A stretch of DNA of 64,000 nucleotides, from contig CM000155.2 of assembly GCA_000004695.1 (NCBI GenBank), positions 3,232,001-3,296,000 on the forward strand, read 5' to 3'. Position 1 is the stretch's first letter, and every line of letters begins with the position of its first letter. Positions 1 through 64,000 of the stretch are shown piece by piece. This DNA comes from Dictyostelium discoideum. Its lineage: Eukaryota. The notes under the pieces were generated by a model that was not told the origin of the DNA, made no database searches, and was given only the letters and a program-made list of their open reading frames with translations. Made by a program: the position numbers and the translations under genes.

Positions 1-1
1 A

Positions 2-745
2 TTCAATTTTGAAAAATGGATTTATACACCACTTGGTAATAATAAATATTTATATGAAACATCAATTTCAAATGAAATAACTACAAATATCATTACAACA
101 ATAGAATGGTTTAATAGTAGTGAAATTATTGAATTTGCAAATCAAAAACTTGAAATGAATCCATCATCAGTTAAATACACTATTGAAATTAGTAAATACT
201 CATTTAAATCATCATTAAATACATTACAATTAGTAATGTCTGCTAAATTAACTAGTAATACTCAAGATGATGATATTTGTTCATCAAAGCAATTTGGTAA
301 TACAACCAATGGTGATGATTCAAATTTCTTAAAGATTCAAGTTGATAATTATTCAGTATATGGTAGATTTATTAAACGTGCTATTATAGATGAAAAAGTA
401 CAATCAATTGAAAATTTACAATTAGATCAATCAATGAATCCAATCTCAAAATCATATTCAACTCAAAGTTTTATTGGTATTACAATTCCACAATATTTAA
501 ATTCTCTTATAATCGATCCTGATTTTTCAATATTAGTCGATCAAAAAGCTGCATCAACTAATTCTGAAAATTCAATTTGTTCAAATAATAATAATTCCTC
601 TTCTTTATCAGGTGGTCAAATCGCTGGTATTGTTATTGGTAGTGTTGCTTTCTTAGCTGTTTTAATCACTTGTGTCATTTATTATTTTCATAAAAAAAAA
701 GAGAGTCTATTATTAAAAAAATCTTTCAATTTGAAAAATAATTAA
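2..745 (+). CDS. C-terminal part of a type I membrane glycoprotein (5' partial; the frame is open to the window start). It has many N-x-S/T sites, one TM helix (GQIAGIVIGSVAFLAVLITCVIYYF) and a short basic cytoplasmic tail.
   Basis: The reading frame traced back from ATG 155 stays open to position 2, with a TAA stop at 743-745. A hydrophobic 23-residue segment is followed by KKK. Confidence 0.6.
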   Translation, partial: FNFEKWIYTPLGNNKYLYETSISNEITTNIITTIEWFNSSEIIEFANQKLEMNPSSVKYTIEISKYSFKSSLNTLQLVMSAKLTSNTQDDDICSSKQFGNTTNGDDSNFLKIQVDNYSVYGRFIKRAIIDEKVQSIENLQLDQSMNPISKSYSTQSFIGITIPQYLNSLIIDPDFSILVDQKAASTNSENSICSNNNNSSSLSGGQIAGIVIGSVAFLAVLITCVIYYFHKKKESLLLKKSFNLKNN

Positions 746-779
746 AAAGTTGTAATATTTATGGAAATCTTTTTTCTAA

Positions 780-837
<58 letters not shown>

Positions 838-1478
838 CTGAAATAATAAATAAATATTTATTTGAAAATTTTTTTTTTACAAGTGGTTATATAAACAAAT
901 TAATTTTGGTGTGGTAAACACAAAATAAAAATAAATTTAAATTAAATAATAAAAACACCATAAAAACAGTGTTATTTTTTATTTATTTTAAAATAAATTT
1001 ATGTGATTCTTTTTTTTTAATCCAGCAAAACGTCAACGGAGGTATCTCAATCAATCACTATTTTCTAAATATTAATTTTTTATTATTAAACCATTATATT
1101 GAATTAATTAGAATAAAAAAATAAAATAAAAAAATAAAATAAAAAATAAAATAAAATGATAAAAAAAAAAAAAAAAAAAAAGAAATTAAACAAAAATTAA
1201 AGAAAATTATTTCGAAATTGTTTTAAACAATCATACAGTTTAAAATTAAATAAATTGTTTTAAACCACCACTTTTTTAAAACATATGAAAATAAATAAGA
1301 AATAATAATAAAAAGATAAAAAAAGAATTTTTTTTTTTTTTTTTAATATTATATATTCTTGTTGTCAGTATTGTTACTATAATTAATCCCATGGGTTTTT
1401 TATTATTATTATTTTTAATTCTTTTATATTTGAGATTATTATTAATTAAATAACTTTAAGTTTTTTTTTATTTTTCTA

Positions 1479-1682
1479 TGCACAAAATTACCATATTAAT
1501 TTCGGCAGCCATATTAATTTCAGCCTAAAATAGTTTATCTGTTCTTGACAAAATTAATATGGCTGCTGAAATTAATATGGTAATTTTGGGCATAGAAAAA
1601 TAAAAAAAACTATCAGACATAAGTCCCATGCCAAAATTATCATATTAATTTCAGCAGCCATATTAATTTTGGCATGGGACAT
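1479..1682. repeat. Nested inverted/direct repeat (foldback-like). The ~40-bp unit ccatattaatttc(g/a)gcagccatattaattt occurs direct (1483-1520), inverted (1551-1591) and direct again (1631-1672). The third copy is flanked by the 10-bp inverted repeat gtcccatgcc/ggcatgggac.
   Basis: Read directly. The reverse complement of 1551-1591 matches 1479-1520 with 2 mismatches. Confidence 0.8.
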
Positions 1683-2520
1683 ATATTAAATATGATTTTT
1701 TTTTAGATCATATAAAATAAAAAAAAGTATATAAAAAAAAAAAAAAAAAAAAAAAAAAACTTTTTGTTTAAACACTAAATGATCATTAGTTTTTTAAATA
1801 TTTATTCTATTAAATAATAAACTGGTTATATACTATCAAATTTTTTTTTTTTAACGATACATAAATAATAAATAACTATAATATCAAATAAAAAAAATTT
1901 AATGATGCATTGGGTAATATCGAAAAAAATTTAAACAAAGATGCATTGAATTGGGAAGAAAAATTAACTATTAGTGATTCAGATAGTAGTGACAGTGATC
2001 CAGATACACCAATACAGGGACTTATACCAGAAAATTAACCAAAAACCACAAAAACAGTTAAACCAGTTGCAAATTAATAAACAAATAAATAAAAAAAAAA
2101 TAAATAAATAAATAAATAAAATAAAAAAAAAAAAAAAAATAAAAAAAATACAAATAACATACTAATAAATATTATTTAACGAAGTTACTATCTCTTCCAC
2201 AAAATATAAACGTAGATTTGAAAATTTCAATGAAAATGATGGTTGCTTAAAAGAGTTAATAGAAAAAGAAATTATAATTCAAAAAAATAGAAAGATTAAT
2301 TTATTGGATATTGAATTCAAACAGTATTTTAAAATACCCTGATAAATAATTAGGATACATAAATACATTTAAGCCTAAGGAAATAAATAGAAGGTAGTTT
2401 GGTCAGTGGATGAAATAATAGAACAAGAAATTAAAAATATTATGACCAATTATAATAAAAAATGATTTTTAAATAAAAAATTAAAATAAACTAACTATTT
2501 AAAGTTTGTATTTTTATTTG

Positions 2521-2621
2521 TAGCTTTTTTTTGAATTGGATAACGCAATTATTAGTTGCTTCTCCTTGAGATGCTAGATCTTATTTTATTTGTAGTTTTT
2601 TACAGATAAAAGAGGGGTTAG

Positions 2622-2630
<9 letters not shown>
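2521..2630 (+). repeat. ~100-bp repeat (copy A) ending in gaggggttagtttac followed by a 36-nt poly-T. A second copy lies upstream of the other tRNA gene (59825-59925) in the same orientation relative to the tRNA.
   Basis: ~85% identity between 2535-2630 and the reverse complement of 59825-59925 (ataacgcaattattagttgctyctccttgagatgctagatct...aaaagaggggttagtttac). Confidence 0.75.
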
Positions 2631-2667
<37 letters not shown>

Positions 2668-2949
2668 GGTTCAAATTTTGAATTGTATTATTACTTTTGA
2701 TTAAAACATCTTTTTTGTCCAAATTTTTTATTATATCATCAGCTTCATGATTGATGTTAATGACATATTTGAATTGTTTTTTTTTTATTTGAGTTTTATC
2801 CACAATTTCACTTATTTTTTGTAGGCATTTGTGTTGCTTAATATTTGTGGTGTTGTTTGTAATTTTCATCTTATTTTCTTTCTATTTTTATTTAACTTAA
2901 CCCAGAATTTTAACTTTTTTAAGTTAATCAGAAAATTTCCTTAAGTTCC

Positions 2950-2982
<33 letters not shown>

Positions 2983-3026
2983 TTTGTAGCCAAATTGATG
3001 TAAATTTTTAAAATTTCATCAAAAAT

Positions 3027-3099
3027 GCCTGGATGGCTCAGTAGGCAGAGCGAGCGGCTGTTAACCGCTAGGTCCATGGTTCGATCCCATGTCTAGGCG
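3027..3099 (+). tRNA. tRNA-Asn (anticodon GTT).
   Basis: Cloverleaf: acceptor GCCTGGA/TCTAGGC, D-arm GCTC...GAGC, anticodon stem AGCGG/CCGCT with loop CTGTTAA, T-arm CATGG-TTCGATC-CCATG, discriminator G. Confidence 0.9.
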
Positions 3100-3132
3100 A
3101 TACTTTTCTATGAGAATAGAATTAGATCGCAG

Positions 3133-3143
3133 GTTCAATTCTA
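3133..3143 (+). promoter_or_regulatory. External B box (gGTTCAATTC), 34 nt downstream of tRNA-Asn.
   Basis: Match to the B-box consensus GGTTCGANTCC outside the tRNA body. Dictyostelium tRNA genes are known to carry such ex-B boxes. Confidence 0.6.
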
Positions 3144-3365
3144 TCATTGGAATGGAAAAAAATATTATTTATTAAATAAAAGTATTTATAATTGCTTATT
3201 TCCTTTAATGGATAAACTGTGATTTATTAATTTTTATAATTAGAAAAAAAAAAAAAAAAAAAGAAAGGTTTTTAAAACAGTTTAAAACTTGTAATTTAAT
3301 AAATTTATTTATTTATTTATTTAATGTTATGATTTCAAATCAAGTAATTAGTAACACTGAAATTA

Positions 3366-4304
3366 CTAATTATAACGATTTGCATGACCATAACCTTTAT
3401 TATGACCAGCAGTAAAAGTTTTTAAAGTATAAATATACTTTTTTAAATGTGAATGATTTGGATATTGTTGTTCAAGTTTAGTTGAATATTTGTCTACTTT
3501 AATAATATATTTATTTAATAGACCAACACAATATTTTAAAGCTAAGTCAATTGAACCAAGTTGAATTGCTCTAACTTTAACAAAGTTTGTTAATAAAATT
3601 TCATTGATTTCCATTTTGAATGAACCACAATCATTGATCATTAAATTACAAAGTTCAAAATATTTAAAGAATTTTTTGAAATTTTTTGATTCTCTAATTT
3701 CATTCTCAACATATAAAGTTGAAGTACAAGAGGAAGCAGTAATTGTCATACCGAAATCACCATGTCTTGAATTGAAATAATCTTCAATGGAAAGTGATGA
3801 ATTTAATGATTTATATTTATTGGTTTTAATGGCACTTCTACTCCAATATTCAAAATCTCTAATTAATAAATCAACAGATTCTTTAACACCAACTCTATAG
3901 TATTCATCAAATAATCTCCAAATTTCACGACCAAATGGATCATGACTCTTACTTGATCTATCCATTAAATTATCCACATAATCCTCTTCATAATTACGTG
4001 ATTCATATATGTAATCATCTAAAATGAAAAGAAAATCCAACAATTTTGAATTTACCATATATTCATCCTTTTCACCCAATGGAAAATTCAAAGCAGCAAT
4101 TTTACCAATTTCATTCTTTTTTACATAATTCACAGCATTTTCATAGTTTTGAAAAAATTGTTTAACATATTCCATTTCTTGATTTTCAAAATCTTTATCA
4201 AATGGACTACTTTTAAAATCCCAAGGAAGAGTATACTTTGGAATTCTAATTTCTTGATCCAAAAATTGATTTTTATCCCAAGTAAATTTTATATCATAAT
4301 CCAT
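3366..4304 (-). CDS. Class I (microbial-type) terpene synthase, 312 aa, single exon.
   Basis: Aspartate-rich motif ILDDYIYE (DDxxD/E). NSE/DTE motif NDCGSFKME ((N,D)Dxx(S,T)xxxE). RY pair near the C-terminus (NRYN). Size and architecture fit Dictyostelium TPS genes. Confidence 0.85.
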   Translation of the reverse strand: MDYDIKFTWDKNQFLDQEIRIPKYTLPWDFKSSPFDKDFENQEMEYVKQFFQNYENAVNYVKKNEIGKIAALNFPLGEKDEYMVNSKLLDFLFILDDYIYESRNYEEDYVDNLMDRSSKSHDPFGREIWRLFDEYYRVGVKESVDLLIRDFEYWSRSAIKTNKYKSLNSSLSIEDYFNSRHGDFGMTITASSCTSTLYVENEIRESKNFKKFFKYFELCNLMINDCGSFKMEINEILLTNFVKVRAIQLGSIDLALKYCVGLLNKYIIKVDKYSTKLEQQYPNHSHLKKYIYTLKTFTAGHNKGYGHANRYN

Positions 4305-4525
4305 TTTTTTAAATTTTTTTTTTTTTTTTTTTAATAATTTTTATTTATGATTCAAAATTTTGGAAATATTTGATCAATTTAAATATAAAAAAAAAATGAT
4401 AAAAAAAAAAAAAAATAATAAAAAAAAAAAAAAAATAATAATTAAAAAAAAAAATTATTCTCTTAATTTGGAAATAAAAACAGTTTGATCCCTAATTTAT
4501 TATAAAAAATTTAAAATAAACTAAA

Positions 4526-4700
4526 ATATATTCAAACTTTTTAATATTTGTTCAACTGATGAAGATAAACTTCTTTGTTAACTACATCAGTAGAACAAAT
4601 ATTAAAAAGTTTGAATATTATTTAATTTATTTTAAATTAATATTCAAACTTTTTAATATTTGTTCAACTGATGTAGTTAACAAAGAAGATAAAATTAATT
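4526..4700. repeat. Nested palindrome / foldback structure in the TPS-P450 bidirectional promoter. Arm aatattcaaactttttaatatttgttc occurs direct (4528-4553), inverted (4593-4618) and direct again (4640-4667), with a partly palindromic core around gttaac.
   Basis: Read directly. A near-perfect hairpin is possible over 4528-4618. Confidence 0.8.
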
Positions 4701-4909
4701 AATTGAATGTTTTTATTTTGGAAATGGTCTTTTTATCCACGTAATAAACTGTTAATTAAAAAATAACAATCAGATTATAAAAAAAAAAAAATTATATTTT
4801 TAACAGATTTACCCTCAAAATATCAAAGGGGTTTTTTTTTTTTTAATTTTCCAAAAAAAAAAAAAAAAAAAAAAAAAACCAGTTGTGTTTTTTTAGGGCT
4901 TTATAAAAA

Positions 4910-4945
<36 letters not shown>

Positions 4946-4988
4946 TATATTAATTTTTTTTTTTTTGGAATGATATAATTTAAAGAAA

Positions 4989-5480
4989 ATGATTTTATTA
5001 ACACTTTTATATTTAATTATTTTTTATATTATAATAGATTTTATAAAAAAAAATTATAAAACAAAAAATCAATTACCATCACCATTAGGAATTGCATTAC
5101 CAATTATTGGTCATTTACATTTATTACGTACCGATCCATATAAAACATTAGCTAAAGCATCGAAAAAAACAGAACATGGTATTTTAAAATGTTGGAATGG
5201 TGAGCATTTAATGGTTGTAGTTGATAATCCATCAATAATTAAACAAATGTATGTAAATACAAATAATTTTACAGATAGACCACAAACCAAAGTATTTGAA
5301 ATCATTTCAAGAAATTATAAAAATAGTGGTTTTGCAAATGGTGAAAAATGGAAACATCTCAGAGGTTTATATGCACCAAGTTTTACAAAAATTAAATCAA
5401 GACCACATGAAAATATAATTTTAAAATATGTAAATTTTGAAATTAAATCTTTAAAAAATCATGCAATTACAAATTCAATT
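4989..5480 (+). CDS. Cytochrome P450, exon 1 of 2 (164 codons; membrane anchor and Pro-rich hinge LPSPLGIALPIIGHLHLL). Donor caattg|GTAAGT, phase 0.
   Basis: Typical P450 N-terminus. GTAAGT sits directly after codon 164. The ORF otherwise runs into C10/T-rich junk. Confidence 0.85.
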
Positions 5481-5587
5481 GTAAGTTTGACCCCCCCCCC
5501 CCTTTTTTTTATTTATTTTTAAATTTTAATTAATAAATCATTATTAACTTTTTCTTTTTTATTTTCTATTAATAATAAAATAAATAG

Positions 5588-6571
5588 TATAATCCATTTT
5601 TAATTGAAAATATTAATTCATTTGGTACAAAAGTTATTACAGAAATTATATTTGGTAGAGAGTTTAGTGAAAATGAAGTTTACTCATTAATTGGACCAAT
5701 GAATAAATTATTTGGTATATTGGATACACCATTTCCATCAGAGAGTATATCATTTTTAAAACCATTTTATAGAAGATCTTATAAAGAATGTGATAAACAA
5801 TGTGAAGAATTATTTAAATTGGTTGAAAAAGTTTATGATGATCATTTATTGAATCTAGACAAAGACAACCCAAAAGATGTAATGGATGTAATGATTGTTG
5901 AAACTGATTTCAAAGAAAAGGATCATGTAATTTGTATATGTTGTGATTTATTAATGGGTACAAAAGATACATTCAATACAATTGTTTTATGGTTTTTTGT
6001 ATTAATGATAAATTATCAAGATGTGCAATTGAAGGGATATCAAGAGATAATCAAGGTTTTGGAATGCACAGGTCGAGATCATGTAACAATTGAAGATATC
6101 GATAAATTACCATACATTGATGGAATTATTAAAGAAATCTCAAGAATTCATCCAGCAGGTCCTTTATCAGTACCAAGAACTGCAATCAATGATATAATGA
6201 TCAATGGTTATTTCATTCCAAAAGGTTGTCATGTTTTTCAAAATACTTATGGTGCAGTTTATAATTATATGAAAGAATCTGATGAACCTTGTAAAATGAA
6301 ACCAGAAAGATGGATTGAAAATGAAAAATTAAGAAAAGATGGTAAATTAGACCCAACTAATGATTTAGCATTGATTTCATTACCTTTTTCAAGCGGAATT
6401 AGAAATTGTCCTGGTGTTGGTTTTGCAGAGTATGAATTATTCTTATTATTTTCAAATATCATTTTAAATTTTCATTTATCAAGTCCAAATAATCTAAAAC
6501 TCAATGAAAGTGGTCATTTTGGTCTTACAATGAAACCATTTCCATTTTTAGTTGATTTAAAATTAAGATAA
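5588..6571 (+). CDS. Cytochrome P450, exon 2 of 2 (327 codons; EXXR = EISR, PERW, heme loop FSSGIRNCPG). The total protein is about 491 aa.
   Basis: Acceptor aaatAG at 5586-5587, then the frame is open from 5588 (YNPFLIENINSFG...). Canonical FxxGxRxCxG cysteine ligand motif. TAA stop at 6569-6571. Confidence 0.85.
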   Translation, partial: YNPFLIENINSFGTKVITEIIFGREFSENEVYSLIGPMNKLFGILDTPFPSESISFLKPFYRRSYKECDKQCEELFKLVEKVYDDHLLNLDKDNPKDVMDVMIVETDFKEKDHVICICCDLLMGTKDTFNTIVLWFFVLMINYQDVQLKGYQEIIKVLECTGRDHVTIEDIDKLPYIDGIIKEISRIHPAGPLSVPRTAINDIMINGYFIPKGCHVFQNTYGAVYNYMKESDEPCKMKPERWIENEKLRKDGKLDPTNDLALISLPFSSGIRNCPGVGFAEYELFLLFSNIILNFHLSSPNNLKLNESGHFGLTMKPFPFLVDLKLR

Positions 6572-6573
6572 TA

Positions 6574-6574
<1 letters not shown>

Positions 6575-6631
<57 letters not shown>

Positions 6632-6700
6632 TTTATTTTTATTTTTATTTTTATTTTTATTTTTATTTTTATTTTTATTTTTATTATTATTATCTTCTTT
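6575..6700. repeat. (ATT)n then (ATTTTT)n microsatellite.
   Basis: Read directly. Confidence 0.9.
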
Positions 6701-6980
6701 TTTAGTAAATATTTTTTATACAACATATTAATAAAATTAAAAATCATTTATTTTTCTTTATTTTTTTTTTTTTTTTTTTTTTATTTTTTTTTATTTGTAT
6801 ATAATATTTTAAAATCGATTTTTTGTAATTTGACATAAAAAAAAAAAAAAAAAATAAAAAAATAATAAAATTAAAAACAAAAATAAAAATAAAAACTCAC
6901 TTTCTTTTTTTTTTTATTTTAGAAATTATTATTATTTGTTTCTTTTTTAAATATAAAAAATTAAAAAAAAATTTTTAATA

Positions 6981-7230
6981 ATGTCACAAAATGAATATGA
7001 CAAAAGTAATTCACTTTTAAATATATTTTCAATAAAAAAAATAACGTTAGAGAATGAAACTCTACTAAATTCAAAGATACCATGGGAAATAATTAAGAAT
7101 GGTAATGTTATTGATTTAGGTTGTGGTAATGGATGGTTTTGTAGAGAAATGATTGAAAAAGGTGTAAACCAAATTATTGGTGTTGACATTTCTGAAAAAT
7201 TAATTAAAAAAGCAATAGAATTAAATAAAG

Positions 7231-7279
<49 letters not shown>

Positions 7280-7460
7280 AAAATTAAAATATTATGTCAC
7301 TGATTTAGATAATTTCCAACTTAATGAAACTCCTTTTAATTCATTAATTGGTTCATTTGATTTTGCATTTAGTTCATTTGTAACTCATTATCTATCAGAT
7401 TTAGAATCATATTTTAAAAAAGTTTACAATTTATTAAAATCAAATAATAATAATAATAAT

Positions 7461-7530
<70 letters not shown>

Positions 7531-7889
7531 GAGGTAGTAGTTTTATATTTTTAGCAGAACATCCAATGAGAACTTCAACAAAATGTATTGAAAATAAATT
7601 TATAAATCATAAATTTGAAGGTGATGAAAATTCAAAAATGGTTTGGCCAATTTCAGATTATAGTGAAGAAGGTAAAAGAGTAACTAATTGGGCTGGATCA
7701 AGTGGAATTATTAAATATCATTATACAATTGAAACTTATGTAAACACTTTAATTAAAGTAGGTTTTAAAATTGATTATCTAGGTGAATTAAATCTTGTAG
7801 AAAGACAATTACAATTTAGTAATTCTGGTGATATATCTATAGAAGCAAATAGACCATTTACACTATTTATTAAAGTGTCAAAAAATTAA
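6981..7889 (+). CDS. Class I SAM-dependent methyltransferase, paralog 1 (302 aa). Contains N14 and ~N40 Asn-tract insertions.
   Basis: Motif I VIDLGCGNGWF (GxGxG), post-I acidic IGVDIS, motif II FDFAFSS. 85-90% identical to the ORF at 9196-9987 outside the Asn tracts. Confidence 0.8.
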
Positions 7890-8642
7890 TAAAAAAAAAA
7901 AAAAAATAAAAAAAAAAAGTTAAAAAAGTAAATAATTTAAATTTAATAATAAATAATTAATAAAAAATAAAAATAAATGTAAATTTCATTTCATTATCAC
8001 AAAAATAAAATATATACGTTATTTTATTAATTTAAAAATTATTGTACATGTTGTGCCAAGAACTTTTATTAGAAAAATAAGATGAAATAAAATAAAATGA
8101 TCTTTATTTTATAATTTTCTTTTTAAATTTTTATTATTATTAAAATTATGAATTTTAATAATAAAATATTCAATCGACATTAATAAGTCCACGTGGTTTT
8201 TACCCACGTGGGGTGAGAAAAGTTTAATTATATAAATTTTGATAATACAAGATTTTATTGCAATAATCCAATTATAGTATTTTGATAATAAATAATTAAA
8301 TTGCATTATTCGACTAATTAATTAAATTATTTTCAATTTTATTTTTTATTTAATTTTAAATACAACATATTTAAAACTGGTTATCTTTAAAAAAAAAATA
8401 AAAAAATATTAATAGTTTTATAGTGTTTTTAAAAAAAAAAAAAAAAAATTTGGACGGATAATTGTGAAAAATTTGGACGGATAATGGTGAAAAAATAAGG
8501 ATAATCAAAAAAAACCCTTTTAATACAAAGATGGAAAAAGGGAAAACATATTTTTTAAAACTATGGAATTATCATAATGTTATTATTTCATGGATAAGGA
8601 TAATCAAAAAAAACCCTTTTAATTCAAAGATGGAAAAAGGGA

Positions 8643-8681
<39 letters not shown>

Positions 8682-9195
8682 TATTAGATTGAATTTATGG
8701 ATTTGGAGATTTTATATCGATACAAATATTTGGTAATTTTAATATGAAGCATTAACGATAAGCCCGTTGTGTTGCCATTGTGTAGCAAGTATTTCATGCA
8801 TCATATAGGTTCAATACAAATTTTCTATTTATAATTAACAATACCCCTTGTAATTTCTAATCTATGAATGTTTTAGTGTGAATTTTTTTTACAAAATTTC
8901 CAAGTCACCACTAAATAATAAAAAATAATAATAACTCTCTGTAAAAAAAAAAATATTGTTTAGGTTAATTATTACATATATGTGTTATTGTTTATTTAGT
9001 ACTTGATTGTTGCAGAAAAAAAAATATTTAAATTTAAATTTTACAGATTAAAAAAACTCATCGATGAATTTAACAGGTAAAATTAATATGATCCCGTATA
9101 AAAAAATTGATTTGAGTAAAAAAATATAAATTAACTTTTTTTTTTTTTTTTTATTTCAAAAAACTATTATTTGTTTAATAAATAAATTTTTAAAA

Positions 9196-9987
9196 ATGTC
9201 ACAAAATGAATATGACAAAAATGATTCACTTTTTAATAAATTTTCAAATAAAAATTTAACTATAGAGAATGAAACTCTACTATTTTCAATGATACCATGG
9301 GAAATTGTTAAGAATGGAAATGTTATTGATTTTGGTTGTGGTAATGGATGGTTTTGTAGAGAAATGATTGAAAAAGGTGTAAACCAAATTATTGGTGTTG
9401 ACATTTCTGAAAAATTAATTAAAAAAGCAATAGAATTAAATAAAGATAATAATGAAAAATCAAAATATTATGTCACTGATTTAGATAATTTCCAACTTAA
9501 TGAAACTCCTTTTAATTCATTAATTGGTTCATTTGATTTTGCATTTAGTTCATATTTAACTCATTATTTATCAGATTTAGAATCATTTTTTAAAAAAGTT
9601 TACAATTTATTAAAATCAAATAATAATAATGGTAGTAGTTTTATATTTTTTGCAGAACATCCAATGAGAACTTCAACAAAATGTATTGAAAATAAATTTA
9701 TTAGTCATAAATTTGAAGGTGATGAAAATTCAAAAATGGTTTGGCCAATTTCAAATTATAGTGAAGAAGGTAAAAGAGTTACTAAATGGGCTGGATCAAA
9801 TGGAATTGTTAAATATCATTATACAATTGAAACTTATGTAAACACTTTAATTAAAGTAGGTTTTAAAATTGATTATATAGGTGAATTAAATCTTGTAGAA
9901 AAACAATTACAACTTTGCAATTCTGGTGATATAACAATAGAAGCAAATAGTCCATTTACACTATTTATTAAAGTAATAAAAAATTAA
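9196..9987 (+). CDS. Class I SAM-dependent methyltransferase, paralog 2 (263 aa, no Asn tracts).
   Basis: Same motifs as 6981-7889. Tandem duplicate 2.2 kb downstream. Confidence 0.8.
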   Translation: MSQNEYDKNDSLFNKFSNKNLTIENETLLFSMIPWEIVKNGNVIDFGCGNGWFCREMIEKGVNQIIGVDISEKLIKKAIELNKDNNEKSKYYVTDLDNFQLNETPFNSLIGSFDFAFSSYLTHYLSDLESFFKKVYNLLKSNNNNGSSFIFFAEHPMRTSTKCIENKFISHKFEGDENSKMVWPISNYSEEGKRVTKWAGSNGIVKYHYTIETYVNTLIKVGFKIDYIGELNLVEKQLQLCNSGDITIEANSPFTLFIKVIKN

Positions 9988-10620
9988 TTAAAGAAAGCTT
10001 TAATTTTTTTAAAAAAGTAAATCATTTTTATATTAAAAAAAAAAAATAAAAAAAATAAAAAAAAAAAAATAAAAAAAATAAAAAAAAAAGATTTTTTAAT
10101 CTTTTTTTTTTTTTCACCTATCCTTTTTGACAAATTAACACAGCAATTTCAAAAGTTATGTTTAAAAATTAATTATTTATTTTTTTTTCCCCACCATTTT
10201 AGCTTTTTTTTGATACACACAGAATAATAAAGAAATATTAATAAAAATAAAGAAATAATAATAAAATTCTTTTTTTTTTTTTTTAAAAAATTATTATTTT
10301 ATTAATTACCAATCACGTAGTTTAGTGTGCTCGAAATTGATAAAATTATTATGTTAACAGACACGAAATATGTTCGTTTTACAATTTAAAAAAATAATGC
10401 AGTTTCTGTTTCTCGTTAAAATAATTGTGACCTAAACAAAAATTAAAAAAAAAAAAAATAAAAAAACAATTAAATAAAAAATAAAAATAAAAAATAAAAT
10501 AAAACTGGGATTCAAAAATAAAAGCAAGCTCTAATCTATTATAATTTTTAATTAAATATGTGTTAATCTAATTCTTCAATACACCTCTAAACTTTTCACT
10601 TATATAAAAAAAAAAAAAAA

Positions 10621-10905
10621 ATGACATTAATTGGTATACCACGTGGTACACCTCAAATTGAAGTTATGTTTGATGTTGATAGTAATGGTATTTTAAATGT
10701 TGCAGCTGAAGATAAAACTTCTAAAAAAGTTGAAAAAATAACTATCACCAATGACAAAGGTCGTCCCTCTCTAAAAGATATTAATAAAATGGTTGAAGAT
10801 GCAGAGAAATTTAAAGAACAAGATCAACAACAAATTTTGAAAGTTTATTTTACAAATTATTGCATAAATAAAAAAAAAAAAAAAGATTTACAAAATTTTA
10901 TTTAA
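10621..10905 (+). pseudogene. Internally deleted Hsp70 pseudogene. The first 18 nt of the hsp70 CDS (ATGACAtcAATTGGTATA) are fused to the substrate-binding-domain segment PRGTPQIEV...[10 protein letters not shown], then the sequence diverges.
   Basis: ~90% nucleotide identity of 10639-10845 to 12643-12850 of the adjacent hsp70. The start is identical to 11242-11259. Confidence 0.75.
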
Positions 10906-11241
10906 AATAATAAAATGAGAAAATAATATAATTTTAAAAAACCAATAGTATTTAATGTATTTTTTTAATTAAAATTATAGAAATCCTATCCCTTGTTTAA
11001 ACAAATCTAATCGAAAAATCTGGTGAATTTCAACTGTTTCCCAAAAATGTGAAATTTCAGAAAATTAAATTTAAAAAAAAAAGCAAAAAAAAAAAAACTA
11101 TTTATATTCGCTGTTTTATTTTTAATTTCTATTATTAATTATTTCTTTTTTTTTATATTTATATATATTAATTATTTTCTTATTACTTTTTTCGTTATTA
11201 AATTTAAATTTTTAATAGATTATTAAAAAAAAAAAAAAAAA

Positions 11242-13134
11242 ATGACATCAATTGGTATAGATTTAGGAACAACATATTCTTGTGTTGGTGTTTGGTTGAA
11301 TGATCGTGTTGAAATTATTGCAAATGATCAAGGTAATAGAACTACTCCATCATATGTTGCATTCAATGATACAGAGCGTTTAATTGGTGATGCTGCAAAG
11401 AATCAAGTTGCAATGAATCCAATAAATACAGTTTTCGATGCAAAACGTTTAATTGGTAGGAAATTTTCAGATAGTGTTGTTCAAAGTGATATGAAACATT
11501 GGCCATTTAAAGTTATAACAAATAAAAACGATGATAAACCATTAATTCAAGTTGATTTCAAAGGTGAAACTAAAACATTCTCACCTGAAGAAATTTCATC
11601 AATGGTATTATCAAAAATGAAAGAAACTGCTGAATCATATTTAGGTAAACCTGTTAACAATGCAGTTATAACAGTTCCAGCTTATTTCAATGATGGACAA
11701 CGTCAAGCAACTAAGGATGCTGGTACAATTTCAAAATTAAATGTTCAACGTATCATTAATGAACCAAGTGCTGCTGCTATTGCATATGGTTTAGATAAGA
11801 AAGGTAGTAAAAGTGGTGAAATAAAAGTTTTAATATTCGATTTGGGTGGTGGTACATTTGATGTTTCATTACTATCAATTGATGATGGTGTATTTGAAGT
11901 TTTAGCAACAGCTGGTGATACTCATTTAGGTGGTGAAGATTTTGATAATCGTTTAGTGAATCACTTTGTAGATGAATTCAAACGTAAACATAAGAAGGAT
12001 ATAATGGGTAACCAACGTGCTCTTCGTCGTTTGAGAACTGCATGTGAACGTGCAAAAAGAACACTATCATCATCATCTCAAGCATCAGTTGAAATTGATT
12101 CACTTTATGATGGTATTGATTTCTATACCTCAATTACCAGAGCACGTTTTGAAGAACTTTGTTCTGACCTTTTCAATAATTGTATTGAACCAGTTGAAAA
12201 AGTTTTAAAAGATTGTAAATTGGATAAGAAATCAATAGATGAAATTGTATTAGTTGGTGGTTCAACTCGTATTCCAAAAGTTCAACAATTAATTCAAAAT
12301 CTTTTCAATGGTAAAGAATTAAATAAATCAATTAATCCTGACGAAGCCGTTGCATATGGTGCAGCAGTACAAGCTGCTATTCTATCAGGTGATAAAAGCT
12401 CAAGAATCTCTGAATTAATTTTCATTGATGTTGCACCATTATCATTGGGTATTGAAACTGTTGGTGGTGTAATGACAAACATCGTTCCAAGAAACACAAT
12501 TATCCCATGTAAAAAGACACAAACTTTTTCAACTCACACAGATAATCAAAGTGGTGTTTTAATTCAAGTTTATGAGGGTGAACGTACAATGACAAAAGAT
12601 AATAATCTATTGGGTAAATTTGAATTAACTGGTATCCCACCAGCACCACGTGGTACACCTCAAATTGAAGTTAGTTTCGATGTTGATAGTAATGGTATTT
12701 TAAATGTTACAGCTGAAGATAAAACTACTAAAAAAGTTGAAAAAATAACTATCACCAATGACAAAGGTCGTCTCTCTCTAAAAGATATTACTAAAATGGT
12801 TGAAGATGCAGAGAAATTTAAAGAACAAGATCAACAACAAAAAGAACGTATTGAATCAAAGAATAATCTTGAAAACTATATATTTTCTGTAAAAAATTCA
12901 ATTAATGACCAGAAAATCATTTCAAAACTCTCTAAATCTGATAAAAATATTATTGAATCTGAAACTGAAAGTACTCTTAAATGGTTAGAATCAAATCAAT
13001 CTGCCGAAAAGGATGAATTTAATCAAAAGATATCAGATCTTGAATCAATTGTTAACCCAATCCTTAGTAAATTCTATCAAGGTAATAATAATCCAAAACC
13101 AACCACAACTACTTTTAACCAAGATCTTGATTAA
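11242..13134 (+). CDS. Hsp70 family chaperone (630 aa, single exon). The C-terminus is ...FNQDLD rather than EEVD.
   Basis: [36 protein letters not shown] and SBD motifs across the full length. Confidence 0.95.
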
Positions 13135-13643
13135 AATTAAATATATAAATTTCAGTGTAAAAAAATAAAAAAATTAAATATACATTCCATAAAGTTTTCC
13201 TTTTCCCAATCATTTCTCTACAAAACCATCCATTACTACAAATAATAATTTTCTAAAATATCAAAAAAAAAATAAAAAAAAAAAATAAAAAAAAAAATAA
13301 AAAAAAAAAAAAATTTATTAATTTTTTTTTGGAGTGACAGAATTCTGTTCTGTTCTGTGGTTGTATTTAAATTCAATTATATTCTCATTTTAATTATATT
13401 GATATTTGTAGTCATTTAAATATTTTTAGTGGTAGACTTCAAATGATCTTTCTTTGAACATTTGTTGAGTTTTGTAATATATAAAACAAATATTTATCTG
13501 TTTTGGTAACTTTTTATTTAATTGTTTTTATTTGAAAAAAAAAAATAAAATAAAATAAAGAATTAAAAATAAAAAATAAATTAGAAAATTAAAATAACGA
13601 AATATTAAATGAAAAAAGGGGTAAAAATATCTTTATTTTATTT

Positions 13644-13674
<31 letters not shown>

Positions 13675-14115
13675 GACACAGAGTTTGTGGTTTTAATAAA
13701 TAAAAACGAATTTGTTTATCATTAATTTGAAATTTCATTTTTTTATAATTTTATCCGTTTTTGTATAATTTGTCAAAAATGTATATTTATAAATGAAACA
13801 AAGAATTTGTTTACTTGAAATTCTATTGTGGTTAAATTTTTGACTTTGTAGGATTGTAATTTAAATTACAAATTATAATAATTTGGAAAAAATAGATTTT
13901 CAATTTAATTATTTTTTTTTTAAAAAAAAAAAAAAAGTATAAATTAAAAATAAATTTTAATGTTTTATTTCATTCACAAATTATTTAATTACAAAATAAA
14001 ATAACAAAAATAAAATGACACTCTTTTGTAAGAATTTAATTATATTTTTTATTTAATTTAAAAATAAAGTTACTAATTTATTTATTTTAAAAAACTATTA
14101 GCTTCAATCTCATCA

Positions 14116-14355
14116 ATGTCAAGTTCAATGACAAGCTCAAAATCCAGCTTTGCATCTTTTGGTAATGGAACAAGGGTGAGTTCAAATTCAATTGCATGTA
14201 GTGTTGACTGTGACGGCAAAGGTGTTAGCTCAGGATCAGACTTAACAGGAGGCGCTAAATCAGGTGGAGATTGTGGTGGTAAAGGAAGACCAAATAATCA
14301 TGGTCATGGTCATGAAAATTGTCATGGTGGTAAAGGTCCAGGAAATTCATGTTAA
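14116..14355 (+). CDS. Small Gly/Ser/Cys/His-rich protein (79 aa), hssA/2C/7E-family-like.
   Basis: Local GC-rich island in an AT-rich intergenic region. Composition (G, S, C, H, N) and size resemble the Dictyostelium HssA/B-related small proteins. No detectable homology can be checked here. Confidence 0.4.
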
Positions 14356-14429
14356 TGTTAATATTAATTTGTACTACAATGTAATATTACATTATTTAAA
14401 ATAAAATGGCGATTAAAAAAATGTGTGGA

Positions 14430-14432
14430 GCT

Positions 14433-14491
<59 letters not shown>

Positions 14492-14492
14492 T
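14430..14492. repeat. (TTTA)n microsatellite, ~15 units.
   Basis: Read directly. Confidence 0.9.
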
Positions 14493-14807
14493 ATATATTT
14501 TTATTTTTATTTTTATTTTTAATTTTTTTTTTATTTTTATTTATTTTTTTATTTAATTTCTTTTTTTATAACCATGTGGAAATTAAATTTTTAAATGTTT
14601 TTTTTTTTTAAAAAAAGATATTTTTTTTTTTTTATTTTTTTTTTTGATGATTTTTCATCAACACAAATAATTAATAATGAATGTTTTTGAATTAATTAAA
14701 AAAAAAATTATTTATAAATCACTTATTTATTAAAATAATATTTTATTTTATTTTATTTTATCTATATTTTCATACAGTTAAGCTTAACTTTTTACAAATT
14801 TTATAAA

Positions 14808-16517
14808 ATGCCATCAATGGGTATAGATTTAGGAACAACATATTCTTGTGTTGGTGTTTGCAATGAAAAAGGTCGTATTGAAATTATTGCAAATGATCAA
14901 GGTAATAGAACTACCCCATCATATGTTTCATTTAATAATAGAGAATGTTTAATTGGAGATGATGCAATGAATCAAGTTGCAATGAATCCAGTTAATACCA
15001 TTTTCGATGTAAAACGTTTATTTGGTAGAAAATATTCAGATAGTGTTGTTCAAAGTGATATGAAACTTTGGCCATTTAAAGTTATAGCAAATAAATTTGA
15101 TGATAAACCATTAATTCAAGTTGATTTCAAAGGTGAAACTAAAACATTCTCACCTGAAGAAATTTCATCAATGGTATTATCAAAAATGAAAGAAATTGTA
15201 GAACAACACTTGGGTGAACCTGTTACAGATGCAGTTATAACAGTTCCAGCTTATTTCAATGATAGACAGCGCCATGCAACCAAATATGCAGGTACAATTT
15301 CAAATTTAAATGTATTAAGAATTATTAATGAACCAACTGCTACTGCAATTGCATATGGTTTACATAGGAGAGGTATTGATGATATGAAAGTTTTAATAAT
15401 CGATCTAGGTGGTGGTACATTTGATGTTTCATTATTCAATATAGAAGATGGTATATATGAAATTTTATTATCAGGTGGTGACAATCATTTAGGTGGTGCG
15501 GATTTTAATAATCGTTTAATGAATCACTTTATAGATGAATTTAAACTTAAACATAAAAAAGATATAACCAATAATCAACGTGCTATTTTTCGTTTAAGAA
15601 CTGCATGTGAACGTGCAAAGAGAACTTTATCAATTTCATCATTAGCATCGATTGAAATTGACTCACTTTATGATGGTATTGATTTTTATTCAACAATTAC
15701 AAGAACACATTTTGAAAAACTTTGTTCTGACCTTTTCCATAGTTGTATCGATCATGTTGAAACAATTTTAAATAAATGTAAATTAGATAAAAGTTTAGTA
15801 GATGAAATTGTATTAGCTGGTGGTTCAACTCAAATTCCAAAGATACAAAGAATGTTTAAAGAATACTTCAATGGTAAAGAATTTAACAACTCGATTAACC
15901 CTGATGAAGTTGTTGCATATGGTGCAGCAGTACAATCTGGAGTTATTTCAGGCAAAGGTTCAAACTTTCCTCAACTTATTTTTTTAAATGTTACACCATT
16001 ATCAATGGGTATTGAAACTGTTGGTGGAATAATGACAAATCTTGTTGAAAGAAATACTCATATTCCTATTAAAAAAACGCAAACTTTTTCAACCCAATAT
16101 GATAATCAAACCAATGTTTTAATTCAAATTTATGAAGGTGAACGTACAATGACTAAAGATAATAATCTAATTGGTACATTTGAATTAAATGGTATCCCAC
16201 CAGCACCACGTGGTGTTACCCAGATTGAAGTTTGTTTTGATGTTGATATAGATGGTATATTAACAGTTAGTGCAGAAGATAAAACCACAAAAAAAGTTCA
16301 AAAAATCACCATCTCCAATATTAATGATCATCTCTCAAAAGTAGAGATTGAAAAAATGATAGTAGATGGTGAGAAATTTAAACAACAAGATCAACAACAA
16401 AAAAAAGAACTTATTGAATCAAATTATAAAATATATTGTGGTGATGAAAACACATTAGATTTTGAAATTACTCAAAAATTGTTAGGATCAGCTCAATCTA
16501 CTGAAATGAACGAATGA
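14808..16517 (+). CDS. Divergent Hsp70 paralog (569 aa). Lacks the C-terminal lid/tail and has many substitutions (about 75% identical to 11242-13134).
   Basis: Conserved NBD and SBD-beta motifs are retained. It ends soon after the QQDQQQK segment. Confidence 0.85.
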
Positions 16518-16933
16518 CTAAACTCAGTCCAAAATAAAAGTAATTGTTTTTTTATTAATAATATAGGTAGTATCATTTAATCCTTTCATATGTACAAAAA
16601 TAATAAAAATAATAATAATAATAATAATAATTCACTTTTAAATAAATCCAAATGAAACTATAGTATGTGTTTCAATCAATAACAACTTTTATTTCCTTTT
16701 ATTTTTTTTTTTATTTTTTTTTATTTTTATTTTTATTTGTTTATATATTGTATAAGAAAAAAACACTCCTGTATAGTTTATAACATCATCTACTATTTTA
16801 GTATAATAATAATAATATAAACTATACATGGATTATTTTTCTTATACAATTTATTTAAACTAATAAAAATAAAAAATAAAAAAATAAAAAAAAAAGAATT
16901 AATAGAAAATGTATAGATATTTATTTATATATT

Positions 16934-17221
16934 TTAATTTTTTGGTTTTATTAATTTATTCTTTTTTGAATGATTTAAAAATTCTGCATATCCACCAACA
17001 AAACTTTTGGCATCATCAGTACAACCCTCAATAACCAATGGACATGTAGTATGATATCTTGCTTTATGTCCTAAACCTGTTGTTTGTTTCTCTAAATATT
17101 CTTTCCATTCCTCTCTATCACATTCTTTATTTTCAACTTTTATATTTTTATTATTACTATCAATATGTTTACCTAATTGAACTGCTTTTTGATAATATGG
17201 ACCTTTTTTTTTTTTTTTCAT
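16934..17221 (-). CDS. Small hypothetical protein (95 aa) with Cys residues (ECD...CPLVIEGC).
   Basis: Intact ORF with a Dictyostelium-style MKKKKK start. Compositionally normal, not low-complexity. No family recognised. Confidence 0.4.
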   Translation of the reverse strand: MKKKKKGPYYQKAVQLGKHIDSNNKNIKVENKECDREEWKEYLEKQTTGLGHKARYHTTCPLVIEGCTDDAKSFVGGYAEFLNHSKKNKLIKPKN

Positions 17222-17526
17222 TTAAAAAGTTAATTGGTATTTTTTTTTTTTTTTTTTTTTTTTTTCAATACACTTTTGTATTTAGAGATTCAAAAATACA
17301 AACATTGTGGATATCCATGTATAGTGAAACATGTTTCCTCTCCAAATAAAAATGAATTTAATGATTGCATTTGTTTAAAATCTGTAGAACTAATTAATGA
17401 AAATAATAAAAAAAAAAAATTGAAAAAGAAAAAAAATAAAAAAAAAAAGCAAAAAACGTAAAACGTTGTCCAGATAGAATAAATTAAAAAATAAATTAAA
17501 AAATTAAAAAATTAAAAAAAATTACT

Positions 17527-18064
17527 TTAAATGTTAAAATTTATTTTAGCTTTCTTTTTAGATATTTCCAAAAGGCTATGTTTCAATTTAACTTCATAAT
17601 CTTTTTCAAAATTATTATTATTATTGTTTTTATTATTATTATTATTGTTATTATTATTATTTTCAATATTTTCAACACTACCATCAATTTCATTTCCATC
17701 TTCATTATTATTATCATTATTATCATCTCCATTATCACCAATATCATTTATTTTTCTCTTTGAATAAATTAATCTCATTTGATTTAAACCTAATTTATAA
17801 CTTGATTGGAATTTTTCATAAACATTTGGTTTCCATTTTAAACAATGTAAAGTTTGAGATCTTTCAGCTTTTTTCATCATAGAAATATAATATTTAATTT
17901 CTGATTTATCAACAATTGTATAAGAAACACCAAAATTTCCAGCACGAGCAGTTCTACCAACTCTATGAACGTATAATGTAATATTTGGTGGTGTATTATA
18001 ATTAATTACAACATCAATATCTTGAATATCCATACCTCTAGACATAATATCACTACAAATTAAA
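17527..18064 (-). CDS. DEAD-box RNA helicase, exon 3 of 3 (motif V ILICSDIMSRGMDI, motif VI HRVGRTARAG, acidic Asn-rich tail).
   Basis: Acceptor ctatatAG. The junction gives ...NQIDILICSD..., matching the helicase consensus. Total protein is about 574 aa. Confidence 0.8.
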
Positions 18065-18153
18065 CTATATAGTCATATCATAATTAAAAATAAAAAAATA
18101 AAAAAATTAATATTAATTTTATGAATTATAAAAAAAAAAAAAAAATACATTAC

Positions 18154-18645
18154 ATATCAATTTGATTTAATTTAAATCTTGATAATAAATCAGCTCTTTC
18201 AACAGTTGATAAAGATGAAGAATATTCTTCACATGTGAATTTTAATTTATCAACTTGACCAATTAATTTTAATAATGTATTTAATCTATGAGTGATATCA
18301 ACTGATTTTGTAAAACAAATGATTTTCTTTTTATTTTCACCATTTGCATTGTTTTTTAATAATGATTCATAAATAATATTTAATAAAACCAATGGTTTTT
18401 GATCACCATTTGAAATGATATAACATTCTTTTAATGTTGATGGCATACTATATTTAATTTCTTTAGTTTTACTAGTTGTAAAAAATAATGGTGCATTCAA
18501 TTGTAATAATGAAATCTTTGATGGATTATATGTCATTGTTGCTGATAATAATAATTTAACCAATTTAAATTCACTCCAACATAAATGATTCATTTGATTA
18601 TTATTATCTTTTAATGATATTGATTTTTCAAATAATTCAATATCA
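18154..18645 (-). CDS. DEAD-box RNA helicase, exon 2 of 3 (motif III SAT). Acceptor t20AG, donor at|GTAATG, phase 2.
   Basis: The splice restores GGT Gly and the reading ...NSKGDIELFEKS... continuously into LLLSATMT. Confidence 0.8.
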
Positions 18646-18720
18646 CTAAAAAAAAAAAAAAAAAAAAAGTTAATATATTACAATAAATTTATAATAATAA
18701 TAATAAAATTAATAATTTAC

Positions 18721-19415
18721 CCTTTACTATTATATTTTATTAATTGTTCTTCTTGTTGTTGATTTAAATCAGAATGTTGATTTGTTGAATCAATTACAAT
18801 TTCTAACCAATCTTGAAAACTTTGTCTTAATAATCTATCAGCTTCATCAATTACTAAATAATTTAAATATTTTAAGGTGAAACCTAAAGTTTCATTTATA
18901 TGATCAACGATTCTACCAGGTGTTGAAACGATGATATCAACCAAACTTTCATAAAGTGCATGTTCGCCATATGAATGATTTTTAATTAATAATTTTTGTT
19001 CAATGTGAAATGGTTTTACACCTAATGAAAGTACAACTAAATCAGTTCCTTTAATAATTGATTGAAATGTTTTTTCAACTTGAATCACTAGATCATGAGT
19101 TGGTACAATCACTGCAACTCTAACTCTTCTAACTACTCTTTTAACAATTTTCTGTACTAATGGTATTGCATATGCCAATGTTTTACCACTACCTGTTGGT
19201 GCACAAACACAAATATCATGTCCTTCAGTACGATTTATAAATGGTACTATCTCTTGTTGAACTGGAAATAAATTTATAATTGATTGTTCTTTTAAATTAT
19301 TTATTAACCATTCTTCAATACCAAATGATTCCAATGTATTATTATTATTATTTATATTTTCATTATAATTTATTGTTGTCATTATTATAACGTATTGCAA
19401 CTTTTTTTTTTTCAA
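18721..19415 (-). CDS. DEAD-box RNA helicase, exon 1 of 3 (Q motif FPVQQ, motif I APTGSGKT, Ia PTHDL, TPGR, motif II DEAD). Donor gg|GTAAAT, phase 2.
   Basis: Motifs read directly. DDX51/Dbp6-like by its N-terminal organisation. Confidence 0.85.
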
Positions 19416-19576
19416 AAAATAAATGAAAATTGATAATTATTTCGTTCGTTTTTTCCAAAATTTTAAAAAAAAAAAAAAAAAATTAAAAAAAATTAAAAAA
19501 AAAAAAAAAATTTTTTTTTTAATTTTTTTTTATTAAAGGCAATCAATTTTTTTTTTGTCGACAAAGGATTTCAAAA

Positions 19577-20013
19577 ATGGGAGAAATTAATAATAATAAA
19601 GAAATAAATGAAAAAGATGATGAAATTAATAATAAAAGATTAAAATATGAAGGATTTATAAAAAAAGAAAAAAAGAAAAAACAAAAGATTGATCATTCAA
19701 TACCATTAAAAGAGAAACCAACTCAAGAAGATATTGATTCCCATAGTGAATGTTTATTTTGGATTGTAAATAAAAAAAAGCATAGAGCTGAATTTTGTAA
19801 ATATAAAAGAGCAAAAGATTCAATACTTTGTAATCATCATAAACCAATTGATCAAATATCTTCAGAACCGCAACCGCAACTAACTGATTATAATGGGGAC
19901 GATGTCACTGAAAATAATAATAATTCTACTACTACCACCACAGCCACTACCCAAGATGATAATTCCAAACCAAAAGAAAGAAAAAGAATACATTGTCCAT
20001 TAAATCCAACTCA
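19577..20013 (+). CDS. TRM13-like tRNA 2'-O-methyltransferase, exon 1 of 4 (CCCH zinc finger CLFW...CKYK...CNHH). Donor ca|GTATGT, phase 2.
   Basis: zf-TRM13_CCCH-like Cys/His spacing. Strong donor. Confidence 0.75.
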
Positions 20014-20098
20014 GTATGTATTTTTTTTTATTTTTTTTATTCTATTTTTAGAATTAGTATTTATATTAATAATTTTTTTTTAAAAAAAAAAAAAATAG

Positions 20099-20395
20099 TA
20101 TTATTTATGAATGTAAATTACAAAAACATTTAAAAGCATGTCCAAATGCAAAAGTTGGTCAAAAGAATGCACACATTGAATTATCAAAAAAAGAACCATA
20201 TTATAAAGAGAATATAAATGATTTAAATGAAAATGTAAAATTAACATTAGAACCAATAATTTTATCACAAGTTTCAACTGAAAATTTAATTAATATCTCT
20301 ATTAAATTGGATCAATTCTTTGAAAAATTCTTTAAAAATGAAATTCAATCTTTAAATCAAACACATAAATCTTTTGATAAAATTTTTAATTCAGA
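20099..20395 (+). CDS. TRM13-like, exon 2 of 4. The junction creates the CHHC zinc finger C-x5-H-x9-H-x3-C (CPLNPT H IIYECKLQK H LKA C).
   Basis: The spliced codon CA+T = His completes the CHHC (U11-48K-type) finger. Donor ga|GTATGT, phase 2. Confidence 0.75.
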
Positions 20396-20546
20396 GTATG
20401 TAATATTTAAATATATCATCACCTATAATAACAGCAGCAACAACAACAATATATTATTAATTGGAAAATAACTTATAATTTATTATTTATTATTAATATT
20501 AATATTATTATTTTAATTTTTAAAAAAAAAAAAATTAAAAAAATAG

Positions 20547-21013
20547 TCAACAATTAAAACATATTCAACAAGAATCATCAATTATAAATTTATTAGAAAA
20601 TAGTAATCTTTATAATTCAGATAATGTTTATTTAGAGTTTGGGGCAGGATCAGGTAAATTAAGTAACCATATATTTATGTCACATGAAAAGAAATCAGGT
20701 CATATTTTAATTGATAGAATGAAATTTAGATCATTAAAAAAAGTAGATAGATTAATAAAGAATGAAAAAGGTTGTCATCATTTCTCTAGACTTTTAATTG
20801 ATATTAGACATTTAAATCTATCAAATCTATCAATACTTGAAGAGAAACCATTCGTTATCACATCAAAACATCTTTGTGGTTGTGCAACTGATTTCACATT
20901 AGATTCAATTTTTAATCTTTTAAATAATTCAAATGAAAAAGTTAATAATAATTTTAAAGGAATTGGTATTGCAACTTGTTGTCATCATATTTGTAATTTT
21001 AATACTTATTCAA
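20547..21013 (+). CDS. TRM13-like, exon 3 of 4 (methyltransferase domain, SAM motif LEFGAGSGKLS). Donor a|GTAAGT, phase 1.
   Basis: Acceptor aaaaatAG. Frame continuity ...KIFNS-D-QQLKHIQQ. Confidence 0.75.
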
Positions 21014-21028
21014 GTAAGTTTTTTTTAA

Positions 21029-21077
<49 letters not shown>

Positions 21078-21108
21078 TTTTAATATTTTTATATTTTTCT
21101 ATTTATAG

Positions 21109-21485
21109 ATCAATCATATTTAAAAGATCAATTAAATATTACACCATTAGAATTTCAATTAATTTGTTCGATTAGTAGTTGGGCAACAATTGATGAAAAT
21201 AAATGTAATAATGATGATGATGATAATGAAGTTGAAGAAGATGATGAATTAATTAAAAAAGATAAAAAAGAAAAAAAAGAATTTGAAAATCAATTAAAGA
21301 TTGAATTTAATAAACAAGATGTATTTAGTATAAAAAGAAAAGAGGAATTAGGATATAAAGCAAAGAGATTAATTGATTATGGTAGATATTTATTTATTAA
21401 AGAAAAATTAAATTTACCAAATACAAAATTTTGGATTTATACAAATCAATCAAAAGAAAATTTATTTTTAGTTTCAAATAAATAA
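21109..21485 (+). CDS. TRM13-like, exon 4 of 4 (TAA stop at 21483-21485).
   Basis: Acceptor atttatAG. Frame joins ...NTYS-N-QSYLKDQL... Confidence 0.7.
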
Positions 21486-21626
21486 ATTAAAAAATTAATT
21501 TAAAATTAATTAAATAATTTATTTAATTGTTAAATTGTTTAATAATATAGATGAATTATTTATATTTTTTTTTTTTTTTTTTTTAAAAAATTTTTTAAAA
21601 AGTTTTTTTTATTTTATTTTTTTTTG

Positions 21627-23171
21627 TTAAAGAATTGTTGGTAAAGAATCGTAACCATTTGTAGCAGGTAAAGTTTCTCTTTTCGAATAATAGGGTTCAA
21701 GTACTACATCTTTAGGGAAATTTCTGAGACGTGGTTCACCTGTTGATACATCGATAGTGAGTTGAAGTATTTTTGTAAATTGAGGACATTCTGAAAGAAA
21801 ATCTGGAAGGGTTTTCTTTGCACCAGCAGTATCATCAGCCTTTACTAAATAATGACGAATACGTTTTTCAGGATCGGGATCATCTACTTTATAGCCAACT
21901 GCGAAATGGCCAGCATGACGTTCACTGAAACGAATTAAAAAGGTGCCTTGCTCTTCATTACGAAGGGCTTCTTCGACACTTTGACGAGAAATGAAACCAT
22001 AGATGAGACCCGATTGCCACATGGAGCAAACGTGACGTTGATAACGTAGTTTTTGTAAACCTTTACCAAACCAAATCCAAAATGAATCAAAACTAGATTG
22101 AGGGATCATTGGTTTACTTCCGAAAAATTGATGATGAATGTACATGAGTTCGTGACGTGATAGGTAACGAGTTGGTTTCATAAAGTCTTGACGAGTTGCA
22201 CGCAAGAAATGTCTTTGAAGTTTATTGGCATAGGAAGCCCAAGGTATTTCATTGTTATTTCCAAAGGAATCTTTCTTTAGGAGAGTACCATCTGATTCTT
22301 CATATTGACATTCATTGGTGATAACGATGAATGGTGAGGTTGGTGGTGATTCAATGTTTACAGCGGTACCACCAACCACTTGAACTTGCATTCCAAATTT
22401 GAGGGTTACTGGATTCTTTCTGGTACCATTTAAAAATTTGAGATGATATTTTGCCAAACGATTGGTTTCATCCATTGATACCACCTCTGTTTCAATGGTT
22501 TTTGGAGATGAAGAAGTCTTTGAGCCTTGTTGATTCTCAACGATCATTGTTGCTCTAACTTTACCGATCATTTGTAACTCTGTACGAGTGCCACAAAGTA
22601 ATTGAACGACTACTGGATCATCTTCCAATGGTTTACACTTTGTAATTACCATTGGGAATGGTTGTTCAATCACTACCAAAGCAGCGATAGTTGGTGGTGG
22701 ATTTTGTGGACGAACTAAAAGTTGTAACTCTTCATGATACAATTCCAATTGAATACTTTGAATGGTGAGTTCATGTAAAAGGAAGATAACATTTCTAATC
22801 TCTGGTGGTGATAAAACAAAGGTTTGGTCAATTTGTTGAAGTGAGGTGATCTCTGCATCAATTTGTTTTTTCAATGTATTTTGTTCATTATCCAACATTT
22901 GGAATGTCTCTTTTTGTGGGTGTGCCAACACTTGTTTTTGTACAATTTTCATCTTATCCAATTGTTCCTTTTGAGCCAAATGTAACTTTAAACATTCATT
23001 AATGATTTGTTGATGTGGTTGTAATACATTTCCATATGGTGTATTTATTAAAAGATGATCTGGTAATGGCAAATTATTATTATTACAATGTTGAATTGAT
23101 GATAATATATTTGGTTCAATTATATCATCTGGTGATCCAATTCCATTTGAGCTATTACTACTATTACTACC

Positions 23172-23203
<32 letters not shown>

Positions 23204-23457
23204 TATTATTGATATGGGTTGGAATTGGATGTAAATGTTGTGGTTCAACTGGTAATTGATGTAAAATTGGTAATTCAATTTGTTGCATTTGTGGTTGTGT
23301 TGGTTGATTTAATTGATTTTGATGATTTAATTGATTTTGATTATTTAATTGATTTTGATTATTTAATTGATTTTGATTATTTAATTGATTTTGGTGATTT
23401 AATTGATTTTGATGATTTTGATGAATTTGTTGGTGTTGTTGGTGTTGTTGTTGTTGG

Positions 23458-23522
<65 letters not shown>

Positions 23523-23870
23523 TTGTTGATGATGTTGTTGTTGTTGTTGTTGTTGTTGTTGCTGTTGTTGTTGTTGTTGTTGTTGTTGTTGCTGTTGTTG
23601 CTGTTGTTGTTGTTGTTGTTGTTGTTGTTGGAATTGGAATTGTTGTTGTTGTAAATGTTGTTGTTCTAATTGTTGTTGTTGAATTTGTGCTTGTTGTGCT
23701 TGAATTTGTGCTTGTTGTTGTTGAATTTGTTGGGCCTGTTGTTGTTGAATTTGTGCTTGATCTATTTGTGGGTTGTTAACTTGTTGAATTGGTTGCAATT
23801 GTTGTTGTAATAATTGCTGTTGTTGAATTTGTGCACCATCAATAGTTTGGAAATATGGATCAATGTTAAC
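21627..23870 (-). CDS. STAT transcription factor, main exon (747 codons). Contains the poly-Gln/His tract, coiled-coil, DNA-binding, SH2 ([15 protein letters not shown]) and C-terminal tail. Assembled protein is about 931 aa. Possibly the STATc-type member.
   Basis: SH2 FLVRES-like GTFLIRFSE and STAT-type linker/DBD similarity. Acceptor aaaaAG|GTTAAC at 23872-23871. The track ORF N-terminus [10 protein letters not shown]... is intron read-through. Confidence 0.85.
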
Positions 23871-24180
23871 CTTTTTTTTTTTTATTTTTTTTGTTTTATT
23901 TTGAAATTTAAAAAAAAAAAGACAAATTAATAATATGAAACAAGAATTTAATTTAAAATAGAAAAATAAAAAAAAATATCCAAGTAAAAATAAAAAAATG
24001 TTTATTAGAAAAAAAAAAAAAACTAATAAAAAAAAAAAATTAATAAAAAAAAAAAAAAAAAAAAAAGAAAAGATATTTTTTTTTTTTTTTTTCAAAAATC
24101 CATTATCATAATCAAAACCCTTTGAAAAAAAAAAATAAAAAAATAAAAAAAAATAAAATAAAATAATGGATGACACTTAC

Positions 24181-24305
24181 AGAATTTTGTCCAATATTTT
24201 GTTGGTGTTGGGTTTGTTGACCTGTTACGTCAGTATAAATTGGGTATGAGTAAGGAATGTTTGAATTTTGTTGAACCCCAATTGCTGGTGGAGTTGCTGT
24301 ATTAA

Positions 24306-24375
<70 letters not shown>

Positions 24376-24592
24376 GGTATTATTGTTTATGTTGTTATTG
24401 GTGGATATAGGTGAAGATGCGTTAGAAAGTGGTGATGTTGCTATACCTTCAGTTTTCACTGTCACTGTTGTGGTATTTGAATTATATATTGGTTGTTGTG
24501 ATTGTGGTTGTGGTAGTTGTGGTTGGGGTTGTGGTTGTGGTTGTGGTTGTTGATTCTGTTGGTTTTGTTGATTCTGTTGTCCTGTTCCGTTA
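24181..24592 (-). CDS. STAT transcription factor, exon 2 (Gln/Pro/Asn-rich: NGTGQQNQQ...PQPQPQ...poly-N...QNIGQNS). Donor tct|GTAAGT, phase 0.
   Basis: The open frame continues upstream of the GTG-initiated track ORF 24112-24465. Acceptor aaaaAG at 24594-24593. Confidence 0.6.
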
Positions 24593-25033
24593 CTTTTTAA
24601 TTATTAAATTATTAAAATATTAAATAAATTTGGAATTGGAATTTAAAGAAAAAAAAAAAAAAAAATTAAATAACAAATAAAAAAAATTTATTATTAAAAA
24701 AAAAAAAAAATAAAAAAAAAATAAAAATAAAAAAAAAATAAAAAAATAAAAATAATAATTATTTGAAATTGAAAATCATTTTAAACAAAAATAAATTTTA
24801 AAATTAAAATTAAATTAATTAAAAAAAATATATATGTTTATAAAAATTATTTGAAAATTATAATTTTAGTAATAAAAGTCAAATTTTATAATAATAGGGT
24901 TAATTATAATAAAAAAAAAAAATAAAAAAAAAAAAAATAAAAAAAAAAAAAAAATAAAAATTTGAAAAAACACCATATTAGTATAAGATTTTTTGATTGT
25001 TTTTTTTTGGTAGATATTTTGGGTGATAATTAC

Positions 25034-25173
25034 TCTAAAAATGTCATTAATGACATTAAATCATCATTTGTGGTGTTGAATCCATCACTTGAAAATTCTG
25101 GTTCTTCTTGTTTTACTTCAAAAGTGTTGCTAATTGCATCTAAAGGTCTCTTTTTTGGATTGTTATTGCTCAT
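25034..25173 (-). CDS. STAT transcription factor, putative exon 1 ([46 protein letters not shown]). Donor ga|GTAATT, phase 2.
   Basis: ATG-initiated ORF upstream of exon 2. The donor/acceptor pair restores the frame (GA+T). Confidence 0.5.
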
Positions 25174-25477
25174 TTTGATTGGTGATGATAATTATTATTA
25201 TATAGTATTGATATTACTATAATTTTAAAAGTAGTAATTATGTTTATTTCTTAATATTAGTATTGATAAATAATGTTTGTTGTGAAATATGGTTTTTTTT
25301 TTGATTGAATATCGTAATAATTATTTTGAATTATTTTAAATTATTATTATTTTTTTTATTAAAAAAAAAAATTATTATTATTTTTTGAAAATGTACAAAG
25401 TGAATATCTCTAGATGTTTTTTTTTTTTTTTATTATAAATTTTGATTATCGTAATAGCTTATTATTATGGTGGGGGT

Positions 25478-25523
<46 letters not shown>

Positions 25524-26959
25524 ATTGTAAATATGTTTATTATTAGTGTGGTGGTGGTGTGTGAGTGCGTTTATTTTTTATTTTTTAATTTTTTTTAATT
25601 TTTTTTTTTTTTATTGGACTGTATAGAATTTAAAAGTATACAATATGCCCTGATAACTATTTTTAATTTTATTAATAAAAGTATAACATGCCCTGATAAT
25701 AATTATTATTTTTAAAAAAAAAAAAAAAAAAAAAAAGTTTTTTGAAAAAAAAAAAAAATTAAATTAAATTTTTTTTTATTTTTTTTTATTTATTTATTTT
25801 TTTTTATTTTTTTTTATTTTTTTTATTTTTTTTTTTGCTTTGTTAACGTGCAGAGGTTGTGAGAGTGTGATTTGAAAATTACTTTAACTGTAAATTTTTT
25901 TTTTGAGTTGCCAAAATAATAAAAAAAAAAAATAAAAAAAAAAAGATATCCAAAAAAAAAAAAGTTGTCCAAAAAAAAAATAAAAAAGTTGTCAAAAAAA
26001 AAAAATAAAAAAAAATAATTAAAATAATTTTCTAAACTTACAGAAAAAAAAAAAAAATATATAAAAATATGGAACTAATGGTTCAAATTCTGGAAAAAAT
26101 GAGAAATGAATTAATAAATGTATTATAGTTTTTTTTTTTTTTTTTCCTTTTTTTTTTTTTTTTTTTTTTTTAAATTATTCTTTATTTTATCCACTTCAAA
26201 ATTTTTCATACAATATTATTACAAACTAAAAAAACTAATAGGTTTTGATGGTTTGTTTCTGATGGTGATGAAATTATTTTGATTCTCGAACCAAAAATAT
26301 AGGCTAGGATGTGGAAAAATAATTTAAAAATTTTTTAAAAAAAAAAATATATAAGAAAAAAAAAAAAATTTTTAAACATAAAAAAAAAATAAAAAAATAA
26401 TAAAAAAAGTAATAATAATAAAAAAAAAAAAAAATTAAATAAATAAAAAACAAATAAAAAAAAAATATTAAATAAATAAATAAATTTTTTTTATTTCCAA
26501 TTTATTTTTTTATTTTTTTTATTTTTTTTATTTTTTATTTTTTTTTTCACCATTCAAAAAAAGATGGGGGTAAATAGAGAGACTTACAAAAATATGAAAA
26601 GAATGATGATAATTTTATGATGTTTTATAAATTAATAAGAAAATAAATAATTAAATAAATAAATAAATATATTTTAAAAAATAAAATAAAATATAAAAAA
26701 ATAAAATAAAATAAAACAAAAAAAGATATCTACAATGATATATGGTGTGAAATTAAATAATTATAATATAGACAAAGTATACAATAACGCTTTAAAATTT
26801 ATTTACAAATAAATAATATATAATATATAATTAAAATTAGAAAATTTAAAAAAAAATTTTGAGAAAAATAAAAAAAAAATAAAAAAATGGTGCTTTTGAA
26901 AGAGAGGGGGGTTTTTAAATGTGTATATATATGATAAAAATCATCTGAAGTGTTTTGAT

Positions 26960-27059
26960 NNNNNNNNNNNNNNNNNNNNNNNNNNNNNNNNNNNNNNNNN
27001 NNNNNNNNNNNNNNNNNNNNNNNNNNNNNNNNNNNNNNNNNNNNNNNNNNNNNNNNNNN
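26960..27059. other. Assembly gap of 100 N, flanked by a T-homopolymer.
   Basis: A run of n characters. Confidence 1.
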
Positions 27060-27114
27060 TTTTTTTTTTTTTTTTTTTTTTTGTGACTACTTCGCACAAA
27101 CACAACCACAAAAA

Positions 27115-29208
27115 ATGAATGACCAAGATTTATTGTTTTTTAAAGTATTTAGAAATAAATTTATTAATAGGATTTTATTTGAAAAAATCAAACAACCAAA
27201 CAGACAATTATATTATACAACATATAGTTTTTATGATTTCCCTTTAGAATTAGTTATAAAAACACAAAATCAACAAGTTTTTAAAGAGAAATTAAATCTT
27301 TTTAATTTATATAAAAATAAACAAAAATTCATTAATAATAATAAAATTGAAATTAAAAGAGCATACCAATATTCTTTAGATTTTAATATTGAAATATTTG
27401 AATTAATATTAGTATGGAAAGAATTGGAAATTGATTTATTTATTGAATTTTTTAAATTATTTAAAAAAGAAATTGAAAAGGAATTAAAACAATCTTCAAA
27501 AGAAATTATTAAAAATTTACTTGAAAAATCATCAAAAAAAGAATATAATAATATAAATTTAAATATTTTAAATTATTTATTTAAAGAATTTTCAGAAATT
27601 AAAATTTTTTTTATTTTTCAAATTAAAAATCATGCAAAGAGATATACAGTACATCAATCATTTTCAAAATTATTAAATGATTTAAATAAAGAATTAATAA
27701 TTAAATTTGGTGAATATTCAGGTTGTTATAACAACGAAAAAGATGATGATAACAGTGAAGATTTCTTTAAACTGGCAAATAATTATCTTTATGAAATCAT
27801 TTTTAAAGATGATGAAAATGGTCAAAACCAATTTTACTCAAAATTATTATCAATATTTCCAAAAACTGAAAAAACCAATTTACATCACACTATACCACTA
27901 TTTATTAACTTGTTTGAAAAATTAATTCAAAGAAATAATTTCAAATTATTGAAATTAATTTTTTCAAAATTAAATAATATTAATGTATCAGAGAATGTTG
28001 ATGAAATGATCTCAATTTTTAATTTCAAAATTTCAAGTTGTTTTTTTGTTTTAAACACTGAAATCTTTAATACACCAACAACTCAAGATTCTGAAATGAT
28101 GCAATTATTTAGTGCAACACTACAAAAAAAAATATTTAATTCAGTTTTAAGTTTTGGTTTTAAAAAATTTTATATTAATGGTCCAGATTATTATGATTTC
28201 ACCACAACACAATTTTATAAAAATTTTTCAAATTTTCCATCAATATATAGTGGTGATTTAATTTTATCTTCACGTAGTTTTAAATTTAAACAAACATGTT
28301 TAAGATCTTCAACATCAAATAATAATAATAATGAAAAGATTTTAAATAATTGTATGGATATTGAATATTATAAAAGTAATTTTTTTAATGAAAATTTAAA
28401 TTGGTTTGATGTTTATATTGGAAAATTTGGTTTTGATATAAAAAGATTAAAAGAAATCATTGAATTAGGTTATTATGATATGATAAATCATATATTTAAA
28501 AAAGGGTATTATAAAATAATAGATTTTAAAAATAGTAATAAATTATTACATGATTTATTTATTACAATATTATTATCAAGTGATAATTTAAATAATAGTA
28601 GTTTACAATTATTAATTAATTTTATATCACCAATGGTAAATGATATTATAAAATCAAAACAAAGGGAATTCTTTTTCAATGAATCAATACCAATTGATAG
28701 ATTAAAAAGAATTGAATATTTTAAAATTATTCAAAAAATTGAAGGATATCATGAAATGAAATTAAATAATGATATGGAAATATTAAAAAACCCAAATTTA
28801 TATGTTAATAATTCATTTCAAATTAATTATTTAAAGAAAAGATTAAATCAATTTGAACAATCTCAATTTAAAAATTTATTATATTTTAGTTTAAAAAGTA
28901 AGAATTTTAAATTTATTTCAAAGTGTATTTCATTTTTGGTGAAAAACGGTCAAGATAGGTTAATTAATATAATAGATATTTTAAAATTACTTTTATTTTC
29001 AAGTATTGGAAAATTTGAAGGAAATTTAAAGTTTTTCTTTTACATAATTAAAGTTTTCAATTACCAATTACCATTTAAATCAACTAATGATATTGAGAAT
29101 TATGAAAACTTTATTTTACAAGATTTGGATTATGATTATCAATTATTTGATTTAACATTTGGTATAAATGAATTTAATAATTTCAATTTATTTATTACAT
29201 TCCTCTAA
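27115..29208 (+). CDS. Lineage-specific hypothetical protein, tandem paralog 1 (697 aa).
   Basis: Long ORF, ~60% identical to 29758-31887. No recognisable domain. Confidence 0.7.
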   Translation: MNDQDLLFFKVFRNKFINRILFEKIKQPNRQLYYTTYSFYDFPLELVIKTQNQQVFKEKLNLFNLYKNKQKFINNNKIEIKRAYQYSLDFNIEIFELILVWKELEIDLFIEFFKLFKKEIEKELKQSSKEIIKNLLEKSSKKEYNNINLNILNYLFKEFSEIKIFFIFQIKNHAKRYTVHQSFSKLLNDLNKELIIKFGEYSGCYNNEKDDDNSEDFFKLANNYLYEIIFKDDENGQNQFYSKLLSIFPKTEKTNLHHTIPLFINLFEKLIQRNNFKLLKLIFSKLNNINVSENVDEMISIFNFKISSCFFVLNTEIFNTPTTQDSEMMQLFSATLQKKIFNSVLSFGFKKFYINGPDYYDFTTTQFYKNFSNFPSIYSGDLILSSRSFKFKQTCLRSSTSNNNNNEKILNNCMDIEYYKSNFFNENLNWFDVYIGKFGFDIKRLKEIIELGYYDMINHIFKKGYYKIIDFKNSNKLLHDLFITILLSSDNLNNSSLQLLINFISPMVNDIIKSKQREFFFNESIPIDRLKRIEYFKIIQKIEGYHEMKLNNDMEILKNPNLYVNNSFQINYLKKRLNQFEQSQFKNLLYFSLKSKNFKFISKCISFLVKNGQDRLINIIDILKLLLFSSIGKFEGNLKFFFYIIKVFNYQLPFKSTNDIENYENFILQDLDYDYQLFDLTFGINEFNNFNLFITFL

Positions 29209-29522
29209 ATGTTATTAAAGAAACTATTAATAATAAAAAAAAAAAGAAAAATAATAATAATAATAATAATAATCAAGGTATTCAATTTATAATTTCTTCA
29301 ATTGAATTTTATTTTACAATAATTTTTAAAATGAATATTAAACAAATTAATCGTTTATATTATAATGGATTCAAAAGTAAAATAAATGTACACCAACACT
29401 TGCTTCCAACTTATTTTATAAACTATTGTCAATTAGGCACAAAAAATTCAGAATATTTAAAATTTTTTAATCTTTTAGATTTGGTAGATTCCATTAATGA
29501 TAAAAAAAAAGAAACAAATTAA
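29193..29522 (+). other. Out-of-frame continuation of paralog 1. A conserved C-terminal extension (IPLNVI...ISSIEFYF...INRLYYNGFKSK...) reads in the +2 frame relative to the main ORF, the result of a 1-bp indel.
   Basis: Homologous to 31891-32389, downstream of paralog 2. Confidence 0.5.
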
Positions 29523-29560
29523 AAAAAAAAAAAAAACAATTAGATATTTTATTTGGTTAT

Positions 29561-29596
<36 letters not shown>

Positions 29597-29757
29597 CAAG
29601 CCTGGGGGTTTTACGTTTAAGAGGTTGCTCTTTTTTTCTTTTTTTTATTTTTTTACAAATCTAAGACTTAGACAAAAAAAAAGAAAACATAAGAAAAAAA
29701 TTTCGAAAAAAAAAAACAATTGTTTTTAACACACCCACAAAACCACAAAAACAAAAA

Positions 29758-30033
29758 ATGGAAATTGTTTTTAACACACAAAAAATGGATGACCAAGGTT
29801 TATTGTTTTTCAAAGTGTTTAGAAATAAATATATTAATAAGATTTTATTTGAAAAAATCAAACAATCAAATAGACAATTATATTATACAACATATAGTTT
29901 TTATGATTTCCCTTTAGAATTAGTTATAAAAATACAAAATCAACAGGTTTTTAAAGAGAAATTAAATCTTTTTAAATTATTTAAAAATAATATCGAAAGT
30001 TCCAAATTTAATAATAATAATAATGGTTTTATT

Positions 30034-30118
<85 letters not shown>

Positions 30119-31048
30119 TTGAAATTAAAAGAGCATATAGATGTTATATAGATTTTAAAATTGAATTATTTGAATTAATATTAGTATGGAAAGAATTGGA
30201 AATTAATTTATTTATTGAATTTTTTAATTTATTTAAAAAAGAAATTGAAAAGGGATTAAAACAATTTTCAAAAGAGATTTTTAAAAATTTACTTGAAAAA
30301 TCATCAAAAAATGAATATAATGATTTAAATTTAAAAATCATTGATTATTTATTTAAAGAAATGCCACAATTAACATCTAAATTTATTATGGAAATTCATT
30401 ATAAAACAATCGATTCACCAATTGAATCATTTTCAAAATTATTAAATAATTTAAAAAAAGAATCAATAATTGAATATAAAGAATATTTAGGTGGCGATAT
30501 TAAATATTCAAATGGTGATGATTTCTTTAAACTTGCAAATAGTCATCTTTATGAAATCATTTTTAAAGATGATGAAAAGAGTCAAAATCAATTTTACTCA
30601 AAAGTATTATCAAAATTTCCTAAAATTAAAAAATCAATTCCAAATCAAAAATCACCATTTATTAACTTGTTTGAAAAATTAATTCAAAGAAATAATCTCA
30701 AATTGTTGAAATCAATTTTTAAAAAATTAAATAACTTTAATGTGTCAGAGAATGTGGATGAAGTTATGATACCAATTTTTAAATTTAAAATTTCAAGTTA
30801 TTTTCTTATTCCCATAAACACTGAATTATTTAATATTCCAACTACTCAAGATTCTGAAATTATGCAATTATTTAGTGCAATCATACAATCTAAATTACTT
30901 CCAAATAAATCATACCCATTTAAAACAAGTATCACATTAATTATCAATGGTCCAGATTATTATGATTTCATATTATTAAATCATGGTCATAATTCTAGTT
31001 TTAAAATTAAATCAACATGCTTAAGATCTTCAACATCAAATAATAATA

Positions 31049-31109
<61 letters not shown>

Positions 31110-31318
31110 TAACAACAATAATAATGAAAATATTTTAAATAATTATATGGATATTGAATATTATAAAAGTAGTATTTTTAATGAAAATTTAATTTGGTTT
31201 GATGTTTATTTTGAAAAGTTTGGTTTTGGTATAACAAGATTAAAAGATATTATTCAATTAGGTTATAACGAAATGATAAATCATATATTTAAAAAAGGAT
31301 ATTATAAATTTATAGATT

Positions 31319-31379
<61 letters not shown>

Positions 31380-31887
31380 TTTATTATTAGATTTGTTTAT
31401 GACATTATTATTATCAAGTTCACTACCGCTACCACTACCACCACCACTACAATTACTAATTAATTATATATTACCAATGGTAAATGATATTTTTAAATCA
31501 AAACAAAGAGAATTCTTTCTCAACGAATCAATACCAATTGATAGATTAAAAAGAACTGAATATTTTAAAATTATTCAAAGAATTCAAGGATATCATGAAA
31601 TGAAATTAAATAATGATATGGAAATATTAAAAAATTCAAATTTAAATTCTAATAATATTAATAAAAAATTTCAAATTCATAATTTAAAGAAAAGAATAAA
31701 TCAATTTGAAAATAATCATTTTCGTAATTTACTAATTTTCAGTTTAAAAAGTACAAATTTTAAATTAATTTCAAAATCTGTTAAATTAATGAAAAATAGT
31801 AGTGGTGGTGGTAGTGGTGGTGGCAGTGGTGGTAGAGGTAGAGGTAATTATGATAATTTAGTTAATTATATTATTAAATTTAAATAA
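29758..31887 (+). CDS. Lineage-specific hypothetical protein, tandem paralog 2 (709 aa). Carries Asn-tract insertions and a GGS repeat before a cluster of three stops.
   Basis: Long ORF. It ends in TAA TAG TGA immediately after the (GGS)n insertion. Confidence 0.7.
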
Positions 31888-31890
31888 TAG

Positions 31891-32389
31891 TGAAGAGTAT
31901 GAAACAAATTTTAAAAATTTCTTTTATTTAATTAAAGTTTTCAATTATCAATTACCATTTAAATCAACAAAAGATATTAACTTTTTAATTGATATTATTT
32001 TTCAAAAAAGTTTAATTGGAGAATTCCAAATTTTCGATTTATCATTTGGTGTAAATCAATTCAATAATTTCAATTTATTTAATTATATTCCTTTAAAAGT
32101 TATAGATACTTGTACTACCACCACAATTTCATCAATTGAATTTTATTTTAGAGTAATTAAAAAAATTAAAGAATCTGAAATTAATTATTTAAATACTCAT
32201 GGATTCAAAATGAAAATTAATTTATATCAAAATCAAGAATTGGTTGAAAAATATTTTCACATTCATTGTAAACCACAAAATTCACATATTTTAAATTGTT
32301 TACAATGTTTTGGTCTTTTTGATTTCATTGATTATTCAAATCTTACTAGGTGTGATATTCTTTGTGGATTATCTAGTATTAAAATGTAG
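31891..32389 (+). other. Conserved 166-codon C-terminal extension of paralog 2 (EEYETNFKNFFYLIKVFNYQLPFK...CDILCGLSSIKM), in a different frame from the upstream ORF. No plausible intron restores the frame.
   Basis: Homologous to the end of paralog 1 and its out-of-frame tail. Frame analysis of 31840-31910 is given in the findings. Confidence 0.5.
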
Positions 32390-32399
32390 AAAAATAAAT

Positions 32400-32432
<33 letters not shown>

Positions 32433-33603
32433 GGTATTTTATTTTTTTTTTTTTTATTTATTTATTTATTATTATTTTTTTGGTTTTATATTTTTTATAA
32501 AAATAGTCAAATAAATAAATTAAAAATAAAGGGGAAAAATTTAATTTAGATATTTTGTGAAGTTTTGGAAATAAAAAAAAAAAGTTTATACTTTTTTAAT
32601 TTTAAAAATTTCCAAACGTCCCAAAAAAAAAAAAAAAAAAAAAAAAAAGAAACAAAGCAAAACAAAAAAATACTCTTATACAGCAAGAGGTGTGGATAAT
32701 TCGCTCAAATTAGAAATAACCACTCAAAAAAAAAAATAAAAATATAAAAAAATAAAAAAAAATAATAATAATAATCTCCTCAAACCACAATTAAGTATGA
32801 TTTATTTATTTTTTTATTTTTTTTTTTTTATGGGGGTATCATATTTTGTTTCTATTATTAATTATTTTATAAATAATCATTTCTTTAAACTAATTATATT
32901 TATTTCACTATTTTTAATTTCTTAATTTATATTAATAAAAGTGAGAATATATATTTTTAGAAAGTAATACAAATAATTAAATGTATGGTTATAAATTTAT
33001 ATATGTATATATATTAATATATTTATATATATTATGATTTATTCGATCATTCTATTTAAAAAATTATTTTTTTTCAATATCTTATAATAATTTAACACAT
33101 CCTCAAAAATAAAAATAAAAAAAAATAAATTAAAAAATAAAAATAAAAATAGAAAAAAATAAAAAAAATAAAAATAATAATTATACACAGCACCAAAATT
33201 ATTCCCCCCCCATATAATATTATTATTTTTAAAAAAAAAAAAAAAAATAAAATATAATAAATAAAAAAAAAAAAAAAAGGGTTTTTTAAAAAATTAAAAA
33301 AAAAAAAATGAATTAAAATTATGTTTTTTACATTTATATTTATTTAAATGTATATATTTAATATATAGTATTTATTTACTATTATTTTAAATTATTTATT
33401 CTATCTTTTTTTTTTTTTTTTTTCATTTCATTTCATTTCAATAATCACACTTTTTTTTTTTTTTTAATTTTCCTTTTGTAATATTTCCCTTTTTTAAAAA
33501 ATAAATAATTAATAAATTATTCTTTGGGAACATTTCCTTTAATGATAAATTTATAAAATAAATATTTTAAAAAATAAATATAAAAAAACATATACATATA
33601 TAA

Positions 33604-33608
<5 letters not shown>

Positions 33609-33682
<74 letters not shown>

Positions 33683-33683
33683 T
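33609..33683. repeat. (AAT)25 microsatellite ending 6 nt before the ATG at 33690.
   Basis: Read directly. Confidence 0.9.
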
Positions 33684-33689
33684 TTACAA

Positions 33690-34427
33690 ATGAATGAAAA
33701 TTCAATTAGTCAATATTCAGAAATTGATTTAATAAGTGATAATCCATTTAAAAATTATTTTGTAGTTGAAAAATTACTAAATAATAATAATAATAATATT
33801 AACGATACCATTGGTAATAATCACTATTCAAATAATAATAATAATAATAAATTTTTAAATAATAATAATAAAAATAAAATAAATAAAAAACAAATAATAT
33901 TAAAAGTTCAAAAGAAATCAAATAAAGCAATGAAAGAATTAACAGTTATGCAAAAAATTGGATATTATTCAAATCATGTTGTTAATGTTTATGGATATTT
34001 TAATTTAAAAGGATGTGATAGAATGTTAAAACCTAGATTACTCTCTGACAATGATGAGTTGATATTCATGGAATGTGAAGATATGGGACAATATCAAACT
34101 TTAGAAATGATAATTGAACGTCGTAAATGTAAAGGATCATTAGTGATGACAAGATTCATCATGAGAGGTATACTTGCATCTGCTTACTATTTCGAATCAC
34201 ATCAAGTAATTCACCAAACTCTTCACCCAGGTAACATATACATCTTGGAAGATTCCCTAGGAACCGACGATCAATCAGTTGTAAAATTTTCAAATTTAGA
34301 ACACTGTTTATTAATTGGTTCTACAAATTCATCATTATCATCATTATCATCATCAACATCATCATCTTCATCCTCATCATCATCTACAAATTGTAATAAT
34401 AATACCACCGAAAATAATAATAATAAT

Positions 34428-34481
<54 letters not shown>

Positions 34482-34877
34482 TCATTAAATGATAGATTTG
34501 TACTTGGTAAAGATTCAGTATGTTATAGTATTTATAGTGATAGACATCAGAGTAGAAATTTATTTAAAGTTGTAAGTTCAAATACAGTTTCTTTTACAGT
34601 TGGTATTATTTATTTGGAATTATTATTATCAACTATTTATGATCACGTTTTTCCTAATGAAGAGTATATAAATTCATTGAGAGAGATAGTAAGGAATGGG
34701 AAATTGGATATCTATACAAATCAAGCAACAAACACTAAATATTTTAGATTTAATCAAAATCATCAAATTGAAATAACTGATTTAATTAAAGATGATATCT
34801 CATTAATATTAACTTTATTACAAGATTCATCAACTAGACCAACAATAACACAATTTATTATTGATTATTTATTTTAA
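33690..34877 (+). CDS. Protein kinase-like protein, probable pseudokinase (395 aa).
   Basis: Kinase-fold landmarks: ILKV (VAIK), E in helix C, hinge FMECEDMG. HQTLHPGNIYI replaces HRDLKPxN (catalytic Asp to Thr). VVKFSNLEHC replaces DFG. No APE. Confidence 0.6.
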
Positions 34878-34982
34878 AATTAAAAAAAATAAAAAAAAAA
34901 ATAAAAAAAAAATAAAAAAATAAAAATAAAAATAAAAAATGAGTTCCAAGTTTTTTAATTTTATTATTATTAATTTTAGAAA

Positions 34983-35018
<36 letters not shown>

Positions 35019-35286
35019 GTAATAAAAAATATTTTTATTTTATTTATTTAATGTATAATAATTTATTGGTTTAATTTTTTTTATTTGTTTAATTTTTTAT
35101 TTTTTTATTACCAAATTTTTATTTTTTTATTTTAATTTTTATTTATTTTTTTCATTTTTCAATTTTCACTTTTTTTTTTTTTTTTTTTATTTTTTTATTT
35201 TTTATTTTATTTGCCCATTGCCAAGCCTTACTTTATTTTTCCAACATATAAAAATAAAAAATAAAAATAAAAAGCACACATATGAA

Positions 35287-35361
35287 ATGAGTTTTAAAGA
35301 TGATGAAATAAATAATTACAATAATATCAATAGTAGCAATTATAATAATAATAATAATAAC

Positions 35362-35410
<49 letters not shown>

Positions 35411-36099
35411 GTGGTGATACAAATTTTGATAGTAGCGATGATGCAATCTTCATCTATGAAGAAGAAATTATACCAATACAGAAAGAACAGCAATCGCCAA
35501 TAATGACACCAGCAACACCAACTACAACAATAATAAATGATAAGCTACAACAACAAGAACAACAAGAACAACAACAACAAGAACAAACAGATAAACAATC
35601 ACATGAAGACCAACAGGATGAACAACAACAAATGGAAGATATAGAATATCAAGATATGGTAATAACAGAATATTCAGATAATAATAAAAGTAATGATAGT
35701 ATAGTAGTTGAAAATGAAAATTATGATAGTATGATTGTAGAAGATGATGTTATGGCAAATGTTAACAAAGAATCACAACTAATTGAACGAGAAGAATATA
35801 ACATACAACAATTTGAAACACCTCCTCAAGAACAACAAGAACAACAAAAAAAACAACAACAACAAGAACAACAACAAGAACAACAACAAGAACAACAACA
35901 AAACCTACAAAAAATAGCAACAACAGGTACTGATATAACAGGTACAGATACAAACATCACTACTACTACTACCACTACTGATACCCCAACCATTAAAATT
36001 AAATATAATGATGAATTATTCTTTAGAATGTGGAAAGATAAAGACATAAGTCAAATTATTTGGAAATGTGTGAAAATAAGGAGTGATCTATACAATACT

Positions 36100-36139
<40 letters not shown>

Positions 36140-38399
36140 ACAATAATAACAATAATAATAATAATAATAATAATATTACAAATAATAGAGTATGGAAATA
36201 TTATCAAACTCATTCATTAGAATGGTTAATTAAAAATAATCATTGGCAATTATTTAAATATCGTTTAAAACGTGGTGATTATATCTCATTCAATGAACAA
36301 TCATTTAAACTTATTCATAAATTATTTGATCAAATTAAATTATATGAAGAAAAAGATGAAAAAGAAAAAGAAAAAGAAAAAGATAATGATAAAAGTATTA
36401 ATAATAATAATAACAATAATAATAGTGAAAAGATAAAAGGTTGTAAATTAGATGGAAATGAAATTAAAGAGATATGGAGTTTATTCTATAGACAATATCA
36501 AACTACATTATTACATTGTTTAGATAATGCAGTAGCGGCAAATAACTTAATAGCTTTACAATCGATTGTAGAGAATTCATCATTTCTAATTCAATATCAA
36601 CCAGATATACAATATAAAGCAATAGCAAGTGGTAATGTTGAATTATTAGTTTATCTTCATAGTATTGGTATCGATTCAAAATTAAATCCCCTATTAGTAA
36701 TTGATTATGCTCAAAAATCTTCAAATGTTAGTAATATGATTAGATATTTAAATAATAAGAGATATAATACAAATAAATCACCCAATGATAATAATAATAC
36801 AACAACAGCGACAACAACAGCGACAACAAGTAACAATAATAAAAATACAACTACTACCACTACTACTACTACCACTACTACAAATACAAATTCAAATTCA
36901 AATTCAAATTTAAATTCAAATTCAAATTCAAATTCAAATTCAACTACAATGAGTAGTTCATCATTACCAAAATCACCAGAAAGTTTTATAACGGATGAAG
37001 ATTTTACAGAAGCAGAGAAAGAATTTTTAGGTTTAAAAGATTGTGTTTTAGTTGATAAAGATAGTATTATGTTACCAAGTTCAAGTTTATTATTTGACCA
37101 TTTAAAGAGTAAAACGGTATTTTATAAATTAGATTATGATTTACAATTGATTTTTGTTAGGGAGAGTAAGAATTGTAAAATTTCATTCTTGGAGGATTTA
37201 GTAAAATGTTTTAATCCTTGGAAAGATCATACACTACAATCGATGGATATTATCAACTATGTGAATATAATGCAAAAGATAATGAAAATGGATATATTTG
37301 GAAGCAAAGGTACAGCTGCATTATCATTATTAGAACTAGCCAATGGATCATTGTTTAGAATTTGTTCAAATTATAATAGTGATAATATCAATATCGATAG
37401 TATTGAAAATAATCAATTACTGTCTGGTAATTTACCAGATAGAGCAACATTAATGGAGTTATTATATAATCAATGGGTATTGCCATTAAAAGATACAACA
37501 TTCAATCAAAAGAATACATGCTATTATAAATCAATCACTCAAGGTAACACAATTGAAGCTGAAAAATTAAGATTTGAACAAATGAAACCATCAATCAACT
37601 ATTTAGAGAAAGCAACCTCTCTCTTGGAAATCTCATTTAGAAAAGCTCATATCCCTTCATTAGAATTATTCTTAAAAATTTATAAATTAAATCATCTTTT
37701 CACTTATGATTATCATAACTTTTTTTCAAATAAATTTCAAATTGATTCAAATTTATTTATAGATTTAAAAGAAGATAATAATAATAATATTAATATTAAA
37801 AATGAAATTAAAGAAGAAGAAGAAGAAAAAGAAAAAGATAATAATAATAATGAATCAATTGAAAAAAAGAAAAAAGAATTTTTAACAGTTTTATTAAGTA
37901 GAACAGAATTTACAAATTCATTCTATATGAATTTAATGATTACATTAATTGAAAAGAGAAAAGATTTTAAATTGGCAGAATTTTGTTTTCAATTTCAAAG
38001 TTGTAAAATTTATCAAACAAATTTATATCAAAGTGCGATAAAGAATAATAGTATTGAATTTTGTAAATTTTTATTTTCAAAATCTGTGAAATTACAAAAA
38101 CAGGATTTAGAACTTTTAACTACAATTCCAAATAATGTGGATTTATTAAAAGAGATTTTAAAATCAAATCAAGTACCATCATTAATTGAAATTTATCATT
38201 TAATGGAAAGATCAATTAAAGATTCAAGATTAGACATTTTAAAATGTCTTTTAGAATCTTTTCCTTCTTCAATGAAATTCGATTTATTAAATTATGCTGC
38301 AAATTTTAATAGAAATGAAATTATTGATTATTTAATGTTAAATCATTCAAATTCAATTAAAACTATAACTAGTAATGGTACATCTCCAAATTCAATATC

Positions 38400-38430
<31 letters not shown>

Positions 38431-39342
38431 GGTACAAGCGCAAATACGAGTGGTGGTGCAAATAATAATATTAATAATATTTTTGGAACAATTAAAATTT
38501 CAACACCAGATTTACAATTAACAGCAAGAACTAAATTACAATTGAAAAAGTATGGAATTGAATATCCATGTTTTAAAAATTTAATTGTACCATCAAAGAA
38601 TCCAATTTTTAATGCAATTGCGTCAAATGATCATGAATTGTTGGTTTCAGAATTTAAAGATCATTTCAATCAATATAAATGTTATTTAGATAATGGTTTA
38701 ATGCAACTTTTGGGTCAAATTGGTAATTTTGATACAATTAAATACTTTGTTGATTATATGGAATTGGATTTAATTAAAACTTTTCAATTGGTATCATCAA
38801 CACTTCATTTTGGTCATATTGAAATCTCAAAATGGTTATTGTTAGAGAAATTGCTTGAAAAGGATTACTATAAGAATCTGTTGAATTTATTATTATCCTA
38901 TGATGTTTCAAAACCTTTGATTTGGGATCTGTCAAGTTTGGATTTAATTTGTACAATCATTGATAAGAATTTCAATACTGGTAATCAAAATATATTAAAT
39001 GAACAATTTAAAAAAATATTCTCGCGTGGTCTTTTATTTTGTGTTAAATATTTATTGGAACGTTATCCCGATAAAGATCTTTTAAAAAGTCAAATCACTG
39101 ATAATACATTAATCAAAAAAGCTTTTCTCACTTCAAAAGGTCAATACTATGGTTTCAATAACCAAATTTCAATTAAAACTTGTTACTTTGAAAATTTTAA
39201 TAAATTTAATATTCAAATACAACAACTTGAACAAGAAAAAGAAAAACAACAAAATGAAAATGAAAATTTATTATTAGAAAATAATAATAGCAATGAAACT
39301 ATTGAAAATCATCATAAGAGAAAAAGAGGAGAAGATATTTAA
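35287..39342 (+). CDS. Large low-complexity protein (1352 aa) with poly-Asn, poly-Thr, Gln/Glu-rich and (NS)n tracts. No recognised domain.
   Basis: Long ORF. The track start 35218 is a TTG. The first in-frame ATG is at 35287 (MSFKDDEINNYNN). Confidence 0.65.
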
Positions 39343-39905
39343 TTAAATAAATTTGAAATGAAAAATGTAAATAATCTATTTTTTTTTTTCTTGTTTTTTA
39401 TTTTATTTTTTTCTTGGATTTTCTTGTTTTTTATTTTATTTTTTTATTGTGGTCAACAAAAGAAGCAATTACAACAAATTAAAAAAATCTCGTATTCCCT
39501 ATAATTATAAAATAATTATAATTATAATCTTTTTAACTACGTTAAACTTTTAGTAATCAGTTAATAGAAATAAAAAATAAAAAAATAAAAAATAAAAAAA
39601 AATAAAAAATTAAATTAAATTGAAAAAAAAAAAAAAAAAAAAAAAAACTGAATTTTAATTCGCTTCTCGCAAAACAATAAAGAAAAAAAAAAGAGATAAA
39701 GGAGAGATAAAAAAAGAACTATTATTATTATTATTAAACTCTCCTTATAATAAAATAATAAAATAATTGCCATAAAAAAAATAAAAAATTAATAATTCTA
39801 TTGAATAAAATAATTACCATAAAAAAAAAATAAAAAAAAATAAAAATAAATAAATTTTAAAAAAATAAAAATTAAAAAAAATAAAAATTAAAAAAAATAA
39901 AAAAT

Positions 39906-39955
<50 letters not shown>

Positions 39956-40269
39956 ACACTTTAGTCATCTCATCATATAAATAATAAGAATTGTAGTAAT
40001 AGAAACTTTTAATAAAATAAAATAAATATAAAAAAATAGTATTTATATATATATTAATGTACAGGAATAGTGAATAACACCATCACCAAAAATATAAATC
40101 AACACAACCTGAATACCATCAGCCGCAACAATAACAAAAGTAATAACCAACACGCAATAAAAAAAGAACCAAAATCAATAGCGGTAGTAGTAATAAAGTT
40201 ATTCAATTTATATATTTATATATATAGTATATAAGTAGTGATTTTCATAATTTTATAAAATAAAATAAA

Positions 40270-41613
40270 ATGACGTCATTACATAAACAAATTATTGAAT
40301 CACATAATAATGATATAACCAAATTGAAATCATCAATGTCAACAAGAGCAGCTGCTAGAAGAAGTGTTTGTTTATCTTCAATGTCTTATACATTAGGTGC
40401 TGATGATGTTACACCAATCACCTCAAATACAACCCCTAGTAATAATAATAATAATAATAATACTACCACCACCATAACTACCACAACTACCACCCCAACC
40501 ATATCACCACTAAAGCAATCAACTACAGGTAGTATTATACCCAAATCAATTTTAGTTACAAAATCAGGCTCAAAGGAGGAACCTATTGTATCATCCTCAA
40601 AATCAAGTAGTAATAGTAGTAGTATCAATAATAACTTTAATAATTTATATTCAGCATCAACATTTAGTAGTAGTACAAAGAAAGTACATGAAAGACCAAG
40701 TATAAATCCAGGTTTTAGAAAACCAAGAGAGGCATTATTAAGTGGTAATAGTGATAGTGGTATTATTAAAAAACCATCTTCATCATCTACTTCTTCTTCT
40801 TCTTCTTCTTCTTCAACTACTAGTAATATAAAAGCACCAATTCAAATTTCACATTCTAGCAATAGTGGTAGTAGTAGTAGTGGTGGTAATAATAATAATA
40901 GTGATGATAATAGTGGCAGCTCTACAATTAAACATACTGCTGCATCATTATCAAAAATGAAGTTATCACCATCGCACACAATTTCTGATTCTCCAAGATC
41001 CTCAACTATGAAATCTAGATCTGTTTCAATTTCAAATGGTAGTTTATTCTCACCAACCAATACTTCTGTAAATAATAGCAATAACAATACATCATCAAAT
41101 ATAAAAACCCCAACCAAATCATCAATATCTGAGAATTTAGATCAAAATACACCACCACCACCATCATCATCATCAACAACAAAAACACCAACTGCAACAA
41201 CAACAACAACAACAACAACAACATCATCATCGTCATCGACATCAACAAATACAACACCTTCTAAATCATCAGTGGATGATGTTTTTGCAAGATTAGCCAA
41301 TGTATCAAAACCTGCAATTAAATCAAGATCATTATCTGTTTCTGCAAGTTTGGCAAGGGTTGAACAATCCCCACCAACTAAAGATAAGGGAGATAAAGAA
41401 TCTTCATCTTCGTCCTCCTCTTCTTCATCTTCATTTTCTAGTAAATTTACAAAAATACTTAGGAGTTCATCAAAAACACCAACACCAACTTCATCCAACA
41501 CTACAGTACAACCCTCAACAACCTCATTATCAGCATCAAAGATATCATCTAGAAAAGATACAAAATCATTATCATCTTTTTCAACTACAACTACTACTAC
41601 TACTTTAAAATCC

Positions 41614-41652
<39 letters not shown>

Positions 41653-42246
41653 TCAAATATAGCATCAAGCTCATCAAGTTCATCAAATAATTTAACAAAC
41701 TTACTCACACAATCACAATCAATTTCGTCAACATCAACATCAACAACAACAACACCAACTTCAACTTCACCAACATTGGCATCATCAATGTCTGTATTAT
41801 CATCACCAACTTCAACCACTACCACCTCCACCTCTACCACCTCCACAACAACAACACCAACCAAATCATCATGTACTATTATAACACCATCGATTGCATT
41901 GAAATTATATATAAACGATTTAACATCAGCAGAACAATCAGAGATTCTGGATTATCCTCAAATCTATTTCACTGGTAATACCAATAAAAAAACAAAATTC
42001 AATTCACAATTACCAAACAATGGTTATGATAATGATATTGGTGAATATAAAGTGGTTGAACGTGATCATATAGCATATCGTTTTGAAATCGTTTCAATAC
42101 TTGGTCAAGGTTCATTCTGTCAAGTAGTAAAAGGTTATGATTATAAAACTGGTGAAATGGTTGCTTTAAAAATTTTACGTAATCAAAAAAGATTTCATAA
42201 TCAAGCTTTAACTGAAATTAAAATTTTAGAATATTTAAAAACAAAT
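40270..42246 (+). CDS. DYRK-family kinase, exon 1 of 3. A 600-aa Ser/Thr-rich N-terminal region precedes kinase subdomains I-IV (GQGSFCQVVKGYD...VALKIL...RFHNQALTEIKILEYLKTN). Donor aat|GTAAGA, phase 0.
   Basis: DYRK2/3-type DH-box and RFHxQA motif. Confidence 0.8.
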
Positions 42247-42299
42247 GTAAGATTTAAAACATATTTATATAAAAAAAAAAAAAAACCTATTATTAATTT

Positions 42300-42335
<36 letters not shown>

Positions 42336-42339
42336 TTAG

Positions 42340-42654
<315 letters not shown>

Positions 42655-42774
42655 TAATAATTAATAATTAATAATTAATAATTTATAATTAATAATTAAT
42701 AATTAATAATAAATAATAAATAATTAATAATAAATAATAAATAATTAATATATTTTTGTTTTTTTTTATTTTAG

Positions 42775-43238
42775 TTTTTACATATATTCAATCAAGATTT
42801 TATAGGTCACCAGAAGTTATATTGGGAACTAAATATGATAAATCGATTGATATTTGGAGTTTAGGTTGTATATTAGTAGAGATTTTCACAGGTGTACCAT
42901 TATTTCCAGGATCTGATGAACCTGAACAATTAGCATGTATAATGGAGGTGCTTGGAGCTCCCCCAAAAAGTGTAATTGATAATTCAACACGTAAGGATAT
43001 TTTCTTTGAAGATGATGGTACTCCAAAACCTGTTAAAAACTCAACAACTGGAGAACTCTATACAATTGGTACAAAATCTTTTAAGGATTCAATTAGATCG
43101 GGTGATGAAGATTTTGATAATTTCATTTTGGATTGCTTAAAATGGGAACCATCTCAAAGAATTACTGCTGAACAAGGTTTAAAACATGATTGGATAATTA
43201 AAGTTATTGCTCCAACTGCACCTTCAACACCTTCTTAA
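42775..43238 (+). CDS. DYRK-family kinase, exon 3 of 3 (activation-loop YIQSRFYRSPEV, DIWSLGCIL, ...PSQRITAEQGLKHDWI). Total protein is about 915 aa.
   Basis: Acceptor ttttAG at 42773-42774. The YxY activation-loop motif is diagnostic of DYRKs. Confidence 0.8.
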
Positions 43239-43241
43239 AAA

Positions 43242-43286
<45 letters not shown>

Positions 43287-43661
43287 AATATAAAAAGAAA
43301 TAAAAAAAAAAATAAAAAAAATATATTTATAAAAATAATAATAATAATAAATAATAATAAAAATAAAAAACTATATCAAATTATTATTTTTATTATTGCT
43401 ATTATTAACTCTTTTATTAAAAATATATACCAATAAAAAAAAAAAACTTATTTATAAAAAAATATTATAATATTACAATGGCATATTACTTTTTTTTTGG
43501 TTTTATTTTCTTTTTTTTTTTTTTTTTTTTATTTATTTATTTATTTATTTATATAAGGTTTATGTTTTTTTTTTTATTTTATGAAATTACAAATTATCAT
43601 AATTATGATGAAATATAGGTGTGTGTGTCTTGTGGAGGGGATTGAAATTTAAAAGTTGATT

Positions 43662-43973
43662 TTAATTAGCTGGTTTATTAATTGGAACAATATTGTAATA
43701 TTTTTGATATAATTTGAAACAATCATCAGAAGAAATCTTCTTCCAACCATCTTTTTGAACATGATAAACATTGATAGCACCACCAGAGTAAGCATCTCTG
43801 TGAGTTGCATGATAAACAGCTCTACGACCGAGTTCATATGCTTCTTCATCATTCATATCCCATTTAAAACCTGTATCTAAAACACCATAAGCATATGTTG
43901 AACCTGAACCACATGAAAAACGTTGACCATGTAATCTAGTACCATCATTATCAACATAATATAATTGTGGTCC
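43662..43973 (-). CDS. psmB5: Proteasome subunit beta type-5, exon 3 of 3 ([14 protein letters not shown]...[30 protein letters not shown]...).
   Basis: Acceptor aaaaAG at 43975-43974, in frame with the track ORF 43662-43856. Confidence 0.85.
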
Positions 43974-44090
43974 CTTTTTTTATTTTTAAAAAAAAAAAAA
44001 AATTTTATAAATTTAAAAAAATAAAATAAATATAAATATATGTTAATAAAATTTAATAATAATATAAATAAATAAATAAAAGATACATAC

Positions 44091-44480
44091 AGTTTTATCC
44101 CAACCAGTAATCATAGTACCCATTGATAAACCGTAACCTTTATATGAATATACAATATTTGCTAAAATTTTAGATGCAGCAGCAACAGAGATGAGTTCTT
44201 TATTTCTTAATTCATATAATCTACATCTTCTACCTAATTCACGTTCCCAAAATGAACAATCAGCAGCACCACCAGCCATAGTACCCAAAAGGGTTGGTGT
44301 AATTTCAATTACTTTTTTAACTGATCTACTTGCAACGTATGGTCCTTGTGTAGATTTTGAATCTACTGATACAATAATACCTCCACCATATACAAATGCT
44401 AATGTAGTTGTACCATGTGCAAATTCCAATGCTTTTGGTGCTGATGGATGATCAAATGTTTCTCTTAAAAAATCACCTGG
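44091..44480 (-). CDS. psmB5: Proteasome subunit beta type-5, exon 2 of 3 (AHGTTTLAF...[31 protein letters not shown]...MITGWDKT). Donor act|GTATGT, phase 0.
   Basis: Near-identity of motifs to PSMB5 (catalytic Thr in HGTTTLAF). Acceptor ttttatAG at 44482-44481. Confidence 0.85.
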
Positions 44481-44703
44481 CTATAAAATTATAATGATAA
44501 TTATTTTTATTATTTTTATTATCATTATTATTTTTTATGAAATAATAAAATTAGTATGTTATTTTTATTATTATTATTATTATTATTTTATTATTTACTA
44601 TATTGTTTTTTTAATATATAATGAAAATATTTTAAATATCTAATCTCTATTATCATTATTCTATTTATTTTTATATGTATTATATATATATAAAAAAATT
44701 TAC

Positions 44704-44820
44704 ATTTGCATTTGGTGGTAATTCGAAATGTGGTGTATTTAAAAATTTAACATCACTTGCGAGTGTATCGTAGAGTGTTGGTTGTGATTGTTCAATATTG
44801 TCAAAATCAATATTAATCAT
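44704..44820 (-). CDS. psmB5: Proteasome subunit beta type-5, exon 1 of 3 (propeptide MINIDFDNIEQSQPTLYDTLASDVKFLNTPHFELPPNAN). Donor aat|GTAAAT, phase 0.
   Basis: An ATG ORF whose donor is in frame with exon 2. Confidence 0.6.
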
Positions 44821-44936
44821 TTTTGAAATTCTATGTACAGTAATATATATTTATAAAAAAAAAATAAAAAAAAAGTGAAAAAAATAAAAAAAATAAATTA
44901 AAAAAAAAAAATATTGTGAAGATCAAAAAATTTTTA

Positions 44937-44971
<35 letters not shown>

Positions 44972-45668
44972 AAAAAATTGAAAATTAAAAAAAAAAAAAA
45001 TTAATTTAATTTAATAATGACAATCCATTATTATTTTTATATATAAGTAATGTTTTGATTAAAAATATAATTATATCCATTTTTTTATTTCAATTTTTTT
45101 ATTATTTTTTTTTTTTGGTTTTATTTTTTTTTTTTTTATTTTTTTATTTTTTTTTTTGTTTAAATAAATAAATAAAAAAAAAAACAAAAATATAAAGAAA
45201 TAATAATAAAATAATCAAGAAAAAAAAAAATAATAATAATAAAATTATCAAAAAAAAAAAAATAATAATCAGAAAAAAAAAAAATAAAAAATAAAAGAGA
45301 ATGGCATTGTTGACAATTATTTCTTTGTTTTTTATTTTTTTTTTTTTTTGGTTTTGTTATTTTTATTTTTTTTTTTTATATTTTTTTTTATATTTTTTTT
45401 TTTTCTGAAAAAAAAAAAAAAATTACCGTCGAGTTTTGTAAAAAAATTTTTTGAAATTTTTTTTTTTTCAACTTTATTTAGTCGTCATAAACAGAATATA
45501 TAAAGAGATGTAAGTCTATCACACAAATTTTTCAATCTATCTGATATCTTTTCAAATGATTATCAATCTTTTTGGATTATCATCAATCTTTATCAATCTT
45601 TAGTATTTGTTTAGGATTAATGACTAATATTCGAATATCTAAAAAATGATTATGATTTTTTTATAGCA

Positions 45669-46466
45669 ATGGCTGATACTACAACTGCTGCTCAAGCCGA
45701 TCAAAAACCAACTCGTGCTTTTGGTGCTGGTCGTCCACAAAGAGGTGCTGGTGGTGCCCCACAAAGAGGTGGTCCACGTCCACAAAGAGGTGGTCAAGGT
45801 GAAACCAAATCATGGACTCCAGTCACCAAATTAGGTCGTCTCGTTGCTCTTGGTTTAGTCGAGAATATCCACGAAATCTATCTTTTCTCTTTACCAATCA
45901 AGGAGTACCAAATCATTGATAAATTCCTTAACCTCAAGGATGAAGTTATGAAGATTGTTCCAGTTCAAAAGCAAACTCGTGCTGGTCAACGTACCCGTTT
46001 CAAGGCTTTCGTCGTTGTTGGTGATCACAACGGTCATGTAGGTCTCGGTGTTAAATGCGCTAAGGAAGTTGCCACCGCCATTTCTGGTGCTATCGTTGCT
46101 GCCAAATTATCAGTCATCCCAGTTCGTCGTGGTTATTGGGGTAACAAACTCGGTGCTCCACACACTGTCCCAACCAAAGTCACTGGTAAATGCGGTTCCG
46201 TCGCTGTACGTCTCGTTCCAGCCCCAAGAGGTACTGGTATCGTTGCTGCTCGTGTTCCAAAGAAATTACTCCAATATGCTGGTGTTGATGATGTTTACAC
46301 ATCTTCACGTGGTAAGACCAGAACCATGGGTAACTTTGTCATGGCCACTTTCTTCGCCATCACCAAGACCTTTGCTTACTTAACCCCAGATCTTTGGAGA
46401 GAAGTCAAATTAATCAAGACTCCATACCAAGAACACTCTGCCAAATTATCCGAAAAACAACAATAA
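45669..46466 (+). CDS. rps2: 40S ribosomal protein S2 (uS5), 265 aa. Strongly C/G-ending codon usage.
   Basis: RG-rich N-terminus and S5 domain (KLGRLV...[22 protein letters not shown]...). Codon bias is typical of highly expressed genes. Confidence 0.9.
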
Positions 46467-47101
46467 ATCAATTTTAATTAATTTTTTACTGTTTTAAAAA
46501 AAAAAAATTCTTTTTTAATTATTAATTTTATTTGTTTAAAAAAAAAATAAGATCCACAAATTAAATTTTTTATTTATCAAAAAAAAAAAAAGTATTTTAT
46601 TAGTATTTTTGTATTAATTTATTTACAGATTGGTTTGTCTGGAAAAAATAAAAAAAGCACCACCCCCGATCTCACTTTCCAAAAATTAAATTTATTTATT
46701 TTTATTTTTATTGTTCTATTTATAAATAATTTAATTAATAATAAAAAAAACATGAAAATATGAAAGTACTATTTTCTTTTGTGGAATTAGTTAAATTTGG
46801 AAATTAATTTTGTTTTTTTTTTTTATTTTTTTATTTTCCACAGAGGTAATAAAAAATTGAGAAGTTAACCAAAAAATAAAAAAATAAAATAAATAAATAA
46901 AAAAATAATAGAAATTTAAAAAATTTTAATAATCAATTGTTTTATTTTATTTTATTTTTATTTAATTTTTTTGTTTTTATTGAAGTTTAATTTTCTTATT
47001 TTTTACCTTTTTTATTTTAATAAAGTGTGAAGTTCAACATGAGAAAAAGAAAAAAAAAAAAAAAATAAAAATTAAAAAAATAAAAAAAATAAAAATTAAA
47101 A

Positions 47102-47133
<32 letters not shown>

Positions 47134-47467
47134 TTTAAAATTTTTGATCAACTTCACTTTTTTTTTTTTTTTTAATTAATTTTTTTTTTTTTTTTCTTTT
47201 TTTCAATTTTTAATTTGTTAATATATACATAAAAAAAAAAAAAAAAAAACATATAATAAAAATAAATATATATTTTTTTTTTTTTTCAAAATTATAATTA
47301 TTATTTTTTCTTTTTTTTGAACATATATTGTTTTATTTCATTTTAATTTGTAATACATACACATTCAAATCTTTTTATTTATATACATATTTTTTTTTTT
47401 TTTTACAACAATATATACATTCATACACATAGAATTTCATTCTATTTTTTTTTTTTACAATTAAATA

Positions 47468-47854
47468 ATGCCACAAAAAGAAGTAACAATTCCAGTACCA
47501 GCAAAAGGTGGTAGCAATAAAGAAGAAGACAAAAAAGATAATAAAGATACAGAAGAGAAAAATACTACCACCAACACTACCACCAAAGATAATAAAAAAG
47601 ATAAAAAAAAAGATAAAAAAGAAGAAACTTTATCACCAGAAGATGAAAAATTAAAAAATGATTTAGAATTATTAGTTGAAAGATCAAGAGATGAAAAAGA
47701 AGAAATTGCATTGGCTGCATTGGAAGCTTTAAAAACTGAAATTAGATCATCAACTTCTTCAATGACTTCTGTACCAAAACCATTAAAATTCTTAAGAAAT
47801 CATTATTCAACTTTAGTAGATATTTATAAAAATTCAAAAGAAGGTAAAGCTAAA
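47468..47854 (+). CDS. psmD2: 26S proteasome regulatory subunit Rpn1/PSMD2, exon 1 of 3 (129 codons). Donor aaa|GTAAGT, phase 0.
   Basis: [22 protein letters not shown]...[21 protein letters not shown] matches the PSMD2 N-terminus. Confidence 0.85.
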
Positions 47855-47866
47855 GTAAGTAATAAA

Positions 47867-47904
<38 letters not shown>

Positions 47905-47919
47905 ATTATTTATTAATTC

Positions 47920-47952
<33 letters not shown>

Positions 47953-47968
47953 ATTATTTATTTATTAG

Positions 47969-48471
47969 ACATCATTAGCTGATATTTTATCAGTATTGGC
48001 AATGGCAAATGGTAATGATGAAAGAGATACACTTAAATATAAATTATTGGGTAGTGGTGAAGCAATTGCAAGTTGGGGACATGAATATGTTAAACATTTG
48101 GCAACAGAGATTGGTGTTGAATATGATATCAAAAAGGAAGAGAATCAATCAGTAGAGGATTTATTAAAATTGGTTGATGAGATTGTACCATTCCAAATGA
48201 CACATAATGCAGAGCCAGAGGCTTGTGATCTCCTATTGGAGGTTGAACAACTCTCAAAGATTTTCCAATACATTGACGAGAATAATTATAGTCGTGTTTG
48301 TCTTTATCTATTCAAATGTTCATATTATGTACCAGGTCCAGATGATATCAACATCTTAAAGGTTTGTGTTGAAATCTATATTAAAATGAAACAATATCCA
48401 GATGCACTCAGAGTTGCTATGAAAATTTCTGATCCTGAATTAATTACTGAAATTTTTAAATTGGTTGAAAA
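47969..48471 (+). CDS. psmD2: Rpn1/PSMD2, exon 2 of 3 (TSLADILSVLAMANG...WGHEYVKHLA...NAEPEACDLLLEVEQ...). Donor aa|GTAAGT, phase 2.
   Basis: Acceptor ttattAG at 47967-47968. Colinear with PSMD2. Confidence 0.85.
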
Positions 48472-48560
48472 GTAAGTATTATTTTTTTAAAAAATAAAAA
48501 ATAATAATTAATAAATATATTTATATATATTAACTTTTTTATTTTTATTTTTTAAAAAAG

Positions 48561-50352
48561 TAATAAATCAATTTTACAACAATTAGGATTTTTAGTTGCA
48601 AGACAAAAAATTGTACCAGATAATTTTAATTATGATTCAATTAGTGATATTATAAATAATTCAAAATTAAGTGAATACTTTATGAATTTAGCAACTGATT
48701 TAGATATTAGAGAACCAAAATTACCAGAGGAAATTTTCCAATCTCATTTAGATTCAACCAGTGCAATTGCAGATTCAGCAAGAATGAATTTAGCTTCATC
48801 ATTTGTAAATGCCTTTGTTAATGCTGGTTTCGGTAAAGATAAATTGATGACCGCTGAAGAAGATACAAAATGGTGGTTCAAGAATAGAGAATTGGGTATC
48901 CTTTCAACTGTTGCTTCAACTGGTATGGTTGTACTTTGGGATATTGATGGTGGTTTAACAAAGATTGATAAATTTTTATACTCTCAAGAGAAACATTGTA
49001 GCAATGGTGCTTTGATGGCTATTGGTATGTTAACAAGTGGTATTAGAAGTGAAATGGATCCAGCACTCTCTCTATTGGCCGAACATATCAATAGTTCAAA
49101 CACTGGTACTCGTATTTCTGCCATCTTTGGTTTGGGTTTAGCCTATGCCGGCACACAAAGACAAGATCTCATGAGCTTACTCTCACCATGTCTCGACGAT
49201 GATAAGGAGAAGATGGAATTTATTGGTATCGTTGGTTTAGCTTTGGGTTTAATTTTCATTGGTTCTTGTGATCCTGAATTATCAACCCTCTTTGTACAAA
49301 CTCTTATTCAACGTGGTACCGCCGCAAGCGAATCTCATGCTCGTTTCCTTCATTTGGGTTTAGGTTTACTTTACCTCGGTAAACAAGATGCCGCCGAGTT
49401 GGCCTTGGAAACATTGAAAGCCATCGAAGGTAAAGGTGGTGAGTATGCCCGTCTTACAGTTGAAGCTTGCGCTTACGCAGGTACTGGTAATGTATTGAAG
49501 GTTCAAAATATGCTCCATTTCTGTAGTGATGGCCAAGAAAATCCACATCATGGTTTAGCCGTACTCTCAATCGCTTTGATTGCAATGGGTGAAGAGTTGG
49601 GTTCAGATATGTGTCTCAGAATGTTTGATCATCTCCTTCAAAAGGGTAATGTACACATTAAACGTGCTATCCCATTGGCATTGGGTTTATTATCACCATC
49701 AAATCCACGTATTGCCATTATGGATATTCTTAGTAAACTTTCACATGACAATGATCCAGAAGTTGCTCAAGGTGCCATCCTTTCATTGGGTTTGATTGGT
49801 GCTGGTACAAATAATGCTCGTATTGGTGGTATGTTAAGAGCTTTAGCCGTTTTCTATGGTAAAGATGTCCATTTATTCTTTGTTCGTATCGCTCAAGGTT
49901 TACTTCATTTAGGTAAGGGTACCATGACTATCAATCCATATCATAGTGATCGTACTTTAATGTCACCAGTGGCAGTGGGTGGTTTATTAGCTCTCTTACA
50001 TGCTGGTCTCGACATTAAAAATATCCTCTCAACTCAATCTCACTATTTATTCTTTTCAATCGTTTGTAGTATGTATCCACGTATGTTAATGACCCTCGAT
50101 GAGGATCTTAAACCATTACCAGTAAGCGTTCGTGTTGGTCAATCCGTTGATATCGTTGGTTTAGCAGGAAAACCAAAAACAATCACTGGTTTCCAAACTC
50201 ATACAACTCCAGTACTCTTGGGTTATAACGAACGTGCTGAACTCGCCACTGATGATTACATTCCACTCACAAACATCTTAGAAGGTATTGTAATTCTTAA
50301 ACCAAATCCAAATGCATCTGTAACTTCACCATTAGCTTCAAAAAAAAATTAA
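48561..50352 (+). CDS. psmD2: Rpn1/PSMD2, exon 3 of 3 (PC repeats, ...SARMNLASSFVNAFVNAGFG...YHSDR...TITGFQTHTTPVLL...). Total protein is about 893 aa.
   Basis: Acceptor aaaaAG at 48559-48560, phase 2 (AA+T = Asn). High identity to PSMD2 throughout. Confidence 0.9.
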
Positions 50353-50656
50353 ATTAAAAAAAGTAAAAATAAATTTAAATAAATAAATAATTAAATAAAA
50401 TATAAATATAAATAAAAAAAAAAAAAATTAAAAAAAAAAAATCTTTTATGAGAATAAAATAATAATAAAATTATTATTAAAATTTATCTATAAATAAAAA
50501 AAATAAAAAAAAATAAAAAAAAATACAAATAATTATAAAAAAATAAAAATTAAATAAAAAATTAAATTGTGAATTAATTTTTTGTTTATGTGTTAGTTTT
50601 TTTTTTTTAATAATTATTGTTCATTAATTTTATTTGGGGTTAAAAAAAAAAAAAAA

Positions 50657-51193
50657 ATGAAAATAATATTAATATTGTTATTTATATCTATAATCTTAAA
50701 TTCAAGTTTTGCAATGTTCAAATTATCAAATTTTTATGGATTACAAAGAACTAGTGAAGATTCATACATATTAACAAATTTGAATAATCCATTGAATGTA
50801 ATTCACATTTCCAAAGATTTATTGGTATCAGTATCTTTTAATAGTATTAAAGAGAATATTAACAATTTAGAGATTTCATCAACAAATAATCATGATTATA
50901 AATTAATTGTATTTGGAAGTATGACACAATCAACTCATAATTTTAATAATAAATTTAACATTGTTACAATGTATAAAAAAGAAACCAATAATAATGATAA
51001 TAATGGATATTTCTATACAATAGATAATGATATTTTATCACAAATTGGTAGTATTAATAAAATTAAAGTTTCAACAATCCAAAACTCTAATGGTAAATCA
51101 ATTAAATTAGATAATACTTCAAATTTATTACTTCAAGGAAATTTAGAAGATAATAAATTAAGTTTAATTAATATTTACAGTGAATTAAATTAA
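50657..51193 (+). CDS. Secreted hypothetical protein (178 aa) with an N-terminal signal peptide.
   Basis: Hydrophobic MKIILILLFISIILNSSFA start. No family recognised. Confidence 0.45.
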   Translation: MKIILILLFISIILNSSFAMFKLSNFYGLQRTSEDSYILTNLNNPLNVIHISKDLLVSVSFNSIKENINNLEISSTNNHDYKLIVFGSMTQSTHNFNNKFNIVTMYKKETNNNDNNGYFYTIDNDILSQIGSINKIKVSTIQNSNGKSIKLDNTSNLLLQGNLEDNKLSLINIYSELN

Positions 51194-51368
51194 TTTTAAT
51201 TTTAATAATATTGATAATAAAAATAATAAAAATTAAATAAATAAATAGATTAAAAGACATTATTTTTATTTTTTATTTTTTATTTTATTTTATTTATTTT
51301 ATTTATTTAATTTATTTATATATTTTATTTTTATTTTTATTTTTATTTTTATTTTTATGTTATTAAAT

Positions 51369-54300
51369 TTATTTTGAAGAAATTAAATCTAATAAAGAAA
51401 TTGGAATTGAATTAAATAATTCAGTATCTTGTAAAATTTTTAATCTATTTTTACCAATATAACCTAATAAATAATTGAATAAAAATGCTAATTGTAAAGA
51501 ATATTTTGATTTGTGAATAAGAGTAAATAGTATACAAGCTTGTTTCAAATCAATTGATTTCTTTAGAATTCCAAATAATTCATTTGTAAGTTTATAATTA
51601 CCAAAACTAGTTGTTAAGAATAATAAATCTAAAATTTCATCACCAGAATTAATATTTAAATCTTTAGTAGTTTTTAAGAAAGATTTTTCAATTAACTCTT
51701 TTGAGAAACCAAATAATTGAATTGTATTATCATTTCCATTTTCTTTATTTGAAATTAATTCATATAAATATGGTGGTAAACATGCACTAGTTGTAGAAAT
51801 AATTGATTTTGTAAATTCATCATTTGAATTTTCTTGTTCTTGTTGTTTCTCATCATCACTACCTGAAAGTTTATTTTTTAATAATGAATCAATAAAATCA
51901 TAATTTTTGAAAAACCATAAGGATGATGATGATGAATTATAAACTTCAATTGTAATTGGTTTATCAACTTTTAATGAATTATTATTATTATTATCGTTAT
52001 TATTATTATTTAAACCATTTGGATGTAAAGGGAAATTTGATAAATCGTTCCAATACATTGAAGCATAGAAACCAGCTTTTGCATTATTATATTTATTAGA
52101 ATCAGAGATTAAAGTTGGGTTATAACAAAATTTTCTAGAACCTTCAACTAATTGATTTAGATCAGCACAACCCATACCATAGATTTTATTATTTTCAGTA
52201 ACAGCTATCCAATGACTACTACCACAAGATATTTTCTTAATAATTGTATTTTCATCAGGGAATGGTAAAGTGATTTGTTGAATTGGTTTTCTAGATCTGT
52301 CACTACCAATGCCCAATTGATAAAGTTTATTATCAACAGTTAAAGCCAACATTAATTTTGCACCAACAGCAACGTCAACGAATTTTTCATGTTTTGCAAC
52401 ATGTGTTGGAGTTTGTTGATTAGCAGGGGATTGATTTAAAGGGAATGGTAAAAAAGTTGGATCATAATGTTCAGAATTAATAAATTCAACATGTAAACTA
52501 ATGAAACATTTAATGAATCTTTCTAATGAGTAAGAATTATTTTTTGACCATAAAAGTAAAGAGATTGCATTCTCTTTAGTAATAGAATTTGAAATTAATT
52601 TCAATAAACCATCTTTAAATCTTGTCAACTTTAATTGATCACTAGTTGAACATAATGATAAAACAAAATCACCAGTTACAATTTCTTGTGGTAATAAATC
52701 AAATTTAATACGATCACAATATAAATATGCAATAATTAATATTAAATGATTATCTGGTATTGTTTTATCATTTAATTTAATTTCATTTGAATCATTTGAA
52801 TCATTTGAATTATCTATTTGATCAACTAATAATAAATTTTTAAAATAATTTAAACGTGAAATTAAAATTGATTTATGAGCTTTAATTTTAATTTTACCAT
52901 CATTTGAAATGATTGTACAATCGGATAAATTATCATCATCATTATTAAATCTTTTTAATAATTTACTTGGTATTGATAAATCTGATTCCTCTTGAATTAT
53001 ATTGAATGAAGTTTCATTTAAATAATTTGTTAATTGTTTACAATTGAAAAGTTTAGAATATTGAAAAAGTATTTTCATATTTCTTTTTGAAGTTGTATTT
53101 GTATAAATGAATGAAATGAAATCAATGAATGAATTTGAAAATAATTGATTCTCTTCAATTAATTGATCAAGTATTATTTTTTTATTTGATTCTTTATTAA
53201 AATCATCATCATCATCACCTTTACCATTATAATTCTTTGTTTTAATTACTAAATTTAAAAATTCAATAATATCAATTTTAACGATTTTATTAATTGATTT
53301 TAATTTTAATTGAATTAATTGATTTAATAATTCATCATTTTCTAAAATTGTTAAAAGTATTAAATGACAATAAGCTATTTCTTCAGTATTTTTATCTTTA
53401 CCAAATGTAATATGTAAATCTGAAAATTGTTTATTATTAATTAAATATGAATAATCTCTAGTTATTGATGAGGATGCAACCAATATTGATGGCAAATACT
53501 TTTTATCCGGTTCAATTGTGAATAGTGGTGGTGGTGAGGCTGTAGTTTCTTCAATACCAAGTTGAAAACGATCATTTCTACCACAAACAAATAGGTTACC
53601 ATTCTTTGTAATGAATGCACTATTAAAACCACCTGCTGAAATTTTTAAAATTTCAGAATCATTTTCATTATTATTTCTAGTATAATCATTAATATAATAA
53701 TTATTACTATTATTATTATTATTAATTTCACCATTATAATTTATAAATTCAATTGGTGTTGGTGTTTTAATATTTCCATTATTTGAAGTAACTATACCGA
53801 TTGAGTTAAATGTATTGGCACCCCAACCATAAACAGAGCCATCGGTTGCCAAAGCGATACAATGGTGATGACCAGATGCAATTTTTTTAATTGGTTTTTT
53901 CATTGGGTATGGATGAGTTGGCGATGCTTGACCATTTGAACAAACTTCAAAAAATAAACCCCAATTCCAAACCATACCATTACTATCTAAAATCGAACTA
54001 AAATAACGACCACATGAAATTGATTTAATTGGTGTTTTAAATTTAAAAATTCTATCTCTAACAAATAAATCACTTGAGAATAAATAATATTGAAAATTTA
54101 AATCGTCATAAAAATTATATACTGAATTTTTTTCGTCACCATTAACTCCTTTCTGGTCATCACAACTTTCATCATCAGTATTGGTGGTTGTAAATTTAAT
54201 TCTTTTCGATTCTCTTTGTTCTAAAGTTTCATTTTCAAATTGAACTGAAACAGATCTATTTCTACTTAATACCATATCAGAGATATTATCACTTTGATTC

Positions 54301-54476
54301 ATTATTTGCATTGTTTCGGGATGATTAGTTGTAGTTTTACTCTTATATTGATAATTATTTGTTACAGATTTTGATCCACTTGATGATTTTAAATAATAAC
54401 ATCTATAAAGTAATGACATTAAATTAAATTTAATTGATCCTTTGATTTCATTGGTTTTTAATTCATTTTCAATCAT
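51369..54476 (-). CDS. RCC1-repeat and BTB/POZ domain protein (1035 aa from the first ATG). Two RCC1 blade regions flank a BTB segment (DCTIISNDGKIKIKAHKSILISRLNYFKNLL).
   Basis: RCC1 signatures (CGxxHxxAL, GWGANTFNSIG, YGMGCADLNQL) and a BTB core, read directly. Architecture resembles RCBTB/IBtk-type proteins. Confidence 0.75.
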   Translation of the reverse strand: MIENELKTNEIKGSIKFNLMSLLYRCYYLKSSSGSKSVTNNYQYKSKTTTNHPETMQIMNQSDNISDMVLSRNRSVSVQFENETLEQRESKRIKFTTTNTDDESCDDQKGVNGDEKNSVYNFYDDLNFQYYLFSSDLFVRDRIFKFKTPIKSISCGRYFSSILDSNGMVWNWGLFFEVCSNGQASPTHPYPMKKPIKKIASGHHHCIALATDGSVYGWGANTFNSIGIVTSNNGNIKTPTPIEFINYNGEINNNNNSNNYYINDYTRNNNENDSEILKISAGGFNSAFITKNGNLFVCGRNDRFQLGIEETTASPPPLFTIEPDKKYLPSILVASSSITRDYSYLINNKQFSDLHITFGKDKNTEEIAYCHLILLTILENDELLNQLIQLKLKSINKIVKIDIIEFLNLVIKTKNYNGKGDDDDDFNKESNKKIILDQLIEENQLFSNSFIDFISFIYTNTTSKRNMKILFQYSKLFNCKQLTNYLNETSFNIIQEESDLSIPSKLLKRFNNDDDNLSDCTIISNDGKIKIKAHKSILISRLNYFKNLLLVDQIDNSNDSNDSNEIKLNDKTIPDNHLILIIAYLYCDRIKFDLLPQEIVTGDFVLSLCSTSDQLKLTRFKDGLLKLISNSITKENAISLLLWSKNNSYSLERFIKCFISLHVEFINSEHYDPTFLPFPLNQSPANQQTPTHVAKHEKFVDVAVGAKLMLALTVDNKLYQLGIGSDRSRKPIQQITLPFPDENTIIKKISCGSSHWIAVTENNKIYGMGCADLNQLVEGSRKFCYNPTLISDSNKYNNAKAGFYASMYWNDLSNFPLHPNGLNNNNNDNNNNNSLKVDKPITIEVYNSSSSSLWFFKNYDFIDSLLKNKLSGSDDEKQQEQENSNDEFTKSIISTTSACLPPYLYELISNKENGNDNTIQLFGFSKELIEKSFLKTTKDLNINSGDEILDLLFLTTSFGNYKLTNELFGILKKSIDLKQACILFTLIHKSKYSLQLAFLFNYLLGYIGKNRLKILQDTELFNSIPISLLDLISSK

Positions 54477-54627
54477 TGGTATAATTGTATCAACATTTCT
54501 ACCTTTTAAACATAATTTACCTAAAATTAAAATTAACTAAAAAATTTAAAAAAATTAGTATATTTTTGATTGGGAAAAAAAAAAAAAATAAAAAAATAAA
54601 AAAAAAAGTATTTTTTAATTGAGGCAC

Positions 54628-54763
54628 CTACTTTATATTTAAATTCATTATTATCTGTTATTGTTGTTAATTTTTTATTAATTAATCTAATAGCTTTAAT
54701 TAGAAGATTGGATTTAAATAAATCTGAAATTTCTGTAAAAAATTGTTTTTGTTCAATATCCAT
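54628..54763 (-). CDS. Possible 5' exon of the RCC1-BTB gene (MDIEQKQFFTEISDLFKSNLLIKAIRLINKKLTTITDNNEFKYKV). Donor choice is ambiguous (aaa|GTAGGT versus g|GTGCCT).
   Basis: An ATG ORF 60 bp upstream. The downstream frame is open from a ttttAG acceptor into MIENELK. Only the weak donor keeps the frame. Confidence 0.3.
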
Positions 54764-55473
54764 TATTTTTTTAAGAATAGATATAGGAAAAAAAAAAATT
54801 TTATAAAAATATGTTATAACAATAATAAAGAAAAAAAAAAAAAAAAAAAGTGAGAAAAAAAAAAAAAATTTTCAAGAAAAATATAAGATTTTTTTTCTAT
54901 TTTTTTTGTTATTTTTGATTAAAAAAAAAAAATTGAAAATATCTATTTTTGAGAGTAAGAAATGTTTTGAGGCAGAAAAAAAAAATAGTTTTTCTTTTTT
55001 TTTTTTAATTTTATTTTTCATCCATTTTTTTTAACAATTATTTAAATTTATTTTTAATATGAATTTAATAGATATATAGAATACCCAAATTACACAAAAT
55101 AATATTAAATAAAAAAAAAAATGAATGCAAACATTCTGTTTTTTTAATTTTTTTTTCTTTTTTTTTTTTTTTTTCTAATCAAAAATTATTTTTAGAATTT
55201 AATTATTTATTTACCAATTTTTTATAATTGATTTTATTTTTTATAATTGATTTTATTTTTTATTTTTATTTTTTTTTTTTTTCAATGTCAAATTTGACAT
55301 GTTATTATTTTTTTTTTTTTTTTTGATTAAAAAAAATTAAAAAAAAAATAATAAAAATAACTATTAAAATAAAAAATAAAATAGGTAACATCTATTTTTA
55401 ATTTTAATTTTTAAATATATTTGTTTTTTTTATTTTTTTATTTTTATTTTTTTTATTTTTTTTTATTTTCAAT

Positions 55474-56018
55474 TCACATGATTTTACAAGATTGGTTTTT
55501 ATTTTTCTTTGGAAACGAAGATGGCGAATAAGAGATTGAAGTTATTGAAGACAAAGAAGATGAAGATGATGAAGTTATTGAAGAAGAAGAACAACTTAAG
55601 GATGATAATGATGATGATGATGATAATAATAAGAAATTTTGAAAATTATTTATAATTATAGTTAAGTTTATGAAAATATCCATTATTCTAATATTAAATT
55701 TTGCAGATGATTCAATGAAATGATTTGAGGTATAACCTAAATCAATTGCTAATTTTTCACCTTGTTCAGGTAATATTAAACGTTGTACTGATAGATCACA
55801 TTTATTACCGACGATTATCAACGGTACTTGTTTAGTTTCTCTAATTTTTTGAATCTCTGAATGAATGACCTTAATTTCTTCAAATGATTGAATTGAATCA
55901 ACTGAATATAATAATATAAATCCATTTGCATTTTTTATATTCTTTTTTCTAATTTCTTTATTTTGAATAGACTGATTACCACTATCAATCATTTTTAAAA
56001 TATAATCATTTGGTATAC

Positions 56019-56097
<79 letters not shown>

Positions 56098-56303
56098 ATT
56101 ATTATTTAAATTTTTATTATTATTATTATCATTTTCAATTGTAATTAATTTTTTATAAATTTGATCTAAAAAAGTTTCAAAATATTTTCCATCGTTTAAA
56201 AATTGACATATTATACTTGATTCTCCAGTTTTTTTACTTCCTAAAATTAAAATTTCATATTCTTTGATTTTATTTTTATTAAAATTATTGTTATAATTAT
56301 TAT

Positions 56304-56307
<4 letters not shown>
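55474..56307 (-). CDS. Ras-like small GTPase (277 aa). Atypical P-loop GSKKTGES, a ~60-residue Asn-rich insertion, a Ser-rich tail and C-terminal CAAX (CKIM).
   Basis: G3 DSGNQ, G4 VGNKCDL, G5 ESSAKF. Terminal CKIM. Confidence 0.7.
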
Positions 56308-56356
<49 letters not shown>

Positions 56357-56366
56357 AAATTATATT

Positions 56367-56726
56367 TTAGATATTACCATCACCAAAATTTGTTGCAACC
56401 ATTGGTTTACCACGATGAGCTAAATAAATGTCATATCCTTTTGATTGAATAAGATTTGTTTTAAATTCATAATGATGTTTTGCTTCATAATTATCACATT
56501 TATGAACTGGATGACAAATGAAAACATTTAAATTTTGAGCAACATAATGATTTACAACACCTTGAGTGAAATCAGATTGTGAACAATTTGGAGTACCTTT
56601 AAAAATATTTTCCAAATCTGCAAAGACCTTATTAAAATCTATATCAATTGAAATATCAGTTTGTACATTTGGTTGAATTTGATTGGTTTCATTGACTGAA
56701 TTTGATTTTTTAATTTTTGAATTCAT
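56367..56726 (-). CDS. Hypothetical protein (119 aa).
   Basis: Intact ORF with normal composition. No family recognised. Confidence 0.35.
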   Translation of the reverse strand: MNSKIKKSNSVNETNQIQPNVQTDISIDIDFNKVFADLENIFKGTPNCSQSDFTQGVVNHYVAQNLNVFICHPVHKCDNYEAKHHYEFKTNLIQSKGYDIYLAHRGKPMVATNFGDGNI

Positions 56727-57578
56727 TTTTTTTTTTTTGTTTTTTTGTTTATTTATTATTTATTATTATTAATATTAACAATCTATAATTGAAATGAAAA
56801 AATTGAAAAAAATAAATAAAACAATTTATAGTTTTTTTTTAAAAAATTATAAAAATTAAAATTTATTTTAAAATAAATTTATAAAAAATGGAGGTAATGA
56901 TTTTAATTATTTATAAATCTGATAAAAAAAGAGGGTTTAAATATTCTAATTATAAATATTTTAAAAAAATTTTAAATCTGGGGTTAAAAAATAAAAATAG
57001 AATAAAAAAATTAATGTTTTACCTTTTTCTAATTTCAGAAAAAAAGTGTTTTTTTTTGTATATCCACCTCCATCCTAATTTTTTTCACAAATCCAATATA
57101 TCCATTTTTTAAAATAAATTATTATTATTATTATTTTTTTTTTTAATAACATTGTCATTAAAGATAAATAAAAAACTATAACCAAACAGAAAAATAATAA
57201 AAATAATAATATTAATAACCCCTCAAACAAAAAAAACAAAATATATATTTTTTAAATAATTTTTTCATTTTACCATTTTATTTATTTTTTAATATTAATT
57301 TTTTTTTTTTTACCATCTATAATTATTTTTAAAAGATCAACAATCACTTTAATGTTTGGTATCAAAAGTTTATTTATAAATATTCAAATAATGATAAAGA
57401 AATAAAAAGGAAAGTTTTTTTTTTTTTTTTTGTATATATTAAAAAAATGAATTTATTTTTAAATAAATTAGATTAATGAACAATTTTGAGTTTTATTATT
57501 TAAAATAAAACAAAATAGTTATTATGATAATAATTTGTAGAGATTGTTTATTGAGGGTGTGGAATGATTTTTACAATT

Positions 57579-58259
57579 TTAGAAAGATAAGGAATTGAAC
57601 AATGGTTTTGTACCACCACCTGGAATGATTACGTGACCATACATTGAATGTAATTCAATGTCATTAGCAATGGCTAAGAAAATATCTCTTGGTTGAATTA
57701 AAGTTCTCTTGGCTGATACTGCCCCATTACTAGATAACTCTAATATTTCAGAAAGCAAATATTCAATAACAGCTGATAAATAATGCATTGAAGAATTTGA
57801 AATTCTGTAATTATAATTCATTTGTTTTACCTTTGTTTTTAAATAAGAATGTGGGATTATTGGTGGGTGGGAAATTGGTGGAGCAGGAATTGAAGAAGGG
57901 GATGAAGGAGTGGCGGTTTTTGCTGGTGGTGGTTGTGGTGGATATTGCTTTGCGGAATTAAAATTTGTAACTCTTTTAACACCTTCAGAGACTGCATGTC
58001 TTGAAATTTCACCAACAGTACATAAACGAACGGAAGTTTGAACGTCACGTGCACTTAAGGTTCTTTTATTTGAAAGTTGTACTAAATGAAATGCTTCATT
58101 CATAATACTAATTGTTGTATCTCTAATTAAACTAGTTAAAATTTGAACACTCTTAACTTGAATTCTACATGCTGGATTAATTTGTTTAATTAACTTTTTG
58201 ATGTAAATTCCTTCTCTTACATGTGTATGCTGTGTTGATCGTCTTCCTCTATGTCTCAT
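57579..58259 (-). CDS. Histone doublet: N-terminal H2B-like histone fold, Pro-rich linker, C-terminal H2A-like histone fold (226 aa).
   Basis: Residues 15-105 align to the H2B core (IYIKKLIKQINP..., ...RTLSARDVQTSVRL..., GEISRHAVSEGVKRVTNF...SAK). Residues 150-226 align to H2A (NYNYRISNSSMHYLSAVIEYLLSEILELSSNGA...RTLIQPRDIFLAIANDIEL...VIIPGGG). Confidence 0.8.
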   Translation of the reverse strand: MRHRGRRSTQHTHVREGIYIKKLIKQINPACRIQVKSVQILTSLIRDTTISIMNEAFHLVQLSNKRTLSARDVQTSVRLCTVGEISRHAVSEGVKRVTNFNSAKQYPPQPPPAKTATPSSPSSIPAPPISHPPIIPHSYLKTKVKQMNYNYRISNSSMHYLSAVIEYLLSEILELSSNGAVSAKRTLIQPRDIFLAIANDIELHSMYGHVIIPGGGTKPLFNSLSF

Positions 58260-59079
58260 CTCTCTTTTTTTTTTTTAATTTGAAAAAATAAAATAAATGT
58301 ATTAAAAAAAAAAAAAAAAAATTAATTTTTAGAAAAAAAAAAGAAAATTATTTTTTTTAAAAAAAAAAAAAAATAAATAAAAAAAATAAAAAAAAATAAA
58401 ACAAATTTAATTTATAGGAAATATGAAAATATCTGTAAAAATTTGAATGAATGAAAAAAAAAATATCTTTTCAAAAACAAATTTTAAAAAAAATTCGAAA
58501 ACACATCATCGCCAATATTAGGAAATTTTTATCCAAATTTTTGAGTTATTTAAAGATATTTTTTTGATAATATTTAATAATATACATATATATTTTTTCT
58601 TTTAGTTTTTGTTTTTTATAATATTAAAAAAAAAAAAAAAAAAAAAAGCTTAATTATTTTATTTAATTTTAAAAACTATCATATTTAAAACTCAATATAA
58701 TAATACAACATTTTAAAATTCATTAACAGATAATTATCTCAAAAATAATAATTGAATTACATTTTAAAATTAAATTTCCCCAATAAAAAAAAAAAAAAAA
58801 AAAAAAAAAGAAAAAATTTAAAATTTTAATTAATTTTTTAATGAATGATTATTTTTTTTTTTTTAAATTTTATAGTTTTTATTGTTATCTAAAATAACTC
58901 ACTATCATTCTCAAGTATTCTTGACCTATTAATAAATTTAATTTTAAAAAAAAAAAGAAAAATTGTAAAACACCAGAACAAAAAGTTTTTTAAAAAAATT
59001 TTATGGGATGGGGAATTGGTATAAAACAAAAACCAACCTTTCTTTTTTTAAATAAGTAAAATAAATAAAATAAAATAAA

Positions 59080-59424
59080 ATGTCATCAAATAATAAACCA
59101 AATTTAGAAGCAGTTATTAAAGGTATTCAAACTAATAAAATATTAGAAGTATTTGATAAATATTATCATCAAGATATAATTATGTATGAAAAGGGTGATT
59201 CAACTAACCGTGTTGGTAAAGCTGCAAATCGTAAAGCTGAAGAATCTTTTGTTAATAATGCAACAATCCATGAAGCAAAATTATTAAAACTACTAGTTGA
59301 TGCTAATAATACAGCATATGAAATGTATATGGATTTTACATATGGTGGACATCGTATTAAAAAGAGCCAATGGGCCGTTCAACAATGTTCAAATGTTTTA
59401 ATTATCAAAGAGGAATTTTATTAA
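59080..59424 (+). CDS. Hypothetical protein (114 aa).
   Basis: Intact ORF. No family recognised. Confidence 0.35.
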   Translation: MSSNNKPNLEAVIKGIQTNKILEVFDKYYHQDIIMYEKGDSTNRVGKAANRKAEESFVNNATIHEAKLLKLLVDANNTAYEMYMDFTYGGHRIKKSQWAVQQCSNVLIIKEEFY

Positions 59425-59594
59425 TTTATATTTTTTGAAAATGCACAATAAAACTTAATAAAAATAAAGAACATACAAATTTTTATAATCTTATTTAAAA
59501 ACTGAGTTGAATTTTTATTTTATTTCTTACCAGAGTACTTAAAAGGCCTGAGGTCAATTTAATAAAACTAATTTTGAGAATTGTTTTAAGTATA

Positions 59595-59605
59595 GAATCG
59601 AACCC
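59595..59605 (-). promoter_or_regulatory. External B box (GGGTTCGATTC on the minus strand), 29 nt downstream of tRNA-Glu.
   Basis: B-box consensus match outside the tRNA body. Confidence 0.6.
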
Positions 59606-59633
59606 TCGACTAATATCAGTTAGTTTGAAAAAG

Positions 59634-59705
59634 CTCCCCATTCGGGAATCGAACCCGAGGTACCAGTGTGAAAGACTAGAGTGTTACCGACTACACCAAT
59701 GAGGA
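59634..59705 (-). tRNA. tRNA-Glu (anticodon TTC).
   Basis: Minus-strand cloverleaf: acceptor TCCTCAT/ATGGGGA, D-arm GTGT...ACAC, anticodon stem CTAGT/ACTGG with loop CTTTCAC, T-arm TCGGG-TTCGATT-CCCGA. Confidence 0.85.
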
Positions 59706-59824
59706 TTTGGTTGAAACTTTGTTTTCAATAATTTAATAAATTGGTTTTTTCTGAGATCGAAAAAACAAAAAAGATGTTTTAATCAAAAGTAATAATACAA
59801 TTCAAAATTTGAAACAAAAAAAAA

Positions 59825-59925
59825 AGTAAACTAACCCCTCTTTTAGAGACCCTGTAAATAAACTACAAATAAACTGAGATCTAGCATCTCAAGGAGGAGC
59901 AACTAATAATTGCGTTATTTCAAAA
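59825..59925 (-). repeat. ~100-bp repeat (copy B), 120 bp upstream of tRNA-Glu in the same relative orientation as copy A is to tRNA-Asn.
   Basis: See 2521-2630. Confidence 0.75.
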
Positions 59926-60375
59926 ATTAAAGGTTTAATTAGAATTTTAACACATTAATATAAAAATTCGAAATAGAGTATTTTTTTTTTTTTTGAACAA
60001 TTTCTTAAAGAAATTAATCAAATTTTAAAAACAATTTTTTTCGTTCCATCTATTTTTAAAACAATTCTTTTTTTTATCAGAATTTAAAAATTTACTTTTA
60101 ATTATTTTAGATTAATGAATTATTCATTGCCTATTTGAATTATTTGAAAAATAAGTTGTTTAAAATCAATGGGTCATTTTATTTTATTTTATTTTATTTT
60201 TTCTTTTGTATTCTTTTCTTTTCTTTAATTTTTTTTTTTTTTTTTTCTATCTTTAAAAATAGATATTATTTGGATTTTGGTTTTTTAAAAGATTGTTCGT
60301 TTTTCAATAAATGTAAAAATAATACTGTTTGGGAAATAATGGGACAGTTATTTCAATATAAGGGTTATATATAAT

Positions 60376-60426
<51 letters not shown>

Positions 60427-61161
60427 TAGCCATCTCAATATGGGATTTAATGTTTTTTTTTTTTAAAAAAATATAAAATTATAGTTTAATTTTAAAAAAA
60501 AAAAAAAAAAAACCCTAATATACGAAATGTATTAAAAAAAAAAAAAAGAGATTAAAAATCTAATTAGAATTTTTTAAAGAAAATTATAATATGGTTATTT
60601 TTTAATATTATTGGGTTAGTTCTAATGATTTTTTATAATAATCAATAAAAGAATATTTTTTTAATTCACAGATGTTTCGTTTATTTTTGGGTCATGATGT
60701 GGTTCGATTGGAGAATTGTTTATTTTTTTTTTTTTTATATTTTTTTTATTTTTTTAATTTTTTTTTTTTTTTTAACAAATAAAAGATTTTTATGTTGAAA
60801 AAGCCATTATAGTTTTTTGAATGACGAGAAGATATTTTTTGTTGAAAAAGAATTGATTTTTTTAAAAACCAATAGGGTAATGAGAAAAAAAAAAAAAAAA
60901 AAAAGATCAAAAACATTTCTAAATAATCGAGATTTTTAAAACTAATTAATATGAACACAATGAACATCTTAATCAAATAAAATTGATGATCATGATTCTA
61001 TTAATTTTATTTTATTTTAATTTTTGTTTTTTTTTTATAAAAAAAAAAAAAACGAATCAAAAAAAAAAAAAAATGATATAAGAAAAAAATAGTATAAATG
61101 TGTTAAAATAATTTTAATTTTTTTTTTTTTTTTTTTTAATCACAACTAAAATTTATAAAAA

Positions 61162-61222
61162 ATGAAAAATATAAATATTTTAATATTTATCTTTATTTAC
61201 TTAATCGGGTTTGTTTTATCAG
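61162..61222 (+). CDS. Secreted multi-domain protein, exon 1 (signal peptide MKNINILIFIFIYLIGFVLS). Donor g|GTAAAA, phase 1.
   Basis: Signal peptide followed by a donor. Phase-1 continuity into exon 2. Confidence 0.6.
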
Positions 61223-61386
61223 GTAAAAATATCTTTTTTTTATTAAAAAAAAAAAATTTGGATTATGGACCAAATTTTTTATTTTCACATTCACCCCAAA
61301 ACGCCGTTTTTCAAAATTTTTTTGTTTTTTTTTTTAATTTGTTTTACTAATATTAAAAATAAATAAAATTATATATAAATAAATAG

Positions 61387-62355
61387 ATGATGATGAATTA
61401 AAAATTATTAGAGTTGAAAGAATAGATGAAATTGAATATGGTTCAATAGATTGTTCAATTAGATTTAATGTATTAATTGATTATCCAAGACCATTAGTAT
61501 TTGTAAGTGGAATTGGTGGGGTTGTGAATGGTGATGCAAAAGTTAAAAATGGAACATTAACAATTTATCAAATTAGACATACAGTATTGGTTGGAAATAA
61601 TAGTGTATCATTTCAAGCACATGACTATACCAATTACCAATACCCATACCCAGTTTATATAAATAAAACAGATTATGCAATTGCACAATGTGATCAATTA
61701 CCAAGTAATGTCAAATTTGTATCAAAACAAAATAGATGGAATTCAATTAGTGGTTTTGGAACTCCATTCAATTGGTTTAAATTATTGAATCCAATTAATT
61801 TGGACATAGGAAAAGGTTTCTCAAATTATGAATTCGTTTGTCAAGTTCCTCAACCTTACGGCTGCTATTTTTATCCAGCTCAAAATGGTGGATACCAAAA
61901 AAGAAACTATTGGTTAATTGTATTTATTCAAGCTACAAATACATACATTCCATTTAATCCAACAACCAATGTTTTAATAAAGTCAAAACAAGGTACAATC
62001 GCTTTCAATAGTACATTTGATGGTTTAAAAGATCCAACTAATCCACCAATGCAATTATTAAATTTTGAATCTTTTCCACCAATAAACTCTGTTTTAAGTT
62101 TTGGTGAAATGACAAATCATGCAACTTTTCAAACTCAAATTATAAATAATAAAAATACACTCACTAGTATTTCAAAAGAAGATGATGAAATGATTCAAAG
62201 TCAATTAATTCCATTACTTGGTTCAACTTCAAATGCAACTTTTATTGGTATTTCTGAATTTAGTACTGCTACTCAAAATAATAAAATGCATCTTCAAATT
62301 GTTGATAATCAAGGTGCTAAAAGAATTGGTGGTGATATTTCAATTAGTACAAAAT
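61387..62355 (+). CDS. Secreted protein, exon 2. Donor t|GTAAAT, phase 1.
   Basis: Acceptor aaatAG. The open frame contains track ORF 61524-62363. Confidence 0.7.
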
Positions 62356-62441
62356 GTAAATAATAATTTTTATTTTATTTTATTTTACTTTATTTTTTTT
62401 TTTTTATTTACTAATTTTTTAATTATTTTAAATAATAATAG

Positions 62442-62624
62442 TAAAAGATTCAAGTGCTTCTTTTGATAGTGATATAAAAACTTCAATTATTAATGAAACC
62501 AATTTTGGATCAAGATATATTTACCATACAAATGTTAAATTTGATACTTCATATGATCCAACTATGACTGTTTCTTTCGATGACCAATTTTCTTATGAAG
62601 TTATTCCACCATCTTTCCCATATG
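62442..62624 (+). CDS. Secreted protein, exon 3 (the alternative acceptor 5 nt downstream is equally possible). Donor g|GTTAGT, phase 1.
   Basis: Frame continuity. Confidence 0.55.
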
Positions 62625-62683
62625 GTTAGTATCTTTGATTAATTGATTTAATTTATATATAATTATGTATTGTTCTTTATTTT

Positions 62684-62718
<35 letters not shown>

Positions 62719-62730
62719 ATTAATTTTTAG

Positions 62731-62874
62731 GTATTTCAAATGGTACATTACGTAATCATTCAATTTCAATTTCATCTGCTACTGGTAGCTTCTATAGTGG
62801 TAATTTAAATTGTTACCGTAATGGTGATCATTCAAAGTCTGAAAAGATTGCAAATATTATTTCAAGTAATACTG
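62731..62874 (+). CDS. Secreted protein, exon 4. Donor g|GTAAAT, phase 1.
   Basis: Acceptor t-rich...AG at 62729-62730. Confidence 0.6.
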
Positions 62875-62882
62875 GTAAATAT

Positions 62883-62925
<43 letters not shown>

Positions 62926-63018
62926 CTTTTTTTATATACAAAAACTAAAATTTCTTTTTAAAAATGATGAATTTAATTTTAATTTATTAAAAATTTTATT
63001 TATTTATTTTTAAAATAG

Positions 63019-63339
63019 ATTTAAATCCAGCTGTTATTAGTGAAGTTGAGTTATTTAATTTATCATTTGATAAAGTACTTATTAGAATAAAAGCAAATGA
63101 TGATATTTCTGGTATTAAATATTTAGATGTTTTTAGATTTAAAATTCAAAGTTCAGATTTAGTTTGGGGTAACCCAATGAATGGTGTTTATGAAGCAATT
63201 GCATCAGTAATTGAATATTCAACTATGAAAACTATACCAGTTATTTCTTTTGATTATAAAGGAAATAATCAAGGTATTGATCAAGATAATCCAATTATTG
63301 ATACAAATTTTAATAAGGTTCCAAATTTCCCAACTTTAA
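63019..63339 (+). CDS. Secreted protein, exon 5. Donor a|GTAAGT, phase 1.
   Basis: Acceptor aaaatAG. Contains track ORF 63177-63362. Confidence 0.65.
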
Positions 63340-63441
63340 GTAAGTATTATTTTTTTTTTTAAAAAAAAAAAAAATTTTATTAACAATTAATTAAACTAAC
63401 TAATTCTTTTCTTTTCTTTTCTTTTTTTTTTTTCAATATAG

Positions 63442-63813
63442 ATTATATTAAAGATAAAAAATTAGATCCATTTAATTTTACATCATTTTCATTTAAATAT
63501 AATGATATTGATGTTTCAAATCAAGCATTTAATAATACATTATGTTTTGGTTTATCAGGTGCTGATAAAGGAATGGTTCCACAATTTTTCCTTTTATATT
63601 CACCAACAAATATGAAAGCATATGAAACTGATAAACCATTTATTGGTGCATGGGATCCATTAAAAAATCAATTCTGTATTGATTTCATAATTCCTGCTAG
63701 AATTTTCTCTGGTGAAATTAATTATATTATTTTCTTTTCTCCATTTATTTATGATCGTGGTTATATTATAAATTCAGTTGGTTCTACTGCTCAATTAAGA
63801 GTTTTATCAAATT
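63442..63813 (+). CDS. Secreted protein, exon 6. Donor t|GTATGT, phase 1.
   Basis: Acceptor caatatAG. Contains track ORF 63573-63872. Confidence 0.65.
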
Positions 63814-63949
63814 GTATGTCATTATTTAAATTATTATTATTATTATTATCATTATTATTATTATTATTTTAAATTTTCTAAAATATTAATAAATTATTTT
63901 TTTTTCATTTTATTTTTTTTATTTGTATTTATTTTTTAAATATTTATAG

Positions 63950-64000
63950 ATGCTGATCAATTACCACCAATTATTACAGAATTTAATGCATACCCATCAA
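63950..64000 (+). CDS. Secreted protein, exon 7 (3' partial; runs off the window).
   Basis: Acceptor tttatAG at 63948-63949. Open frame YADQLPPIITEFNAYPS... Confidence 0.55.
   Translation, partial: MLINYHQLLQNLMHTHQ

Follow-up and report, generated by a model that had tools for sequence, protein, structure and literature searches.

The open reading frame at positions 57579..58259 on the (-) strand of the 64-kb window (the whole stretch of DNA that was analyzed) encodes an H2B fold and an H2A fold within a single polypeptide chain. This ORF is H2Bv1, a nuclear gene of Dictyostelium discoideum AX4. Its translation is identical to XP_628972.1/UniProt Q54BC2, annotated as "Histone H2B.v1", as determined by exact-sequence look-up. 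The gene was thus already catalogued and its doublet nature overlooked under the name "H2B.v1"; the original prediction was correct in calling a histone doublet and did not contain the existing catalogue entry. The product is probably (at roughly 60%) a minor single-chain variant of the H2A–H2B dimer that would be incorporated into nucleosomes.

The complete single-exon coding sequence was assigned from the list of open reading frames and the exact match to XP_628972.1/Q54BC2. It consists of 226 codons, begins with ATG and is uninterrupted; the end coordinate includes the stop codon at positions 57579-57581 (-). The peptide stretches quoted in the original prediction match this translation. 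The same protein is encoded on the independent NCBI assembly GCA_054883475.1, where it is called as one gene. Three Logan contigs that encode the identical protein are collinear with the genome and span positions 57120-58330 of the window. Because the contigs run out in low-complexity A/T-rich sequence, they could just as well have been assembled from DNA, and they were not counted as evidence of expression. The ORF is neither an assembly artefact nor an annotation artefact.

The protein can be divided into five segments, all on the (-) strand. Residues 1-14 (positions 58218..58259) form a short basic N-terminal segment, MRHRGRRSTQHTHV, that replaces the long Lys-rich H2B tail, as judged from the alignment with human H2B and from pLDDT values below 50 at residues 1-12. 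Residues 15-104 (57948..58217) contain the H2B fold (α1, α2, α3) and the H2B-specific αC helix with the HAVSEG motif, as supported by Pfam, PDB, AlphaFold2 and tblastn. A disordered Pro/Ser/Thr-rich linker of 29 residues (105-133; 57861..57947) was delimited by low pLDDT, dN/dS and GC content. Residues 134-216 (57612..57860) contain the H2A fold (α1, α2, α3, αC), the acidic patch and the proximal docking strand VIIPGGG, as supported by PDB, AlphaFold2 and tblastn. Residues 217-226 (TKPLFNSLSF; 57582..57611) make up a short, divergent distal docking segment with an aromatic end and no H2A C-terminal tail, as indicated by the alignment and pLDDT. The whole protein is basic, with a net charge of +16 and a pI of 10.2.

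Both halves score as histone folds in profile searches, as had been predicted. The core histone family PF00125 of Pfam matches two separate stretches (E = 2.4e-19). In a phmmer search of the PDB (E = 1e-34), the top matches are engineered single-chain 'Histone H2B,Histone H2A' chimeras, which align in one stretch to residues 18-219 and thereby establish the order as H2B followed by H2A; residues 8-105 align to H2B chains with E values of about 1e-17. Human H2B and H2A were also used as tblastn queries and matched positions 57948-58274 (38% identity) and 57603-57830 (46% identity), respectively, with no further matches elsewhere in the 64-kb window. Each core is ~40% identical to human H2B or H2A, and similarly to most doublets. 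Genes for H3 or H4 were not found in the 64-kb window.

The AlphaFold2 model of H2Bv1 has a mean pLDDT of 81.5, with values above 90 in both folds and disorder at residues 106-135. The pLDDT falls below 50 at linker residues 115-117 and 122-130 and at C-terminal residues 215-218 and 220-226. Helices appear at residues 10-27, 35-62, 70-80 and 83-105 in the H2B half, the last of these being αC, and at residues 137-147, 155-182, 190-199 and 201-211 in the H2A half. The model was compared with known structures using Foldseek, which returned single-chain H2B-H2A chimeras at TM scores of 0.85-0.94 (target-normalized) and the Melbournevirus doublet 7n8n_B at 0.78. Pfam, the PDB alignment and Foldseek agree on a single-gene doublet with the Marseilleviridae-like order of H2B then H2A, as originally claimed. 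The model of an orthologue from P. violaceum is confident through the junction, where the linker counts 2 residues when delimited by domain boundaries and 11 when measured from helix to helix in the model. About 175 columns of this model can be superposed on crystal structures of single-chain H2B-H2A, at 1.2-2.2 Å. With the same domain boundaries, linker length ranges from 2 to 33 residues across the dictyostelid orthologues.

Many residues that serve the nucleosome are retained. The H2B half combines the fold with the αC helix (HAVSEG..K.V.K[YF] region), and RHAVSEGVKRVTNF is present. H2B residues E76, L80, R92, R99 and L100 are kept in the Dictyostelium species, as is E105 except for a conservative D in D. 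firmibasis. In the H2A half, E56, E61, E64, D90, E92 and the minor-groove R42 are invariant in every dictyostelid copy. The position of E91 is variable among dictyostelids and is I in AX4, so that five of the six H2A acidic-patch residues are kept. In the docking domain, R81, G98, the V/A-I-I strand and the GG motif are conserved.

Other features are lost, and several of these count against a nucleosomal reading. The H2B Y83 position at the H4 interface is replaced by L or I, three DNA-binding positions of H2A are changed (R29Y, R32T and R77L), and the H2A αN helix with R17/R20 is absent. Docking residues 107-116 differ among the orthologues and are of low confidence in the AlphaFold2 model, and the net charge of the H2A half is only +2, compared with +7 for the human core. 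The predicted loss of the long H2B N-terminal tail and of the H2A C-terminal tail was confirmed: the fold is preceded by only the 14 lysine-free residues of MRHRGRRSTQHTHV, and the H2A half stops at a position corresponding to residue ~116 of human H2A, which leaves out K118/K119. The prediction of a divergent docking domain was likewise borne out by the alignment, for the segment beyond the GG motif. The position of H2B K120, the lysine that is ubiquitylated in human, is N in D. discoideum. The region of the H2A signature [AC]-G-L-x-F-P-V reads HPPIIPH, in which proline alone is kept. Two variant identities were considered and rejected for the H2A half. The AX4 C-terminus (...FNSLSF) lacks the SQ of H2A.X, and its terminal aromatic residue alone resembles SQ[E/D]Φ; the H2A core is closer to human H2A (42% identity) than to H2A.Z (34%).

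Orthologues were identified in D. discoideum strains, D. cf. discoideum, D. citrinum, D. dimigraforme and D. firmibasis, together with two paralogues in P. violaceum and three tandem copies in Heterostelium album. In 86 of 100 neighbor-joining bootstraps, the doublets of dictyostelids form a single clade. The gene order of CBM49 protein, doublet, 138-aa gene, Ras-like, RCC1-BTB, 178-aa gene and RPN1 is conserved in three Dictyostelium species. The neighbors are housekeeping genes (RPN1, uS5, RCC1-BTB and Ras-like), and no viral genes were found among them. The GC3 of H2Bv1 (0.167) is similar to that of adjacent host genes. In D. firmibasis the H2A half of the orthologue is interrupted by canonical GT..AG introns, and such introns also occur in the H2A half of the P. 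violaceum and H. album genes, at one shared phase-0 position, KK[R/Y]|x. H2Bv1 is an old, vertically inherited resident gene of the dictyostelid social amoebae. The view that a cellular H2B-H2A doublet is very unusual must accordingly be qualified, as the gene occurs throughout the dictyostelids and further cellular-looking doublets exist elsewhere.

Both folds have dN/dS ratios of 0.4-0.55, and the linker is close to neutral; these NG86 values are rough estimates in an AT-rich genome. A ratio near 0.5 far exceeds that of nucleosomal core histones and also counts against the nucleosomal reading. H2Bv1 is the fastest-evolving gene of its neighborhood, with 69% identity to D. citrinum and 62% to D. 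dimigraforme; the value for RPN1 in the same neighborhood is 99%. Across eleven dictyostelid sequences, 24 columns are invariant. H2Bv1 is very fast-evolving for a histone, yet it is under purifying selection.

No literature match was found under DDB_G0293758, a putative gene ID for H2Bv1. Searches by accession returned nothing on the gene, searches by the name H2Bv1 returned papers of which none is about the architecture, and doublet terms combined with dictyostelid terms returned nothing relevant. No description of the doublet architecture was found in the searchable literature; the variant review of Stevense et al. 2011 may mention it. The H2Bv1 coding sequence has served as a Northern probe (PMC7190356), and the protein has been detected below threshold by proteomics (PMC12750705). 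It is absent from the histone bands obtained by acid extraction of growing cells, where H2AX and H2Bv3 are present (PMC3424546), and this too counts against the nucleosomal reading. H2Bv1 is a minor component in growing cells.

In the proposed mechanism, the two halves of H2Bv1 would pair by the usual histone handshake to form a covalently closed H2A–H2B dimer, with the flexible linker acting as a tether only. This dimer would replace the normal H2AX-H2Bv3 dimer on the (H3-H4)2 tetramer, with contacts made by those residues of the H2B-H4 four-helix bundle that are retained and by the docking strand of H2A. The acidic patch of the variant nucleosome would be nearly intact and so remain available to chromatin factors. 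The particle would lack H2B-tail acetylation or ADP-ribosylation, ubiquitin at H2B K120 and at H2A K118/K119, and the SQ phosphorylation of the H2A.X type. It would probably be less tightly wrapped, given the fewer DNA-contacting arginines. The fusion would force the variant H2A to pair always with its own variant H2B.

Three other accounts of the ORF and its product were weighed against this reading. It might be two neighboring genes, or two exons, misread as a single ORF. Many database 'doublets' are indeed false: the H2A-H2A and H2A-H2B models of fish are read-through products, and P0017 of Heterostelium is a model that merges two copies; the fish 'H2AX-like' proteins of ~261 aa were rejected as true doublets, being two identical H2A copies that are read through. 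For H2Bv1 this explanation has a negligible probability. The original prediction had named an intron containing a stop or frameshift as a finding that would overturn it, and the 678 nt of coding sequence contain neither, which upholds a single gene. The GC content of the linker DNA is 0.52, compared with 0.11-0.13 in the flanks, so the linker is coding-like rather than intron-like and a cryptic intron within it was rejected. In addition, the H2A half has no Met-initiated start or N-terminal tail of its own, and the fusion is kept in orthologues despite linkers of 2 to 33 residues. A decaying gene, in which a relic of fusion drifts toward pseudogenization, would fit the high dN/dS, the quickest divergence in the neighborhood and the minor standing of the protein in proteomics. 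It is nevertheless very improbable, since no species or strain examined, across all dictyostelid lineages sampled, has a broken reading frame, the dN/dS of the folds is clearly below 1 while the linker drifts, the 24 invariant columns persist, and duplicates are retained in two lineages. A histone-fold protein that acts outside the octamer is a more substantial alternative, though still an unlikely one. Such a fused dimer might serve as a decoy that occupies importins, chaperones of H2A-H2B or readers of the acidic patch, or might by itself bind DNA or other partners; the analogy would be with tandem histone folds such as those in SOS or the TAF/NF-Y proteins. The lost DNA-contact arginines, the divergent distal docking segment, the low positive charge of the H2A half, the fast evolution and the absence from bulk histones are consistent with this role. 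The model also matches the SOS histone domain, and a second doublet on a related environmental contig has a membrane-anchor-like tail, which shows that doublets are open to other uses. Against it, Pfam assigns 70 bits to the core histone family and 31 or fewer to the TAF/NF-Y families, and residues with a role only in the nucleosome (the H2B-H4 bundle, the H2A docking strand, the GG motif and R42) are conserved across the clade or within Dictyostelium.

For the origin of the fusion, the candidates may be an in-lineage fusion, an older cellular doublet family or an ancient viral transfer. Horizontal transfer from a virus was put forward in the original prediction; the gene would then descend from a giant-virus H2B-H2A doublet that moved into an amoebozoan genome, either recently, as an endogenous viral element, or before the dictyostelid radiation. 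Giant-virus metagenome contigs carry many H2B-H2A doublets in the same order, and on one compact contig such a relative has as its neighbor another histone gene of doublet size (226 aa). The motifs LAIAND and (D)xIIPGG are common to the Dictyostelium copies and some viral doublets, and the HMMs of the viral-doublet class score the H2A half a few bits above the eukaryote-like class. The H2B half, by contrast, scores higher with the eukaryote-like class HMM, so that the class-specific scores differ by a few bits in opposite directions for the two halves. Heterostelium keeps the canonical VTIAQGGV, and IIPGG is therefore probably convergent. Viral relatives that cover both halves are only 23-33% identical, and the 25% identity to Melbournevirus is below the roughly 40% to human H2B and H2A. 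A recent transfer is excluded by the introns in three lineages, with one position common to Heterostelium and Polysphondylium, by the conserved synteny with no viral genes nearby and by the host-like GC3. An ancient transfer is possible: neighbor-joining bootstraps support dictyostelid monophyly, and the sister group is unstable in them. A viral origin is on balance distinctly improbable. The suggestion that H2Bv1 is a fast-evolving remnant of an old, widespread cellular H2B-H2A(.X) doublet family in Amoebozoa and other protists is offered tentatively, as less likely than not.

Read as a single-chain H2A–H2B variant, H2Bv1 can be compared with several known systems. Its closest matches in sequence and structure are the engineered H2B-H2A chimeras (PDB 6W4L, 7WLP, 7DLX and 4NFT), which have the same order, use the N-terminal region of H2A itself as the connector, as H2Bv1 does, fold as an H2A–H2B dimer and are bound by H2A-H2B partner proteins. 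The chimeras are laboratory-made from canonical histones, whereas H2Bv1 is natural, ~40% identical per core, tail-less and fast-evolving. Mammalian H2A.B, H2A.L and H2A.P evolve rapidly, have lost tail sequence and are of low abundance. They resemble H2Bv1 in rapid evolution, in the loss of the C-terminal tail and some DNA contacts, and in minor abundance; they are unfused, with the acidic patch mostly gone and the docking domain much reduced, whereas H2Bv1 keeps five of six acidic-patch residues and the proximal docking strand. The N-terminal histone domain of SOS (PDB 1Q9C) and Methanopyrus HMk (PDB 1F1E) also contain two intramolecularly paired folds per chain. They are 18-21% identical to H2Bv1, neither is derived from H2B and H2A, and SOS is not a chromatin protein.

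Eukaryote-like doublets ending in SQ[E/D][F/Y], found in protist transcriptomes and environmental contigs, have the same order, short linkers and a short H2B N-terminus, as in H2Bv1. Their last residue is aromatic, as is that of several dictyostelid copies (F or Y). For at least one of these SQ-ending doublets the genomic context is cellular, and one is from the transcriptome of an amoebozoan, Pyxidicula operculata. Their cores are near-canonical (YIYKVLKQVHPD, AGLQFPVGR), unlike that of H2Bv1, and many bear FG repeats or ubiquitin-like or SAP-like N-terminal domains; H2Bv1 has neither these nor the SQ. The doublets of Marseilleviridae (Melbournevirus, PDB 7N8N chain B) likewise have H2B first, a connector and H2A second, and form an intramolecular dimer; the TM scores of the fold match are 0.77-0.78. 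H2Bv1 is only 23-25% identical to this solved viral doublet, and it differs from viral doublets in its location in a cellular nuclear genome amid housekeeping genes, in orthologues with spliceosomal introns, and in having no companion H4-H3 doublet nearby. The viral doublets are essential virion chromatin proteins (PMC8357426). Within D. discoideum, H2AX and H2Bv3 belong to the same histone families and presumably share H3-H4 partners with H2Bv1; they are set apart in being described as the products of separate genes, as major histones of growing cells and as having modifiable tails (PMC3424546, PMC5333086).

Histone doublets are central to the debate on the source of giant-virus histones and on a fused-dimer stage of eukaryotic nucleosomes. 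Doublets have been treated as viral, and eukaryotic histone repeats have been called rare (PMC5704553, PMC9145170, PMC11222145). A bona fide cellular H2B-H2A doublet is present in a highly tractable protist model and is conserved across the dictyostelids. It thus becomes testable whether a single-chain H2A–H2B dimer can be used in eukaryotic chromatin, how forced pairing and the loss of both tails affect the nucleosome, and how cellular and viral doublets are related. If the old cellular family is real, extant eukaryotes, including hosts of giant viruses, would retain the 'doublet state' that is now assigned only to viruses or stem eukaryotes. Viral histone doublets could then have been acquired from the cellular ones, or the latter could be leftovers of one common ancestral state. 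Should H2Bv1 be only a minor lineage-specific variant with no viral link, it would still be a natural counterpart of the engineered nucleosome chimeras.

The gene H2Bv1 occupies positions 57579-58259 on the minus strand as one open reading frame of 226 codons, with an ATG start and the stop codon inside the end coordinate; the G+C content of the whole window is about 20%. Two separate stretches of the product match the Pfam core-histone model (E = 2.4e-19). The top phmmer matches in the PDB (E = 1e-34) are engineered 'Histone H2B,Histone H2A' single-chain chimeras, whose alignment spans residues 18-219 unbroken; ordinary H2B chains match residues 8-105 only. Human H2B and H2A matched the window by tblastn at 57948-58274 and 57603-57830, respectively, and this search with human histones found no second histone gene in the 64 kb window. 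The coordinates, content, and H2B-then-H2A order of the original prediction are thus correct. The product is identical to D. discoideum AX4 XP_628972.1 / EAL60556.1 / UniProt Q54BC2, named 'Histone H2B.v1' or 'histone H2B domain-containing protein', and H2Bv1 is therefore an already catalogued gene, whose database name hides the doublet architecture. The window is over 99.6% identical to an NCBI D. discoideum assembly (3.6-Mb contig).

The AlphaFold2 model of H2Bv1 has a mean pLDDT of 81.5 and a pTM of 0.76. A disordered basic N-terminus (residues 1-12) leads into the H2B helices α1, α2, α3, and αC (10-27, 35-62, 70-80, and 83-105), a low-confidence segment rich in Pro, Ser, and Thr (about 106-135), the H2A helices α1, α2, α3, and αC (137-147, 155-182, 190-199, and 201-211), and a low-confidence C-terminus. 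By Foldseek, the model aligns with crystal structures of single-chain H2B-H2A (TM 0.85-0.94, target-normalised); matches to the Melbournevirus doublet 7n8n_B (TM 0.78, 25% identity) and to the tandem histone folds of SOS are weaker. In the model of the P. violaceum orthologue, αC and H2A α1 are separated by only 11 residues, the junction is of high confidence throughout, and superposition on those chimeras gives 1.2-2.2 Å over about 175 columns. Because this orthologue models confidently and fits the chimeras, the long D. discoideum linker is, judging from the models, a dispensable tether. Engineered chimeras with this topology have been crystallised as H2A-H2B dimers in complex with chaperones and other partners of H2A-H2B, which shows that a single chain arranged in this way can adopt the native dimer fold.

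H2Bv1 was aligned to canonical histones, with the functional roles of the residues taken from established nucleosome structures. The H2A acidic-patch residues E56, E61, E64, D90, and E92 are invariant across all dictyostelid copies; H2B E105 is kept, and H2B E113 is kept in most Dictyostelium copies. Also retained are H2A R42, K74, and K/R75, the KRT of the H2B L2 segment, 9 of 10 sampled positions of the H2B-H4 four-helix bundle (in Dictyostelium species), and R81, G98, the β-strand, and the GG of the H2A docking domain. The Lys-rich H2B tail is lost, with only MRHRGRRSTQHTHV remaining in H2Bv1, and the H2A tail with K118/K119 is absent, which bears out the earlier claim that the H2B N-terminal and H2A C-terminal tails are missing. 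The H2A N-tail and αN helix (R17 and R20) are likewise absent, H2B K120 and Y83 are replaced by N and L, and H2A R29, R32, and R77 by Y, T, and L, respectively. No SQ motif appears in H2Bv1 in this alignment. The net charge is +16 (pI 10.2), of which the H2A half carries only +2; human H2A plus H2B carries +35.

Nei-Gojobori dN/dS values, which are approximate in this AT-rich genome, are 0.4-0.55 for each fold and near or above 0.8 for the linker, which is 2 to 33 residues long among orthologues when domain boundaries are held constant. The doublet is 69% identical to that of D. citrinum and 62% to that of D. dimigraforme; RPN1 (99%), the Ras-like gene (80-86%), and RCC1-BTB (73-76%) have higher identities in the same comparisons, so H2Bv1 is the fastest-evolving gene of its neighbourhood. 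On these estimates it is under purifying selection that is very relaxed by histone standards, a rate that recalls the fast-changing specialised variants known among the histones of other organisms.

The product is a conserved, basic, single-chain H2B-H2A dimer whose acidic patch and nucleosome-specific interface residues are under constraint. It would replace the H2AX-H2Bv3 dimer on the H3-H4 tetramer, and the outcome would be a minority nucleosome class, carrying H2Bv1, that would bear no tail modifications on H2A or H2B and would make fewer arginine contacts to DNA. The probability of this predicted nucleosomal role is put at roughly 0.6. The loss of several DNA contacts counts against it, as does the composition of bulk histone preparations from growing cells, which contain H2AX and H2Bv3 without H2Bv1 (PMC3424546). 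A histone-fold role outside the nucleosome is considered unlikely, and little credence is given to a decaying gene or an artefact.

Homologues are present in other D. discoideum strains (93% identity), D. cf. discoideum, D. citrinum, D. dimigraforme, D. firmibasis, P. violaceum (two paralogues), and Heterostelium album, and 86 of 100 NJ bootstraps recover the dictyostelid doublets as one monophyletic group. The order CBM49 protein, doublet, 138-aa gene, Ras-like GTPase, RCC1-BTB, 178-aa gene, RPN1 is common to D. discoideum, D. citrinum, and D. dimigraforme. The D. firmibasis doublet (contig L035, 10001-10705) lies outside that neighbourhood and is either a relocated gene or a paralogue; it is flanked by an importin-β-like gene and enoyl-CoA hydratase/FANCI genes. 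AX4 H2Bv1 is intronless. The D. firmibasis gene has an 84-nt GT..AG intron after MNYNY, and in both P. violaceum paralogues, at a different position, a 69-nt phase-0 intron precedes (L/Q)ITPR. The H. album gene is present in three tandem copies (contig L043, 4669-8593, GL290983.1), all interrupted at the P. violaceum intron position (after KKY or AKK). The public H. album models are wrong: PPL_00136 (P0017, 457 aa) fuses two copies, and P0268 (269 aa) runs through the intron into non-coding sequence. The GC3 of H2Bv1 (0.167) is inside the range of adjacent genes, and the surrounding genes are ordinary housekeeping genes. Taken together, orthologues, synteny, introns, host-like GC3, and neighbours rule out, on genomic grounds, the viral transfer raised in the original prediction, in the form of a recent insertion, and indicate that the fusion is older than the divergence of Heterostelium from Dictyostelium.

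Several further observations were made. A second assembly labelled D. discoideum (GCA_054859385.1, L038) differs from AX4 in 7% of H2Bv1 residues and by 6-15% in three neighbouring genes, with RPN1 identical, and seems to be a rather divergent lineage under one species name. A DDE-transposase gene lies immediately upstream of the H. album copies. tRNA-Glu(TTC) is found at 59633-59705 (-), 1.4 kb upstream of H2Bv1, tRNA-Asn(GTT) at 3026-3100 (+), close to the window start, and a reverse-transcriptase ORF just past the window end on the matching NCBI contig (L030, 616-2568), consistent with the known tendency of Dictyostelium retroelements to insert close to tRNA genes.

H2B-H2A doublets as a kind are known from giant viruses. 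Giant-virus metagenome contigs hold many in this order, and those covering both halves are 23-33% identical to H2Bv1; on the compact contig that carries the relative P0009, the gene beside it is another histone gene of doublet size (226 aa). When 1.84 billion representatives were searched with a profile, 1110 proteins matched at E ≤ 1e-30. The simple H2B-then-H2A architecture occurs in 139 of 167 classified proteins, which comprise the matches listed from this search, the earlier homologues, and four human references. Four groups can be told apart among them: viral-looking proteins (Lys-rich tails or additional H3/H4 domains), metazoan gene models that are mis-fused, one engineered construct from the PDB, and a eukaryote-like class. 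Identity of the dictyostelid halves to human H2B and H2A is about 40%, and it is much the same to most of these doublets; class HMMs do not discriminate, and the NJ sister group shifts from bootstrap to bootstrap. LAIAND and IIPGG are common to Dictyostelium copies and some viral doublets; since the Heterostelium copy has canonical VTIAQGGV, this likeness suggests convergence.

The eukaryote-like class is coherent (P0047, P0030, P0059, P0172, P0177, P0181, P0183, P0185, P0194, P0202, P0217, P0257, P0263, P0265, and others). Its members end in H2A.X-type SQEY, SQEF, SQMF, or SQAF, or degenerate NQEY, PQEF, or TFEY, and many have FG/GGF repeats, an N-terminal ubiquitin-like domain, or SAP-like repeats; an SQx[F/Y] end occurs in 12 of 37 doublets with an aromatic last residue. 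They come from, among other sources, the transcriptome of the amoebozoan Pyxidicula operculata, MMETSP transcripts, and environmental contigs of roughly 1 kb. The 25-kb environmental contig L041 carries cellular genes (Dictyostelium-type STAT with an SH2 domain, RPL35Ae, DnaJ, RGS, and GST) and two adjacent doublets at 10001-10663 (P0217, ending GWQY) and 10740-11465, the second divergent with a hydrophobic, transmembrane-like C-terminus (LVAFALALLVALVVVIVWF). P0302, P0288, P0274, and some 100 comparable RefSeq entries ('Histone H2AX-like' or 'uncharacterized'; teleosts, sharks, and hagfish) are about 261 aa long and consist of two canonical H2A copies with a short spacer between them; they were rejected as true doublets and resemble read-through models of tandem histone clusters.

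H2Bv1 appears in the literature as the insert of a cloning vector, as a Northern probe (PMC7190356), and as a proteomic hit below threshold in a BMC Genomics paper and its bioRxiv preprint (PMC12750705). Its fusion nature is unmentioned in the literature found on H2Bv1, coverage that excludes the 2011 review of Dictyostelium histone variants; the viral-histone literature searched has no mention of a Dictyostelium or other cellular H2B-H2A doublet, and no description of the SQ-ending class was found in the literature searched. A model eukaryote with an H2B-H2A doublet, ancient within dictyostelids and with introns and paralogues, thus appears new to that literature. The finding is moderately surprising for specialists in chromatin evolution and is directly testable in a tractable organism.
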